A DNA stretch of 64,000 bases from a virus (IMGVR_UViG_3300017917_002108:32001-96000); one strand, 5' to 3'. Positions 1 to 64,000 are shown, counted from the first letter of the stretch. The notes: generated by a model from the sequence alone, not told the origin. Program-made: numbers and translations.

Positions 1-170
1 TTAACATCGGCATCTGCCTTGACACCTTCTACTGCTATTTGTACAGCAGCTTTAGCATCTTGTGCATCAACCTTGCCATCCTGATTTACATCAAAGCCTT
101 TGCTGTTACGGTTATAGTACCAAACGGCCCCTACTGCTAAGACTACGATTGCTATGAGAAGTAATTCCAT
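1..170 (-). CDS. Membrane-anchored protein with EF-hand/dockerin-like Ca-binding loop (partial, runs off window start)
   Basis: Not in ORF track; manual translation MELLLIAIVVLAVGAVWYYNRNSKGFDVNQDGKVDAQDAKAAVQIAVEGVKADADV...; AAGGAG SD upstream; N-terminal TM and DxNxDGxxD loop. Confidence 0.75.
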   Translation of the reverse strand, partial: MELLLIAIVVLAVGAVWYYNRNSKGFDVNQDGKVDAQDAKAAVQIAVEGVKADADV

Positions 171-190
171 GAGTTTTTTCTCCTTGTAGG

Positions 191-721
191 TTATTTATTA
201 ACTGCTGATAAAATACTAATTTTATGAGCCCCGTTAGAGGGCATAATTCTCAAATTATCTATAATTGGCTCTAGATCTGCTGAAAACCAATGATGTTTAT
301 CAGCATAAAAAGCTTCTAGTATCTGTGTCATTTCTTGTTTAACTGCTAGATGTGCCGGACTCTGATCCCAAGAATTTGAAAAGTATTTGCTGTCAATTAG
401 ATGGTCATAGTCTTCGTTTAATTTGATACAGACGAATTCAGCAGTATTTTTGTAGAATTCAAATATATGTTTTATATGTTTATTGATTTCCCAACCACTC
501 ATAATTAGGACATCGTATTCGTCTTGATAAAAATTAATGTAATCGCTGATATAAGCCAAAGTTTTTTCTATCGTAGATTCGTAATATAATCCAGCATCTT
601 GTACTTTGGTACCTAACATCTGCTCGTAGATACTATACTCCGCTCGAGAATAAGCAGCAATTAATCTCTCTATCACTAGATGTTTGGTTCCCGAATTGCC
701 CACAGCAAAAATTATTTTCAT
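191..721 (-). CDS. Hypothetical protein, possible degenerate P-loop kinase fold
   Basis: 176 aa ORF with AAGGAG SD; N-terminal IIFAVGNSGTK resembles a degenerate Walker A. Confidence 0.5.
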   Translation of the reverse strand: MKIIFAVGNSGTKHLVIERLIAAYSRAEYSIYEQMLGTKVQDAGLYYESTIEKTLAYISDYINFYQDEYDVLIMSGWEINKHIKHIFEFYKNTAEFVCIKLNEDYDHLIDSKYFSNSWDQSPAHLAVKQEMTQILEAFYADKHHWFSADLEPIIDNLRIMPSNGAHKISILSAVNK

Positions 722-764
722 ATTAGGCTCCTTGCTAATATAATTATTCTGTCCTAAAAAGACA

Positions 765-771
765 ATAAATA
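765..771 (+). promoter_or_regulatory. T4-like late promoter core (ATAAATA), 4 nt before sod ATG
   Basis: Similar to T4 TATAAATA; motif recurs before many structural genes in this window. Confidence 0.6.
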
Positions 772-775
772 TTTC

Positions 776-1336
776 ATGACCTTACATTTTATACGATCAT
801 TAACAGAAACTTCAGACAAACGAGAAATCTATCAGGACAAGCTCAAATTTGATAAAAAAGAACTAGAGCCTGTAATGAGTGAAGCTACGGTCAAATACCA
901 TTACGACGGATTGGCCAGCAAATATTCCGAGCGTTATAATAAGGGCGAAGGCGATCCAGATTTTAACTACGGTGGCGCCATGCTACACAATATTTTCTTT
1001 GCCAACTTAACCCCACCTAGAGCAGCTAATAAACCAGAGGGGCTCAGTAAATCTATCATAGATGAAAAACATGGCAGCTTTGACAAATTCAAAGCAGAAG
1101 TTGAAAAAACTGCTATGTCAATACAGGGCAGCGGTTGGCTATATATGGATACCACCGGTGAAATAAAAACCATTAGCAATCACGAATACAAGAAGAACAT
1201 GAAGATTGCTCTGTTGATAGATTGGTGGGAACACTCGTGGGCCTTAGACTATCAGCAGGACAAAGCCAAGTATCTAAACAACATTTGGCGTATCATCAAT
1301 TGGGAAACCGTTGATATTAGACTACAAGGAGCATGA
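776..1336 (+). CDS. sod: Fe/Mn superoxide dismutase (divergent)
   Basis: LEPVMSEATVKYHY, MLHNIFF, QGSGW, DWWEHSW metal-ligand motifs. Confidence 0.88.
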   Translation: MTLHFIRSLTETSDKREIYQDKLKFDKKELEPVMSEATVKYHYDGLASKYSERYNKGEGDPDFNYGGAMLHNIFFANLTPPRAANKPEGLSKSIIDEKHGSFDKFKAEVEKTAMSIQGSGWLYMDTTGEIKTISNHEYKKNMKIALLIDWWEHSWALDYQQDKAKYLNNIWRIINWETVDIRLQGA

Positions 1337-1337
1337 T

Positions 1338-1454
1338 ATGTTAGAAACATTATTTTGGTTAGCGTTAGGCGCATTTATTGGTTGGAATTTTCCTCAACCA
1401 GAATTTGCAAAAACTATACAGGCTAAAATCGTAACAATTTTTTCAAAGAAATAA
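1338..1454 (+). CDS. Small 38-aa membrane protein
   Basis: Not in ORF track; MLETLFWLALGAFIGWNFPQPEFAKTIQAKIVTIFSKK; AAGGAG SD; fills the sod-iscU gap exactly. Confidence 0.7.
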   Translation: MLETLFWLALGAFIGWNFPQPEFAKTIQAKIVTIFSKK

Positions 1455-1455
1455 C

Positions 1456-1860
1456 ATGGCGTATTCAGACAAAGTAATCGATCATTACGAGAACCCTCGA
1501 AACGTAGGTAGCTTTGCCAAAGACGAACAAGGCATTGGCACCGGAATGGTGGGAGCACCTGCCTGCGGTGATGTAATGAAACTACAGATAAAGGTGGACG
1601 ATGATACAGGTATTATTACAGATGCGAAATTTAAGACGTATGGCTGCGGATCGGCTATCGCAAGCTCAAGCCTTGTCACAGAGTGGCTCAAGGGCCGTAC
1701 CCTCGACGAAGCAGGATCAATCAAAAACAGCCAAATTGCCGAAGAACTAGCATTGCCTCCCGTTAAGATACATTGTTCGATACTTGCAGAAGATGCGATT
1801 AAGGCGGCAGTAAAAGATTATAAGACAAAGTATGATATCTCTAACACCACTAGCAGCTGA
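1456..1860 (+). CDS. iscU: Fe-S cluster scaffold IscU
   Basis: MAYSDKVIDHYENPRNVG, APACGDVM, GCGSAIASSS, LPPVKIHC (HscA-binding LPPVK). Confidence 0.97.
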   Translation: MAYSDKVIDHYENPRNVGSFAKDEQGIGTGMVGAPACGDVMKLQIKVDDDTGIITDAKFKTYGCGSAIASSSLVTEWLKGRTLDEAGSIKNSQIAEELALPPVKIHCSILAEDAIKAAVKDYKTKYDISNTTSS

Positions 1861-2152
1861 AAAGGTTAAGAAAAATATAGAGCGCAGAGGTAAAGGCCAC
1901 GGTATCAAAGTAGGTATTAAGACCACAGGCTGCTCGGGATTGGCCTATACGATCGAATATGTAGATGATCCTACCCAGGAAGATATGAGTTTTGTCAGCG
2001 AAGGCGTACATGTATTTGTAGATCCCAGAGCGTTGCCCTATATCAACGGTATGACCATGGATTGGTTCAAACAGGGTTTAAATGAAGGGTTTGATTTTAT
2101 CAATCCCAATGAACGAGATCGATGCGGCTGCGGCGAAAGTTTTAGAATTTAG
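1832..2152 (+). CDS. iscA: A-type Fe-S carrier IscA
   Basis: TTGCSGLAY and CGCGESF motifs; follows iscU. Confidence 0.93.
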   Translation: MISLTPLAAEKVKKNIERRGKGHGIKVGIKTTGCSGLAYTIEYVDDPTQEDMSFVSEGVHVFVDPRALPYINGMTMDWFKQGLNEGFDFINPNERDRCGCGESFRI

Positions 2153-2429
2153 ATACTGGTAGCTCTACACTAGCGGGCATATCCCATATTTTCTTGCGTT
2201 CTACACCCTTGCGTTGTGCAAACCTCTTAGCATCACAATCTGTACAGCAGTGAAAATAATTATTGCTGAGACGTTTACTAGAGACCTTTTTTAGCTCTCT
2301 TTCAAAATTTTTATCACAATTATCACATCTAAAAACTGCTATAGTTTTTTTTCTAATATATGTATGCTCTATACCTAATTTACTGATTCTAACATACTGA
2401 CTTTGTTGTGATTTTGTTTTCAAGAACAT
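2142..2429 (-). CDS. Basic Zn-ribbon hypothetical protein
   Basis: CDNC...CTDC; TAAATA 4 nt upstream on minus strand. Confidence 0.65.
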   Translation of the reverse strand: MFLKTKSQQSQYVRISKLGIEHTYIRKKTIAVFRCDNCDKNFERELKKVSSKRLSNNYFHCCTDCDAKRFAQRKGVERKKIWDMPASVELPVSKF

Positions 2430-2461
2430 AACTTATTTACGTTAGGCTTATAAAATTTTTA

Positions 2462-2469
2462 GATAAATA
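2462..2469 (+). promoter_or_regulatory. Late promoter core GATAAATA upstream of tail/baseplate block
   Basis: T4-late-like motif in intergenic region before 2501. Confidence 0.6.
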
Positions 2470-2500
2470 CCATAGAAATCCAATTTAATCAGGATGAACT

Positions 2501-5500
2501 ATGGCACGTAAAATAATTGATATAGGTATTGTCGGCAATGACGGTACTGGTGATAGCATTAGAGATTCGTTTAGAAAAGTAAACGATAATTTTAGAGAAC
2601 TGTATAGTTCTCTCGGTTTAGGCGAGAAGCTGACCTTTATCAACCTCGACGATACTCCTGCAGATTATCTAGGGCAGGAAAATGCTATCTTATCTGTTAA
2701 TAATACTGAAACTGGTCTAGCATTCAAACAACTAGTACCAGGTTCTGGTATCAGCTTGGACTTTGCATCTAATTCCAGCGAAATTCGAATTTCTGCAGAG
2801 TTCTCTAGAGTATCGGCTGATCCTGCTCCGCAACTAGGTGGACCTTTAAATGCCTTTAGCGGTGATACCAGATATGCGATTGCTAATTTGCCGGATCTAA
2901 ACGATCCTGCAGAATTTTCTGCATCTTTCGCTAGAGTCACTAGTATATACGGCACAAACAATAACGTAGACGATCCAGATAGAGTAGCAGTTAATAAAGG
3001 TTACGCAGACAGCAAAATATCTCTAGCAGGTATAGACGGTATAGATCCGGTCACCGGAGATGCTAATCCTGCATTTGGACAGATGTCGGGTCCATTGATT
3101 TTATCTAGAGATCCTATACCAGATGATGATCTTGTTCACAATGGATTGATTGCTGCTACTAAAAGATATGTAGATAATTCCGCATTCGGTAGCAGCGTTA
3201 ATCTTTATGTTGCTACTTCAGGGCAAGATGATAGAATTGGAGTCAGCGCATCCTTACAAGGACGAGCTTTGGCCTATGCCTATAGGACCATTGAAGCTGC
3301 CTGTAAACGAGCAGAAGAAATATTATTAGAATCAAGACTAGAAATAGGTCCTTATAAAAAGCTATTGACCTTTAATCAAGGCGCAGATTTTTGTACTCTA
3401 GCAGGCATCACAGAAGCACCAGCTTCTGGATCTGGTTTCTTGGGTCATGCGTTGATGAGCGTAGATACGGCCACTGTTCGCAACGTTGGTGTGAATTATA
3501 AAATTAACGACATACTAACTATTACAGGGGGCACAGGCACCCAGCCAGCTAGATATCAGGTGCTGTCGATCACAGAAGCAGGCGGCATTATCTCAGTATT
3601 GCAATTGAGTTCTGGAGTCTATACTACATTACCTGGCTCTACAAATGTCGCTACCAGCGATAATAGTGCATTCGGAGACGGAGCAACCTTTGATTTAACC
3701 TATAAAGTAAACAATGTGATAGTAGATGCGGGAGGTAGCGGTTATGGACTGGTATCTGTTCGTATTATTCCTGCACTAGGCGATACCACTGGTTCGGGTG
3801 CTTTTGGAACTGCAGATGTTCTAAGCGGAGTGGTTCAGAGTATAACCATTACTGATCAAGGATCTGGATTTACAGATCTACCATCTGTGATCGTAAATCT
3901 ACCAAGATTCTTAATTAGAACAGATTTTTTTAGAACAGACTTTACCGGAGATGTATTAACCAATACACCCACTGCTATCAGAGGACGAGATATCAGAGAA
4001 GGTCTATATCTTAGAGGCGAGACTTCAGGAGCATTGGCTCAAATTCTAGCTCATCAGGGCGCATTGGACTCTGACGGTAACGAGATTTTTGATGTAGATA
4101 TCAAATACGGTTCATTCCAAGAAGATGAAATTATATCCTATGGCGATGTGGCCAAAAGAACGCAAATATCCATTTTGGTAGAATCTGGAATATATGAAGA
4201 GAATCTACCGATACGAATTCCTACAAATACTTCCATAGTAGGAGATGAATTTAGGCGAGTTATAATCAGACCTAAACCAGGACGTAGTTCAAGTCCTTGG
4301 GCATTTATTCACTTTCGCAGAGATCTCACTGTGGGAGAAAATAATACAGATCTGCTCACAATAGCTGATAGACTATTTGGTTACCACTACCTAACAGACA
4401 GCAGTCAACCTGTTTACCCTATCGTTAATAACAAAGGTTATTATCGTTCGGCAGCACAGCTATTGTACCTTAACAGACAATTCATTCAGAAGGAAGTCAT
4501 TGGTTGGATTGAATATCAGATCCAAAATAATATAGATCCATATACCAGTACCTTTACATATGATGCAGAATTATGTGAAAGAGATGTTGGTTTGATCATA
4601 GATTCTATGATCTTCGATCTCCGATATGGCGGATCGAACAGAAGTATTTCCGCAGCCCTTAAATATTTTGCCAACGCCAGCGGCCTAGTAGCTATTAATG
4701 ATCAATTATCAGAAACTGTAGCGGGTATAAGAAGAATTAATACTTTGGCTCAACTAGTGATTAGAAATGTAGAAGTTACAGAAATATATCAGACATCTAT
4801 CCCTCAGATCATAGACGGCGCATACATCTCCGAAGTGGGTGCGGGAGGATCATCCATTAATATATCACTGGTGACTAGCGCCAATCCTGTAGTAATCACT
4901 GCCAGCACTGCTCACGGATTATCCAACGGAGATCAAGTCTTAATCAGCGAAGTTGGCGGGACCACCGCTATCAACGGCAATGATTACTATGTTGATGTTA
5001 TCGACACAACATCATTCTATCTATACAATGATCTTGCTCTTACTGATGCAGTCGATGGTACAAACTTCGCTGCCTATACCACCGGTGGTTACATAACAAA
5101 CAACGGAGGAGTAATTGGAGCACTGACTGATCTTATAATTGATGTTATCAGTGGTTCTGCTTCTGTAAATTATCCTAAGAACAATAACGAAATGGATGTG
5201 TTCTTGTGCAATGATGCGGTTAGATTTCAAGCAGTTACCTTCCAAGGCCACGGCGGGTTTGCCATGGTGCTGGATCCGGAAGGACAGATCCTTGCTAAAT
5301 CTCCCTACGCACAGGAATGTGCATCATTTTCAAGAAGTACAGGACGTCAGACATTTGCTGGCGGTCAATATGTAGACGGTTTCACAGGAAATCTAAAATT
5401 TCGAATTCTAAGTAAAGATAGTAATACTTTTCTAAGAGTTGGTGATCTACGAAGATTACCACAATTGCCTGCTTCATTCATTGTTCGAGACACAGTATAT

Positions 5501-8500
5501 AGAATCAACTATGTTAGAGATTATGTATTTCATCCGTCCGGATCAACAGCATCTCTAGTATTAGACGAATCAACTCCTTGGCCATTTGATATATTCACAT
5601 ATAATTCTGCTATCTGTAGTAGAGATGTGGGATTAATCATAGACGGTCTAGGATATGATATAGTTCTAAATACAAACTATCATTCTAGAAAATCAGGTCT
5701 AAGTTATAGACAGGCTAATGCATCAGTGGTCATTGAAGACCAATTACAACTAACATTAGATGCTATATCCTATGCACATACCACAGCATTTGGCCTGTTA
5801 GATTCTTATCCGGCGGCACAGTCTACCGTACAATCCAGTGAACTAATAATTCTAGATATCGTAGAAAACGGTACGACATTTGCCCCTGCTCTAATTATCA
5901 CAGCTCCTACAGGTTTATCAGCTAATCTAGTCAAAGCTAAAAATCAATTAGAAAATAATATAGCTTATATAAAGGCAGAAGTTTTAGGATATATGAATAC
6001 CACATATCCAGCGTTGGGTCTAGATGAAGATAGATTTAATACCGATATTCAATATATCATAGAAGGTTTGATCTATGACCTAACCTATGGCGGAAACAGC
6101 GAAACTAGAAAATCTGGTTTGAGATTTTACGATGGAGTAGGTTCTGCCGTAGCTTTACAGATTCCTTCCGGTCAGTTAATTGAAACAAGTCAAGGTGTAT
6201 TGTATGCCAGCTATCTAGCACAACAAGTTGTTCGAAACCTTGCACCTGCGGTGACCTATTCGGCTGTTCCCAGAACTTCTGGCGCAGCAGCATCTGCCAC
6301 AGAGGCTACTTTAATAAACACCTTAGTGGCCAATGTCAACGGCATTCTACTAGGAGGTCCGGGTGCCGCGGCTGCTGAAGTGCTGCCGGACCTTACCGCT
6401 TATCCTTATACGGTCAACGATCTTAATGCTAGAACTATTCTTGTAACAGAAAAGTCAGATATACAACAGGCAGTGATAGATTATGTTGACGAAAACGCCA
6501 ATGTATATGAGGTATTGATGCCGGGCAATAGATCTATGTTAAGCAATGACTTTACACAGATCAATGACCTCGGTTATGGTATTGTGGTAAACAATGGAGG
6601 TCTGATAGAGGCTGTTTCTATGTTTACCTACTACTGCCATATATCATATTATTCTATGGGTGGTGGTCAGATACGTTCAGTGGCTGGATCTAGTGCTCAT
6701 GGAAATTATGCACTAGTGGCACAGGGTGCGGACCCACTAGAAGTTCCTACTCCGGTTACACTGTATTATAATCTAGCACAGGGCATAACCTGTTACTTTC
6801 CCTCTGGCTCATATGCTAACGCTGTAAGTGGGTTGGTTATCTTTGTTACCTACGATGACTATGTGCCTCTCGACGTCAGCGAATTAGAAATTGACCACGG
6901 ACTAGGCCAGGTGTATAGGTATCCAGTAGTATCTGTCAGCACTGCTGATCTTCCTGCAGGCGTTGCTAGACTGGGTCTAAGAAGCAGTGAGGGCACAGGA
7001 GTAGATGGACTTGCAGCAGTAGTACCAAACGGTACTAGAATGACCATAAGACAGAATGCACAGGTAGTACTCACAGGAGATGTAGTACAAGTGGCTGTGC
7101 GTCCTTCGACCGGTCTGGTACTTGCAGAAAGCGTAGATGTTTATCGTATTCTCCAGTTTGAAAATTATACTGATCCCGCCGGGGGAAGAATATTCACTAT
7201 CTCTATAGCATCACCTGCGGTAATTACCAGAACCTCACATGGTTTGAGGCCAGGTTATCAGATCAGTTTAACTACTACGGGAACACTTCCAACTGGGGTA
7301 GACACCTTAACTACTTATTATGTTGTATCTGATGGTTTCACAGCTAATTCTTTTAGAATTTCAACGACAAAAAACGGTTCTCCCATAACTACTTCAGGCT
7401 CACAATCAGGAGTTCATAGCTATATTGTAGAAGGACTGGCAAGAACTACTTTAAGAGAAAACTATAACTATGTCGATTTATCTCTGTGGAGCACACAAGA
7501 GTATAGTGGTTCGACTAACACCTGTACTATTACCATAGCGGCACCGGCTGTGGTCACCTGTGCCAGTCACGGATTTATTGCAGGGGATGTCATAAGATTT
7601 ACAACCACGGGCACATTGCCTGGTGGTATGAGTACGAATAAACATTATTTCGTCACTGCTACTCCGAGTCCGAACACATTTAGATTCACTGATGTGGCCA
7701 CAGGTGCAGGGGTTGATCTTGATACCTTTGGTACACAATCGGGTACTCATAGTGTAGGAAAAGTCAAAGGCTATGCCGGCGATAATGTATTGGCTATAAC
7801 TGCGCTAGGTACAGCTGATGCAGAAAGAGTTCTCAATACTAAATTTGTATGGAAAGGAACCACTCACACAGTAATTTCATACGAAAACGAAACTGTTACT
7901 GGTCAGCCTTATGCTAGAATAACCATAAGTCCTGCATTGTCTGACAGTGTGGTATATTTTACGTACCTTCCTACTTTAAAATCTGCTACATTAAAAGATG
8001 AACCGGGTACACTAACTATTAGAATTTCTTTAACTCGTGTTACATCACACGATTTATTAGAAATTGGTACAGGTTCTTATGCAGATACTAATTATCCTAA
8101 CGAAATCTATGGTCCTCCGGTAAATTCAATCAACGATGCCAATGAAACAGAAGAGCGAGGGGTTGGTCGAGTTTTCTATGTTACTACTGATCAATTTGGT
8201 AACTTCTCAGTAGGTCCATATTTCCGTGTAGACCAAGGCACTGGTACTGTTACTTTTGCAGCAGCTATCGCTCTAAGTAACCTAGATGGTATCGGTTTTA
8301 AACGTGGTGTACCAGTTTCAGAATTCTCTACAGACACTGGATTTTCGGATAACGCCACAGATACTGTACCTACAGAAAATGCCACTAGAGGTTATTTAGA
8401 TCGACGTTTGGGTCTTAGCCATACTGGAGATATAGTATCAGCTACTAGCCTTATTCCTGCGATAACAGGCGGATTCATGTCCTTAGACGGTCAACTGAGC

Positions 8501-9907
8501 ATGAAGGCCAATATGGATTTGGGCGGTAATAAAATAGAAAATCTCGGTGATCCTATTGGTCCTACAGATGCTGTGAACCTCCGAAGCCTTGTAGCGTCAA
8601 ATTTCCAAGAATTTACAGTGGTTGACCCCCGGGCTGGGGATCTATTGGTTTATACAGGGGCGGGCAACGATGCAGAAAATGCTTCAGTTGTAGGTGATAT
8701 TAGCCTAAGCCTGGACAGCACTGCGCATACTATTTCTGCACAGATCACACCGGGTGTCATAGTTAACACAGATATTAATTCAGCAGCAGCGATTTCTCAG
8801 AGCAAATTAAGTCTGCAGGCAGCCACTACCAGAGCTAATGCCACAGGTATCACACAAGCTGATAGAGGATTAGTGAGTTTTGATAGTGCTCAATTTGATG
8901 TTACAAGTGGTTGGGTCACCCTAAAAGATAATGGTATTACCCTAACAGATCTGCCACAGATAGCCACTAAAACTGTGTTAGGTAATTCAACTTTAATCAC
9001 AGGCAATGTCAGCGCAGTACCTTTCAGTGATGTGGTCAATGACGGTGGTGCTGTCAAGAAAAGTCAATACAGCAGCGGTACTGGATATCTCCGCAGAATT
9101 GGTTTTACATTTAACAACGACGGTGATTATTCTATTGTAGACGAATCCAGTGCTAACACACCCAGTACTTTGGTCAAGCGTGACAGCAACGGTGATTTCT
9201 CAGCCAGAAATGTCAGTGTAGAAAGATTGGTAGTAGATACAAAAACAGTATTAGATACCACAACTTCAGCCACCGGTGGTTACACTCAGGTATATGGTTT
9301 CACTGGCCAAGTAGGTATATTGATAGGCGACGGTTCAGTAGCCACAGATAAACGTTCATTTTATGATAATGACGGTCATGCATTTAGAACACAAAATGGA
9401 TTGGCCTATGCTCCTATAACCTGTTCTAGCGTACAGGCCACAGTATTAACTACTGGATCTACTGCTACAGCAGGAACAGTAACAGGCACATGGAGTCTCA
9501 GCTCAGGATCACGGTTCCAGGCTACCTATGCTGACCTAGCAGAGTACTACGAAGGCGATAAAGACTATGAAGTAGGAACTGTGTTGGTATTCGGTGGCGA
9601 AAAAGAAGTTACAGTTACAACAATGAAAATGGACAGCAGAGTGGCCGGAGTGGTCAGTGATACTGCGGCCTATACCATGAATTCAGCCTGTCCAGGATCA
9701 AAGAATTTAATTGCCTTGCAAGGTAGAGTAAAATGTAAGGTCGTAGGCAGGATCCGTAAAGGAGACATATTAGTCACTACCAGTATACCTGGTGTAGCAG
9801 GATTACCAGAAAGTCAGGCCCAGGCAGGAACTATAATCGGTAAGGCTCTACAAGACTATGATTCAGATCACATTGGCACCATTGAGGTAGCCGTAGGAAG
9901 GACATAA
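2501..9907 (+). CDS. Giant tail fibre / baseplate-attached structural protein with C-terminal intramolecular chaperone-like domain
   Basis: T4 gp9/gp10-like N-terminus (IDIG..GNDGTGDSIRDSFRKVNDNFRELY); repeated C.RDVGLIID helical units; three T..A.P.VIT...HGL/F beta units; C-terminal ADLAEYY...GRVKCKV...IGKAL domain. Confidence 0.8.
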   Translation: MARKIIDIGIVGNDGTGDSIRDSFRKVNDNFRELYSSLGLGEKLTFINLDDTPADYLGQENAILSVNNTETGLAFKQLVPGSGISLDFASNSSEIRISAEFSRVSADPAPQLGGPLNAFSGDTRYAIANLPDLNDPAEFSASFARVTSIYGTNNNVDDPDRVAVNKGYADSKISLAGIDGIDPVTGDANPAFGQMSGPLILSRDPIPDDDLVHNGLIAATKRYVDNSAFGSSVNLYVATSGQDDRIGVSASLQGRALAYAYRTIEAACKRAEEILLESRLEIGPYKKLLTFNQGADFCTLAGITEAPASGSGFLGHALMSVDTATVRNVGVNYKINDILTITGGTGTQPARYQVLSITEAGGIISVLQLSSGVYTTLPGSTNVATSDNSAFGDGATFDLTYKVNNVIVDAGGSGYGLVSVRIIPALGDTTGSGAFGTADVLSGVVQSITITDQGSGFTDLPSVIVNLPRFLIRTDFFRTDFTGDVLTNTPTAIRGRDIREGLYLRGETSGALAQILAHQGALDSDGNEIFDVDIKYGSFQEDEIISYGDVAKRTQISILVESGIYEENLPIRIPTNTSIVGDEFRRVIIRPKPGRSSSPWAFIHFRRDLTVGENNTDLLTIADRLFGYHYLTDSSQPVYPIVNNKGYYRSAAQLLYLNRQFIQKEVIGWIEYQIQNNIDPYTSTFTYDAELCERDVGLIIDSMIFDLRYGGSNRSISAALKYFANASGLVAINDQLSETVAGIRRINTLAQLVIRNVEVTEIYQTSIPQIIDGAYISEVGAGGSSINISLVTSANPVVITASTAHGLSNGDQVLISEVGGTTAINGNDYYVDVIDTTSFYLYNDLALTDAVDGTNFAAYTTGGYITNNGGVIGALTDLIIDVISGSASVNYPKNNNEMDVFLCNDAVRFQAVTFQGHGGFAMVLDPEGQILAKSPYAQECASFSRSTGRQTFAGGQYVDGFTGNLKFRILSKDSNTFLRVGDLRRLPQLPASFIVRDTVYRINYVRDYVFHPSGSTASLVLDESTPWPFDIFTYNSAICSRDVGLIIDGLGYDIVLNTNYHSRKSGLSYRQANASVVIEDQLQLTLDAISYAHTTAFGLLDSYPAAQSTVQSSELIILDIVENGTTFAPALIITAPTGLSANLVKAKNQLENNIAYIKAEVLGYMNTTYPALGLDEDRFNTDIQYIIEGLIYDLTYGGNSETRKSGLRFYDGVGSAVALQIPSGQLIETSQGVLYASYLAQQVVRNLAPAVTYSAVPRTSGAAASATEATLINTLVANVNGILLGGPGAAAAEVLPDLTAYPYTVNDLNARTILVTEKSDIQQAVIDYVDENANVYEVLMPGNRSMLSNDFTQINDLGYGIVVNNGGLIEAVSMFTYYCHISYYSMGGGQIRSVAGSSAHGNYALVAQGADPLEVPTPVTLYYNLAQGITCYFPSGSYANAVSGLVIFVTYDDYVPLDVSELEIDHGLGQVYRYPVVSVSTADLPAGVARLGLRSSEGTGVDGLAAVVPNGTRMTIRQNAQVVLTGDVVQVAVRPSTGLVLAESVDVYRILQFENYTDPAGGRIFTISIASPAVITRTSHGLRPGYQISLTTTGTLPTGVDTLTTYYVVSDGFTANSFRISTTKNGSPITTSGSQSGVHSYIVEGLARTTLRENYNYVDLSLWSTQEYSGSTNTCTITIAAPAVVTCASHGFIAGDVIRFTTTGTLPGGMSTNKHYFVTATPSPNTFRFTDVATGAGVDLDTFGTQSGTHSVGKVKGYAGDNVLAITALGTADAERVLNTKFVWKGTTHTVISYENETVTGQPYARITISPALSDSVVYFTYLPTLKSATLKDEPGTLTIRISLTRVTSHDLLEIGTGSYADTNYPNEIYGPPVNSINDANETEERGVGRVFYVTTDQFGNFSVGPYFRVDQGTGTVTFAAAIALSNLDGIGFKRGVPVSEFSTDTGFSDNATDTVPTENATRGYLDRRLGLSHTGDIVSATSLIPAITGGFMSLDGQLSMKANMDLGGNKIENLGDPIGPTDAVNLRSLVASNFQEFTVVDPRAGDLLVYTGAGNDAENASVVGDISLSLDSTAHTISAQITPGVIVNTDINSAAAISQSKLSLQAATTRANATGITQADRGLVSFDSAQFDVTSGWVTLKDNGITLTDLPQIATKTVLGNSTLITGNVSAVPFSDVVNDGGAVKKSQYSSGTGYLRRIGFTFNNDGDYSIVDESSANTPSTLVKRDSNGDFSARNVSVERLVVDTKTVLDTTTSATGGYTQVYGFTGQVGILIGDGSVATDKRSFYDNDGHAFRTQNGLAYAPITCSSVQATVLTTGSTATAGTVTGTWSLSSGSRFQATYADLAEYYEGDKDYEVGTVLVFGGEKEVTVTTMKMDSRVAGVVSDTAAYTMNSACPGSKNLIALQGRVKCKVVGRIRKGDILVTTSIPGVAGLPESQAQAGTIIGKALQDYDSDHIGTIEVAVGRT

Positions 9908-12354
9908 TGGCACGAAGAACAATAGACCCCAAAAAGGCTCCGATATTATGGAGTACCATAGATCAGGCCTTCGAGGATATCAATTTAAATTTTACTGAGC
10001 TTTATGCTACAGTTGGAGGTCCCGGGGGTGTTGTTGATTTTGGTTCTCTTCCGACCGACGTTATCCCCAGCGATAGCGGAACCTACGATATAGGTTCTCC
10101 TACAAAACGTTGGAGAGATCTTTATCTCACTGGTTCAACCATTTATCTAGGATCGGCTGTTATTTCGTCAGTGGACGGGAAAGTTAATCTTCCTCCCGGA
10201 AGTTCTATTGGAGGATCAATATTAGATCAAGAATATTTTAGATCTATAGCGGTAGTTGGACAAACAGACATCGTAGCAGACGCAGGCGGCAACGATGTTT
10301 TAAATATAGCGTCCGGTAGTGGTATTTCTATAACTACAAATGCTAGTACTGATACATTGACCTTTACCAACAGCGGAGTAACATCCGCTATTGCTGGAAC
10401 TGGAATAAGCGTAAACACAGCTTCAGGAGCAGTTACATTTACTAATTCCGGAGTAACAGGTCTAGTCCAAGGCGCAGGTATAAGCGTCAGTGCTGCTACA
10501 GGAAATATTACCGTGGCCAACACTGGTGTGCTCAGTGTTGTAACAGATCCTGGATCTGGTATTACTCTAGATACCACAGTACCCGGAGTGGTTCGTGTAA
10601 CCAACAGTGCGCCAAATACCACTCAGAATTTATATAGAAATATCGCAGTTTCCGGACAGGTCACTCTTATTGCTGGAGATCCATTAGCGACATTGACATT
10701 AGTCAATGGTAACGGTATCAATATAACCACAACACCCGCCAGTGATTCTATTACAGTAACCAATACAGGTGTAACTAGTCTGGCTGTGTCTGCTCCAGGT
10801 CTAAGTATCACGGGTAGCACAGGTAGTTTAACTTTATCTAACACAGGTGTTACCGCTATATCAGCGGGTAATGGGATTTCTACTATTAACACTAGCACAG
10901 GTACAGTTGTTATTTCTAATACCAGATTCGGATTTACCAATATAGCGGTCACAGGCCAAAATCCCATCCAGGCAGACAACACCACAGATACATTTACTTT
11001 GATCGCAGGTGACGGTGTTGTGTTGACCACCAACGATGTCAATGACAGTTTGACCATAGACGTTAATTATGTCAAGGGAAATGTGTATTCCGAAAGTTCT
11101 ACAGTTTTAGTCAATGCTGCTCTAGGTAAAATTGTAGGCGACATAGAAACAGGTTCATTGAGAACATCTGCTACCGAAATAGCCTTAGGCGATGGGGCTG
11201 GTGAAGCTAACCAAGGATTTGCCGGTGTTGCCATAGGTAGATATGCTGGGGGATCCTCGCAGGGTAATAGATCGACCGCAGTTGGATTCAGTGCTGGTTC
11301 CTATTCTCAAGCAGCCTATTCTTTGGCTGTGGGCGATTCTGCAGGTAACATAAATCAAGGAACTAGATCAGTAGCTCTAGGAACACAAGCTGGTCAAAGT
11401 AATCAAGGCACCGCAGCAGTAGCCATTGGATATTCTGCAGGAGTGAATAACCAACCCGCAAACAGTATTATTATAAATGCTAGCGGAGTTGCACTAAACG
11501 GTAGTGCCTCAGGATTCTATGTAAATCCTGTGAGAGAGGTTACTGGTCCACAGGTTCTATATTATAATCCTTCTGACAAAGAAATAACATGGGGTCCTGT
11601 GCCAGCAGGAGGATCAGGAGGCAGCGGCGGTGGTGATTTTGAACTTAATGTTGCTGCAGACGATTCGACCATAAGAAGAATCTTCAACGGAGAAACATTA
11701 AAATTCGTAGGTGCATCTGGTATTAGTACAGCCACCGACGGTGAAGGCAAAGTAACTATCACAGGTCCGTCATTGTCCACTGTGGCCAATACTGGCAGTT
11801 ATAATGACCTTTTGAATTTACCCTCTATCCCAGCAGCCTACTCAGCTACCAGCATAGATGCACTATCAGACGTAGACACTTCCACTACACCGCCAACCAA
11901 TGGACAAAGCCTAGTATGGAGTTCTGTCAGCAGTAAATGGCTGCCCAGCACGATCAGTGGAGGTGGAGGTAGTCTACAATCAAGATCAACCGTTGGCACT
12001 TCGACAACTAATTTGGCCAATGGTGCTACCGGTAATATTACTATCACAGGTTATAAAGGATACATGTTGTATAAGATACAGACATCTGCAGCATCATGGG
12101 TTAGAATTTATACTGATTCAGCATCTCGAGCAGCAGATGCTTCTAGAGTAGAAGGTTCTGATCCTTTACCAGGATCAGGAGTTATAGCAGAAGTCATTAC
12201 TACAGGATCTCAAACAGTCTTAGTAAGTCCGGGAACCATAGGTTTCAGCAATGAATCAAGTCCTTCTACAAATATAGAAGTGGCTGTTACCAACAAGAGT
12301 GGTATCACTACAAATATCACTGTTACCCTTACTGTGGTACAGCTAGAGGCCTAA
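9907..12354 (+). CDS. Tail fibre protein with GVTS/AGxGI repeats and YadA-head-like repeats
   Basis: N-terminal AFEDINLNFTELY; many NTGVTS..AG.GIS repeats; AVAIG..AG repeats. Confidence 0.75.
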   Translation: MARRTIDPKKAPILWSTIDQAFEDINLNFTELYATVGGPGGVVDFGSLPTDVIPSDSGTYDIGSPTKRWRDLYLTGSTIYLGSAVISSVDGKVNLPPGSSIGGSILDQEYFRSIAVVGQTDIVADAGGNDVLNIASGSGISITTNASTDTLTFTNSGVTSAIAGTGISVNTASGAVTFTNSGVTGLVQGAGISVSAATGNITVANTGVLSVVTDPGSGITLDTTVPGVVRVTNSAPNTTQNLYRNIAVSGQVTLIAGDPLATLTLVNGNGINITTTPASDSITVTNTGVTSLAVSAPGLSITGSTGSLTLSNTGVTAISAGNGISTINTSTGTVVISNTRFGFTNIAVTGQNPIQADNTTDTFTLIAGDGVVLTTNDVNDSLTIDVNYVKGNVYSESSTVLVNAALGKIVGDIETGSLRTSATEIALGDGAGEANQGFAGVAIGRYAGGSSQGNRSTAVGFSAGSYSQAAYSLAVGDSAGNINQGTRSVALGTQAGQSNQGTAAVAIGYSAGVNNQPANSIIINASGVALNGSASGFYVNPVREVTGPQVLYYNPSDKEITWGPVPAGGSGGSGGGDFELNVAADDSTIRRIFNGETLKFVGASGISTATDGEGKVTITGPSLSTVANTGSYNDLLNLPSIPAAYSATSIDALSDVDTSTTPPTNGQSLVWSSVSSKWLPSTISGGGGSLQSRSTVGTSTTNLANGATGNITITGYKGYMLYKIQTSAASWVRIYTDSASRAADASRVEGSDPLPGSGVIAEVITTGSQTVLVSPGTIGFSNESSPSTNIEVAVTNKSGITTNITVTLTVVQLEA

Positions 12355-12355
12355 G

Positions 12356-15043
12356 ATGTCTGAACTCCTACATCTCATAACAACTAGAAAATATCTAGTT
12401 ATAGCCAATGAATTTCAGGATCTAGATTCTATCTATGATGACCTCGAAACCCTAGGAAAATCACCTACAGGTCTAGATTTATTTAGAGATATAGAGTGTG
12501 TGGACAGGAAGCCTAGTAGTAGGAGCACCGTGTATAGGTTGACAGATTATGAAGCTGATCAATTAAAACAAGATCCCAGAATCAAAACTGTAGAAGCACA
12601 TCCCGATGAGCTTGGTATCACTGCTGGCACCACAGCTACTAGTCAAACATCATCAAATTGGGACAAATCAGGTTCTACAAGTTCGTCTATGAAAAATTGG
12701 GCCTTGCTACGTTGCACAGAAGGAACTCAACGAGCAGGTTGGGGTGGAGTTGGCTACGAAGGCAACGGCACCGGTACTGCTACAGAGTCAGGAACTATAA
12801 CACTAACGCAAACTGGTCGTAATGTAGATATAGTAGTCATTGATGAAAACGGACTAGTTTGGAATCATCCAGAATATGCTGTCAATGCAGACGGGACAGG
12901 CGGCACAAGAACTGTTCAATACAATTGGGAACAACATAATCTAGCAGTCAAAGGAACAGCGGCATCAAATTATGTCTATGGCACTGGTTCTCATTCCACC
13001 CATGTGGCGGGAACTGTAGCCGGTAATACACAAGGCTGGGCTAGAAATGCCAATATATATAATATCTATTATCTAGCTGGTGATTCAGGTAGTGGTGATT
13101 TTCAGTATGTTATAGATTATGTTAGACAATTTCATGCCAATAAAAGTATAAATCCTGCTACTGGAAGACGTAATCCTACTATTACCAACAACAGTTGGGG
13201 CATGAGTATATTTCCCAGCGAATGGAGTTTCTCGGATATAACTGCTGTGACCTATAGGGGTGTTAGATATGCTCCCGCAGGTACTACAACCTATCTAGGC
13301 ACCAGCGGTGTTTGTACAACCAATACAAAACTTGCCGATCTATTAGGTTACGAAAACTTTGGAAATAGAATCGTTACTTCAGGAACTGCTACAACACCAG
13401 GCGGAACAATAACTGCTAAACCAGCGTCATGGACTCAAGACAGCAGTCAAAGTGTTTATATAGCACAGTTGACAGCTCCCTCAGCCTCATATTCTGTGTC
13501 GTTGAATATTACAGGTGCTAATACTGTGGTAAATGTGCGCAGTGATGTTGCGTCCGGAGGATCATTAGGTATAACTACCTTAACTATAAGCATCCAGATA
13601 TTAAGAACATCAGACAACACTGTCGTGGCTAGTTTTACACAAGGTCCTACATCTTCAGACAATGGAGGTGAAATCGGTCTCGTCATAGACGAAAATGTTA
13701 CTCTATCGGCTACAGGAAATTATACAGTAACCTATACCACTGTTCTGCAAAACGGTTCGGTGTCAAATCCTCTAACTGCCTTTAATATGTTAACACATAT
13801 TAATACTATACCTGTCTCAGAAAATGCTACGGTTACTTCAATAACAAATTCTTTACTAGGAGCAGCTAGCCTAACTGCCTCTACATCACCCACTACCGGC
13901 AATAACGACGATGGATATTGGTCTTTGTCTTTGCCTTTCTCTATAGAATATCTAGGAATAACTTACAATACAGTATATCCCGGAACAAATTTCTATCTTA
14001 CTTTTGGCTCTGGTTCAGCAGTTTGGAGTGGGATAAACATTTCTAATCCGGGACTGCCTAAAATTATGTGGTGTGCTAGAGATAACTCGGTGCAGAGAAT
14101 TTATTATGGTACAGAAGGATCTGCGCCTAATAGAACCTATAGAATACGCATGGAAGGTACATCAGCTACTTCAGGAACCCTAGGATCTCCTAATATGGTC
14201 TGCGAATATATATTCTATGAAAATAATCCTAGCAGAATAGATTTACAATTAGGAACAAACAATGCCAAACAACTTACAGGCAGTTTTACCACACAACAAC
14301 TGAATAATTTTGGATTCATTTCAGGACAACGTATTCCTGCTAGAGTGGCCAGTCTTGATGTTGATATAGAAGACGCCATAGACGAAGGCATAATATTTGT
14401 TGGCGCAGCCGGTAATGGAAGATGGAAGCACTGCCTACCGGGCGATCCAGATTGGAACAATACATTTGAAATGTCTGTAAGATATCCTGCCAGTGTCAGC
14501 AGTCCTTATTATTACATGCGTGGTACTAGTCCTACTGCCAACGACAATACCATAGACGGTGACTATGATATACCTAATATCTGTGTAGGATCGATAGATT
14601 CTATCCAGATAGACCAAAAGGTATTGTATAGCGATTGCGGTACAGGAGTAGATATATGGGCACCAGGCACTAATATTATAAGTTCATTACCCAGCGGTAC
14701 TGCTGATCCAAGAAGCGTCAGCTACTATCTGGGCAAATACAATGGGACTAGCATGGCCAGTCCACAGGTGTGTGGTGTATTGGCCTGTGCCTTAGAAATT
14801 TATCCTCACTGGAAACAAGAAGATGCCAAGGCCTACATAACCGGAATAGCCAAAACGAATCAACTATCAGCCAGTGCTGGGGGCTCTACGGATGGTCAGG
14901 ATCTGCAGGGAGCTCCTAATAAAACCTTGTTTTACAAGCGAGAAAGAGAAGATTCAGGAAATGTATTTCCTAAGACAAATTATAATGTAAGACCCACAAC
15001 AGGATCTGTGTATCCTAGACCTAGAATACGAAGAACAATATAA
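12356..15043 (+). CDS. S8 subtilisin-like serine protease with large beta-rich insertion, probably virion-associated
   Basis: Catalytic motifs IVVID, HSTHVAGT, AAGNG, GTSMASP; located among fibre genes. Confidence 0.88.
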   Translation: MSELLHLITTRKYLVIANEFQDLDSIYDDLETLGKSPTGLDLFRDIECVDRKPSSRSTVYRLTDYEADQLKQDPRIKTVEAHPDELGITAGTTATSQTSSNWDKSGSTSSSMKNWALLRCTEGTQRAGWGGVGYEGNGTGTATESGTITLTQTGRNVDIVVIDENGLVWNHPEYAVNADGTGGTRTVQYNWEQHNLAVKGTAASNYVYGTGSHSTHVAGTVAGNTQGWARNANIYNIYYLAGDSGSGDFQYVIDYVRQFHANKSINPATGRRNPTITNNSWGMSIFPSEWSFSDITAVTYRGVRYAPAGTTTYLGTSGVCTTNTKLADLLGYENFGNRIVTSGTATTPGGTITAKPASWTQDSSQSVYIAQLTAPSASYSVSLNITGANTVVNVRSDVASGGSLGITTLTISIQILRTSDNTVVASFTQGPTSSDNGGEIGLVIDENVTLSATGNYTVTYTTVLQNGSVSNPLTAFNMLTHINTIPVSENATVTSITNSLLGAASLTASTSPTTGNNDDGYWSLSLPFSIEYLGITYNTVYPGTNFYLTFGSGSAVWSGINISNPGLPKIMWCARDNSVQRIYYGTEGSAPNRTYRIRMEGTSATSGTLGSPNMVCEYIFYENNPSRIDLQLGTNNAKQLTGSFTTQQLNNFGFISGQRIPARVASLDVDIEDAIDEGIIFVGAAGNGRWKHCLPGDPDWNNTFEMSVRYPASVSSPYYYMRGTSPTANDNTIDGDYDIPNICVGSIDSIQIDQKVLYSDCGTGVDIWAPGTNIISSLPSGTADPRSVSYYLGKYNGTSMASPQVCGVLACALEIYPHWKQEDAKAYITGIAKTNQLSASAGGSTDGQDLQGAPNKTLFYKREREDSGNVFPKTNYNVRPTTGSVYPRPRIRRTI

Positions 15044-15054
15044 CGGAGCGCAAC

Positions 15055-18000
15055 ATGGCCAAACAAACGATTAATGTAGGAACAACAGCTAATGACCGAA
15101 AGGGCGACAGCCTCAGAGCCGCGTTCCAAAAAGTAAATGCTAACTTTTCAGAACTTTATACTGCATTAGGTTTAACAGGGGACGCTACATTAAATTTAGG
15201 TGCATTTGAATTTACTGGTAGTACGATGAGTACTACAAACAGTTCGGCTATTGTTATTGATCAGGCAACTACCGTTACTAGTAATTTAACCGTAGGCGGT
15301 GACATATTGCCAAGCATCGATAATAATCAAGATATCGGTAGTCCCGCAAAACAGTGGCGACACATTTATATGTCAGGCGGTAGTATCTACTTAGACAACA
15401 TCAAACTGACCAACAACGCTGGTAAACTTGAGATCATCAAGGTTATCAATCCGGGCGAAGAAAACGAAGCACCAGACCCAGAAGACAGCAATGCCGGTAG
15501 CGCAGTTACAAATAAATTAGTTAACGGTGAACAAGAATTTATTTTAGAAACAGATGGTTCTGTGACTATACCTAATGGTGGAAAATTGGGTCCGGTACAA
15601 TTTCCTACAGGTAATGAAGTATACACAGAAGGAAACGACGGCTATAGTCAATTGAACTGGGATAATACTAACTTTGTTTGGACTGATAACGCAGGTGCTT
15701 CAGTTCAAGCAGGATCTAAAACATGGGCGTTTGGTAGTAGCGGTAACTTGACATTACCTCCCGGAGGTGATATCCTAGATAGTGCCGGTAATTCGGTGCT
15801 AGGAGGTGGTGGTGGATTCTCATTGCCACCTGATACAACATTTGATGACTTTTATGAAGACGGTGGCGCCACAATATACAACAGTGGTGGCAAGATACAG
15901 TTATATTCTCTTGTCAGCGAAGGCAATGACGGTGTTAATATTCGTGTCAAAGGTGACGGCGGCGACAGTACTTGGGAGTTTAAGAGTAATGGGTCTATAA
16001 CATTCCCAGACAATGAACTTAAAACATCTATAGATAATGATCTATCTATAGTAACTGAAAGTTCGCCAACAGAACCACCAACAACTATAGAGATAGTTGG
16101 TGCTGATTTTGTAGCAGTGAATCTAACCTACACTCAATCTATCAGTGATCCCAATGCTTGGATTCCTGCTAATTATAATCCTGCTACTGATCCTTACATA
16201 CAGTTTGATAACGGATATGGAATCTGGCATCCGGCGTTTGAACAACCAATATATGTCAACACAGGCACATTGAATGTACCATTGGAACAGTGGAACACCA
16301 ATCCTCCACTGGGCAGTGTGCCTCCTACAGGTGTTTATACCTATCCTAATACCTATACTAAAACTTGGACATTTGACAACGAAGGTGCTATCAACTTACC
16401 AGATCCTGGAACTATTAGAAACACCAGTGGAGCCGCAAATCTAGTAGCAACTGACTACGCTCAACTACAGTGGACTACACAGGCAGGTGCTAATGATCCA
16501 GATCCTAACGGTACACAAGAACCAAAGAACTGGGTTTATGTCGAAGTTGGCGGTGCATATATTGAAACCAACATAAATGGTCTAGGATCATCACACAGTT
16601 GGCATTTTGGCAACGATGGTGTTCTAACTCTACCACAAGGCGGTGACATTCAAAACAGCGCCGGAAACTCAGTATTAGGTGGTAGTGTTGTTGAACGATC
16701 AGTAGAATTTCCATTAGGTGAATCTGGAGACACTAGAGGCACAATCGCTCTAACACCCAACGGTACGACCTACATCTGTACAGCAGATTGGGTTGACGCA
16801 TCAACAGGTCTACAGGGCACATTTACTGCTGTAACTCTTGAATTATACGATATAGGTCAAGGGGGCGGAGTTTATAATAGTGCTATACTATCAATAGCAG
16901 ACGAACCAGAAATTTATAACATTTTAAGATACGGTAGTTGGACTGAAGGACAGTTCACCATTGATGCTGGTCCAACCTGGGGCGGTGCCAAGAACGTAAC
17001 CTCTACCGGTTACAACGATCAAGCAGGAACTATGAGTGTGTTGTGGGCAGTTGGCCCTGGAGACCCTCAACAGATTCCATTAGGAACCAGCGTAACTGTC
17101 GTGTATACTGGCGGTGGAACACAAACACCAATCTGGAAAAAACTAGTAGATCTAACCAGTGAAGGCTACGGTGATGGTACTATCAACTGGACCAACGAAG
17201 GCGACTTGACTATTGAAACACTACGTCCTCAAGGTTATAACGGTGACTGCGATGTCAACATCTATGGCGCTGACGATATTTGGATTGAAGCCAAAGGTGA
17301 TCAAGCAGAGATCAAGGCTTTTTCCGATGTTCGAATTGCCAGCGATGGCGGTAATCATCAATGGACTTTTACCAAAGCCGGCGCAGTACAACTACCATAT
17401 CTAAACAATATAGGTTATCAAAACGGTTACGGTCTAAACGGTCCCACACTACGTCTAGGTGGAGAAAACGATCCTAACGATCAAGTTATCATCACAGGTC
17501 CAGTGCCAGACAGCAACAATGCCAGCGCACAGCGACTGGTCATCCAAGGACAGCGTGGTTTCGGTGATTGGAATCAGCCTGCGGCGGGTGAAGGTGGCGA
17601 TGTCTACATCTGGGGCGGTACTGGCGGCGAAGGATCCAACGGCGGAAATTATTACGGTGGTTCAGGCGGTGACATCAAGATACGTGGTGGACAAGGACAG
17701 AACAATGCTGGTGGTTATGTAAAGATTGAAGGCGGTAGTGCCGCAGATTGGAACGGTGGATCACATACAGGTGGTTACATAGAAATCTCAGCAGGTGATG
17801 CTACTGGAGGGGCCAATGGCAACGGCGGTGATGTAAACATCCGTGGTGGTAGGAAACAGGGCACTGGCAACAACGGAGAAGTTAATATACGCACAGGAGC
17901 CAACTCAGAACACGAATGGCGGTTTGACAACGGTGGCGGATTAAATCTACCAACCAATGGCGGGCTCAGTTTTAATTACGGTTACATAGATCAAGATACA

Positions 18001-21000
18001 ACGTTTGACAATAACACCCTGCGTCTAAGCGGCGGTGACCAAGTTGGTATCTATAGCAACGAAGATAGTAAACGTTGGCTATTCAAAGCAGATGGTACAT
18101 TAGAATTACCTGCGGGCGGGGACATCGTAGACAGCAATGGCGACAGCGTATTAGGTGTTGGCGCTCCAACTATACCAAGCACAGTCAAAGGTTGGTATCA
18201 GATACAGGGTCCAAGACCCAATAACAATGATGAAGTAGCCTTTCAAACCGTGGCTGTCACTCCAGGCGGAGAAGCGTTCACAGCAGGCAAGAACTACTAT
18301 GCTGACAATCGTGGCGATGCTACCATAGTGATACAAAAGCACAGCACTTCAGGTGAAGTACTGTTGAGCAAGCGCATTGGTGCTGGCTACGGAGCAACAC
18401 TCACAGTGGTAGTTGCTGGTGGTGTGCTCAGCGTCACAGGTGTTACCAATCTTGGCAGTCAAAGATATCAGGTCAACGAAAAACTGGTAATGTGGGGCGC
18501 ACAATGGAACGACTACAGTTATAGTTCAATATGGACTGTAAATGTAGACAGCGTAGACGGTAATGGCGCGATTCTCACAGCCAGCGTAGTTGATCAACCT
18601 ATCACTCCTCCCGCAGACGGCACCTATAACTCTAACAGTCCTGTGAGACCTGATCTGACTCTGTATGCGAACTCTATGGTCTACAACAATGAGTGTGAGC
18701 AGGTGTTTTTAGTAGCAGAATATCAATCAGGTTACAAATCTCAGTATGACAGTAATGTTACCTGGGCTATGGTCTATGTGTTGGACAGTTCAACACTAGC
18801 AGTAATGGCAACATATCTATTGAGAGACGAAGCAGACCTACATCCTATCAGCATCACAGCCAACGACAATGGCGACATCGCCGTAGTAGGACAAAAGTTC
18901 AACGAGTATAGAACGATTCCAATCACTGGCTACACTGGCGGTAACCAGTATCTAGCGGTCAGCAAGACAGTAATGGGCGAGCATTTCCCCGAAAGTGGCA
19001 TCCCTGGCGATGAATACTACAACTTCTTTGTACAGGGCACAGGCATCACTGGTCAAGCACAGGTTGATTCTGTCAACTTATATCCCTCATTGGCTACCAC
19101 TGTGCGTGAAGGTTCAGGTGCGGCATTTAATATATGGAACAATGGTGATGGCACTTATGGGTGGAACGGTATAACCTATGGTACCAACTATCGTGTAGGA
19201 CACAAGATCAAACTGTTAGGCTCAGACCTAGGCGGCACCAGTCCTGCTAACGACGCTATCGTCACTGTGACCGGCATAAACAACGATGTACAAGGCGGTA
19301 TTTCTAATATATCAATCTCAGGATCAGCCGCAGGTGTTGGTCCTCAAGTAAACTATCCTAATGTTTCAGGCACTAACTATCAAGTTGGTAGCGGTGCTCG
19401 TGTGAACATAAACGTTGATCCAGTCACGGATTTGATAACTTCTGTTGGCACAGACAACTTTGGTGACTATCACTATGTGGTAGGAGATGTACTTACCGTG
19501 TCGGGTACGGTTTTCCCAGGTGGCACCAGTCCTGCCAATGATGTAGTATTGACAGTGACTGCTGTATATCTAGGTGGTCCTAACGGTTATACAGTGGTCA
19601 GCGGAACTCCGCCAACAGATATACTGAGATTAAACGTCAGCGGCTATGATTTTAGCACAGGTACCTACACGATGAGACAGAGCCTGAACAGCGAAGCCTT
19701 TGTGTGGACACCCGGTTGGAACAAGGCCATTGGCGGCGGCAGTGATGACTATTTCCAATCAGTGATCTTTGGTTCAGACGGCACACATATATATGCTGTG
19801 GGTAAAGGTCGCTACGAAGTCACTTATGATCAAGCCCTGGTAGTCAAGATGACCAAAGGCAACGGCACCATTGTCTGGAGCAAGTATGTAAACAGTTATC
19901 TATCACCAGGCAGTGAAGTTGGTGCCTGGGCATCCAGTGTGATACAGTTGAACAACAACAATATCGTGGTCAGTGTCTACCAGTACAACAACAGTTTCAG
20001 CAGTAATGAAATAGGTCTAGTGGCACTAGACACTGACGGGGTTCTACAATGGACACGAACCTACTTGTTAGACAACGGAAGTATGGATTCAGAACATCGA
20101 CTACTACGTGATGGCTCTGACAACATCTATATAGTATTCCGTGGCTACAACGCTCGCAATGGCGATGATGCCTACAACATCTTGAAGTTGGATAGCACAG
20201 GAGCCAAGATATGGGCTCGTGCTATAACCAACAACAGTATGTATATGGATTTCGCCTACAGTTGGGGCAACGAGTTTGCGGCTATCAGCAACACACACCT
20301 TTATATCGCAGGTTATACTTCCGCACCCAACGACAACTACTACAGCGGTCTACTGATACGTTTCCCCGTAGATGGCTACAAAGAATTTGCTGAAGAAGGT
20401 TGGGCTCGTGGAGAATCTTTTGGCGACCTCAGCCTGTTCAAACCTACGACTATTACTACTACACCCGTGGCCACACCGCAGACATTTACACCAGATGTAC
20501 ACAGTGATGGAATAACCACTGTGGCCAACTACAATATGGGCTATACCTATACAGATGATTGGCAGGTGCCTGCGCTGTTGGTCAAGATGACCCGTGATGA
20601 TCTAGGCTACCTAGAGTTTGGCGATGGTTCTAAACAGAGTTTTGCCACAGATCGCATTCCGCAGATTCTGGTTGGCAACAACCAACAGATCAAACTAAGT
20701 CCACAAGATTCAGGCAAGCACTATTTTATAGGGCCAGACCAAGCCGGAGTTGATTTTATCATTCCTGAGTATGACATAGAAGATCCATATCCAGTAGGCT
20801 ACACAGTGACTATCGTGAACTGTTCAGGTGGTGATGTCTATGTCAATATGTATGCTCCAACCGACGGCAACTACTATTATGGTAGCATCTGGGGTGCAGG
20901 ACGAGACATACAGACTCGCTATTGGGGCATTCCAGACAGTGGTTCAGGAAGCCTAGTCACGCTGATGAAGGTCAAGAATGCTGAGTTCACAGGCGGTGAA

Positions 21001-21060
21001 AATATTTCAGGCACGATCTGGATGATCGCTGGTCCAAGTGACATTTACAACAACGACTAA
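15055..21060 (+). CDS. Long mosaic tail fibre / receptor-binding protein
   Basis: gp9/gp10-like N-terminus; about 8 WxFxxxGxLxLP repeats; Gly-rich GGDVxIxGG repeats; propeller-like G...W.K/R motifs. Confidence 0.78.
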   Translation: MAKQTINVGTTANDRKGDSLRAAFQKVNANFSELYTALGLTGDATLNLGAFEFTGSTMSTTNSSAIVIDQATTVTSNLTVGGDILPSIDNNQDIGSPAKQWRHIYMSGGSIYLDNIKLTNNAGKLEIIKVINPGEENEAPDPEDSNAGSAVTNKLVNGEQEFILETDGSVTIPNGGKLGPVQFPTGNEVYTEGNDGYSQLNWDNTNFVWTDNAGASVQAGSKTWAFGSSGNLTLPPGGDILDSAGNSVLGGGGGFSLPPDTTFDDFYEDGGATIYNSGGKIQLYSLVSEGNDGVNIRVKGDGGDSTWEFKSNGSITFPDNELKTSIDNDLSIVTESSPTEPPTTIEIVGADFVAVNLTYTQSISDPNAWIPANYNPATDPYIQFDNGYGIWHPAFEQPIYVNTGTLNVPLEQWNTNPPLGSVPPTGVYTYPNTYTKTWTFDNEGAINLPDPGTIRNTSGAANLVATDYAQLQWTTQAGANDPDPNGTQEPKNWVYVEVGGAYIETNINGLGSSHSWHFGNDGVLTLPQGGDIQNSAGNSVLGGSVVERSVEFPLGESGDTRGTIALTPNGTTYICTADWVDASTGLQGTFTAVTLELYDIGQGGGVYNSAILSIADEPEIYNILRYGSWTEGQFTIDAGPTWGGAKNVTSTGYNDQAGTMSVLWAVGPGDPQQIPLGTSVTVVYTGGGTQTPIWKKLVDLTSEGYGDGTINWTNEGDLTIETLRPQGYNGDCDVNIYGADDIWIEAKGDQAEIKAFSDVRIASDGGNHQWTFTKAGAVQLPYLNNIGYQNGYGLNGPTLRLGGENDPNDQVIITGPVPDSNNASAQRLVIQGQRGFGDWNQPAAGEGGDVYIWGGTGGEGSNGGNYYGGSGGDIKIRGGQGQNNAGGYVKIEGGSAADWNGGSHTGGYIEISAGDATGGANGNGGDVNIRGGRKQGTGNNGEVNIRTGANSEHEWRFDNGGGLNLPTNGGLSFNYGYIDQDTTFDNNTLRLSGGDQVGIYSNEDSKRWLFKADGTLELPAGGDIVDSNGDSVLGVGAPTIPSTVKGWYQIQGPRPNNNDEVAFQTVAVTPGGEAFTAGKNYYADNRGDATIVIQKHSTSGEVLLSKRIGAGYGATLTVVVAGGVLSVTGVTNLGSQRYQVNEKLVMWGAQWNDYSYSSIWTVNVDSVDGNGAILTASVVDQPITPPADGTYNSNSPVRPDLTLYANSMVYNNECEQVFLVAEYQSGYKSQYDSNVTWAMVYVLDSSTLAVMATYLLRDEADLHPISITANDNGDIAVVGQKFNEYRTIPITGYTGGNQYLAVSKTVMGEHFPESGIPGDEYYNFFVQGTGITGQAQVDSVNLYPSLATTVREGSGAAFNIWNNGDGTYGWNGITYGTNYRVGHKIKLLGSDLGGTSPANDAIVTVTGINNDVQGGISNISISGSAAGVGPQVNYPNVSGTNYQVGSGARVNINVDPVTDLITSVGTDNFGDYHYVVGDVLTVSGTVFPGGTSPANDVVLTVTAVYLGGPNGYTVVSGTPPTDILRLNVSGYDFSTGTYTMRQSLNSEAFVWTPGWNKAIGGGSDDYFQSVIFGSDGTHIYAVGKGRYEVTYDQALVVKMTKGNGTIVWSKYVNSYLSPGSEVGAWASSVIQLNNNNIVVSVYQYNNSFSSNEIGLVALDTDGVLQWTRTYLLDNGSMDSEHRLLRDGSDNIYIVFRGYNARNGDDAYNILKLDSTGAKIWARAITNNSMYMDFAYSWGNEFAAISNTHLYIAGYTSAPNDNYYSGLLIRFPVDGYKEFAEEGWARGESFGDLSLFKPTTITTTPVATPQTFTPDVHSDGITTVANYNMGYTYTDDWQVPALLVKMTRDDLGYLEFGDGSKQSFATDRIPQILVGNNQQIKLSPQDSGKHYFIGPDQAGVDFIIPEYDIEDPYPVGYTVTIVNCSGGDVYVNMYAPTDGNYYYGSIWGAGRDIQTRYWGIPDSGSGSLVTLMKVKNAEFTGGENISGTIWMIAGPSDIYNND

Positions 21061-21069
21061 GGATCGATC

Positions 21070-22461
21070 GTGAGTATAGTTCAAACAGTACAGGCCGCGA
21101 TAGTAACAGGCGCACCAGGAGAACCTCCTGCCCCACAACCAGTGGGTGTATACGCTTGGAACGGCGCGATGACTCCTTGGTATTCGCAGAGCAATCCCAC
21201 CCCTGCCGACTCTCCTGTGATATTTCCAGATGGCTTTCAGAGTTCAGCACTGACATTCAGTAATACCTGGACAGTGAGCCAGAATCTGGGACTGTGTAAC
21301 GAAATAGAAGTACAGATGTGGATCTATCCTACCAGCAACAACTGTATCATAGTCACTGAACAGGGACAGGCCGCTGAAAACACTGGTTATCACTATGCTA
21401 TGATAGAGATAGACAGCAGTAATCGTATCAAGGCTCGTAGTTGGCCACAGAATGGCCCTCAAGCATTGACCAGTGATCCTATCACGATAAATGCTTGGCA
21501 TCACATCTACTTCCGCCACAGCAGTGGTACAGCACGATTAGAAGTAGATGGTGTATTGGTAGGCACTGACAACTACGCAAGATCAGCACCTGGCAACTCC
21601 TTTATAGGTATTGGCTCATACTCTATCACAGGTATAACCAGTAACAATAGATATCAAGGTCGCATACACAATGTACAGATACGTAACTACAACTTTGTGG
21701 GTAGTGCTTATGCTGGTAGCAACACTACCTACAGACCCAGCATACAGTTTGATCTAGATGCTAACAAGAACTACGATCCTGCCACACCCAATATTTGGCA
21801 CAACTCGGCGTTCCCCGCCTATGACTGTACGCTCTACGGATCACCTACTTATGTAGCAGACGGTTCTGCTACAGGCACACCTGCGGCCTACTGGACCTTT
21901 GATCGCAATAATCTACAGTTTGGACAGATACAGAACATTCCTAACATAAATGTTTGGACCATTGAAGGACTGTACAGATTAAGTGCTTCCTATTCAACTA
22001 TCAATGCCACAGCAGTTATCACTACTATCTTTGATCTTGACGGAGGTGCTTCGCCAGACTATGGTGTGGTCAACTTCTGTTTAGGCACTAATGGTGATCA
22101 AGTCTTTAATGCCAACTGGTACGGTCAGTTTTTTGCTGGTGGTAACTGGCGCAAAAGTATCGGCAGTAATGTCAGTTATACGAACAGTTGGTACCACTTG
22201 ATGGCTACCTATGACGGAGTCTATCTACAACTGTACAAGAACGGACAGCCATTGGGTTCGCCAGCACAGTTTAACATAGCCAGTTCAGCCAACGGTGGTG
22301 CCATACGCATAGGTCGTCGTTGGGATGGTGCTGACTTTTCCTCTGACAACTACTTCCCTGGAGACATTGCCAAGGTTGGTCTATGGTATGGTGCTATGAG
22401 TCCTGGTGATGTCTACAAGAGATATCAAGAAGCAGTAGCACAGGGCTATCCACAGATCTAG
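21070..22461 (+). CDS. Tandem LamG/concanavalin-A-like lectin domain protein
   Basis: WIYP...WHHI...LEVDG and WYHLMATYDG..LQLYKNG...IG LamG signatures; GTG start with AAGGA SD. Confidence 0.8.
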   Translation: MSIVQTVQAAIVTGAPGEPPAPQPVGVYAWNGAMTPWYSQSNPTPADSPVIFPDGFQSSALTFSNTWTVSQNLGLCNEIEVQMWIYPTSNNCIIVTEQGQAAENTGYHYAMIEIDSSNRIKARSWPQNGPQALTSDPITINAWHHIYFRHSSGTARLEVDGVLVGTDNYARSAPGNSFIGIGSYSITGITSNNRYQGRIHNVQIRNYNFVGSAYAGSNTTYRPSIQFDLDANKNYDPATPNIWHNSAFPAYDCTLYGSPTYVADGSATGTPAAYWTFDRNNLQFGQIQNIPNINVWTIEGLYRLSASYSTINATAVITTIFDLDGGASPDYGVVNFCLGTNGDQVFNANWYGQFFAGGNWRKSIGSNVSYTNSWYHLMATYDGVYLQLYKNGQPLGSPAQFNIASSANGGAIRIGRRWDGADFSSDNYFPGDIAKVGLWYGAMSPGDVYKRYQEAVAQGYPQI

Positions 22462-23055
22462 TTATCTAATACCCTGCTTGCGTAGTTCTAGACAACTATG
22501 ACACTTGCCGCAGGGCAGTATCTGTGTTTCCTTGTACTGCGGTGTGCGGCAACTCCAAAACAGATCACGTAGTGTTTCTGGCAACATCAGATGTATTTGT
22601 TGTTTGGTCATAGTCAACACAGGAAATATCTTTTCCGCTCCCGTGAATGCTGAAAATATGATGTTGGCTCTACGACGTCGATCTTCTAGACGCTGATTGG
22701 CATCGTTGGCTGTCATTCCCATTGCCACTTTCTTTATGCGACTATCGTTAGAGCAGATAAATCCCGCAAAGAAATTCATAGTGTCTGTGTCGTAGAGAAA
22801 CCCTGGGCCTATGTGCGGACTGCGTATTTCGCTTTCTGTGTACTCAAAATCATAGCCCAATCTCCGTATTTCTTTAAGTGCTAGATCCACAGTGATGGCT
22901 TCGGCCTTGGCTCTATTTTCCACGTTGTTGTTATGTACGTGATGTACGTGTAGGTCATAGTGCTTGTACAGGGGATTGGTCAAGATAGTCCACACAGTAC
23001 CAAGACTGTCTAGGCCTCCTGAATACATCACTAGGATTTTGTCTTTTGATTCCAT
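22462..23055 (-). CDS. QueC-like PP-loop ATPase with C-terminal Zn site
   Basis: SGGLDS PP-loop, SCRTP...CGKCHSC; lacks the VPxRN and YPDC motifs of canonical QueC. Confidence 0.7.
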   Translation of the reverse strand: MESKDKILVMYSGGLDSLGTVWTILTNPLYKHYDLHVHHVHNNNVENRAKAEAITVDLALKEIRRLGYDFEYTESEIRSPHIGPGFLYDTDTMNFFAGFICSNDSRIKKVAMGMTANDANQRLEDRRRRANIIFSAFTGAEKIFPVLTMTKQQIHLMLPETLRDLFWSCRTPQYKETQILPCGKCHSCLELRKQGIR

Positions 23056-23492
23056 ATGTAAAATGTATAAACTTCGTTGACGGGGTGTTCTTCGGGTTGC
23101 GGAGTAAGTTCGTCAGCACGGGGAAAATACACAGCATACTTAGTAGGCCAGTTAGGGTTTAAGAAAGCACGGGCTACAAATCTATCACAACGAGGTAATA
23201 CCACTGCTAATAGGTCTCTACAGAATTGCTCACCAAATGCTAGTCCGCCGTCTATTATCACTGTATCCCAATGCTCGTCTAAACTAAACCAGTCACGCTG
23301 ACGTAGTTTAGCGTCATTGTATAAAGGATGTAGATCCCAGGCTTCTGTACACAAGGGTAATAATAATCTAGTACTACCTAGCAGCAAAACTCTTCCCTCG
23401 CAGTAGTTTTCAAACACCCTATAGTCATCTTCGTTAGGAGCTGCTGGCCATTTTAAGGCTGTCCAATACGAATTATCTGCGTGTATATTCAT
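23031..23492 (-). CDS. Hypothetical protein, possible degenerate class I SAM methyltransferase fold
   Basis: RVLLLGST, EAWD, WDTVIIDG pattern; TAAATA 5 nt upstream. Confidence 0.45.
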   Translation of the reverse strand: MNIHADNSYWTALKWPAAPNEDDYRVFENYCEGRVLLLGSTRLLLPLCTEAWDLHPLYNDAKLRQRDWFSLDEHWDTVIIDGGLAFGEQFCRDLLAVVLPRCDRFVARAFLNPNWPTKYAVYFPRADELTPQPEEHPVNEVYTFYIWNQKTKS

Positions 23493-23543
23493 CCGATTAT
23501 TTATTGTTCAGTATCCTGCTAAATATACTAAAGAGAACACATT

Positions 23544-24098
23544 ATGGCCATACAAACAATAAACATTGGAAATGTAGTAAACGACGGACTGGGCGACGAT
23601 CTACGCACCGCGTTTCAAAAAGTAAATGCTAATTTTGCAGATCTAAATGCATCGTTGACTGTGACTGCTAGTAATGTAGGAGCCACAGGTGTTGGCATAT
23701 TCAAAGAAAAAAACGGTCTAGATTTAAAATTTAAAAAATTAGTATCTGGAACTAAAATACTACTATCGGAATATCAAGATACAATCGTAGTTAATAATCA
23801 ACAACCTGATGGATTCGTGAGGATCGATACCAACAACGGCACAGTGCTAGGGGATGATTATCTTAATATAACCCTTCAAGGTGCGAATGGTGCTGAAAAT
23901 ATTTCTACCAGTGTTGTGGACAGTGTTATATCCATAGACACAGTATTGCCTGTTACTGAAATATTAACTTATTACGATTTTGGTACTATTGATCAGGATT
24001 TTACCAATGTCATGCAATTAGCTTTATCTGCAGCCAATATCGATTTTGGAACCATAGCCAATCCAGGAACTGTAAGTTTAGATCTAGGTACCTTATAA
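23544..24098 (+). CDS. Small baseplate/fibre protein with gp9/gp10-like N-terminus
   Basis: QTINIGNVVNDGLGDDLRTAFQKVNANF; C-terminal DFGTI repeats. Confidence 0.7.
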   Translation: MAIQTINIGNVVNDGLGDDLRTAFQKVNANFADLNASLTVTASNVGATGVGIFKEKNGLDLKFKKLVSGTKILLSEYQDTIVVNNQQPDGFVRIDTNNGTVLGDDYLNITLQGANGAENISTSVVDSVISIDTVLPVTEILTYYDFGTIDQDFTNVMQLALSAANIDFGTIANPGTVSLDLGTL

Positions 24099-24107
24099 GG
24101 ATCATAT

Positions 24108-26573
24108 ATGGCCGTAACATGGATCACTTCAGCCGGAAATCTAGGCATCATAACTGAAAGAGTAACCATTAATATACCATTAATGGCTGTTTCTCCGGTG
24201 GGTCCTGTTTCATTCTCGCTCATAGCCGGAAGCCTTCCTAGGGGAGTAAAATTATTAGACGGGGTCATAAAAGGTTCCCCGGTCGAAGAAAAAAAATATA
24301 CAGAATATAAATTCGTGATCAGAGCCGATGACGGTCAAGATCTTGAAGATCGAACATTTGTCTTGTCTGTGGACGGATCCGATATACCCTATTGGTTGAC
24401 CGTTGAGGGTTTTTTAAAAGTCGGAGACGGTGATAACTATTTTGTATTAGATAATGCTTATGTTAATTTTCAATTAGAGGCCGATGACACTGATCTAAAT
24501 GCTGGGGATACATTAGAATATTTTCTAGTCCCTGCAGGGGGAGAGTTACCGCCAGGATTGTCATTGAGTAGGTCGGGATTGATTTCAGGTTTTACAGATC
24601 CAGTATTTTCCATTGATTATCAAGAAAATCAAACCGGGTCGTATGACACAGCCGCATTTGATGTAGTACCGTTAGATCTAGTTCATAAGAAAGACAACGG
24701 TTTTGATTCTTTTCTTTATGATAATACTACCTATGATTACAATGAACCGAGCCGTACTCCTAGACGCCTAAGTAGATTTTATACCTTTGTTGTCGCAGTA
24801 TCAGACGGCATTAACGAGATACGAAGAGTTTTCAGAATATGGGTAGTCACCGAAGAGTTTCTAAAAGCAGATAATAATCTTCTAGAAGTTGATACCAATC
24901 TGTTCAGGGCCGATAATACCGGTGATAGGATACCTTTATGGATCACAGAAAGTTATCTAGGAAGATTTCGAGCAAATAACTATGTGACTATCTATCTTGA
25001 TGTATACGATCCTCCCAGTCTGCCAGGAACCATAACTTATTTTCTACTAGATATCAATCCCGACGGCACGAGCAGTCAATTGCCACCAGGCATGGAGTTA
25101 GATACAATCACCGGAGAAATAGCAGGTAAAGTACCTTATCAAGCAGCCGTTACTAAGACCTATCAATTCACCATGCAGGCAGTTAATTTTCCTGCAATAT
25201 TGGCGGAAATAAATTACACGCTGGTAGGAGATTGGAGTTCTACAAGAATATACAGAGTCAACGAAGCGGTCAGATATAAAGGATTTATCTATATCTGTAT
25301 ACAGGATCATCGCAACGTGCAGCCTGTGAATGGCGCCTATTGGAATCTCGGAGTTTCAACTTCTGAAAAAACTTTTACCGTAGATGTCATAGGCGAGATT
25401 GAAAGTTCTATAGAATGGATTTCGGACAGCGACAGAGGTATAATCAAACCCAACCAACCTAGCCTATTAGAAGTCAAAGCCACTAGTTTACTCTATGGAG
25501 GTAAAGTGGTATATGAAATAGTTTCAGGTACGTTACCTCCCGGTCTAAGTCTGTTATCTACTGGTATCATCCAAGGCAAAGTAAAACAGTTTGCAGATAA
25601 TTTTGGACCAGGACTTACTAGATTTTTTGATCATGATTCCAGCCTTATTGATTCAACCGGCTCAGTTTCATACAATACCACTTTCGATGGTGCAGATACT
25701 AGTTTTGATCAAAAATTTACTTTTGAAATCAAAGCCAGAGACACCGCCAATTTTGCAGAAAGTATCAAAACATTTTTTGTAACGGTATCGGCTAACAATA
25801 CCAAAACATTTGCCAATCTATATGTCAAAGCTCTACAAACCAAACAGAAACGACTAGACTGGTATAATTTTATAACCGATTCAAATATTTTTGCTGCGGA
25901 CGAAATATATCGCTACGGTGACGCAAACTTCGGTGTACAGCCAGAATTAAAAATGTTATTATTTGCAGGTATCGAAAGTGTAGAAGCAGTCAAATATATT
26001 CAGGCCATGAGTAGAAATCATTACAGAAAACAACTTAGATTTGGCAATGTAAATTATGCCGTGGCAAATGATCCGGAAACTCAAGAAGCTCTATATGAAG
26101 TCATATATGTAGATATAATCGACGAATACGAAATAAATGGTAAAAGCATTTCAAGTGAAATAAATTTAACAGACAATATAAACAGTAAAGTATTAATCAG
26201 TTATGATGCTATCAAGGTTGACAGCGATATACCCTTTGTCAGTGACAGCGATCATCAACGCATCTTTCCAAATTCTATAAAAAACATGAGAAATAGAATC
26301 AAACATGTGGGTCAAAATGACAGAGAATTTTTACCTTTATGGATGCGCAGTATACAACCTAATAATTTTGTAGAGACAGGATTTGTTAAAGCTGTGGTAT
26401 TATGCTATGCCAAACCTGGTAATTCTAAGGCAATTCTAAGTAGGATCAAAAGCAAGGGCTATGATTTCAAATCTATCAATTTTACCGTAGATAGATACGT
26501 CATAGATATTCTAGACGGGGAGATAGAGGATAAATATCTAGCATTTCCGCAACGTGGAGAAAAATTACCGTGA
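24108..26573 (+). CDS. Structural (baseplate wedge-like) protein with putative Ig-like repeats
   Basis: Four G.LPxGxxL...G.I.G He_PIG-like units; structural context. Confidence 0.65.
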   Translation: MAVTWITSAGNLGIITERVTINIPLMAVSPVGPVSFSLIAGSLPRGVKLLDGVIKGSPVEEKKYTEYKFVIRADDGQDLEDRTFVLSVDGSDIPYWLTVEGFLKVGDGDNYFVLDNAYVNFQLEADDTDLNAGDTLEYFLVPAGGELPPGLSLSRSGLISGFTDPVFSIDYQENQTGSYDTAAFDVVPLDLVHKKDNGFDSFLYDNTTYDYNEPSRTPRRLSRFYTFVVAVSDGINEIRRVFRIWVVTEEFLKADNNLLEVDTNLFRADNTGDRIPLWITESYLGRFRANNYVTIYLDVYDPPSLPGTITYFLLDINPDGTSSQLPPGMELDTITGEIAGKVPYQAAVTKTYQFTMQAVNFPAILAEINYTLVGDWSSTRIYRVNEAVRYKGFIYICIQDHRNVQPVNGAYWNLGVSTSEKTFTVDVIGEIESSIEWISDSDRGIIKPNQPSLLEVKATSLLYGGKVVYEIVSGTLPPGLSLLSTGIIQGKVKQFADNFGPGLTRFFDHDSSLIDSTGSVSYNTTFDGADTSFDQKFTFEIKARDTANFAESIKTFFVTVSANNTKTFANLYVKALQTKQKRLDWYNFITDSNIFAADEIYRYGDANFGVQPELKMLLFAGIESVEAVKYIQAMSRNHYRKQLRFGNVNYAVANDPETQEALYEVIYVDIIDEYEINGKSISSEINLTDNINSKVLISYDAIKVDSDIPFVSDSDHQRIFPNSIKNMRNRIKHVGQNDREFLPLWMRSIQPNNFVETGFVKAVVLCYAKPGNSKAILSRIKSKGYDFKSINFTVDRYVIDILDGEIEDKYLAFPQRGEKLP

Positions 26574-27157
26574 CAAGCGCAATAAATTATTCAGCAATAA
26601 ATGAAAACTTTCCTGTAGCAGGGCAGGATAACGACACACAGGTGTTCAGAGATAATTTCGATACCATCAAAACTAGTCTACAAACAGCTCAGTCTGAGAT
26701 TACTGATCTCCAGACCAATGTTGCTAGAACAGATCTAGATAATGATTTTAATTGGAAAATACAGAATAGGGCAGTTTTTCAAAACACCTATGAAGCTAAA
26801 TTCGACGGCGGCACGGTAACAACCCCACTTGTTGTAGATTATGAAAATGGTAGTTATCAAATTTTTAGATTCGGTGCCAATACTACCGTAGAATTTTTGA
26901 ACTTCCCCGACGACGACACTATTCCCGAAAGTGTAGGCAAAATCACTCTAGAGCTATACGGTGACGGTACAGCTAGAACTATTACATTTATTACTACAGG
27001 CGGCACAGTACTAAAAAAATCTGCAGATTTTCCTTCCCCGTTTACTATTACCAGTGCAGAACTCGCAGGTGGTGCTGGCAACCCGATAATCGTAGAAGTT
27101 TGGCGTCACAAAACCGATAGGATTTTCTTAAATTATATTGGTACATTTAGTTCATAA
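26570..27157 (+). CDS. Virion structural protein
   Basis: INENFPVAGQDNDTQVFRDNF N-terminus plus coiled coil; follows structural genes. Confidence 0.6.
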   Translation: MTSAINYSAINENFPVAGQDNDTQVFRDNFDTIKTSLQTAQSEITDLQTNVARTDLDNDFNWKIQNRAVFQNTYEAKFDGGTVTTPLVVDYENGSYQIFRFGANTTVEFLNFPDDDTIPESVGKITLELYGDGTARTITFITTGGTVLKKSADFPSPFTITSAELAGGAGNPIIVEVWRHKTDRIFLNYIGTFSS

Positions 27158-27393
27158 TGTTTCACCCCCTGGAAGAAGATCTAACCAAACTAACAGATGC
27201 TCAGGTAGAGCAACGAGTACAAGATCTATCAAAAAAATATTTTACAGCACAGCGTTTAGGGAAACCTGAACTATTGACACAAATCGCTACTTTTGTTACA
27301 ATATACAGAGAAGAGATGTCTAAGCGTTATAGAGAAAAAACTAAAAACGAGTTAGATGGCGATTTGGATCAATTAATTAATGTCAATAACTAA
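27157..27393 (+). CDS. Hypothetical helical protein
   Basis: 78 aa ORF, TAATG overlap. Confidence 0.65.
   Translation: MFHPLEEDLTKLTDAQVEQRVQDLSKKYFTAQRLGKPELLTQIATFVTIYREEMSKRYREKTKNELDGDLDQLINVNN
27274..27302 (+). promoter_or_regulatory. Sigma70-type promoter inside upstream CDS
   Basis: TTGACA-17 nt-TACAAT with extended -10 TG. Confidence 0.7.
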
Positions 27394-27859
27394 ACAGAAC
27401 GAGCAAGATCTAATAGAAGGTGTGCTAAGGCACGGCCCTAATATTATAGAAAAATGCCTTGTTGATTCCAATGACATTGAATCATATCTACAAAGATTAA
27501 CTACAGAACATCTTAGATATCCGATCCCCAAGGAAACATTAGACACTAATCATTGGAATATTCCTCACGAATATCAAACCATGGATATTGAACAATATCT
27601 GATAGATCAATGTCCTAAAGAAAATCTTGGAAGATTGACCCAAGAATTACAGCTTTATAATCAACACAATATGCTTATGGTTCTCAGAGCTATGAAGTAT
27701 CTAGTAGACTCTTTAAGGTCTAATAGCATAATATGGGGTGTTGGACGTGGCAGCAGTGTGGCCAGCTATACGCTCTATTTGTTAGGGGTCCATAAGATCG
27801 ATAGTGTTAAATATAACTTACCAATAGAAGAATTCTTCAAAGGAGAACAAAATGGGTAA
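27380..27859 (+). CDS. DNA polymerase III alpha (DnaE)-like fragment
   Basis: WGVGRGSSVASYTLYLLGVHKIDSVKYNLPIEEF matches DnaE GPGRGSAAGSLVAYALGIT.IDP..Y.L.FERF; ends before catalytic PDxDxD. Confidence 0.8.
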   Translation: MSITKQNEQDLIEGVLRHGPNIIEKCLVDSNDIESYLQRLTTEHLRYPIPKETLDTNHWNIPHEYQTMDIEQYLIDQCPKENLGRLTQELQLYNQHNMLMVLRAMKYLVDSLRSNSIIWGVGRGSSVASYTLYLLGVHKIDSVKYNLPIEEFFKGEQNG

Positions 27860-28082
27860 AACTTATACAAGCATGCAGGGTAAACAAATTGACATGGAAA
27901 AACTAAATCTAGTTAACGAATTAACTCCTGCTATCGGAAATATGAAAGTAAATGCCAGAGGCGACGAATTGGGCCCTGGAGGTAAAATCGTCCGCACAAG
28001 AGAACAGATATTACAGGATTACTATCAAAACAATCCCAGAGCTATTAAAGAAGAAATAGCTACCAGAGGAAGCAAAAGGTAA
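27852..28082 (+). CDS. Hypothetical phage protein
   Basis: 76 aa ORF with AAGGAG SD. Confidence 0.7.
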   Translation: MGKTYTSMQGKQIDMEKLNLVNELTPAIGNMKVNARGDELGPGGKIVRTREQILQDYYQNNPRAIKEEIATRGSKR

Positions 28083-28085
28083 AGC

Positions 28086-28445
28086 ATGTCAACAGCCTAC
28101 GACGTTAAACATATAAAAATAAGAGCTATTCACGATTGGGTCATAGTTTCCGATATGGATTTCGGAGAGATGAAAACCTCTTCGGGCATAGTTCTTAGAT
28201 CGGACAATGGTCAAGCTCACGGAGTCAAACCTAGATGGGGTAAGGTATATTGCATTGGTCCTAAACAACATGATGTCAAAGTTGGTGATTGGATACTTAT
28301 CGAGCACGGAAGATGGACCAGAGCTATGCATATAAACGACGGTGAACAAGAACTTAAGGTGCACCGAGTAGATACCTCGGGCATTATGGCCATTTCCGAC
28401 TCTCCTCCCAGTGCAGAAGATGTATTGATAGGTAACACTCTGTAA
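28086..28445 (+). CDS. groES: GroES-like co-chaperonin (functional analogue of T4 gp31)
   Basis: IRAIHDWVIV...TSSGIVL...GKVYCIGP..DVKVGDWIL. Confidence 0.82.
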   Translation: MSTAYDVKHIKIRAIHDWVIVSDMDFGEMKTSSGIVLRSDNGQAHGVKPRWGKVYCIGPKQHDVKVGDWILIEHGRWTRAMHINDGEQELKVHRVDTSGIMAISDSPPSAEDVLIGNTL

Positions 28446-28684
28446 TGGGTTTCAAAAAAAGCTGGGACACAGGGGACATAGCTAACCAAATACACGCCCT
28501 AGCTCGTGAGTGTTCCAGCAGCTACACAGACGGTTTTACAGCATTTGAATGTAAGAAAGATCTTTATCAAATCAAAGAAATCATCGATCAGGCTATCAAA
28601 TTATCTCCGAATTTTGGAGAACTGGAACAGCAGTGGTTGACAGAACAAGAACAAAAGCGTATCATTAAGATTCTAAAGTCTTAA
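28445..28684 (+). CDS. Hypothetical protein
   Basis: 79 aa ORF, TAATG overlap. Confidence 0.65.
   Translation: MGFKKSWDTGDIANQIHALARECSSSYTDGFTAFECKKDLYQIKEIIDQAIKLSPNFGELEQQWLTEQEQKRIIKILKS
28637..28665 (+). promoter_or_regulatory. Sigma70-type promoter
   Basis: TTGACA-17 nt-TATCAT. Confidence 0.6.
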
Positions 28685-28694
28685 GGAGATACGA

Positions 28695-29099
28695 ATGACT
28701 AACCCTTTCCGCGACCAAGAAAAATTCATGCGGGCATGTGATCAATCTGTAGAAGGTTGGAATCAAGAACAATTCAATCTTTACGTTAATTTAATCGACG
28801 AAGAATATAACGACGAATTAAAAACAGCCATTGCAAATTGCGATCCGGTAGAGATCGTAGATGCACTTACCGATATCTTAGTCGTAACTATTGGTGCTTT
28901 ACATTCCATGGGAGCAGACCCAGAAGGTGCTTGGAAAGAAGTCATGAAGACCAATTTTGCTAAGATTGACAAAGATACTGGCAAAGTTCGCAAGCGTGAA
29001 GATGGCAAAGTACTAAAGCCGTTGGGATGGACTCCTCCCAATCTTTCTGAGTATACCACTAAAGAAAAAACTATCCTAAAACAAGGATACGAACAATGA
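28695..29099 (+). CDS. MazG-like / PRA-PH-like NTP pyrophosphohydrolase
   Basis: LIDEEY.DEL...EIVDALTDILVV...EVMKTNFAK...REDGKVLKP.GW. Confidence 0.82.
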   Translation: MTNPFRDQEKFMRACDQSVEGWNQEQFNLYVNLIDEEYNDELKTAIANCDPVEIVDALTDILVVTIGALHSMGADPEGAWKEVMKTNFAKIDKDTGKVRKREDGKVLKPLGWTPPNLSEYTTKEKTILKQGYEQ

Positions 29100-29518
29100 G
29101 GAAAGGATTCACTTGTTCGACATTTGATCTATTTCATGCTGGGCATATTATGATGCTTAAAGAAGCCAAAACACAGTGCGATTATCTCATTGTAGGTCTT
29201 CAAACAGATCCCACTATCGATCGCAAAGAAAAAAATAAACCTGTACAAAGTGTTTTTGAACGCTACGAACAACTCAAAGCCTGCAAATACATAGATGAAA
29301 TCATAGTCTATGAAACCGAAGAAGATCTCTTGAACATCTTGCTTTCTTATCCCATCGATGTTAGAATATTAGGTGATGAGTACATGCAAAAAGATTTTAC
29401 AGGTGCACATCTACAACACATTGAATTATATTTCAATACACGAAGACATAATTTTTCAACAACTGAATTACGACAGCGAGTTATCGCTGCACAGATTAAT
29501 AAAGGTCTCACAGAATGA
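29096..29518 (+). CDS. Cytidylyltransferase (TagD-like)
   Basis: FDLFHAGH HIGH motif, LIVGLQTD, ER, FSTTELR. Confidence 0.87.
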   Translation: MRKGFTCSTFDLFHAGHIMMLKEAKTQCDYLIVGLQTDPTIDRKEKNKPVQSVFERYEQLKACKYIDEIIVYETEEDLLNILLSYPIDVRILGDEYMQKDFTGAHLQHIELYFNTRRHNFSTTELRQRVIAAQINKGLTE

Positions 29519-29721
29519 CTATGGATCAAGCGGCTGTATTTTTAGCCGGAAGTATTTTGATAGCAATCGGATTCACTGTAATGATTGCAGCGGTGGTGTT
29601 TATTAATAATATGCTTCACAAATATTGGAAACCAGTGAGTTTATTCACCCCCGATAGTTGGAAGGCATTCAACCCACCACCGCAATTTATAGATCAAGGA
29701 ATAAACAAGGATAAAAAATGA
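29515..29721 (+). CDS. Small membrane protein
   Basis: Single hydrophobic helix; ATGA overlaps at both ends. Confidence 0.6.
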   Translation: MTMDQAAVFLAGSILIAIGFTVMIAAVVFINNMLHKYWKPVSLFTPDSWKAFNPPPQFIDQGINKDKK

Positions 29722-30632
29722 AAGAACTATGGGTTGAAAAGTATCGCCCTAAAAATATCGAGGGTTATGTATTTAGAGATGATCATCAAAGAAGGCAAAT
29801 TGAAACTTGGATAAAGGATCAAAGTATTCCTCACCTATTGCTCAGCGGTTCAGCAGGTATTGGTAAAACCACACTGGCTAAGATTCTTATTCACGAGCTA
29901 GGTATTGAGGATTATGATGTCTTAGAAATCAATGCAAGTCGTACTAATTCTGTTGAAGATGTCAGAGATAAGATCACAAACTTTGTTCAAATGATTCCAT
30001 TTGGTCCGTTTAAAGTAGTCTTACTTGACGAGGCCGATTATCTGTCACCAAACGCACAGGCAGCACTCCGCGGTGTAATGGAAGAATATCATGCAACAGC
30101 TCGCTTCATTCTTACTTGTAACTATCCCAATCGTATTATTCCTGCTATACATTCGAGGTGTCAAGGATTCCACGTTGAACGTACTGATAATACTGAGTTT
30201 ACTGCACGGGTGGCTACTATCCTTGTCAATGAATCTGTGGACTTCGATCTCGATACCTTGGATGATTATGTAAAGGTCGCATATCCTGATCTTCGCAAAT
30301 GTATCAATCTTGTCCAACAAAACATAAACGAGGGTCATTTGAATCCTCCTAATAAGAGTGATAGCGGAGAAGCTGATTGGAAGTTTGATATGGTCGAACT
30401 TTTCAAAGCAGGTAAAATACAAGAAGCAAGAAAACTGCTGTGCGGTAAGTTACGTGCAGAAGAAATGGAAGAAGTATATCGCTGGTTATATGACCATGTT
30501 GAAATTTTCGGTAGTGATGAGAATCAAGACAAAGCTATTCTTATTCTTAAACAAGGACTAGTAGATCACACATTGGTAGTAGATGTAGAAATTAATCTAG
30601 CTGCTGTGTTGATTAAACTAGCGAGACTCTGA
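29718..30632 (+). CDS. Clamp loader ATPase subunit (RFC small / T4 gp44-like)
   Basis: [31 protein letters not shown]. Confidence 0.95.
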
Positions 30633-30955
30633 TGAGTTATCTGGTCACTGAAAATTGTATAAAATGCAAACATACAGATTGTGTTAATGTTTGTCCGGTT
30701 GATTGTTTCTATGAAGGCCCAAATTTTCTAGCTATTAATCCTGACGAATGCATTGATTGTGGTGTTTGTGTACCGGAATGTCCTATCGATGCCATTAAAG
30801 CAGATTCTGATAAAAATATCGACGGTATATTTTGGACCGACTTAAATAGACGACTAAGTCTAAAATGGCCTAACATCACAAGATCTAAACTGCCTTTGCC
30901 TGATCACGATCAGTGGACCGATCAACCAGATAAAATAAAGTTTCTAGAAGAATGA
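30632..30955 (+). CDS. fdxA: 7Fe ferredoxin (FdxA type)
   Basis: [18 protein letters not shown]...[12 protein letters not shown]. Confidence 0.92.
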
Positions 30956-31443
30956 CCGATAAAGAAAGCAATGTCGCTAAAGGCAAAGACAGCTATGATG
31001 CTAATATCGGCGACGGTCTAGTTGCTTTCTTTAATAGAAATGTCACTGCTTATCCCACAGAAGTAGGGGGTCCTGCTTTTGATCTAATACCTGTAGAACG
31101 TCAAAAAGACATAATGATTAATGTTGCCCGAATGCACGGTCAACAAGAGTATAATCGTATCATGGAATTAGTATCTGTCTTACAAAAACAAGCCGCTAGT
31201 ATCAAACGTAGATTAGAAATCACCGATTGGATACATTCGGCTGTGTATCAATTTCAGATAGCCCATGGCCAATGTTATTGGTTGGCTTTTGATACACGCA
31301 AGGGCGGAACCATTTTAACCATGCATGGTCCACAAGATTGGTCTACCGGAGCTCCGGATTGGTATGATTACATCTGTAGAGTAAAGTGGTTAGGTGATTA
31401 CACCTGGAGTGAAGTTGACAACGATGGAAATCCTGTATCATGA
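30952..31443 (+). CDS. Hypothetical protein (DUF2452-like)
   Basis: [10 protein letters not shown]...[12 protein letters not shown]...DYTW pattern. Confidence 0.55.
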
Positions 31444-31676
31444 GATATATGATAGTAACCTATATCAAACGTCCCGACGGCAAGCATGACGAATTGACAG
31501 AATTTAAGAGTAGTGTAAAATTAAAACACTATCAAAGTGCAAAAGTAATTTTAGACCTTAAGAAAAAACAATGTCTTAAGAACGGGTTAAACCCGCAAGC
31601 ATCATATCAAGATATGATAGATTTCTATAAAAAGATGTTAGGGGATCGATTGACCCCCTACCTCCCTAAAGATTAA
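31440..31676 (+). CDS. Hypothetical protein
   Basis: 78 aa ORF, ATGA overlap. Confidence 0.6.
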   Translation: MRYMIVTYIKRPDGKHDELTEFKSSVKLKHYQSAKVILDLKKKQCLKNGLNPQASYQDMIDFYKKMLGDRLTPYLPKD

Positions 31677-32407
31677 GAATCACCATATATTGCAAGTATC
31701 TCCTTTACCGCCTCGTGGCGTTCGATGTCACTAATATCAAAGTGACAAATATCAACATATCTGTGATTTACAAAGTTGTTATACAACTTAAGGAATTCTA
31801 GCAGTCCATTATTTGAAGGTCGATCTGCTTGTTGTAAATCACCCGTTACGATCATCTTTGATCCTTGACCTAACCTAGTAAGCAGCATTTTCATTTGACT
31901 AGGTGTAGCGTTTTGCATTTCATCAGCTATGATGACTGCATTCTTAAAAGTTCTTCCTCTCATATATGCTAAAGGACTGGTTTCAATCACCCCCTCAGTT
32001 ATCATGTTAGTTATTTCTTTAGCATTATAATTTTCGGCGAAGACATCCATTATAGGCTTAGTCCACGGCTCCATCTTTTGATTAAGATCGCCCGGTAGGA
32101 AACCGTGCTGTTCATCTACTGAAACGGCTGGTCTTGTAATTACGATTTTGCTGGCTTCTCCATACTTTAGTTGATCTATAGCCCATTGTACCGCTAGCAT
32201 TGTTTTACCTGTACCTGCAGGACCTATAGCGAAAATGATCATTTTTTGCTGATCATTTAGCTTAAGTAGGTATGATTCTTGGTTGAGGTTTTTAGGATAG
32301 ATTTGGACTCTAGGTCTTCTTTGATGGTTTTTGTCTACTAATTTAATTACATTAGACTCTTCTTGAAACGAGTTAGCCTTCAGTGCTGCTGCTCTTCGTC
32401 TTTTCAT
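31673..32407 (-). CDS. phoH: PhoH-like ATPase
   Basis: GPAGTGKT, TRPAV, GFLPGD, YMRGRTF, DEMQN, LLTRLG, TGDLQQ. Confidence 0.96.
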   Translation of the reverse strand: MKRRRAAALKANSFQEESNVIKLVDKNHQRRPRVQIYPKNLNQESYLLKLNDQQKMIIFAIGPAGTGKTMLAVQWAIDQLKYGEASKIVITRPAVSVDEQHGFLPGDLNQKMEPWTKPIMDVFAENYNAKEITNMITEGVIETSPLAYMRGRTFKNAVIIADEMQNATPSQMKMLLTRLGQGSKMIVTGDLQQADRPSNNGLLEFLKLYNNFVNHRYVDICHFDISDIERHEAVKEILAIYGDS

Positions 32408-32430
32408 ATAAGGTTAGCCCTCCTTTTTAA

Positions 32431-32473
32431 GTGCTAGGCACGGACCTTTAACCGTTGTGCCCGTACCGAGCAC
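32431..32473 (-). promoter_or_regulatory. Long RNA hairpin in phoH 5' leader
   Basis: GUGCUCGGUACGGGC / GUCCGUGCCUAGCAC, 15-position stem with one mismatch and two G-U pairs, between TAAATA (32479-32484) and AAGGAGG SD. Confidence 0.6.
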
Positions 32474-32551
32474 AAAAGTATTTAACATAGAGGGCAAAAA
32501 TTTAAATGATATGTTTAAGTTTTTGACTGATAAATACATTTGGGAGAAATC

Positions 32552-33082
32552 ATGGCTGACATCAAAGACATTATTAACAACATAGAACAGATCTACGGCT
32601 CTAACAACAGCTTAAATATGCTCAAAGACTTCGAAAGAGTCATTGATGAGCTAGATATCTACGTTTACGACAACTGGCTCGACGGAGAATTAGTAAGCGG
32701 ACCGAAAGAATCACGCTATTTTGTAGAGTGTACTTTTATGTGGCCGAAAGATCGTATGCCCGAACCTCAGGGCGGAGTAAGGTTATTAGATTATGGATGT
32801 AAAGTCCAAGTAGCTGAATCAAGATTAGCCAAGGTACGTAGAATTAAAAAACCAGACGATATTCGTCCTGGGACTAAAAAAGGAAAGATTGATCACGAAG
32901 ATATTTGGATGGTAAAAATAACTATTCCTAAAAAATTGATGAACGATATTAATCGTGGTTACAAAAATCTAGATAAGAATAAAGTTGAAGATATATTAAA
33001 CCTCAGTGGCGTGGTAGCTCAGGCCAATGATCAAAATGCACCAGCACAGGATACAGCAAATGCCGAACAACCAGCAGCTTAA
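32552..33082 (+). CDS. Hypothetical late protein
   Basis: GATAAATA at 32529-32536, GGAG SD, ATG 32552. Confidence 0.7.
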   Translation: MADIKDIINNIEQIYGSNNSLNMLKDFERVIDELDIYVYDNWLDGELVSGPKESRYFVECTFMWPKDRMPEPQGGVRLLDYGCKVQVAESRLAKVRRIKKPDDIRPGTKKGKIDHEDIWMVKITIPKKLMNDINRGYKNLDKNKVEDILNLSGVVAQANDQNAPAQDTANAEQPAA

Positions 33083-33800
33083 CGAAGGTCTTAGATCTAG
33101 AGATCTAGAAAACATGATCAAACCTGTATTGTCTATCGATACTTTTAGATCTAAGATGGGAGAAGATCGAGACGTCTGTGTTGTCAGCGTCGTGGCCAAA
33201 GATAGAAATCCTGCCAAGGATCTCATGGAGTTCTTAGAAAAAGGTTATAACTTTGTTCTAGATTCAGATGTGAGTTCGGGCGAAAACACCGACGGCGAAT
33301 ATGTAGTCTTTATTGAACTATCAAGAACTCCTGAGTTAGCCGAGCAGATAAGAGAACTCACGTATGGTATAAAGAAGTTAACAGGCATTAATGAATTTAA
33401 ATTTAAATATCATAAAAGAGATGGTGTTCACGACCTAACAGAAGAAAGTTTGAAATCAATCATACCTTCTACTCCTAGCTTGTATGATAGTTTTCTTAGC
33501 GATGTGAAAACAGAGGAAATAAAAAAGTTTTTTAGTAAGACATTGATGGACGACCTTAGGTTAGACAAAGATATTATTACTATATACAAACCATTTGACA
33601 AGATTTTGAAATTTAAAATCGTGGGCGAATCTGATTCTGTCTTAGAGAATATCACAGGACCAGTGTCGATCGATGACAAGTCAATGAGCGAAGTTTTTTG
33701 GTTAACTAAAGTACTAGGTGATTATGGTATTAATAAAGTTGATCAAAATTTTGTTTTTCAAAACGGAAAACAAACTATGTTATTACAAAGGATCGAATAA
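33060..33800 (+). CDS. Hypothetical late protein
   Basis: Likely start 33060 (MPNNQQLNE...), AGGA SD. Confidence 0.65.
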   Translation: MPNNQQLNEGLRSRDLENMIKPVLSIDTFRSKMGEDRDVCVVSVVAKDRNPAKDLMEFLEKGYNFVLDSDVSSGENTDGEYVVFIELSRTPELAEQIRELTYGIKKLTGINEFKFKYHKRDGVHDLTEESLKSIIPSTPSLYDSFLSDVKTEEIKKFFSKTLMDDLRLDKDIITIYKPFDKILKFKIVGESDSVLENITGPVSIDDKSMSEVFWLTKVLGDYGINKVDQNFVFQNGKQTMLLQRIE

Positions 33801-34429
33801 TGAGTTTTACATTTAATTTCAATAAAAATCAATTAAAAGAAATGATACCAAAGAATCCATATGTGGATCATTGGTTCGAAGCTCTGTCAGAAATATTACC
33901 AGAATATGAAATAAACACTCCACAGCGTGTGGCAGCATTCCTAGCACAGTGCGCTCACGAAAGTGGGGGATTCATTTTCTTAAAAGAGAATTTAAATTAC
34001 AAGGCTGCTAGCCTACGCAAAGTATTTCCTAAATACTTCCCCGATGACGCTACGGCAGCTCATTATGCAAATAGACCAGAAATGATCGCAAATAGAGTCT
34101 ATGCTAACCGTATGGGCAATGGGGATGAACACAGCGGCGATGGTTGGAAATACTGCGGTAGGGGATTGATCCAGTTAACCGGTAAGGACAACTATACATT
34201 TTTCGCTGCTAGTTTAGATATTCCGGTAGAAGAAGCCAGTGAATATCTTCAAACATTTGAAGGTGCGGTTCAATCCGCTTGCTTCTTTTGGGAACAAAAT
34301 GGTCTAAATCAATGGGCAGATAAAGGAGATATCCTTACATTGACTAAACGTATTAATGGTGGGACCATTGGATTAGAAGATCGAATCAAGCACTATAATC
34401 ACGCCTTGCATATATTCGGAGCACATTAA
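33800..34429 (+). CDS. Endolysin, glycoside hydrolase family 19
   Basis: AAFLAQCAHESGG, ENLNY, YCGRGLIQLTGKDNY, TKRINGG..GLEDR. Confidence 0.93.
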   Translation: MSFTFNFNKNQLKEMIPKNPYVDHWFEALSEILPEYEINTPQRVAAFLAQCAHESGGFIFLKENLNYKAASLRKVFPKYFPDDATAAHYANRPEMIANRVYANRMGNGDEHSGDGWKYCGRGLIQLTGKDNYTFFAASLDIPVEEASEYLQTFEGAVQSACFFWEQNGLNQWADKGDILTLTKRINGGTIGLEDRIKHYNHALHIFGAH

Positions 34430-34431
34430 TT

Positions 34432-34899
34432 ATGTGGCAATTTCAATGGATGCTTAGTTTAATTCCAGATAGTTTGTTTATCTGGATCACTTACATACTT
34501 ATGGCCATTGGGGTGACTTTGTATGTGGTCAGTAAACTAGTTACCTGGCTTCCTTTGATACAGCAATATAAACTACCTGCCGAACTAGCCGGAATCGTAG
34601 GTATGATTATAGGAGCATTCTTATTTGGCGGGTATGGCGTTGAGATGTCGTGGCGAGACAAAGTTCGACAACTAGAAGAAAAACTTAGAGCAGCCGAATC
34701 TCAAAGCCAAGAAGTAAAGATAAAAATACAGGAAAAAATCATTTATAAAACTAAGATTGTAAAAGAAAAAGAAACTGTATATGTAGATCGTGTCAAGGAG
34801 ATAGCCAAAGAAGTTGATGCCAAATGTGAGGTTGATCCAAGAATTATAGATATAATGAACAAAGCAGCCGAAGATCCTACAAAGGAGCAGACAAAATGA
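34432..34899 (+). CDS. Inner-membrane spanin (Rz-like)
   Basis: N-terminal TM segments, coiled coil, C-terminal Cys; directly after endolysin. Confidence 0.7.
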   Translation: MWQFQWMLSLIPDSLFIWITYILMAIGVTLYVVSKLVTWLPLIQQYKLPAELAGIVGMIIGAFLFGGYGVEMSWRDKVRQLEEKLRAAESQSQEVKIKIQEKIIYKTKIVKEKETVYVDRVKEIAKEVDAKCEVDPRIIDIMNKAAEDPTKEQTK

Positions 34900-35159
34900 A
34901 ATATATTGTTCTAGCATTAGCAATATTCATAACCGGCTGTAGTACTGCACCTGTAGTAATGAAATTTCCTGAAGTACCACAAGCATTGATGGAAAAATGC
35001 GAAGATTTAGAAAAAGTTGCACCGGGCACAAAGCAGTTGAGTACCACTACCGAAGTAGTAATTCGCAATTATAGTAAGTATCATCAATGTCGAATCAAAG
35101 TTGAAGAATGGCAAGAATGGTACAACTCAAACAAAAAAATTTACGAAAACGTTAAATAG
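34896..35159 (+). CDS. Outer-membrane lipoprotein spanin (Rz1-like)
   Basis: Lipobox FITGC; P..P..LM..C..L; NY..YHQC...W..W. Confidence 0.78.
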   Translation: MKYIVLALAIFITGCSTAPVVMKFPEVPQALMEKCEDLEKVAPGTKQLSTTTEVVIRNYSKYHQCRIKVEEWQEWYNSNKKIYENVK

Positions 35160-35182
35160 CGTATTAATTAAGAGGAGCGCAA

Positions 35183-35746
35183 ATGGCATTACACGATTCG
35201 ATCTTAAAGATCTTAAATAAAGAACCTAAAGATTCCGATGCACCTAAACCGGCACCGGGCAGTCGTTCAGAACGTGAAGCAAAAATCAAAGACAAAGCAG
35301 GTATGGTGATTTCTGTGTTCGCTTTGTTTCTAGCGGTCAATAGTTGGTATGGCGGTAAACTATCTGGTACAGTATTAACAAATACCCTAGGTGCCAACAA
35401 CGCATGGGCACAGTATCAGGCTAAAAATAATCGACTAGTTAGTTATGAGATCGCCAGCAAGACAACTAGTGATCCCGCTCTAAAGAAAGAATTTAAAGCA
35501 GAAGCAGAACGCATGGATGCTGACAAAAAAGAGATTGCTGTCAATGCTCGTAAGATGGAGGCTGATCGTGAACTGGCTAAAAAGTCTAGTCCGTGGATAG
35601 GATATGCGAGTACAGCCTATCAACTAGCCATTGTTGTTCTTTCAGCTAGCATTCTCGCTGTAAGTATGCCAATGTTCTGGGCAAGTTTTGCAGTAGCAGG
35701 TATTGGACTAGTACTAAGCCTTAACGGTTTATTCCTCTGGTTCTAA
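35183..35746 (+). CDS. DUF4337-like membrane protein
   Basis: TM, WAQYQAK, coiled coil, QLAIVVLSASIL plus TM. Confidence 0.7.
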   Translation: MALHDSILKILNKEPKDSDAPKPAPGSRSEREAKIKDKAGMVISVFALFLAVNSWYGGKLSGTVLTNTLGANNAWAQYQAKNNRLVSYEIASKTTSDPALKKEFKAEAERMDADKKEIAVNARKMEADRELAKKSSPWIGYASTAYQLAIVVLSASILAVSMPMFWASFAVAGIGLVLSLNGLFLWF

Positions 35747-35765
35747 CAGATAATAGGAGCGAAAA

Positions 35766-36299
35766 ATGACAGATTATAAAGATATGAGCGATGCTGAAAA
35801 GAAAAAAGAGGATTGGATGAATAGTAAATGGCGTCCAATGATGGGGTGGATGTACATGCTGGTCTGTACTATGGACATGATTGTATTTCCTATACTATGG
35901 AGTTTATTACAGACCATAACACATACTCCCATCACACAATGGAATCCTTTAACTCTACAAGGTGCCGGTTTATTTCATATTGCCATGGGTGCAGTACTAG
36001 GATTAGCCGCATGGGGTCGTACACAAGAAAAACTAGGAGGAGCGAATAATGGCGGATTACAGACAGCACCTAGCACTCCAGCATTTGGCTCTGCTCCGGC
36101 AGCACCAAGCAGTTTCTCGACACCAGCTGCGCCAAGTGGATTCGGAGCATCAACCGCACCAAGTAGCTTTGGCGGAAGCGGCTTTGGAAGCACACCTAGT
36201 CCGTCGCAGAGTTTCGGAGCAACGGTTGCTCCTGCAAGTCCCGTAATGAGCAGTACTGGCAAACCAATGCCTGTACAACCAACACAACCAGAACTATAA
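35766..36299 (+). CDS. Holin-like membrane protein with Pro/Ser/Gly-rich tail
   Basis: WRPMMGW...LGLAAWGRTQEK resembles 3TM holin family; lysis context. Confidence 0.65.
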   Translation: MTDYKDMSDAEKKKEDWMNSKWRPMMGWMYMLVCTMDMIVFPILWSLLQTITHTPITQWNPLTLQGAGLFHIAMGAVLGLAAWGRTQEKLGGANNGGLQTAPSTPAFGSAPAAPSSFSTPAAPSGFGASTAPSSFGGSGFGSTPSPSQSFGATVAPASPVMSSTGKPMPVQPTQPEL

Positions 36300-36310
36300 A
36301 GGAAACTAAA

Positions 36311-36526
36311 ATGAAAACATCATTGGCAATTTTTCTGTTAACCAGCGTGTTAGCACTACCTGTATCTGCTGCTGACCAACCACCTGCTACCAAGCAGGTA
36401 TGTGTAGACGTCATGAAAGACGGTAAGCCAGTAGTAGATCCAAAAACTAAAAAAACCAAACAAAATTGTAAGACAGTAAAGGTACATAAAAAACACGAAG
36501 GCACTGAAGTTCCACAAAAAAAATAA
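36311..36526 (+). CDS. Small secreted Lys-rich protein with two Cys
   Basis: Signal peptide MKTSLAIFLLTSVLALPVSA; AAGGA SD. Confidence 0.7.
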   Translation: MKTSLAIFLLTSVLALPVSAADQPPATKQVCVDVMKDGKPVVDPKTKKTKQNCKTVKVHKKHEGTEVPQKK

Positions 36527-36551
36527 ACAGTAGTTGGTAGACATTAAATAC

Positions 36552-36575
36552 AAGGCCGCTAGACGCGGCCTTTGT
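36552..36575 (+). terminator. Intrinsic terminator-like hairpin ending lysis operon
   Basis: AAGGCCGC-TAGAC-GCGGCCTT followed by TGTCTT. Confidence 0.65.
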
Positions 36576-36595
36576 CTTCATGTATAATATAAATT

Positions 36596-37438
36596 ATGGA
36601 TTATTATAATATTTTAGGTGTAGCTAAAAACGCTAGTCAGGACGAAATTAAATCAGCCTATCGGAAGATGGCCATGAAGTTTCATCCCGATAGAGGTGGG
36701 GACGAAAAGAAATTCAAAGAAATAGAAGAAGCTTACCGAACACTTAGCGATCCTCAGAAAAAACAGATATTTGATTTAGGCGGTGATCCGAATAATCAAA
36801 ACGGCGGATTTTACAATCAAGGACCGTTCGAGTTCCATTTTGGAACTAACAACATGAATGATGTATTTGGAAACTTTGGTTTTGGAGGACCGTTTGGATT
36901 TGGTGCTAGGCAAAGAAATAAATCGATAAACATCGTAGTAGAACTGACCTTGGAAGAAGTTCTTGTCGGCAAGGATATAGATGCCGAGATATCTATCCCT
37001 GGCGGGAAAAAGAAAATCATTAACATCAGTGTTCCGCCCGGAATAGAGGAAGGACAACAGATTAGATATCAAGGTATGGGAGATAATAGTATCCCTCATA
37101 TTCAACCCGGAGACCTGTTAGTCAATATCCGTATACTACCGCATGCAGAATTTAGGCGAGAAGGATCTAATATTATTTTAGATAAAACAGTGTCTGTATG
37201 GGACGCTATACTCGGCTGTTCTTTGACTATCAAAACTTTAGATCATAAGACTTTACAAATTTCTGTGCCTGCTGGTACACAACCAGAGACTGTACTCAGC
37301 TGTAAAAATGAAGGATTACCATTAATGAGAAATCAAAGACGAGGTAATCTTCTAATTAAAATTAAAGTGGAAATTCCTAAAAATATCGGTCATCAGATGA
37401 AAGCCGCTGTAGAAAAACTAAAGAATAATGATGTATGA
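36596..37438 (+). CDS. dnaJ: DnaJ-class co-chaperone lacking Zn finger (CbpA-like)
   Basis: DYYNILGV, HPD motif, G/F-rich region, GDLLV and GNLLI C-domains. Confidence 0.93.
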   Translation: MDYYNILGVAKNASQDEIKSAYRKMAMKFHPDRGGDEKKFKEIEEAYRTLSDPQKKQIFDLGGDPNNQNGGFYNQGPFEFHFGTNNMNDVFGNFGFGGPFGFGARQRNKSINIVVELTLEEVLVGKDIDAEISIPGGKKKIINISVPPGIEEGQQIRYQGMGDNSIPHIQPGDLLVNIRILPHAEFRREGSNIILDKTVSVWDAILGCSLTIKTLDHKTLQISVPAGTQPETVLSCKNEGLPLMRNQRRGNLLIKIKVEIPKNIGHQMKAAVEKLKNNDV

Positions 37439-37522
37439 TCACTTAGATGGTATATGTTTAGTTGACAAAGTGAGTCAGCTGGAATTAAACTTAGATATAA
37501 AGAAACTTAGGAAAAAGAAATA

Positions 37523-39862
37523 ATGATAGAACCAAGCTCAAATCTGCAACAAATATTTGATAATGCAGTTGAACATGCGAAAAAATTAAATCACGAATAT
37601 ATCACAATTGAGCATTTAGTATATGCTATAGTCTGTGACGGTCCCTCATTTCAAATCATAGAAAATTATGGAGCAGATGCAAATTTTATCAAGACTAATT
37701 TAGAACATTATATCAGAAATAATTTGAACGACATCAAAGCTTCTGATCCTAATCAGAAGCCAAAAAAGACCAGTTCAGTTGAAAGAGTTCTAAATCGTTG
37801 TTTTACGCAGGTATTGTTCAGTGGTAGGCAACGTATGGAAGTTGCTGATATCATTATCAGTATTCTAAGTGAAAAAAATAGCTTTGGTTTTTACTTCTTA
37901 AGTAAAGGTGGTCTGACCAAAGAAAAATTTATCCAGTATTTCCAAGAAAATCTAGAGATAGAAGAAGAAGAACCGTCTACTCAAATTGCGACTAATTCAC
38001 AGATGGAAAGAATCATTAATCAATTTTGTACCAATCTCAGCCTACTAGCCAAACAACGTAAGATTGATCCAGTCATTGGCAGAGATGAAGAATTAGAAAA
38101 AATTCAATTGATTCTGGCACGTAGAAATAAATGTAATGTTCTAATGGTAGGAGATCCTGGCGTGGGCAAAACTGCCATTGCAGAAGGCCTGGCTCGTAAG
38201 ATCTTTGAAAAGAAAGTTCCTAAGTTCATCCAAGATCATCAAGTCTATACATTAGATATCAGCTCTTTACTGGCAGGTTCTAAGTATCGAGGTGACTTCG
38301 AAGAGAGGATCAAAGCAGTACTAGCATCGTTAGAGAAAAAAGGCAAGATCATATTGTTCATCGATGAAGCACATATGATGCAAGGAGCAGGTGCAGCTAA
38401 TCAAAGCTCAAACGATCTAGCTAACATTCTTAAGCCTATACTGACCAAAGGTATCATAAAACTTATCGCATCAACCACATGGGAAGAATATCGCAAACAT
38501 TTCGAAAGCGATAGAGCATTAATGCGTAGATTCCAACGTGTAACGGTCGATGAACCTAGCCAAGAGATGACTGTTAAAATTATCAAAGGTATTAGAAAAT
38601 ATTATGAAAAACATCATAATGTTAAAATTACCGATGCAGGAATTGATCAAGCAGTAAAGTTATCAATCAAATATATGGCTGATAAAAAATTGCCGGATAA
38701 AGCCATTGATATCATAGACTGTGCCGCGGCTAGATATAAACTCAAAGATGATCCCACCGAAGAAGGCATCGAACAGTTAGTTGACGTTGAACAGGTCACA
38801 TATGAACTCAGCAAAATGATCAACATGCCATTGGAAACTGTGGCTCAGAAAGAAAGTAAAAATCTAACCGGTCTTGAAAAAGGTATGAAGGCTGCTGTAT
38901 ACGGACAAAATGAAGCTGTTGATACCTTGCTTGATAAGATTTTTGTCGCCCAAGCAGGCATGAAGCAACCAAATAAACCCATTGGGTCTTTCCTATTCCT
39001 TGGACCCACAGGCACAGGCAAGACCGAAACTGCTAAGACATTGGCAGATAAGATGGGCATGCAATTGGTAAGATTTGACATGGGAGAATATCAAGAGAAG
39101 CATAGCGTGGCAAGGCTAATCGGTGCGCCTCCCGGATATGTGGGCTATGAAGATAACGCAGGTCAGCTGATTACCAAACTTCAAGAACATCCTAACAGTA
39201 TTATTTTACTAGATGAGATTGAAAAAGCTCATCCAGATGTTAGTAATATTTTATTAGCATTTATGGATAATGGATTTATCACAGGCAGCAATGGAAAACA
39301 GGCAGATGGCAGGAACTGTATCCTCATTATGACATCTAATCTAGGAGCCAGAGACAACGAAAATAATGCCATTGGATTTGGTGATCTAGATAAAGACGGT
39401 GAAGATGACAAAGCGGTCAAGAAATATTTTGCTCCTGAATTCCGCAATCGTTTAGATGCAGTAATTAAATTTGATAAGCTAGGACTAGATGTAGTTATAC
39501 AAATTGTCAATAAATTTATATCAGAATTAAATTCTCAGCTGAAAGATAAAAATATTGAAATCGTATTGACCCATAAGGCTCAAAATTGGTTAGCAGAAAA
39601 AGGCTACGATAAAAAAATGGGTGCAAGACCGTTATCTCGATTGATAGATAATAAGATCAAATCTCCGTTGAGCCGCAGAGTATTGTTTGGAGATCTATCT
39701 AACGGTGGTAAGGTAACTGTTGATATTGAAAATGACGAACCGATATTTGCCGTCGAAGACTATATCAAAACATTGACCAGAGCTGCCAAAAGAAAACTAG
39801 GCATAGTTGATGAAATCCTAGAAGCTAAGACCGATGATATCAAAGAAGAAAATAACCAATAG
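37523..39862 (+). CDS. clpA: ClpA ATP-dependent chaperone / protease subunit
   Basis: Clp N-domain, GDPGVGKT, FIDEAH, GPTGTGKT, LIGAPPGYVG, IGF ClpP-docking loop, no ClpB M-domain. Confidence 0.92.
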   Translation: MIEPSSNLQQIFDNAVEHAKKLNHEYITIEHLVYAIVCDGPSFQIIENYGADANFIKTNLEHYIRNNLNDIKASDPNQKPKKTSSVERVLNRCFTQVLFSGRQRMEVADIIISILSEKNSFGFYFLSKGGLTKEKFIQYFQENLEIEEEEPSTQIATNSQMERIINQFCTNLSLLAKQRKIDPVIGRDEELEKIQLILARRNKCNVLMVGDPGVGKTAIAEGLARKIFEKKVPKFIQDHQVYTLDISSLLAGSKYRGDFEERIKAVLASLEKKGKIILFIDEAHMMQGAGAANQSSNDLANILKPILTKGIIKLIASTTWEEYRKHFESDRALMRRFQRVTVDEPSQEMTVKIIKGIRKYYEKHHNVKITDAGIDQAVKLSIKYMADKKLPDKAIDIIDCAAARYKLKDDPTEEGIEQLVDVEQVTYELSKMINMPLETVAQKESKNLTGLEKGMKAAVYGQNEAVDTLLDKIFVAQAGMKQPNKPIGSFLFLGPTGTGKTETAKTLADKMGMQLVRFDMGEYQEKHSVARLIGAPPGYVGYEDNAGQLITKLQEHPNSIILLDEIEKAHPDVSNILLAFMDNGFITGSNGKQADGRNCILIMTSNLGARDNENNAIGFGDLDKDGEDDKAVKKYFAPEFRNRLDAVIKFDKLGLDVVIQIVNKFISELNSQLKDKNIEIVLTHKAQNWLAEKGYDKKMGARPLSRLIDNKIKSPLSRRVLFGDLSNGGKVTVDIENDEPIFAVEDYIKTLTRAAKRKLGIVDEILEAKTDDIKEENNQ

Positions 39863-40514
39863 AAAGTTTTACGGTAAATGGTTATATAAAATTACCTTAA
39901 AAATCAATGGTGTGTCTATTATAAGGACGAATTCCTTAGAGGACACCATTGATTTTATGATGAATCCAGAGACACATATATTAAAAAACTATTCTTACAA
40001 CAGACGTTCCTTAGGAAGATCAGAAGAAATCATCAATCTCTGTAGATTCCTACTGCCTTTAGGGCTAGAAGATTACACCAAAAGATTAGAATCCAATCTC
40101 ATAGACATTTACACCAACGACGAAACCATTTATAAAAATGCCTGCTCGTTGTTTTATGATCAAATAGTACATCACTTCGAACCCGAACAAAGTTCAGTTA
40201 ATCTATTATCCAAATCCAATTTCATTGTAGTTAAGAAACTACCGCACGACAAGTTTAGATATAAGGTTTTTCTAACTCCTCATAGGCTCAAACACGATAA
40301 AGAAAAAAAACAACAATTTTTATCTTGGCTAGACACACAAAATGACCGGATAAGAATATCAGGAACAGTAAAAGATTGGTTTATTAGAACTGACTGGAAC
40401 TGGGATCGCAGATATGTGCTCGTCACAGACGAAGCGACTCTGCTGATGATGAAGATGGCTAATCCTGATGCAGTGGGCAAAGTATATGAGCACGTGGTGT
40501 TGATAAATACTTGA
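39834..40514 (+). CDS. Hypothetical protein
   Basis: 226 aa ORF in operon. Confidence 0.65.
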   Translation: MISKKKITNRKFYGKWLYKITLKINGVSIIRTNSLEDTIDFMMNPETHILKNYSYNRRSLGRSEEIINLCRFLLPLGLEDYTKRLESNLIDIYTNDETIYKNACSLFYDQIVHHFEPEQSSVNLLSKSNFIVVKKLPHDKFRYKVFLTPHRLKHDKEKKQQFLSWLDTQNDRIRISGTVKDWFIRTDWNWDRRYVLVTDEATLLMMKMANPDAVGKVYEHVVLINT

Positions 40515-40870
40515 TGTCCAACGAAATTCGAACACTACTAGCAAATATCGGTCTAGAATCAGCAGATTCTACATTTGTTTACGGCAATAAAAGTCCAGGA
40601 GCAGGATATCACAAAAGCAATAATTCAATACATACGGTAATTTATCAGGTTTCGGATTTCGTAGGTACTATAAAAATACAGGCTACACTAGCTCTGGATC
40701 CGGCAGATTCGGATTGGTTTGATGTAGATGATACCACGATTGGAATAGGATCAGACAGTTCAGCGTGGACCACTAGTAATACCTTCAATTTTTCAGGTAA
40801 TTTTGTATGGATTCGCGCTGCATATAACATACAAAACGGTTCTATTACCTCGATTACTTATCTAGTCTAA
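40514..40870 (+). CDS. Small beta-rich late (structural?) protein
   Basis: GATAAATA 4 nt before ATG 40514. Confidence 0.6.
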   Translation: MSNEIRTLLANIGLESADSTFVYGNKSPGAGYHKSNNSIHTVIYQVSDFVGTIKIQATLALDPADSDWFDVDDTTIGIGSDSSAWTTSNTFNFSGNFVWIRAAYNIQNGSITSITYLV

Positions 40871-40882
40871 GATTTCAAAAGC

Positions 40883-40916
40883 GATAAATATAGTATCATC
40901 TTACGGAAGATACTAT
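40883..40916 (+). promoter_or_regulatory. Late promoter followed by hairpin overlapping the start codon
   Basis: GATAAATA 40883-40890; ATAGTATC (40890-40897) pairs with GATACTAT (40909-40916). Confidence 0.55.
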
Positions 40917-42354
40917 GAGAGACCTATTATCTAAATTAGACGCTATTGTTAGCGAAACAGAATTAAAAGACAAAGAAGATCTTGCTGCTAAACGCAAGGC
41001 CTTACAGGATTTAGAAAACGATCCTGTAGCTACGGAAGATCCGCAAATCAAACAGGCCATTGATCAACGAAAAAATGACCTAGAAAAAGAAGCCAAAATC
41101 AAGGGATTCTCTGAAAGTATTCAATTAGGAGATGAGTTTGGTATAAGTTTTAATGAAGATTTTGAGATAGGTTCATCCGTAGTAGGCTTTGTCAAAGATG
41201 GAATCGTTATAGAACTAGACCAATTCGCATTGGATCTATTAGAAGGACAGGGATTCGATTTCATTGATGGATATCTTAAAGAATCAGAAAAACAAAAAGG
41301 CGTAGACGGTAAAGCCTGCTGGAAAGGCTATAGACGCATGGGCACCAAAAAGAAAGGTGGCAAGACTGTAGACAACTGCGTCAAGGTCAGTGAAGGCTTT
41401 GGTTCTTTAGAAGATGAAGTTATGAAACTTCTAAAAAAGTTCGATGAAGATATGAATGAGATAGGCGGATATGGTGATCCTGATATCAAAGAAATCGTAC
41501 AACATTTAAAAAACGGTGATGCTGAATCAGCAGCTGAAGTAGTATGGTATGCCTACAGCGATCAAGATGGCGGTGAAATTAGAAACATGGAACCGTATGT
41601 CGATGATCTCCAAGCAGAATTTGAAGAACTTGCAGGCGGCGGAGATGAGGATAACGAACCTAGCGGATCATATGATAGTAGCGACGATGCTGATGCTCTG
41701 GCATCAGCAGGACACGGTTCAGACGAAGACTACGGCGATTATGGTTTTGAAGAAGATCATTCAGAAGACCCCAATTCTCCCGAAAACCATTCAGAATATG
41801 ACAACGAAGGCGATATGGCCAAAGACGATCTACGCACCATCAATGATGCTGCACAAGAATTGTATGGCATGCTAGACGTAGATGATAATTTACCGGAGTG
41901 GGTTCAAAGCAAAATCAACAAGGCAGCTGATTATATAGATACTGCCAGAGATTATATGAAATCAAACCATTATGCAGAGGGTAAATATCCTTTTGCAGGA
42001 AAGAAGGTTGGACAAAAAGAAGGGCCAGCAGGACAACTAAAAGGCCGAGACCCGGCAGGATATCCCAAAGGAAAACTTGTAGGTGGCAGTGAAAGTATTG
42101 AGCATGACCTCGACGAAGCAGACTATCAAGGAAGAAAAGTTCAATTAGGCAAGAAGATGTCCGGTGACGTCAAGAAATATAAAGTATATGTACGTAAACC
42201 AAACGGTAATATCGTTAAAGTAAACTTTGGCGATAAGAAAATGCGTATTAAGAAATCTAATCCTGCACGTAGACGCAGTTTCCGTGCAAGACATAACTGT
42301 GCTAATCCGGGACCAAGATGGAAGGCACGTTATTGGAGCTGCAGGAACTGGTAA
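40915..42354 (+). CDS. Modular acidic/basic putative internal head polyprotein
   Basis: MRDLLSKLDAIVSE N-terminus; discrete modules separated by xxE sites. Confidence 0.6.
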   Translation: MRDLLSKLDAIVSETELKDKEDLAAKRKALQDLENDPVATEDPQIKQAIDQRKNDLEKEAKIKGFSESIQLGDEFGISFNEDFEIGSSVVGFVKDGIVIELDQFALDLLEGQGFDFIDGYLKESEKQKGVDGKACWKGYRRMGTKKKGGKTVDNCVKVSEGFGSLEDEVMKLLKKFDEDMNEIGGYGDPDIKEIVQHLKNGDAESAAEVVWYAYSDQDGGEIRNMEPYVDDLQAEFEELAGGGDEDNEPSGSYDSSDDADALASAGHGSDEDYGDYGFEEDHSEDPNSPENHSEYDNEGDMAKDDLRTINDAAQELYGMLDVDDNLPEWVQSKINKAADYIDTARDYMKSNHYAEGKYPFAGKKVGQKEGPAGQLKGRDPAGYPKGKLVGGSESIEHDLDEADYQGRKVQLGKKMSGDVKKYKVYVRKPNGNIVKVNFGDKKMRIKKSNPARRRSFRARHNCANPGPRWKARYWSCRNW

Positions 42355-42355
42355 T

Positions 42356-42694
42356 ATGCTACTAAAAGAAATGTTTAGTCCTATAGGGGCTCCTAAATCT
42401 GAGGAAGACGATATCGACTGGTTAGGCGATTTAAAATTTTTCATCGACAACGACAACGAAATGTTGAATAGATATTTTTTTCCTGCTGTCGAAAGACATA
42501 AAAAACATATAGGAAATCCCCATGCCTATAAAATCTACATCAGACCTTTAGAAAGTTGCCTAGAACAATATTGCGAAAAATACGAAGTTGAAGAACCGGA
42601 AACTAAATTTCCCAAAGAAAAAATCATCGAACTAGCAAAAAAAATTGCAGGTCAACAAGATTCTTTCCTAAACAAAGGCGATTATAAAAAATGA
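42356..42694 (+). CDS. Putative internal head protein
   Basis: Start re-assigned to ATG 42356 (MLLKEMF...). Confidence 0.6.
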   Translation: MLLKEMFSPIGAPKSEEDDIDWLGDLKFFIDNDNEMLNRYFFPAVERHKKHIGNPHAYKIYIRPLESCLEQYCEKYEVEEPETKFPKEKIIELAKKIAGQQDSFLNKGDYKK

Positions 42695-43935
42695 AACTGT
42701 TACAGTTATTCGAGGCTGAGACCGGAGGAAAACACATTACTTTCTGTTTTGGAAGATTGAATCCTCCGACTATAGGTCACGAACAACTGCTCGACACCGC
42801 ATCGAAGGTCGGGGGTGACTATAAGATTTTTGTAAGCCAAAGCCAGGATGCGAAAAAAAATCCGTTAGACTATGCAACAAAAATTAAATTTATCAAGTCT
42901 ATGTTTCCTCAACATGCAGCGCATGTGGTCGAAGACACTAGTTTAAATACCATAGTAAAAATTGCATCGTATCTATATGATCTAGGTTATAGAGATGCTA
43001 CCTATGTAGCAGGTAGTGATCGATTAGAAGATATGAAAAAACTTCTAACCCAGTACAATGGTGTAGAAGGTAAGGCACACGGTTATTATAAATTTGAAGT
43101 TCTTGATTTTGTTTCAAGCGGTGAAAGAGAAGATGGTGCTGAAGGTGTTGCTGGTGTCAGTGCATCTGGTGCTAGAGCGGCAGCGGCCAATAATGATCTA
43201 GCAGCATTTCAAGAGGCCACAGGTGCTGGAGATTTGGCTAAACCTTTATTTGATGCGGTACGAAAAGGTATGAAGATAGGAGAAAATATTTCAGAAGCTC
43301 CTATAGAAATGGATCCTGCTGACCCAATGGATCCTATGATCCATAGTCATGATAAGGCCAATCCTGCAAAACTAAAGTATAGGATGTTAAGAGCGGCAGG
43401 ACAGATAAAAGATCTTGCCAGCAGAGTCGACAACGCAAGCCCTAGCGAATGGCAATTAATGACTCGTCAATTTGACGAACTAAAAATGAATGTTGAACAA
43501 ATCCGACATGCTCTAGAAGAATTAGCCAAAGTACGTAAGAAAGGCGGTGTTCGCAGTCGCGGTATAGACAAATTTATCGATAGCGTAGAAGAAGGTTGGA
43601 AAAGTAAAGTGGCCGGTGCTGCATTAGCAGCGGCTAATCTTATTGCTCCTTCTGCTCAAGCAGAGGAACCAGAGAAACCAATTACTATTGCCTATGTTAA
43701 AATTGACGGCGAAGTAAGGAAATATAATTTAGGTGATAGATTCGCCAATGCTAAAGAAGCAGAAGAATTTATCAGCGGAGTATTATCTAAACAAGGCTTA
43801 CAAGGATATCAATTAGATATAAGACACGGATATCCTAAAAAGAAAGAAGTCAAAGAAGGATACGGACGTTATTGGTGCTCAACAGATAAGAAATGGAAAA
43901 CTCGTAAGGGTCCTAAACAGAGTAGAAAATCATGA
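42691..43935 (+). CDS. HIGH-superfamily nucleotidyltransferase with appended modules
   Basis: FGRLNPPTIGH, KNPL, VAGSDR, SAS..R; MKLLQLFE N-terminus. Confidence 0.8.
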   Translation: MKLLQLFEAETGGKHITFCFGRLNPPTIGHEQLLDTASKVGGDYKIFVSQSQDAKKNPLDYATKIKFIKSMFPQHAAHVVEDTSLNTIVKIASYLYDLGYRDATYVAGSDRLEDMKKLLTQYNGVEGKAHGYYKFEVLDFVSSGEREDGAEGVAGVSASGARAAAANNDLAAFQEATGAGDLAKPLFDAVRKGMKIGENISEAPIEMDPADPMDPMIHSHDKANPAKLKYRMLRAAGQIKDLASRVDNASPSEWQLMTRQFDELKMNVEQIRHALEELAKVRKKGGVRSRGIDKFIDSVEEGWKSKVAGAALAAANLIAPSAQAEEPEKPITIAYVKIDGEVRKYNLGDRFANAKEAEEFISGVLSKQGLQGYQLDIRHGYPKKKEVKEGYGRYWCSTDKKWKTRKGPKQSRKS

Positions 43936-44729
43936 AAGCAAAAGAATTTATACCAGCAAGCAAGCCGCGTAATTTTGTAGCCAAGAATCAAAAAACTGCA
44001 GGTGCTGGCGCACACCGTGATAAAAAGAAAGAACAAAAGCAAGGCTACGAAAAACATAAAAAGCAAGGTGTGGCGGAAGGCTCAGAAGAGGATAGAGTTT
44101 TTTATGCTGTACAAGACCCTGACAAATCCTATCACATTTATTCAATAACAGGTAACATTACTGATTTAGATGAATTTCAAGGTAAGTTTGGTCGCAAGTT
44201 ATGGATAGAAGGTCCATTGTTTAATGTAGACAAGGCTCACCAAGCAGTTCATATGCATAAACAGAAGCAAGGTGTGGCGGAAGGCTCGGAAAATCTCGTA
44301 GCTGTCATCGATGGCGTGCGTAGCGATAGAACCTACAACGATAAAGACCATGCTCATAATTCACTAGGAAAGTTAGTAGCTTACGGCAAAGCCAAAGTAG
44401 CAGAATTATATATCGATGGCGAAAAAGTAGAACACTTTGAAATAGGTAAAAAATATTTAGATTTCGAACCAAAACAGTTAGAATCAAAGATGGCAGAAAG
44501 AATAAGAGATCCCGAAGACTGGGACGAAGGTAATACAGAACCACCGAATAATTTTGCTGTTTATATCAACGGTAAAAAATGGAAGGTATTTCAAGGCAAC
44601 GGATACTACGCTGACGACGAGCGTGAAATGCGTCAGTATTATAAACTACAAGATTGGGCTCGTAAAAAATCAGAAGCTACCGGTAAGAAGTGGGAAGTAT
44701 CACGCACCGGCGAACCGGCCACAGCATAA
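43932..44729 (+). CDS. Putative internal head polyprotein with two KQGVAEGS-delimited modules
   Basis: MKAKEF N-terminus; KQGVAEGSE twice. Confidence 0.65.
   Translation: MKAKEFIPASKPRNFVAKNQKTAGAGAHRDKKKEQKQGYEKHKKQGVAEGSEEDRVFYAVQDPDKSYHIYSITGNITDLDEFQGKFGRKLWIEGPLFNVDKAHQAVHMHKQKQGVAEGSENLVAVIDGVRSDRTYNDKDHAHNSLGKLVAYGKAKVAELYIDGEKVEHFEIGKKYLDFEPKQLESKMAERIRDPEDWDEGNTEPPNNFAVYINGKKWKVFQGNGYYADDEREMRQYYKLQDWARKKSEATGKKWEVSRTGEPATA
44061..44287 (+). repeat. Exact 23-bp direct repeat AAGCAAGGTGTGGCGGAAGGCTC (44061-44083 and 44265-44287)
   Basis: Read directly; 204-bp in-frame spacing. Confidence 0.95.
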
Positions 44730-44959
44730 TGGACGAATTAGCACAAATTAAACGTCTAGCCGGTATCAATGAATTTAAAGGCTATCAGCCTTATAATATC
44801 GAACAAGGTAGTAATATTAGTCTAACCGGAAATGAAAAAGGCGAACTAATGAAAAAACACGATATCAGACCAGGAACTCCGGAATGGTTTAAGTTATGGT
44901 TCAGCCTACCCTATCTAACCGGTGAGAAACCTATTGGGAACGATGAATGGTTACGATAA
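44729..44959 (+). CDS. Putative internal head protein
   Basis: [16 protein letters not shown]-terminus; TAATG overlap. Confidence 0.6.
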
Positions 44960-45270
44960 GTCCTTCTGCCAAGATAAAAATCACAGATCTTCTAGACGAA
45001 GAAAACAATCCAGATCTAAAATTACGAACATTTGTTCAGGGCGGTGGATGTTCAGGATTTCAATACGGTTTTACTTTCGATAATGAGCAAAATGACGACG
45101 ATTTCGAAATTATATTAGGACGTTGGAAAATATTAGTAGATGCTATGAGCATGCAATATATGACTGGTGCAGAAATAGATTATGTCGAAGATCTGCAGGG
45201 CAGTCAATTTGTTATTAGAAATCCCAACGCACAGACTACCTGTGGCTGCGGCAGCAGTTTTTCAGTATGA
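44947..45270 (+). CDS. erpA: A-type Fe-S carrier ErpA
   Basis: [20 protein letters not shown]...[14 protein letters not shown]. Confidence 0.92.
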
Positions 45271-45476
45271 GAATTAGAGAATTTATTTTAGATCTCAATG
45301 AAAATTTTGCTGACGGTCGTGTCAAAGGCAAAAGTCGTCCGGGTAGAGTAAAGCGTTCCGGTGCTAGCTGTAACGGGTCCGTAACTGATTTACGCAAACG
45401 TGCTAAAAATGCATCAGGAGAACGAGCTAAAATGTATCATTGGTGTGCTAATATGAAAAGCGGGCGCAATAAATAA
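45267..45476 (+). CDS. Small basic putative internal head protein
   Basis: [13 protein letters not shown]-terminus followed by a basic module. Confidence 0.6.
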
Positions 45477-45480
45477 TACT

Positions 45481-45669
45481 ATGAAAATACGCGAGTTATT
45501 AGAAACAGCCACAGCAGGAGCAACATCTGCGGGCAATGTTTCAGTTGGAGTTGTTTATCCTAATAAGCCCGGAAAACAGCCCAAAAAGAAAAAAGATGGT
45601 ACTGCGCCTAATGCTTTAGATTTACCAGGGGTAAATCTGCTATCTGGCGGTTCTATTGTCAAAAGATAA
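45481..45669 (+). CDS. Small putative internal head protein
   Basis: MKIRELLE N-terminus; ATAAATA 5 nt upstream. Confidence 0.6.
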   Translation: MKIRELLETATAGATSAGNVSVGVVYPNKPGKQPKKKKDGTAPNALDLPGVNLLSGGSIVKR

Positions 45670-45705
45670 ATACAATATGACTCTTTAAGATCAAGGATTT
45701 TTAAC

Positions 45706-46584
45706 ATGGACTTCAAATCATTAATTACTAAAATCAGCGAAATGGACGATAAAATCAATACCATCGCTGCTCCAGAATTACCAAAAGCGGTGCAACTCAA
45801 CGAAGATGCACAACTTCGTGTATTAGCTGGAACTTCAACTATCTTGGAAGAAGCCAAGAAAATGAAGAAAGATGAGAAAAAAGAAGAAAAGGTCGACGAA
45901 GGTCAAGAAGATCTTAAGAAAGTAGGTGATAAGGTCAAGACCCAACACGGTACAATGACTAAAACAGCCACTGGTGTCAAGCACGAACGTTCCTATGGTA
46001 AAGACAAGGACGACGAAGACGATGAGCCAAAATCCAAAAAGAAAGCAAAAAAAGAATCTCTTGATCCTGAACTATTCAAGTCTAAATTCTTAAAAATGGT
46101 TGAAGCTAAAAAATCAGATGCTGATAAGAAAAAAGCTGACAAAAAGAAAAAGATGGACGAAGCTGCTAAACCAGATTTCTTAGATCTAGACAAAGACGGT
46201 AACAAAAAAGAACCAATGAAGTCTGCTGCTAAAGGCAAAGACGGCGAAAAGAAGGACAGCGGCAAGAAAGGCATGAGTGCTGCACAGGAAAAATACTTCG
46301 GCAAGAAAAATGAAAGCAAAATGATGCCGAAAGGTAAAAAGCGTCCTGTCAAAGAAAGTATCGAACAAAAACTTTCTTTCCGTGACATGATGAAATTAGT
46401 AGTCGAAAGCGGTGGACAACAACAGATCGATCCGCTAGACAAAGAATTGTTTGCATGGGCCGAACGTGTTGCTAAGACCAAATTAGGTGAAAATATGAAA
46501 GCTGAAGTCTATGCAGGTATGGTCTACGAACGCATGGGCGGCAGGTTCGAAATGTACGATGTTCTAAGCGAAGATCAAAACTAA
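45706..46584 (+). CDS. Lys/Glu-rich putative head core/scaffold-like protein
   Basis: GATAAATA at 45665-45672; many LNE/LEE/VDE/KKE/VKE sites; LRVLAG motif. Confidence 0.6.
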   Translation: MDFKSLITKISEMDDKINTIAAPELPKAVQLNEDAQLRVLAGTSTILEEAKKMKKDEKKEEKVDEGQEDLKKVGDKVKTQHGTMTKTATGVKHERSYGKDKDDEDDEPKSKKKAKKESLDPELFKSKFLKMVEAKKSDADKKKADKKKKMDEAAKPDFLDLDKDGNKKEPMKSAAKGKDGEKKDSGKKGMSAAQEKYFGKKNESKMMPKGKKRPVKESIEQKLSFRDMMKLVVESGGQQQIDPLDKELFAWAERVAKTKLGENMKAEVYAGMVYERMGGRFEMYDVLSEDQN

Positions 46585-46602
46585 ATTTAACATTTGGTAA
46601 AC

Positions 46603-46633
46603 AAAAGCCAGTCATTAGTTGACTGGCTTTTTT
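46603..46633 (+). terminator. Intrinsic (bidirectional-looking) terminator
   Basis: AAAAGCCAGTCA-TTAGT-TGACTGGCTTTTTT. Confidence 0.85.
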
Positions 46634-46647
46634 ATTGACTATATAAT
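46619..46647 (+). promoter_or_regulatory. Sigma70-type promoter overlapping terminator
   Basis: TTGACT-17 nt-TATAAT. Confidence 0.75.
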
Positions 46648-46668
46648 AGTCCTATAAGGAGAGATTAT

Positions 46669-46935
46669 ATGGCAAAAATGTACGGTCCAGAAGAAAAGGC
46701 CAAACTAGAACGTTTGATCAATGAGGGCGGTAATGTTCTAAGAGAGATAGAAGATCTTCAAGAAGGTCTTAAAGAAACTGTCAAGGCTGTAGCAGAAGAA
46801 CTACAGGTTAAACCTAGTATCATTAACAAAGCTATCAAAATAGCACATAAAGATAATTGGAAATCTCATGAAGAAGAATGGGATGAAATTGAAATGATTC
46901 TCGGTGTAACTAAAAAATTGCCAGAGAAAGATTAA
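46669..46935 (+). CDS. Small dsDNA-binding protein (T4 DsbA/GapR-like)
   Basis: Helical pattern E..D..E..KE....VAEEL..KP..INKAIK; replication context. Confidence 0.55.
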   Translation: MAKMYGPEEKAKLERLINEGGNVLREIEDLQEGLKETVKAVAEELQVKPSIINKAIKIAHKDNWKSHEEEWDEIEMILGVTKKLPEKD

Positions 46936-47229
46936 ATGATCAATGATTTATTCAGACCAACTCTAGAATGGATTAAAGATGATTGGAACAGTAATCCTGG
47001 GAGGTTTATTGTTGAGCTTGTGGCTTGGGCTATTAGTATCGGTTGTAGCATCACTATGGCCCTTACAGTTCCCAATCCGCCTCTTTTGGTTCTTTATCCT
47101 ATCTGGATTAGCGGCTGTGCCATGTATGCTTGGGCTGCTTATACTAGGCAATCGTTTGGCATGTTGGCTAACTACATCTTGCTAACCACTATAGATAGTA
47201 TAGGGCTAGTAAGGATGATAATTAGTTAA
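46936..47229 (+). CDS. Small multi-pass membrane protein
   Basis: Three hydrophobic segments. Confidence 0.65.
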   Translation: MINDLFRPTLEWIKDDWNSNPGRFIVELVAWAISIGCSITMALTVPNPPLLVLYPIWISGCAMYAWAAYTRQSFGMLANYILLTTIDSIGLVRMIIS

Positions 47230-47275
47230 ATAAAGTTAGATGGTAGGCGAGGCCATAAACCGCATGTTAGGTATT

Positions 47276-47293
47276 TGCAAGCCCTAAATTGCA
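47276..47293 (+). promoter_or_regulatory. Candidate translational operator hairpin of DNA polymerase gene
   Basis: TGCAA-GCCCTAAA-TTGCA immediately 5' of GGAG SD. Confidence 0.45.
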
Positions 47294-47304
47294 TATGGAG
47301 ATAT

Positions 47305-49974
47305 ATGAGTTACGTTGACGCATTCTACGATCGCGACGACGACACAATCCGTGTTGTTGAACGTGATGACAAGGGTCAGAGGCATTTCAAAGATTACCCT
47401 GCCAAACATCTATTCTATTATAGAGATCCCAAAGGTAAATTCCAAAGCATTTATGGAGAACCGTTATCTAGGGTTTCATGTAAGAACATCAAAGAACTTC
47501 GCAAAGAACTTGCGATACATTCAAATAAAAAATTATACGAATCCGATATAAATCCTATCTATCGGTGTCTCGAAGATCATTATCTAAATCAAGATGCTCC
47601 TAAACTTAATGTAGCATTTTTTGACATCGAGGTAGACTTTGATCCAGAACGTGGTTATGCATCACCAGACGATGCATTCATGCCTATTACCGCTATCGCT
47701 GTTCATTTGCAATGGATGGATACTCTTGTATGCTTGGCTATTCCGCCTAAAACACTTTCCATGCAAGAAGCTAAAAAAGCCGTAGAAGAATTCCCCAATA
47801 CCATGTTGTTCGATAACGAAGCAGACATGTTAGACACATTCTTAGATCTCATACAAGATGCAGATGTATTAAGCGGTTGGAATTCAGAAGGCTTTGATAT
47901 TCCCTATACTGTTAATCGTGTTACCAAAGTTCTAAGCAAAGAAGACACACGTAGATTCTGTCTTTGGAATTGCTATCCCAAAAAACGTGAATATGAAAAG
48001 TATGGCAAAACTGCTGTTACCTATGATCTCATAGGTCGAGTACATCTAGACAGTCTCGAACTTTATAGAAAATATACCTATGAAGAACGACATACCTATC
48101 GATTAGATGCCATCGGTGAGATGGAAATTGGAGAAAATAAAACTGTCTATGAAGGCACATTAGATCAATTATACAATAATGACTTCAAAAAGTTTATTGA
48201 ATATAATAGACAAGATTGTGCATTGTTAGATAAACTTGATAAGAAACTAAAATTTTTAGATTTGGCCAATACACTGGCTCATGAATGTACTGTTCTACTA
48301 CAAACTACCATGGGGGCTGTGGCTGTTACTGAGCAAGCAATTATCAATGAAGCTCATAAACGAGGGATGATCGTTCCTAATCGTAAGAAGATGGATGAAC
48401 AAGGTGATACACAGGCCGCCGGTGCCTATGTGGCATATCCTAAGAAAGGCATACATGAGTGGATTGGTTCTCTTGATATTAATAGTCTTTATCCTTCTGC
48501 TATTAGAGCTTTGAATATGGGTCCAGAAACCATCGTAGGCCAATTGCGTCAAGACGGTACTAAGGCGCATATCGAATCCGAAATGGCCAAGGGAAAATCA
48601 TTTGCTGCTGCGTGGGAAGGGATGTTTGGTAGCGTAGAATACACATCGGTGATGTCTAAAGAAGTGGGTAGAGAAATTACTATCGATTGGGAAGAAGGTA
48701 ATCATGATACCCTAAGTGCTGCTCAAATTTATAATCTTATATTTGAATCAAATCAGCCGTGGATGATCTCCGCTAACGGTACTATCTTTACCTATGAGAA
48801 AGAAGGAATCATTCCAGGTCTGTTGAAACGTTGGTACGCTGAACGTAAAGACATGCAGAAGAAACTTAAAGAATCTATTGCAGCCGGTAATAAGATCGAA
48901 GAAGAATATTGGGACAAACGTCAGTTGGTCAAGAAAATTAACTTGAACAGTTTATATGGTGCTATTCTTAATCCTGGCTGTCGTTTCTTTGATAACAGAA
49001 TTGGACAATCAACAACATTGACAGGTCGAGCTATTGCTAAACATATGGCTGGTAAAGTCAATGAAATCATCACAGGTACATTTGATCATATAGGCAAGGC
49101 GATTATCTATGGTGACACTGACTCATGTTACTTTTCAGCATACAACACTCTTAAAAAAGACATAGACAAAGGTTCCATACCTTGGAGTAAAGAGAATATT
49201 ATTGAGCTCTATGATACCATAGGCGAAGAAGTAAATTCAACATTCCCTAAATTTATGCAGGATGCGTTTCATTGTCCTAAGACTCGAGGAGAAGTGATCA
49301 AGGCCGGTCGAGAAATTGTCGCATCAAAAGGACTTTTCATTACCAAGAAACGTTATGCTGTTCTTTACTATGACAAAGAAGGCAAGCGTCAAGATGTAGA
49401 CGGAAAGACTGGTAAGATCAAAGCCATGGGACTTGATCTCAAACGTTCGGATACTCCTGTGGTCATTCAAGACTTTTTAAGTGATGTACTGACTCGTGTT
49501 CTTAATGGTGAGAATCGAGATGATATTCTTACCTATATCACGGATTTCCGCACTGAGTTCAAGACCAGACCCGGTTGGGAGAAGGGTTCGCCTAAACGTG
49601 CCAACAACATTACAGAATACGCTGCCAAGGAAAAGAAAGCAGGCAAAGCCAATATGCCAGGGCATGTTCGTGCAAGTCTTAACTGGAATACTTTGAAACG
49701 TATGATGGATGACAAGTACTCAATGAACATAGTCGATGGTATGAAGGTCATTGTCTGTAAGATCAAAGACAATCCCATGGGCTATACTTCAGTGGCATAT
49801 CCTGTAGACGAACTTAGATTACCTCAGTGGTTCAAAGATATGCCGTTCAACGACGCAGAGATGGAAAATGCGATCATTGACGAAAAACTAGAAAACTTAA
49901 TTGGCGTTCTAGAATGGGACATCGGTTCGACAAGATCCGATAATAATTTCAACAAATTATTTGATTTTGAGTGA
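47305..49974 (+). CDS. Family B DNA polymerase (T4 gp43-like)
   Basis: Exo FDIE, GWNSEGFD, YNRQD; Pol DINSLYPS, KINLNSLYG, YGDTDS; start moved to ATG 47305 after GGAG. Confidence 0.97.
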   Translation: MSYVDAFYDRDDDTIRVVERDDKGQRHFKDYPAKHLFYYRDPKGKFQSIYGEPLSRVSCKNIKELRKELAIHSNKKLYESDINPIYRCLEDHYLNQDAPKLNVAFFDIEVDFDPERGYASPDDAFMPITAIAVHLQWMDTLVCLAIPPKTLSMQEAKKAVEEFPNTMLFDNEADMLDTFLDLIQDADVLSGWNSEGFDIPYTVNRVTKVLSKEDTRRFCLWNCYPKKREYEKYGKTAVTYDLIGRVHLDSLELYRKYTYEERHTYRLDAIGEMEIGENKTVYEGTLDQLYNNDFKKFIEYNRQDCALLDKLDKKLKFLDLANTLAHECTVLLQTTMGAVAVTEQAIINEAHKRGMIVPNRKKMDEQGDTQAAGAYVAYPKKGIHEWIGSLDINSLYPSAIRALNMGPETIVGQLRQDGTKAHIESEMAKGKSFAAAWEGMFGSVEYTSVMSKEVGREITIDWEEGNHDTLSAAQIYNLIFESNQPWMISANGTIFTYEKEGIIPGLLKRWYAERKDMQKKLKESIAAGNKIEEEYWDKRQLVKKINLNSLYGAILNPGCRFFDNRIGQSTTLTGRAIAKHMAGKVNEIITGTFDHIGKAIIYGDTDSCYFSAYNTLKKDIDKGSIPWSKENIIELYDTIGEEVNSTFPKFMQDAFHCPKTRGEVIKAGREIVASKGLFITKKRYAVLYYDKEGKRQDVDGKTGKIKAMGLDLKRSDTPVVIQDFLSDVLTRVLNGENRDDILTYITDFRTEFKTRPGWEKGSPKRANNITEYAAKEKKAGKANMPGHVRASLNWNTLKRMMDDKYSMNIVDGMKVIVCKIKDNPMGYTSVAYPVDELRLPQWFKDMPFNDAEMENAIIDEKLENLIGVLEWDIGSTRSDNNFNKLFDFE

Positions 49975-49982
49975 TTTCTAGG

Positions 49983-50011
49983 TTGCTTTTTACTCACGAT
50001 CTAAATATAAT
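49983..50011 (+). promoter_or_regulatory. Sigma70-type promoter overlapping a TAAATA late core
   Basis: TTGCTT-17 nt-TATAAT; TAAATA 50002-50007. Confidence 0.6.
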
Positions 50012-50036
50012 CTTAATATACATGGAGACTCTCTAA

Positions 50037-50774
50037 ATGAAGGACATTTTACAAGACATCGTAAGCCATACACAAAATCTAGGCTTCTTAACCACAGTCA
50101 AAGTCACAGGCTCAGATGATAAGACACAGATCTTTTCTATGGCTGATGACAGATCGGTTATCATGGAGGCAGAAACTGCTAATCCATATTCGGATATGAT
50201 TGGTACTTTTGGTATGCCGCAGTTACAAAAGTTGAAATATCTCGTAGACGGTGCTGAATATCGTGACGAAGCTAAGATCAATATTACTTTTGCCGAAAGG
50301 AATGGCGAAACTATTCCTGTGGGTATTCACTTTGAAAACAAAGACGGCGACTTCAAGAACGACTATCGCTTTATGAATCAGGAAATCATCAACGAAAAGA
50401 TGAAGACCGTTAAGTTCCGCGGTGTTAAGTGGGACGTAGAGATTGAGCCAACTGTGGCAGCGGTACAGCGTTTTAACTTTCAAGCAGGTGCGCACAACGA
50501 ACATCCGACTTTTCTTGCCAAAACTGAGAATAGTAATCTAAAATTTATTTTTGGTGATGCATCAACTCATGCAGGTGAATTTATTTTTGCGCAGAATGTA
50601 GTAGGCAAACTGGACAGAGGTTGGACCTGGCCAGTGTTACCTATTCTAAGCATCCTTAAAATTGCCGATGTTAATAACACTAAAATGTCATTGAGTAACG
50701 AAGGTGCTATTCAGATCACTCTAGACAGCGGTCTTGCTACTTACAAATACATTATTCCAGCACAGGCGGCCTAA
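50037..50774 (+). CDS. Sliding clamp (gp45/PCNA-like), probable
   Basis: 245 aa, directly after PolB, PCNA-like alpha/beta pattern ending YKYIIPA; clamp loader present. Confidence 0.65.
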   Translation: MKDILQDIVSHTQNLGFLTTVKVTGSDDKTQIFSMADDRSVIMEAETANPYSDMIGTFGMPQLQKLKYLVDGAEYRDEAKINITFAERNGETIPVGIHFENKDGDFKNDYRFMNQEIINEKMKTVKFRGVKWDVEIEPTVAAVQRFNFQAGAHNEHPTFLAKTENSNLKFIFGDASTHAGEFIFAQNVVGKLDRGWTWPVLPILSILKIADVNNTKMSLSNEGAIQITLDSGLATYKYIIPAQAA

Positions 50775-51142
50775 TGATTAATAACATTAGTAGTTCTAGC
50801 CAGCATCTCTATGCCGCAGGAGGTAGTTCAATGCCCTATGTGTCAGTGAATCATAATAATCCTTCATCAGGCATGTTACGTCTCAATGGTTCCGATATGG
50901 AAGTGTTTGACGGCAATACATGGATGAAAATTTATGCCAGTTCTGCCAACGTCGGCCTAAATAGTGATGCGGAACAGGCTGTTTCTTGGGCCATCAAACG
51001 TATGAAACAAGAAAAAGAGTGGTATGAGTTGGCTACAACTAATGAAGCAGTTCGTATAGCATTAGATCAGTTAGAACAGGCAAAGACAAGATTAGAACTC
51101 ACAACAATATTGGCAAAAGAACATGAACAGACAACCAGTTAA
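50774..51142 (+). CDS. Hypothetical protein
   Basis: 122 aa ORF, TAATG overlap. Confidence 0.65.
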   Translation: MINNISSSSQHLYAAGGSSMPYVSVNHNNPSSGMLRLNGSDMEVFDGNTWMKIYASSANVGLNSDAEQAVSWAIKRMKQEKEWYELATTNEAVRIALDQLEQAKTRLELTTILAKEHEQTTS

Positions 51143-52664
51143 TTTAACACCTTTACAGAAAGACTATGCCGTTTATCTACCTGCGATAAGTTGTTTCTTT
51201 TCTACCTATATCAGTAAACAGAGATTTGATAAATTTGTACCGGACGATAGGATTCCTCAGGGATTTGATCGTGGTATCGAAGGTATGAATTTTCTAAATC
51301 CTGAACAAGGGTATTTTACCTACAAGTATGGTCTGTATTCTGCGGGTCATGCACAATTAGATCTTGAAAAAACAATAATTCAAGATGCAATGATCCAAGA
51401 TAGAGATCGTAATAATACGGTAATCGTTGGCGATTCAGGTGGTTATCAAATTGGTAAAGGCGTTCTTAAATTTGATTGGCACAACTTCGAAGGCACAAGC
51501 GCCAATGCTACTAGAGATAAGATCCTCAATTGGCTCGAGCTGACCGCAGATTGGAGTATGTTGCTGGACGTCCCTACTTGGGCTAGTGATCACATACATA
51601 GTCCAAAAACCGGATTGAAAAGTTTTGAAGATTGTCTAAATAAGACTCTACACAATAATGACTACTTTATTCGTAATAGACTAGGACAGACTAAGTTTCT
51701 CAATGTCTTACAAGGCAGTGATTGGGAAACTGCACAAACTTGGTACGAAGCAGTAAAACATCTACCAACTGAAGGTTGGGCCATGGGTGGTAAGAACATG
51801 TGTGACATGGAAGTCGCACTCAAAAGACTTATCATCCTTCGTGATGACAAACTGTTAGATGATAGAAATTGGATGCACTTCTTAGGAACAGCTCAATTAG
51901 ATTGGAGTTGTTATCTAACCCTGATTCAAAGACAGATTAGGAAACATGTTAATGAAAACTTTACCATTTCTTTTGACTGCGCATCACCCTTCATTGCAAC
52001 CGCACACGGACTTGTCTACACCAACGCCCAACACACTAACAAACGCTGGTCAGTCATCATGGACAAAGCCCCAGACAACAAAGCCCTTAGCCAGGCTTTT
52101 AATGTCCCCTTTCCGTTCGAATCAGAAATCGGACGTAGATTGTCAATCGGAGACATTTGCTGGTATAAACCGGGCATGTTGAATAAGGTTGGCAAAGAAG
52201 GTAAGACATCGTGGGATAGTTTTGGTTATGCGCTAATGATGGCACATAATACATACTGCCATATTGTTGCTGTACAACGTGCTAATCAATTGATGGATAT
52301 CGAAACAACAAAGATCAGTCCTAACTGGCGCCAATGGAAGAATCTCAAAGACATGGACAAAAGCGATGAATATTCCGAATGGGTTCCTCGCAATATTCTA
52401 TACTTCCATAATTTTGTAGAAGAATTATTCAAGAGCGAAACTCCTATGCAGATGATTGAAGATGCTAGACCCATGTTGAATAAAATGATGGGCATGCGCC
52501 TACGTGGTGGTAACGCTAATAACACTTTTAACAAACATTTTGAAAGTGAAGAAATCGTACTAGATAAGTCAGTGTCACAGGTATCGGCCATGCCAGTACT
52601 AGATGAAGATAAATTGGATGAGCTTGCTCATGAGTTTTTAGAACAGGAGGCTAATAATGTATGA
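51123..52664 (+). CDS. dpdA: TGT-fold DNA base-exchange enzyme (DpdA-like 7-deazaguanine transglycosylase)
   Basis: DSGGYQ, LDVP, NVLQG, GWAMGG, HFLG, SFDCASP TGT motifs; clustered with folE/queE. Confidence 0.78.
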   Translation: MNRQPVNLTPLQKDYAVYLPAISCFFSTYISKQRFDKFVPDDRIPQGFDRGIEGMNFLNPEQGYFTYKYGLYSAGHAQLDLEKTIIQDAMIQDRDRNNTVIVGDSGGYQIGKGVLKFDWHNFEGTSANATRDKILNWLELTADWSMLLDVPTWASDHIHSPKTGLKSFEDCLNKTLHNNDYFIRNRLGQTKFLNVLQGSDWETAQTWYEAVKHLPTEGWAMGGKNMCDMEVALKRLIILRDDKLLDDRNWMHFLGTAQLDWSCYLTLIQRQIRKHVNENFTISFDCASPFIATAHGLVYTNAQHTNKRWSVIMDKAPDNKALSQAFNVPFPFESEIGRRLSIGDICWYKPGMLNKVGKEGKTSWDSFGYALMMAHNTYCHIVAVQRANQLMDIETTKISPNWRQWKNLKDMDKSDEYSEWVPRNILYFHNFVEELFKSETPMQMIEDARPMLNKMMGMRLRGGNANNTFNKHFESEEIVLDKSVSQVSAMPVLDEDKLDELAHEFLEQEANNV

Positions 52665-52866
52665 AAATCGAATCAAGCATTTACAAGAATCACATCGACT
52701 TCTTGACAATCAAATTGAAACATTGATGAAAAATGGACTCTATGAAGATCTAAAACTAGAAGAATTGAAGAAACAAAGGTTGCTTTTCAAGGACGAAATT
52801 GCTAGACTTACTAGACTGCAATGGGAACATGATCACGAAACCGTAGATTATGACGAAGAAAGATAA
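52657..52866 (+). CDS. DUF465/YdcH-like coiled-coil protein
   Basis: H..LD..I.....LKKQRL..KDEI. Confidence 0.7.
   Translation: MYENRIKHLQESHRLLDNQIETLMKNGLYEDLKLEELKKQRLLFKDEIARLTRLQWEHDHETVDYDEER
52780..52808 (+). promoter_or_regulatory. Sigma70-type promoter
   Basis: TTGCTT-17 nt-TAGACT with extended TG. Confidence 0.5.
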
Positions 52867-52867
52867 T

Positions 52868-53059
52868 ATGATTTTACTTAGAAAAGATATAACACAGATT
52901 CAAAATATCCTAGATAAATTTCCCAACATATCTAGTTTTGAAATCAATCAAGACAATAGCAGTGGCATTGGCTCAGTAGTCACCATGACATTCGATCATC
53001 AGATAGAAGATATTCAAGGATCTTTTACTGTAGAAATTTCAGGCATAGAAAGTTGGTAA
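52868..53059 (+). CDS. Hypothetical protein
   Basis: Small ORF in operon; start uncertain (52850 or 52868). Confidence 0.6.
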   Translation: MILLRKDITQIQNILDKFPNISSFEINQDNSSGIGSVVTMTFDHQIEDIQGSFTVEISGIESW

Positions 53060-53061
53060 TC

Positions 53062-53469
53062 ATGTATACAGAAGAACAATACGAAGAATTTCAAAATCGT
53101 ATGCACGAACGTTTTCCTAAAATGTTTGCGGGAAAATATGGCGGCTTTGCCTGTGCACCAGGTTGGTGGCCTATGCTAGAAAATCTTTGCGAAGTTATAC
53201 AATCTCATATTGATCATAAAAAGGGCGAATGCTCTCAGGTTATCGTAGAACAAATCAAAGAAAAGTTTGGCACACTAAGATTTTATGTCAGCGGCGGTGA
53301 CGAATATACCAACGGTGCTATTTCTCTAGCAGAAAGCCTAAGCGGACATATGTGTGAGGAATGCGGTGCTCCTGGTAAGCGTGTCAGCGGAGGCTGGATT
53401 AAAACACTGTGCGAATTTCATATAGCCGAAAAAGAAGCACTTAAGGCTAATACTGTTAAGGAAGATTAA
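53062..53469 (+). CDS. Phage Zn-finger hypothetical protein
   Basis: QIKEKFGTLRFY...CEECG...WIKTLC..H. Confidence 0.7.
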   Translation: MYTEEQYEEFQNRMHERFPKMFAGKYGGFACAPGWWPMLENLCEVIQSHIDHKKGECSQVIVEQIKEKFGTLRFYVSGGDEYTNGAISLAESLSGHMCEECGAPGKRVSGGWIKTLCEFHIAEKEALKANTVKED

Positions 53470-54026
53470 TGAAAAGAGATTACTCGTCCGGAGTATCTGA
53501 CAATATCACCTTCTTTACAGGTGTTGAAATTGAACGGACTCCTGCATATCAAATGAAAACTCTATTTGTTGTAGGAGTTCATGATCCGTACGACATCCTA
53601 GAAATAGTAACAGAAAGTAGATCATATTTAGACGAGTCTAAGCATATTCGTCATATCTATTTTGGTGCCAACCAAAGTTTTAAGACCAGCGGTGTAAACG
53701 ATGTCGAAACTTGGCGTTCGTGGGAAAATATGATTTATGTATGTCTAGATTCTAAATATGATCTTTGGTGTACTCTAGATTTTGATGTATCCGAAACGGA
53801 GGGATTGCTAGAAAGCGGTCTTACCGAAAAGCGTAGATTTATTCCGCAAATTAGTGTAAAATTACCTTATATTAATCAACTAGGCTATAACGCTACACTG
53901 AAGATAGACGACAAAGATTTTTGTGCAACTAATCCTGGGGTATGGTGCCATAACCTACAGGATCTAATGGGTAGAGATAAGTTTACCGATTGGGATCAAT
54001 ATGGCAAGGACGAGATAATCAAATGA
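53469..54026 (+). CDS. Uncharacterised alpha/beta protein inside deazaguanine locus
   Basis: 185 aa; motif-rich (GVEIERTP, TLFVVG, HIYFGANQSF, TDWDQY..D). Confidence 0.7.
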   Translation: MKRDYSSGVSDNITFFTGVEIERTPAYQMKTLFVVGVHDPYDILEIVTESRSYLDESKHIRHIYFGANQSFKTSGVNDVETWRSWENMIYVCLDSKYDLWCTLDFDVSETEGLLESGLTEKRRFIPQISVKLPYINQLGYNATLKIDDKDFCATNPGVWCHNLQDLMGRDKFTDWDQYGKDEIIK

Positions 54027-54376
54027 GTGGTTATGGACAAGCGATAGGTTATACTAATCAGGCAAAAGTGTCTGCGATTAGACCTGCTCGTAAAGTGAGG
54101 AAACAAAAAGTGAAACTTACATTGAAACAACGATTTCGCAATTGGTTAAATGACACTGAAGAGGCCGATGTTCCTCAATTAGTAGAGTCAGATAGATTGT
54201 CTAGTGAAGGTATGCGTCTGCAGGTTCATAGAGCCAATGGCGGTTATGTTATAGAAACTCGTCACTATGACCATCAAAAAGATCGACACTATAATAATAT
54301 CCATATCATCACAGACAGCGACGATCTAGGAAATAAATTAGGTCAAATCATAATGATGGAGGCATTGAAGCGATGA
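54023..54376 (+). CDS. Hypothetical protein
   Basis: Start re-assigned to 54023 (ATGA overlap). Confidence 0.6.
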   Translation: MSGYGQAIGYTNQAKVSAIRPARKVRKQKVKLTLKQRFRNWLNDTEEADVPQLVESDRLSSEGMRLQVHRANGGYVIETRHYDHQKDRHYNNIHIITDSDDLGNKLGQIIMMEALKR

Positions 54377-54576
54377 AAGAATTTACAGTAAAAGAAAATC
54401 AGGGTTTTAGATTACGTGTAAAGAGTTGGAAGTGTCTCAGTCCTTCTAATCTAAATAGCATCGAATTTATAAATGAATCTCTAAACGAAGAGGGAGAAGT
54501 AACAACTGCATCAACATATAATTTCTTTATGGATGACATAGAAATCAAAACTCTGTGCGAAGGAATGCTTAAGTGA
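54373..54576 (+). CDS. Hypothetical protein
   Basis: 67 aa ORF with overlaps at both ends. Confidence 0.6.
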   Translation: MKEFTVKENQGFRLRVKSWKCLSPSNLNSIEFINESLNEEGEVTTASTYNFFMDDIEIKTLCEGMLK

Positions 54577-54968
54577 TTATCAGACAAGATGTACGCCCAC
54601 ATAAAATGATTTGGGTGACCTTTCGAAAAGAAGGTATCCACAAATATCCGGCAGCCGCAACAGATCCTAATCTAGCAACAGGAGATGAATATGATGTTTC
54701 GTTTTTGGCTAATCCTCATCGCCATATTTTTCACTTTAGGGTTTGGCTTAGTGTCACCCACAATGATAGAGATGTGGAATTTATACAATTCAAGCGATGG
54801 CTCGAAAAACTGTATTCTAGCAACGAAGGTGTACTGTCGCTAGATTATAAAAGTTGTGAGATGATGAGCGACGATTTATATGCTCAGATTCACGCAAAGT
54901 ATCCAGATCGTGAGGTTTGGATTGAGGTCTCCGAAGACGGAGAAAATGGTTCGTTTATCAAATACTAA
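54573..54968 (+). CDS. dpdL: QueD-paralog T-fold protein, DpdL-like (CDG decarboxylase)
   Basis: EGIH, LANPHRHIF (LxxxHRHxF instead of QueD CxxxHGH), SCEM, VSEDGENG. Confidence 0.7.
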   Translation: MIIRQDVRPHKMIWVTFRKEGIHKYPAAATDPNLATGDEYDVSFLANPHRHIFHFRVWLSVTHNDRDVEFIQFKRWLEKLYSSNEGVLSLDYKSCEMMSDDLYAQIHAKYPDREVWIEVSEDGENGSFIKY

Positions 54969-54981
54969 TAAGGAAATAAAA

Positions 54982-55236
54982 ATGGCTCGTAACTACAAGG
55001 ACATCGATTATTTTGCAAGTCGTCCTGATGTTGTGAAAGTCTGGGATGATCTAGACGCCTATCTCGACTATTGTCGATTTGAACTCTGTGAGTTCAACCC
55101 TGCAGATCTTTATCGTAAGGATTCTGCTAATTACCAATCTTACCTAGCAAGTAAGCGACCACGTAGGCCATATCAAGGTAACAAGCCTCGCTGGGATAAC
55201 AACGGAAGACGCAATGGTCAAAGTTTTTCTCGTTGA
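54982..55236 (+). CDS. Hypothetical protein with basic tail
   Basis: AAGGA SD, ATG 54982. Confidence 0.65.
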   Translation: MARNYKDIDYFASRPDVVKVWDDLDAYLDYCRFELCEFNPADLYRKDSANYQSYLASKRPRRPYQGNKPRWDNNGRRNGQSFSR

Positions 55237-56314
55237 TCTAGAAGCTGTTGAAACAAGGTACACAGGCGAGTGGAAAAACCACTTGCCTGCCCTGTTAAGA
55301 AAGAGAGGACACGATGTTCAAATTATCTCTGGTCCTACGGACATTCCTAGTGCCACTACTCCTGGCGCCTTTCTTAATTTTGGCGGGACTAATATCTATA
55401 AGTCTAGCCAAGTTGAGCAGATGGGCCGTTTATTTTGTGACGGAGCCATTCATCCCGGCGATCACTTTATTTTTACTGATGCTTGGCATCCTGGTATCAT
55501 AAATCTAAAGTACATGAGTGAATTACTTGGCATTCCTGTCAAGATTCACGCACTATGGCATGCCGGTAGTTATGATCCCCAAGACTTCTTAGGACGACTC
55601 GTTGGCAACAAGCCTTGGGTGAGACATGCTGAGAAATCTTTCTTTTCAGCTATCGACTATAATTATTTTGCCACAAATTTTCATATCGAACTCTTTGTGA
55701 GAAATTTACTCAACGACGGAACCTGTGAAAATCCATATCTCAACGAGGATCTAGAAGAAATCATCGACGGAGGGTGGCCAAATATTGTAAGAAGTGGATG
55801 GCCGATGGAATATATGGCAGATGCATTAGCCATGTATAAAAATATGCCGAAGCGAAATCTAATACTTTTTCCGCATAGGCTGGCTCCTGAAAAACAATTA
55901 CCGATATTTCAAGATCTAAAAGAGCATCTTCCTCAATATGAATTCAAAATCTGTCAAGAATATCCTTTGACAAAAAATGAATATCATAATATGTTAGGAG
56001 AAGCTAAATTAGTGTTCTCAGCTAATCTACAGGAAACACTAGGTATCAGTTGGTATGAAGGTGCTCTAGTAGATGCTATCCCAATGGTTCCGAACAGACT
56101 CAGCTATAAAGAAATGGCTTTGGACACATTTGTTTATCCCAGCGAATGGACTGAATCTTTCGAAGCATATACCGTATACAGGAAAGAAATCTGTCATAAG
56201 ATAATCCAGTATATGGAAAATTATGAAAAATTTTTACCAAGCCTAAATAAACAGGTAGATATATTAACTAAAAATTTCTTTAGTTGCGATAATCTATTAG
56301 AGATGTTAAAATAA
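55214..56314 (+). CDS. GT-B (GT4-like) glycosyltransferase
   Basis: FPHRLAPEK and ETLGISWYE (EX7E) motifs. Confidence 0.82.
   Translation: MVKVFLVDLEAVETRYTGEWKNHLPALLRKRGHDVQIISGPTDIPSATTPGAFLNFGGTNIYKSSQVEQMGRLFCDGAIHPGDHFIFTDAWHPGIINLKYMSELLGIPVKIHALWHAGSYDPQDFLGRLVGNKPWVRHAEKSFFSAIDYNYFATNFHIELFVRNLLNDGTCENPYLNEDLEEIIDGGWPNIVRSGWPMEYMADALAMYKNMPKRNLILFPHRLAPEKQLPIFQDLKEHLPQYEFKICQEYPLTKNEYHNMLGEAKLVFSANLQETLGISWYEGALVDAIPMVPNRLSYKEMALDTFVYPSEWTESFEAYTVYRKEICHKIIQYMENYEKFLPSLNKQVDILTKNFFSCDNLLEMLK
56284..56312 (+). promoter_or_regulatory. Sigma70-type promoter for folE
   Basis: TTGCGA-17 nt-TAAAAT with extended TG. Confidence 0.55.
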
Positions 56315-56349
56315 TATGTCATCCACGACTATAACTCGGAGAATAACAA

Positions 56350-57183
56350 TTGACAAAATTCATACCAGATCCTGTGCTTAACACAGAGATTAACAGAGAA
56401 TTTAAAAAAGATGAATACGAGCCGCTAGGCAAACCGGTATATGTAAAAAAAGAAACTGCTCTAGATGCTATGGCAGGTGATGGTGGATATGAAGAAGCAT
56501 ATCTCGGTGACCATTTGCGTTTTAAAATGAAACGTGAAGGTAAGCGTTTTTGGGCCGGTGACAACATCAGTGACTTTTTACGCGAAGGTGATAAAGAGCG
56601 TCTAATCGACGAAGCAACAGAGGCATTTGAACTAGTGCTTGATCGTTTACTGATTGATCGAGAAAACGATCCCAACAGCAAAGGTACAGCACGTAGATTG
56701 GCTAAGATGTATTTTAATGAAATCATGTCAGGAAGATATGATTCTCTACCGGACGCAACTGCGTTCCCTAATGATACCGAGGAAAGATATGAAGGCATGT
56801 TGGTTGTTCGTAGTGAGTTGCGTAGTATGTGCTCTCATCATCACCAGCCCGTGGTTGGTGTTGCTTATATTGGCATTATTGCCGCTAGTAAACTTATCGG
56901 CCTATCTAAGTACACACGTATCGCACAGTGGTGTGCAAGACGTGGTACTCTCCAGGAGGAGCTTTGTAATGATATTGCTAGGGAGATCGAACGTGCCACA
57001 GGAGCCAAAGACCTAGGAGTCTATGTTCAGGCCACACATGGTTGTTGCGAGAATAGAGGTATTATGGCACATAGTAGTCTAACACAAACTACTGTGTTAA
57101 AAGGCGCCTTCAAAGAAGATGCAGGTACAAAGAAAGAATTCTTTGATAATATTAAAATGCAACAGGAGTTTGCCCCAAGATGA
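56350..57183 (+). CDS. folE: GTP cyclohydrolase I with N-terminal extension
   Basis: TARRLAKMY, SMCSHH, IGLSKYTR, LQEEL, HGCCENRG; TTG start after GGAG. Confidence 0.95.
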   Translation: MTKFIPDPVLNTEINREFKKDEYEPLGKPVYVKKETALDAMAGDGGYEEAYLGDHLRFKMKREGKRFWAGDNISDFLREGDKERLIDEATEAFELVLDRLLIDRENDPNSKGTARRLAKMYFNEIMSGRYDSLPDATAFPNDTEERYEGMLVVRSELRSMCSHHHQPVVGVAYIGIIAASKLIGLSKYTRIAQWCARRGTLQEELCNDIAREIERATGAKDLGVYVQATHGCCENRGIMAHSSLTQTTVLKGAFKEDAGTKKEFFDNIKMQQEFAPR

Positions 57184-57383
57184 GAAAAGAAATGATCGGT
57201 GTTTTGAAACAACATTTTGAAGCACATATTTTAAAACACAAAATGAATGTAGATATTATGCTAGGCAACCCTAGAGCTATTCCAGAACATACAGATCTTA
57301 TGGATGCTATAGAAAAAGAAGTTGCACAGATTGCCGAGTACATGGATAAACTAGAAGTAATGGAAAAGTACTTTAAGGATTAA
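57180..57383 (+). CDS. Hypothetical protein
   Basis: 67 aa helical ORF. Confidence 0.65.
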   Translation: MRKEMIGVLKQHFEAHILKHKMNVDIMLGNPRAIPEHTDLMDAIEKEVAQIAEYMDKLEVMEKYFKD

Positions 57384-57385
57384 TC

Positions 57386-57604
57386 ATGGCCACTGCAAAA
57401 GACCTAATGGATAATCTTATATATAGAGCTAAAAACATTCAAGAATTTATTGTAGAACGAGAGTGGGAGTTGATTCCCAGCGGAGTGGTAAGATATAATA
57501 TTCAACATACCCAAGGCGAACTAGCTAGAATTTTCGTTCATGCAATGACACAAGATGAAGCAGAAAGATTAGTCGATGATTGGTTCGAAGAGGCAGAAGA
57601 ATAA
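57386..57604 (+). CDS. Hypothetical protein
   Basis: 72 aa ORF, AAGGA SD. Confidence 0.65.
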   Translation: MATAKDLMDNLIYRAKNIQEFIVEREWELIPSGVVRYNIQHTQGELARIFVHAMTQDEAERLVDDWFEEAEE

Positions 57605-58029
57605 TGCGATTCTTTTCTCCTCTACGCGATGACCTTATGGTCCAACAACAAGTAGATGATGCATGGCAACATTTTGTAGGTGTCATTATGCTCAATCAAA
57701 CAGGAAGGAAGGCAGTAAAGACTACACTTCCAGAATTCCTATATTGGTTTCCTACTCCTCATTCTTTATTACAGGCCAACGAAGAATTCGTAAAAAGCAT
57801 AATCGCTCCATTAGGTATGGTCAATATAAGATATAAGAGATTAAGAGGCATGTCCGAAGATTATCTATTATGGAATGGTGATAACGCTACCAAATTATAC
57901 GGTATCGGAAAATATGGCAGTGACAGCTATGAAATATTTTTCAAAGAAAATTACAGCGTAGAGCCAACAGATAAAGAACTTAAGCGATATCTTAACGAGG
58001 AGATCTTCAATGTTGTTAAAGTTACTTGA
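57604..58029 (+). CDS. HhH DNA glycosylase, MBD4-like
   Basis: W....VIMLNQT, PLGM...R, LYGIGKYGSDSY.IF, PTDKEL..Y; start moved to ATG 57604. Confidence 0.85.
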   Translation: MRFFSPLRDDLMVQQQVDDAWQHFVGVIMLNQTGRKAVKTTLPEFLYWFPTPHSLLQANEEFVKSIIAPLGMVNIRYKRLRGMSEDYLLWNGDNATKLYGIGKYGSDSYEIFFKENYSVEPTDKELKRYLNEEIFNVVKVT

Positions 58030-58480
58030 AAGATTAGGTCGAAAACGAATCATATTTGATCGTGTGCATAACGAACCGTATCTAGAAAGATATTATCTCT
58101 TTTTAAAAGAGCGTGAACGTTTTCCCTTTAATGTATTCTTGCATAAGTTCTTAAAGGGAGATCCAGACGATGTCCATGATCATCCATGGCCATACGCAAC
58201 ATTGATATTGAAAGGTGGGTATTATGAATGGGTTCCACAGTTTGATGATCAAGGCCTTAAATCTTGTGAGGTGCGAAAGTGGCGCGGTCCTGGTCATTTT
58301 CGTATATGTAGTCCTAACTCGTATCACCGCATTGAGCTTAAACCTGGCGTAACTGCATGGACATTGTTTATGCCTGGTCCTCACAAACGTGATTGGGGAT
58401 TTCTTGTAAACAACAAATGGATACAACACGAACAGTATCTAAAGGAGAGATATGAACAAGCTCGTAATCGACCAGCGTGA
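58010..58480 (+). CDS. Cupin-fold protein
   Basis: HDHPW...GGYYE...HRIEL metal-binding pattern. Confidence 0.72.
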   Translation: MLLKLLERLGRKRIIFDRVHNEPYLERYYLFLKERERFPFNVFLHKFLKGDPDDVHDHPWPYATLILKGGYYEWVPQFDDQGLKSCEVRKWRGPGHFRICSPNSYHRIELKPGVTAWTLFMPGPHKRDWGFLVNNKWIQHEQYLKERYEQARNRPA

Positions 58481-59036
58481 ACTTCAAGGACTGGTTGCAA
58501 AAATATGTAGAGACATAACACAAAGTAATTGGAAACCAGATTATATCGTAGGAATCACTCGTGGTGGGCTGATTCCTGCTGTCATGATCAGTCAATATTT
58601 GAATATTCCAATGTGGACTCTTAATGTCAGTCTCAGAGACAACAACGAAGGCGAAAGTAACCTATGGATGGCCGAAGATGCTCTCGGACCTAATAGTAGA
58701 GATAGATTCATAGACGATCCAGACGATGTTGCAGGTGTCTTGAAGGCTGCAAGCGAGTTATTAGAAGCTGGCACATTCAAAGAAATATTATTAGTAGACG
58801 ATATCAACGACACAGGCTCCACATTTAATTGGATTATAAACGATTGGAAATCTAGTTGCTTTCCCGAAGATCCAGCTTGGGATGAAGTTTGGAATCAAAA
58901 TGTTAGATTCGCTGTTTTAATAGATAATCTTTCCAGTGACTGTGAATACAGTATGGATTATGTGGGTAAAGAAATTAATAAATCGGAAAACAATGTGTGG
59001 GTAGATTTTCCATGGGAAGAATGGTGGACAAAATGA
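58452..59036 (+). CDS. Type I phosphoribosyltransferase (xanthine-guanine PRT-like)
   Basis: IVGITRGGLIPA, ILLVDDINDTGST, WVDFPWE. Confidence 0.88.
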   Translation: MNKLVIDQRELQGLVAKICRDITQSNWKPDYIVGITRGGLIPAVMISQYLNIPMWTLNVSLRDNNEGESNLWMAEDALGPNSRDRFIDDPDDVAGVLKAASELLEAGTFKEILLVDDINDTGSTFNWIINDWKSSCFPEDPAWDEVWNQNVRFAVLIDNLSSDCEYSMDYVGKEINKSENNVWVDFPWEEWWTK

Positions 59037-59416
59037 TTAAAGTAGTACAAGAACAACCAAATGATATCGATGAATCTAAGGCCCCTTGGACTGAACTTGT
59101 TGAAGAAGATTATCATGTGAAAGTATTTCAAGACAAATATCCAGTCACTGAAGGTCATCTATTATTTGTGCCTAAATATAACACAGTACATGTTCTAATG
59201 GATGCTATGGAAGATGCTGTAAGATATGGATTACAAAAAGTAGAAACCAAAGAGTGGGATGGGTTTAATCTAGGTATCAACATAGGACAAGCAGCAGGTC
59301 AAACTGTTGGTTGGCCGCATGTTCATCTAATTCCAAGACGCCAAGGCGATATGGAAGATCCCACAGGTGGTGTCAGACATGTAATACCAGAAAGAGGTAA
59401 TTATAGAAAGTGGTAA
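59033..59416 (+). CDS. HIT family nucleotide hydrolase
   Basis: DKYPVTEGHLL, GFNLGIN.G.AAGQTV..PHVHLIPR. Confidence 0.92.
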   Translation: MIKVVQEQPNDIDESKAPWTELVEEDYHVKVFQDKYPVTEGHLLFVPKYNTVHVLMDAMEDAVRYGLQKVETKEWDGFNLGINIGQAAGQTVGWPHVHLIPRRQGDMEDPTGGVRHVIPERGNYRKW

Positions 59417-60249
59417 TGAACAAAAGAACTTTATTCATCGGTGATAGTCATACTATGGGGTATAAATCTGTTCCGGATAAAAATGGGCTGGGCAGTTTTA
59501 CTCAATGGAATGATAATAACTATGCAGAAATTTATTCAGAATACAATAAAAAACCTGTAGTCATCTATGCTTTATCGGGAGCAACAAATAGATTGTATAC
59601 CGATTGGCTAAAGTCTATGTTTGAAAAGTACGATGACATTGACGATGTGTTTATATGCCTTTCATCGTTTAATAGATTTATCATTGCCATTGATGATTTA
59701 ACTAACGAAGAAACTCTGCCCATTGATTGGTTTCAATACAAACTTGATAATTCAACAGATACTGTACATAGGTATATGGATGGCATAGTAAGAGACAAAA
59801 CTATGCAACTGTTGAATAAATCAACTTTTGCAGATTATGATAATTTTCCAGGAATAGAATTCAGTGGAGAAGATGGATTAATCACCCCCGATATAAGAAA
59901 ACATACCTATATGCAGGTTAAATTGTTTTTTGAACTAAACACATATCTCGAAAAGAGAGAATTTTTGAATAGTGTCTATACCTGGGATAATATTTGCAAA
60001 GATCACGGTGCTCAGCTCCATTTGTTCAATTTTACTAATAGATTAAAATTTCCCAGCGATTTAAGCTATTACGGGAAACTCAAAAATACTAAAGTAGCTA
60101 CTAAGACTGTAGAAACCTTTTTATCAGGCCTAGGAATAAATCATAAAGATTATTTAATAGAAGATAAAGAACATTACAATACCGAATATCATGAGTTAGT
60201 GGCAAAAAATTATATACCATGGTTAAAAACATTAAAAAATTACTCATAA
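59416..60249 (+). CDS. SGNH/GDSL-like hypothetical protein
   Basis: LFIGDSHTMG ... DKEHY. Confidence 0.55.
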   Translation: MNKRTLFIGDSHTMGYKSVPDKNGLGSFTQWNDNNYAEIYSEYNKKPVVIYALSGATNRLYTDWLKSMFEKYDDIDDVFICLSSFNRFIIAIDDLTNEETLPIDWFQYKLDNSTDTVHRYMDGIVRDKTMQLLNKSTFADYDNFPGIEFSGEDGLITPDIRKHTYMQVKLFFELNTYLEKREFLNSVYTWDNICKDHGAQLHLFNFTNRLKFPSDLSYYGKLKNTKVATKTVETFLSGLGINHKDYLIEDKEHYNTEYHELVAKNYIPWLKTLKNYS

Positions 60250-60812
60250 CTGGAGATAGTTTTGCTGCTGTTTGGCCGGATTCAACTAATGGTTGGGTTA
60301 ATCTATTGGCGAGAGAATATGAAGTTTGCAATCTGGCTAAAGCAGGAGTTGGCGAATATAAGATCCTAAAACAAATAGAAAATATCAACATAAACAATTT
60401 CGATTGTGTGATCGTAAGTCATACCAGCCCTAGTAGAATTCATACTAAAAATCATCCTTTGCATACCACAGGTTTTCATAACGAATGTGATCTAATAGTC
60501 ACAGATTTAATGGCACATTGGAATCCCTTGAATAAAAATTTATCAGGGGCCAAATCATTCTTCAAATACCACTATGACGAACAATATCAGTTAGATATCT
60601 ATAAATTGTTGAGGACCAAAATAAATGATCTAATAAACATACCCTATATTAGTGTCTCCCATGTAGAAATAGCTAATCAATTACGAATTGAATCTCGGCA
60701 TATTGATTTCAGTGACCTCTGGAAAACAGAAAGAGGTAATGTGAATCACTACACTGACGCAGGGAATAAAATTGTTTACAATCAAATTAAAAATATAATA
60801 GAAACCATATGA
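60219..60812 (+). CDS. SGNH/GDSL-like hypothetical protein
   Basis: LITGDSFAA, NLAKAG, VNHY. Confidence 0.55.
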   Translation: MVKNIKKLLITGDSFAAVWPDSTNGWVNLLAREYEVCNLAKAGVGEYKILKQIENININNFDCVIVSHTSPSRIHTKNHPLHTTGFHNECDLIVTDLMAHWNPLNKNLSGAKSFFKYHYDEQYQLDIYKLLRTKINDLINIPYISVSHVEIANQLRIESRHIDFSDLWKTERGNVNHYTDAGNKIVYNQIKNIIETI

Positions 60813-61009
60813 ACGATATACATGTAAATTGGAATCCTAAAAAAATCGATCATCTAGGATGGAACGAAATATGTTGCAGAATAACAGAACAATTTGGTCT
60901 CCCCGGAGATCGGTATGTGACTGAGGTCAGCGAAAATTATATGAAATTTAAATTTAGAGATGACCAAGATAGTCTGATGTGTAGGATGCTGTTAAGCGAA
61001 TACCTATGA
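60809..61009 (+). CDS. Hypothetical protein
   Basis: 66 aa, W...C....EQFGLPGDRY. Confidence 0.6.
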   Translation: MNDIHVNWNPKKIDHLGWNEICCRITEQFGLPGDRYVTEVSENYMKFKFRDDQDSLMCRMLLSEYL

Positions 61010-61245
61010 TAAAATTTATTTTAGGATTCTTAGCTGCATGTTTGATTTGGGTTTGGGTATTGTCTAATGTTGATATACCCACATATAAAATCTATGACTG
61101 TGGTATGGCAGAATGGCATCCTGATACACCTCCCGAAGTGAAAGAAGAGTGTAGGAAAAGACGTTATCAAGAATGGATCAATCGACATGAAAGACAAATT
61201 AAAACACGCATACATGCAGACAGCATTTATTTTTTCAAGACTTAG
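61006..61245 (+). CDS. Small membrane-anchored protein
   Basis: N-terminal TM; YDC..AEWHPD.P..VKEECR. Confidence 0.6.
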   Translation: MIKFILGFLAACLIWVWVLSNVDIPTYKIYDCGMAEWHPDTPPEVKEECRKRRYQEWINRHERQIKTRIHADSIYFFKT

Positions 61246-61714
61246 TCATGCTCGTAGATTACACGTTGGCGCTATCATTGTAAAGGATGATAGGATTATT
61301 TCTATTGGGTATAACGGCATGCCAGCAGGATGGGACAACGATTGTGAAAATAAAGATTATATGTCTAGTGATGCTGGTGGTTGGCTTGATCCTGATGAGA
61401 TAGAAGAACGCTGGCCTTATCAAGAACAGCAACTTCCAAAAGATTCTAATATATGGAGACGATATGCTCTCAAAACTAAACCGGAGGTATTACATGCTGA
61501 AACGAATGCGATCGCTAAACTTGCTAGAAGCACTGAGTCTGGGCTCAATGCTACTATGTTTATTACTCATAGTCCTTGCCTTGATTGTGCAAAGCTCATT
61601 TATCAAAGTGGCATTAATGCTGTCTATTATGCTCATGCTTATCGTAACGAAGATGGAATATCGTTCCTCAAAGCATCGGGAGTAGATGTTGAAAAATTGG
61701 ACGTTAACAGTTAA
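61187..61714 (+). CDS. dCMP deaminase
   Basis: VGAIIV, GYNG, HAETNAI, PCLDC. Confidence 0.92.
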   Translation: MKDKLKHAYMQTAFIFSRLSHARRLHVGAIIVKDDRIISIGYNGMPAGWDNDCENKDYMSSDAGGWLDPDEIEERWPYQEQQLPKDSNIWRRYALKTKPEVLHAETNAIAKLARSTESGLNATMFITHSPCLDCAKLIYQSGINAVYYAHAYRNEDGISFLKASGVDVEKLDVNS

Positions 61715-61877
61715 CGACGACGGAGTAATTGTTCTTCCAGATGATCTGTTAACAGACCTAGGATGGACAGAAGGGGATACTCTTAAATGGATTGACAATC
61801 ATAATGGTTCGTGGAGTATTGTCAAGGAAGAAGACTTGACAAACTTTATTAAAAAAGGTATAATAAGTAATGAGTAA
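61686..61877 (+). CDS. AbrB/MazE-like small DNA-binding protein
   Basis: DGVIVLPDDLL.DLGWTEGDTL.W. Confidence 0.65.
   Translation: MLKNWTLTVNDDGVIVLPDDLLTDLGWTEGDTLKWIDNHNGSWSIVKEEDLTNFIKKGIISNE
61836..61864 (+). promoter_or_regulatory. Consensus sigma70 promoter, 5 nt before queE ATG
   Basis: TTGACA-17 nt-TATAAT. Confidence 0.8.
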
Positions 61878-62724
61878 AATAAAAATCGCAGAGCTGTTTT
61901 ACAGCATCCAAGGTGAAGGACGCTATATGGGGGTGCCCAGTGTGTTCCTTAGAACCTTTGGCTGTAACTTTAAATGTGCTGGGTTTGGAATGCCTAGGGG
62001 TGAACTAAGCTCAGAAGTAGAAGCCATTGCTGCTAGAGTATCGGAGTTTAAGAAGTATGAAGAACTTCCATTGGTTTCTACTGGTTGTGATAGCTATGCT
62101 AGCTGGGATCCTCGCTTTAAGGATCTTAGTCCAATGCTTACTATTGACGCCATCGCAGAAAGAATCTGCGAAATTTTACCATTCAACGGATGGCGAGAAG
62201 AGCACTTGGTTATTACAGGAGGAGAACCGTTGCTTGGGTGGCAACGTGCTTACCCAGAATTGCTGAGACATCCTAAGATGCAAGGCCTTAAAGAAATCAC
62301 ATTTGAAACAAATGGTACTCAACCTCTAACAGAAGAATTTAAAGATTACTTATTGGAATGGTTGATGCCTCATCCAGAATATCAAAAAGAAATCACATTC
62401 AGCGTCAGTGCCAAACTAAGTTGTAGTGGCGAGGAAAGGCATGAAGCCATACGTCCAGAAGTAGTATGCGGATATCAAGACTGGGGACATACTTATCTTA
62501 AATTTGTTGTAGCCACAGAAGAAGACGTAGAAGAAGCTATTGAAACAGCAGATATCTATCGTGCAGAAGGATTTACTGGTTCAATTTACTTGATGCCTGT
62601 GGGCGGTGTTGAAAGTGTGTACACACTAAATAATCGTCGCGTAGCAGAACTAGCGATGAAGAACGGACTAAGATATAGCGACAGATTGCAGGTGCCGCTG
62701 TTTAAAAATGAATGGGGAACTTGA
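61870..62724 (+). CDS. queE: 7-carboxy-7-deazaguanine synthase (radical SAM)
   Basis: ELFYSIQGEG, VFLRTFGCN, ITGGEPLL, ETNGT, S.K, LKFVV, RLQV. Confidence 0.9.
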   Translation: MSKIKIAELFYSIQGEGRYMGVPSVFLRTFGCNFKCAGFGMPRGELSSEVEAIAARVSEFKKYEELPLVSTGCDSYASWDPRFKDLSPMLTIDAIAERICEILPFNGWREEHLVITGGEPLLGWQRAYPELLRHPKMQGLKEITFETNGTQPLTEEFKDYLLEWLMPHPEYQKEITFSVSAKLSCSGEERHEAIRPEVVCGYQDWGHTYLKFVVATEEDVEEAIETADIYRAEGFTGSIYLMPVGGVESVYTLNNRRVAELAMKNGLRYSDRLQVPLFKNEWGT

Positions 62725-63188
62725 TGTTTACAAAAATAATTAAAAAAATTACAGGTATTGATAAACTTGAAGCCAGTATTGCTGAGATGCAGGCCAAAGA
62801 ACTAGAAGTGGTTGAGAAATTAGCTGCCAATCAACGAGAAGTAGAAAGAGCAAGACAGGCCGTAGAAGCAGCCAAAGAAGAAGAAGAATTAGCCAAACTT
62901 AATCCAAAAGAACGTGCTACCAGAAAAAAAGAACCGTGGGTAGCTGTGCTTAACACACATGTTAATAAAGACAATATCAGGAATGGATTCTTTGAGCTTG
63001 ACTGGAATGAGTATTTCGTGCTAAAATTAAAGCAAGAAGGATACGGTTTTGACGGGGACAAAGACGAAGAAATCGTAGATCGGTGGTTCAGAGAGCTCTG
63101 TGCTAATGTGGTAGTTGACGAAGGTGGCAACTTACCTGTTAATACAGGGGTTATTGATATTCAAAGTGTGAAAAAGAATAACCTATGA
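62724..63188 (+). CDS. Coiled-coil hypothetical protein
   Basis: Start 62724; KEPWV...FELDWN..F. Confidence 0.7.
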   Translation: MFTKIIKKITGIDKLEASIAEMQAKELEVVEKLAANQREVERARQAVEAAKEEEELAKLNPKERATRKKEPWVAVLNTHVNKDNIRNGFFELDWNEYFVLKLKQEGYGFDGDKDEEIVDRWFRELCANVVVDEGGNLPVNTGVIDIQSVKKNNL

Positions 63189-64000
63189 CATATATTTTAG
63201 TTGATACTGCTAACACATTCTTTCGTGCTAGGCATGTTATTAACGGCGATGCCGATATCAAGCTGGGTATGGCATTTCATATTACTCTAAACTCTATTCG
63301 TAAAGCATGGCAGCAATTCCATGGCAGTCATGTTATTTTCTGTTTAGAGGGAAGATCTTGGCGCAAGGACTACTACGAACCATATAAACGCAATCGTGCA
63401 GAAGCCCGTGCTGCACATACAGAAAAAGAACAAGAAGAAGATCGTGTATTCTGGGAAGCTTTTGATACATTCAAAGAGTTTATCACAGACAAGACTAATT
63501 GTACAGTTCTACGAAATGATCAGCTAGAAGCAGATGATCTCATAGCAGGTTGGATACAAAGTCATCCGGACGATAATCACGTTATCATTTCGACAGACAC
63601 AGATTTCGTGCAACTTATCGCACCTAATGTAAAACAGTATAACGGTGTAATGGAATATACAATTACACACGAAGGAATCTTTGATGACAAAGGTAAACCG
63701 GTCATTGACAAAAAAACCAAAGAACCAAAAGCAGCCCCAAACCCGGAATGGCTCTTATTCGAAAAGTGTATGCGTGGTGATACCAGTGATAATGTCTTCT
63801 CAGCGTATCCGGGTGTGCGTACTAAAGGCACAAGCAAAAAAGTGGGTCTTGCTGAAGCGTTCGAAGATCGTGGCACCAAAGGATTTGCGTGGAACAATCT
63901 CATGCTTCAGAGATGGACTGACCACGAAGGCAAAGAACATAGGGTCCTAGAAGATTATGAACGCAATCGTCGACTAATCGATCTTAGCTATCAGCCAGAC
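63185..64000 (+). CDS. rnh: T4 RNase H-like 5'-3' exonuclease (partial, runs off window end)
   Basis: Not in ORF track; manual translation MTYILVDTANTFFR...SWRKDYYEPYKRNR...LEADDLIA...ISTDTDFVQL...GDTSDNV. Confidence 0.88.
   Translation, partial: MTYILVDTANTFFRARHVINGDADIKLGMAFHITLNSIRKAWQQFHGSHVIFCLEGRSWRKDYYEPYKRNRAEARAAHTEKEQEEDRVFWEAFDTFKEFITDKTNCTVLRNDQLEADDLIAGWIQSHPDDNHVIISTDTDFVQLIAPNVKQYNGVMEYTITHEGIFDDKGKPVIDKKTKEPKAAPNPEWLLFEKCMRGDTSDNVFSAYPGVRTKGTSKKVGLAEAFEDRGTKGFAWNNLMLQRWTDHEGKEHRVLEDYERNRRLIDLSYQPD

Follow-up and report, generated by a model that had tools for sequence, protein, structure and literature searches.

Giant T4-like phages appear to hold a portable joint for protein modules, a coding word of about 21 nt at which unrelated cassettes would be joined and swapped without leaving the reading frame. 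That this word is a point of module gain, loss and exchange is strongly supported by the comparison of related sequences. The fuller explanation that we favour, in which the joint is portable and in frame, modules are exchanged by general recombination and the late-expressed chains may be cut into free proteins, seems to us, taken as a whole, fairly likely. The carriers are giant (~300-350 kb) T4-like phages, uncultured and found mostly in lake-type metagenomes. The case described here comes from a virus record of 146.6 kb (GC 38.7%, estimated to be 41% complete), and the window, i.e. the whole stretch of DNA that was analysed, is 64,000 nt long.

The window contains exactly two copies of the 23-nt repeat AAGCAAGGTGTGGCGGAAGGCTC, 204 nt apart, and the whole record has no further ones. 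Shuffled sequence gave no match to it (0/100 shuffles). The match between the two copies grows to 26/27 over 27 nt and, if a 3-nt indel is accepted, reaches the CATAAA upstream. Both copies lie in frame within a single gene, an ORF of 265 aa, where they encode the linker QGVAEG (aa 45-50 and 113-118; Table 1). They use GTG and GCG, both of them rare codons in this record (15.5% of the Val and 8.1% of the Ala codons, respectively). Pairwise comparison of modules 1, 2 and 3 showed no sequence similarity. An earlier note on this DNA had described an exact 23-bp repeat at 44061 and 44265, GC-rich GTG/GCG codons in an AT-rich genome, unrelated modules after each copy and a degenerate KMAE junction near 44487, ahead of the terminal module. 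Our analysis agrees with this description throughout.

Table 1. Features of the modular gene and its surroundings, in window coordinates.
Feature	Position	Strand	Basis or remarks
GATAAATA box resembling a T4 late promoter, 24 nt ahead of the operon's first gene	40883..40890	+	motif; putative promoter
Operon for modular proteins, its genes co-oriented and tightly packed, including that of the 265-aa ORF	40915..46584	+	overlapping stops and starts
ORF, 265 aa: leader, module 1, module 2 and conserved C-module	43932..44729	+	homolog comparison and AF2 model
Basic N-terminal leader, predicted disordered; aa 11-47 correspond to Pfam DUF7230	43932..44063	+	profile match, AF2
Linker word copy 1, QGVAEG at 44064-44081; equals the family-wide consensus	44061..44083	+	
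Module 1, exchangeable cassette; with one linker copy, a 204-nt unit	44084..44264	+	orthologs P0001-P0006 lack it or have another module there
Linker word copy 2, QGVAEG at 44268-44285	44265..44287	+	
Module 2, pLDDT 85-88; 85-90% nt identity with closest orthologs	44288..44486	+	
Third junction, KMAE, degenerate, not encoded by the word; hydrophobic-x-Glu right before the C-module	44487..44498	+	
Conserved C-module with DPEDWDEGN... core; beta-hairpin, helix, strand; pLDDT 85-96; the family's constant part	44499..44726	+	

The repeat is, as judged from its distribution, a copy pair of a lineage-wide standard joint and is not peculiar to the gene of the 265-aa ORF. A scan found the 17-nt core of the repeat in at least 120 viral contigs. 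Among the matches listed, 159 of the 162 core instances lie within a long ORF and are read as QGVAEG, the local GC of the core loci is 0.42, and 32/120 loci carry more than one copy. Matches to the core in a bacterial control (596 Gb of genomes) fall in scattered frames, have a GC of 0.65 and are always single-copy. The control thus behaves as chance predicts, unlike the viral loci, and a chance origin of the word's spread is ruled out. A genome-wide DNA signal, akin to Chi or to uptake sequences, is ruled out as well: each whole genome (167-343 kb) carries 2-7 copies of the word, on a single strand and in few clusters, and these copies lie on the coding strand in one frame.

The joint is also conserved as DNA, beyond what the peptide would require. 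Among the matches listed there are 148 independent contexts with unrelated flanks, in which sequence information is maximal over the word, reaches weakly to the preceding codon (A/G-A-G) and to the following base (C in 80%), and vanishes past ~21 nt. The family-wide consensus is RAG-CAA-GGT-GTG-GCG-GAA-GGC, to which the window's 23-mer is equal. In a scan whose pattern was free, and hence unbiased, at three four-fold sites, GGT-GTG-GCG was present in 54/72 (75%) of the phage-like linker contexts, versus 0.3% expected from background codon use, and most of the remaining contexts were one-step variants of it. Loci picked by protein similarity, with no use of the word, gave GTG in 7/10 and GCG in 8/12 cases, against backgrounds of 0.12 and 0.07, and GTT/GCT in none. 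One observation counts against our best explanation: the conservation of the linker does not exceed that of its flanks when very close orthologs are compared. Two checks proposed in the earlier note are answered by these data. A search of the genome and of related phages and metagenomes places the word far outside one gene, and its synonymous sites are conserved, the rare GTG and GCG being retained.

Homology among relatives switches at the junction. The closest orthologs of the 265-aa protein share its synteny, and over module 2 and the C-module their DNA is 85-90% identical to that of the gene in the window. Module 1 is missing in four of the orthologs P0001-P0006; a fifth has two linkers with a CxxC-type module enclosed by them, and another has a longer, different module. 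In all of them similarity ends at the linker. Module 1 was found elsewhere in two proteins only (P0121 and P0122), which are otherwise unrelated to the 265-aa protein and carry the linker on both sides of the module; when the three genes are aligned as DNA, an identity of ~90% extends from the left word to just past the right word. The same picture emerges from the 151 word instances compared among the matches listed, where 35 pairs share one flank only and 5 pairs share both. Within 15 nt of the word, the shared flank of the one-flank pairs is 0.84 identical, whereas the other flank is 0.35 identical and drops to 0.27, which is the background. The gene in the window would then be a mosaic, made of a leader type, an inserted 204-nt cassette and the module 2/C-module pair of its closest orthologs, and its two direct copies of the word would leave module 1 liable to precise deletion. 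The earlier note had proposed that the repeat doubles as a DNA site for gaining, losing or shuffling modules and as a cleavage linker, giving an integron-like payload system for injected effectors, and had suggested comparing the module content of orthologs. The module-exchange part of this interpretation stands, since contents differ, breakpoints fall at the linker and orthologs have no cassette, or another one, exactly between the repeats. The cleavage and delivery part is plausible. The integron-like part is not supported: no tyrosine recombinase was found in three relatives at least 97% complete, the word has no hairpin, and there are only 2-7 copies per genome.

What moves the cassettes is probably general homologous recombination at the word, which we consider a likelier engine than integron-like machinery. 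Most likely, the phages' own recombination would act on the short identical word, either between co-infecting relatives or between paralogous genes. A recombinase of the UvsX/RecA family is encoded in 3/3 relatives that are at least 97% complete. The systematic enzyme search, which covered the tyrosine recombinases as its one family, found none in G000, G002, G003 and G006, which include three relatives at least 97% complete, and its control was positive in 14/14 reference genomes. No hairpin or attC-like fold was predicted at the word on either strand, the minimum free energy being 0 to -1.4 kcal/mol and no better than that of shuffles. At 17-23 nt, the word offers little length for homologous recombination to be efficient, and this counts against our best explanation. 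An exchange at this in-frame word would always give an intact protein. Cassettes with intact words would remain exchangeable and would therefore spread.

The 265-aa protein belongs to a large family. A search of public proteins returned 933 relatives of 145-464 aa, nearly all with the leader and the C-module and with differing middles; the shortest common form of the family consists of leader and C-module alone (~126-138 aa). Residues 11-47 of the leader score 28.8-31.4 bits against Pfam DUF7230 (PF23876), for which the cut-off is 27, making it a member, and a leader of this type is common to most homologs of the protein. Modules encoded by separate genes in the window occur as fusions in other phages. 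The product of 45481-45669, a separate gene in the window, is elsewhere fused to the C-terminus of the 265-aa-type protein, and in some phages the whole 265-aa-type protein is fused behind a cytidylyltransferase-like enzyme. The AF2 model (built on 74 sequences) predicts a disordered leader followed by three separate small alpha/beta modules, at residues 55-110 (pLDDT 65-76), 121-172 (85-88) and 205-260 (85-96). The stretches with pLDDT below 50 (aa 42-50, 93-117 and 182-189) coincide with the three junctions. The pTM of the model is 0.31 and the modules are therefore predicted to have no fixed mutual arrangement.

A recognisable function was not found for any module by family and fold searches, which weighs against our best explanation. 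Profile searches in Pfam and PHROGs returned no family for modules 1-3 or for most of the neighbouring genes. With the AF2 model as query, the PDB fold search gave nothing significant, its best match, the Dmd antitoxin (E 0.76), being dismissed as noise, and the search of BFVD gave a homolog only. Neither the whole 265-aa protein nor the C-module had a match in cultured phages. The single leader-like match among these is weak (E 0.01) and concerns a stand-alone 46-aa ORF of a Serratia phage, located in the early region motA-asiA; this placement speaks against the cleavage reading discussed below.

The gene belongs to an operon with signals of the T4 late type. Of 21 ATAAATA boxes, 18 stand no more than 80 nt upstream of a gene start, and the GATAAATA form is also found, at 22-33 nt, ahead of tail-fibre genes. 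The promoter-box motif by itself suggests that the operon is expressed late, together with the head genes. Several proteins of the operon start with short leaders of the form M-K/R-x-x-D/E-hydrophobic; the strict version of this pattern is found in 3 of the ~162 genes of the record, all of them within the operon, at 43.9-45.7 kb. The cytidylyltransferase-like enzyme, encoded in the operon ahead of the 265-aa ORF, has a similar start.

The peptide encoded by the word suggests a second role. In T4, gp21 cuts after L/I-X-E, and a short targeting leader is all that the internal proteins have in common (PMC9026906, PMC3012670). The word would encode a flexible linker ending in Val-Ala-Glu, which fits the hydrophobic-x-Glu of a prohead protease of the gp21 type, and the late-expressed chain would likely be cut into free small proteins, possibly in the prohead. 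We put cleavage after the linker Glu by a T4-type prohead protease at about even chances; packaging and delivery of the modules seem to us possible, if rather doubtful. Every module border in 49 protein-selected homologs ends in hydrophobic-x-Glu, whichever modules are joined. At the border before the C-module, which the word does not encode, Glu is present in 77/79 distinct contexts, the residue at P3 or P2 being mostly Met or Val. This Met could be the relic start codon of a formerly separate gene; gene calls that begin directly at the C-module are rare (5/120). In several proteins ...QGVAE is joined straight to the C-module and the exchanged unit thus ends exactly past the Glu codon. The low-pLDDT stretches at the junctions, flanked by confidently predicted modules, and the late-type boxes that the operon has in common with tail-fibre genes also fit cleavage. 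Many word-bearing proteins, as well as the products of two genes neighbouring the 265-aa ORF, start with M-K/R-x-x-D/E-hydrophobic-hydrophobic-x-E leaders. The 265-aa protein follows this pattern in its first seven residues, has no Glu near position 10 and reaches its first hydrophobic-x-Glu at aa 47-49. Its leader is a basic DUF7230 segment of 45 aa instead of a 10-aa capsid-targeting sequence ending in Glu, which counts against cleavage, as does the Val or Met found here at P3 in place of the documented L/I of T4.

Peptidase_S77 is encoded in 2/3 word-bearing genomes and in 4/5 large genomes with homologs of the 265-aa protein, including one that is 98% complete, and the capsid protein of a relative retains an L-K-E site ahead of its mature region. 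Peptidase_S77, gp23 and other head genes were not found in the record, which is uninformative given its completeness of 41%. G002, which bears the word and is 99% complete, has no detectable homolog of gp21 or gp23, and the protease of G001 used as query found no match in it either; this genome counts against cleavage.

A rival reading is that the word is a recombination handle and a flexible spacer only, and that the proteins act as intact multi-domain chains in the cytoplasm, for example against host defences, neither cut nor packaged. All the evidence for shuffling would be equally valid without cleavage. The record without head genes, the word-bearing G002 without a detectable gp21, the DUF7230-like ORF placed among early genes in a cultured phage and the similar start of the operon's cytidylyltransferase-like enzyme would all fit this idea. 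But it would leave aside that junctions not made by the word likewise end in hydrophobic-x-Glu with an almost constant Glu (77/79 contexts), that short leaders similar to the targeting sequence of T4 are found in the operon alone, that late-type promoter boxes are present at this operon and that most large relatives have the protease. We regard a pure spacer as unlikely. The peculiar DNA of the word might alternatively serve the mRNA or its translation, as a rare-codon pause between domains, an internal start or a regulatory site, with exchange as a by-product. In keeping with this, all copies of the word have the coding orientation and share one frame, the rare GTG and GCG are used, and independently folding modules lie on either side. 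Yet positions with no stake in codon rarity are fixed too (CAA, GGT, GAA, and GGC in 80%), no RNA structure is predicted, a start codon at a usable distance is absent and other junctions of the family work without the word, all of which leaves a role in translation a very slim chance.

The sharpness of the word raises the question of a dedicated, sequence-specific mechanism, either an integron-like recombinase or a word-cutting endonuclease that provokes repair. Its edges are very sharp, its ~21 letter-perfect nt are a typical length for the site of a site-specific enzyme, the exact word is present in 75% of the contexts against the 0.3% expected, and breakpoints fall exactly at it. This is at odds with the absence of tyrosine recombinases in three relatives at least 97% complete, given the control at 14/14, with a word lacking a hairpin or inverted repeat, with the 2-7 copies per genome and with the profile searches, which found no recombinase or nuclease domain in the operon. 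Such a mechanism has, in our view, a slim chance at best. In its furthest form, a nuclease, a recombinase or template-directed repair recognising the word would generate a programmed combinatorial repertoire of effectors, packaged in the head, released by the protease and injected, a proposition that we hold to be very unlikely. Finally, the record taken by itself, with two copies in one gene, could suggest a single old internal duplication or an assembly artefact of no wider meaning. We give this almost no credence in view of the 148 independent contexts on other contigs among the matches listed, the recurrence of the same architectures across independent samples and the unrelated modules that follow the two copies; moreover, reads longer than 23 nt would resolve so short a repeat. 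General recombination at a portable joint, with plausible cleavage of a late-expressed chain, is the reading that we retain.

The constituent parts of this explanation are already known: T4-type processing after Glu, diverse internal proteins, exchange at motifs and PeSLs. The internal proteins IPI-III and Alt of T4 combine a capsid-targeting sequence and gp21 cleavage after L/I-X-Glu with highly diverse cargo (PMC9026906, PMC3012670). The modular proteins described here resemble them in their T4-like lineage with Peptidase_S77 in relatives, in the short similar N-terminal leaders of many word-bearing proteins, in the hydrophobic-x-Glu at every boundary, in their late-type signals and in their very variable small cargo domains. 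They differ in that a single ORF strings together many cargo modules by means of a standard linker whose DNA is itself conserved, and in that the 265-aa protein has the 45-aa basic DUF7230 leader and its cleavage, packaging and injection are putative. The T-even tail-fibre adhesin gp38 undergoes exchanges in or near conserved glycine-rich motifs between hypervariable segments, according to the account in PMC3157838 that cites Tetart et al. 1996 and 1998. As far as that account goes, there too short conserved coding motifs separate variable segments and allow in-frame chimeras in T4-type phages. The motifs of gp38 are, on the same account, the structural core of a single domain within one gene family; here, one portable word links hundreds of unrelated modules, each folded independently, in many genes. 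PeSL repeats shuffle small genes (PMC2839356). Like the word, they are short repeats flanking small variable units without annotated function, which are gained, lost or replaced between close relatives. But PeSLs are intergenic promoter-terminator units that move whole genes, and the word is coding, in frame and within genes.

Integron cassettes are a more distant parallel: they too form an expandable array of exchangeable units bounded by a recurrent site. Unlike in integrons (IntI, attI, attC), neither a tyrosine-recombinase integrase nor an attC-like folded site was found here, the units are in-frame protein modules rather than promoter-less genes, and the sites number 2-7 per genome. In Gram-positive surface proteins (protein PAB and the protein G family), de Chateau and Bjorck (cited in PMC3962080) are said to have described in 1996 interdomain 'recer' sequences and to have proposed module shuffling without introns. 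These would be similar in being short, conserved and spacer-encoding sequences at domain borders; they reportedly belong to bacterial cell-wall proteins with few modules, with no tie to a protease site or a phage head. Our literature search returned no paper that mentions the linker peptide as described here, or DUF7230. The new element, for which we found no description, is one portable coding word with its rare codons fixed, joining hundreds of unrelated modules into polyprotein-like genes in a lineage of giant phages.

A single 21-nt in-frame word would act as a natural standardised "plug", with which modules are gained, lost and reordered while the frame is never broken. It would give a concrete and countable mechanism for the turnover of small accessory proteins in giant phages, proteins probably engaged in host takeover or anti-defence. 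Hundreds of small domains without an assigned function have their exact borders at the word, which could therefore serve to harvest them from metagenomes. If cleavage is true, the linker would offer a ready design rule for placing several cargo proteins in a capsid, and these giant phages would be a case of T4-type phages with true polyproteins.

One locus, L064, carries the same left-hand module twice, and the two copies, 100% identical over 90 nt, are linked via the word (the in-frame DNA linker of about 21 nt encoding QGVAEG) to differing right-hand modules. This arrangement is an intragenomic duplication accompanied by exchange at the word. A single loosely linker-like peptide, GLAEG, is found in the 4585-aa ORF located elsewhere in the record that holds the window (table).

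The gene immediately upstream of the DUF7230 protein encodes a cytidylyltransferase-like enzyme, and the two are fused in one ORF in other phages (proteins P0084 and P0115, and locus L229). Its N-terminus is leader-like (M-K-L-L-Q-L-F-E-A-E), and small extra modules lie at its C-terminal end. In the window, the upstream protein's basic tail is similar to the stretch that closes the DUF7230 leader (58% over 12 aa), in the region of a direct repeat, and this likeness is perhaps what is left of a former fusion or exchange. Within the upstream protein, a segment with a basic start, an Ala/Leu-rich hydrophobic core and an A-Q-A end looks, from its residues, like a Sec signal peptide. Segments of this kind also occur behind linkers in other phages (loci L087, L092, L206, L230 and L245).

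The operon also includes an IscA/ErpA-type gene, around which synteny is the same in the related locus L284. Downstream, a near-consensus sigma-70-type promoter, with a T4 DsbA-like gene behind it, marks the boundary where the late-type operon ends, ahead of the DNA polymerase gene.

Features in and around the operon and in related records (window positions unless a record or locus is named)
Feature	Position	Remarks
DnaJ (J domain and C-terminal domain, full), then ClpB/ClpA-type double AAA+ chaperone	36596-39862	just upstream of the operon
First operon gene, 479 aa	40915-42354	short leader, then helical module
Cytidylyltransferase-like enzyme	42691-43935	PF01467; phrog_3041 and phrog_395
Sec signal peptide-like segment	43594-43662	in the 414-aa upstream protein, immediately C-terminal to the ...VEE junction
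29-nt direct repeat	43836-43864 and 44021-44049	79% identity
IscA/ErpA-type Fe-S cluster protein	44947-45270	PF01521; without leader
Promoter TTGACT-17-TATAAT, then T4 DsbA-like gene	46619-46935	PF11126
DNA polymerase gene	47305-49974	
4585-aa ORF	G000:C1:119491-133245	outside the window; minus strand
HNH-type endonuclease-like ORF	L281:2609-3379	directly behind the major capsid gene of the relative G001

The word is also present in G002, the 342865-bp record of locus L044, rated 99% complete, in which neither a gp21-type protease nor a gp23-type capsid protein is detectable. Either this phage has head genes that have diverged strongly, or the word also occurs in phages whose heads are not of the T4 type.

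The helical module of the 479-aa protein encoded by the first gene of the operon is placed, in four loci of other phages (L210, L214, L217 and L224), behind the DUF7230 leader and ahead of the C-module. Since it is thus found within DUF7230-type proteins elsewhere, different genes of the operon share modules.
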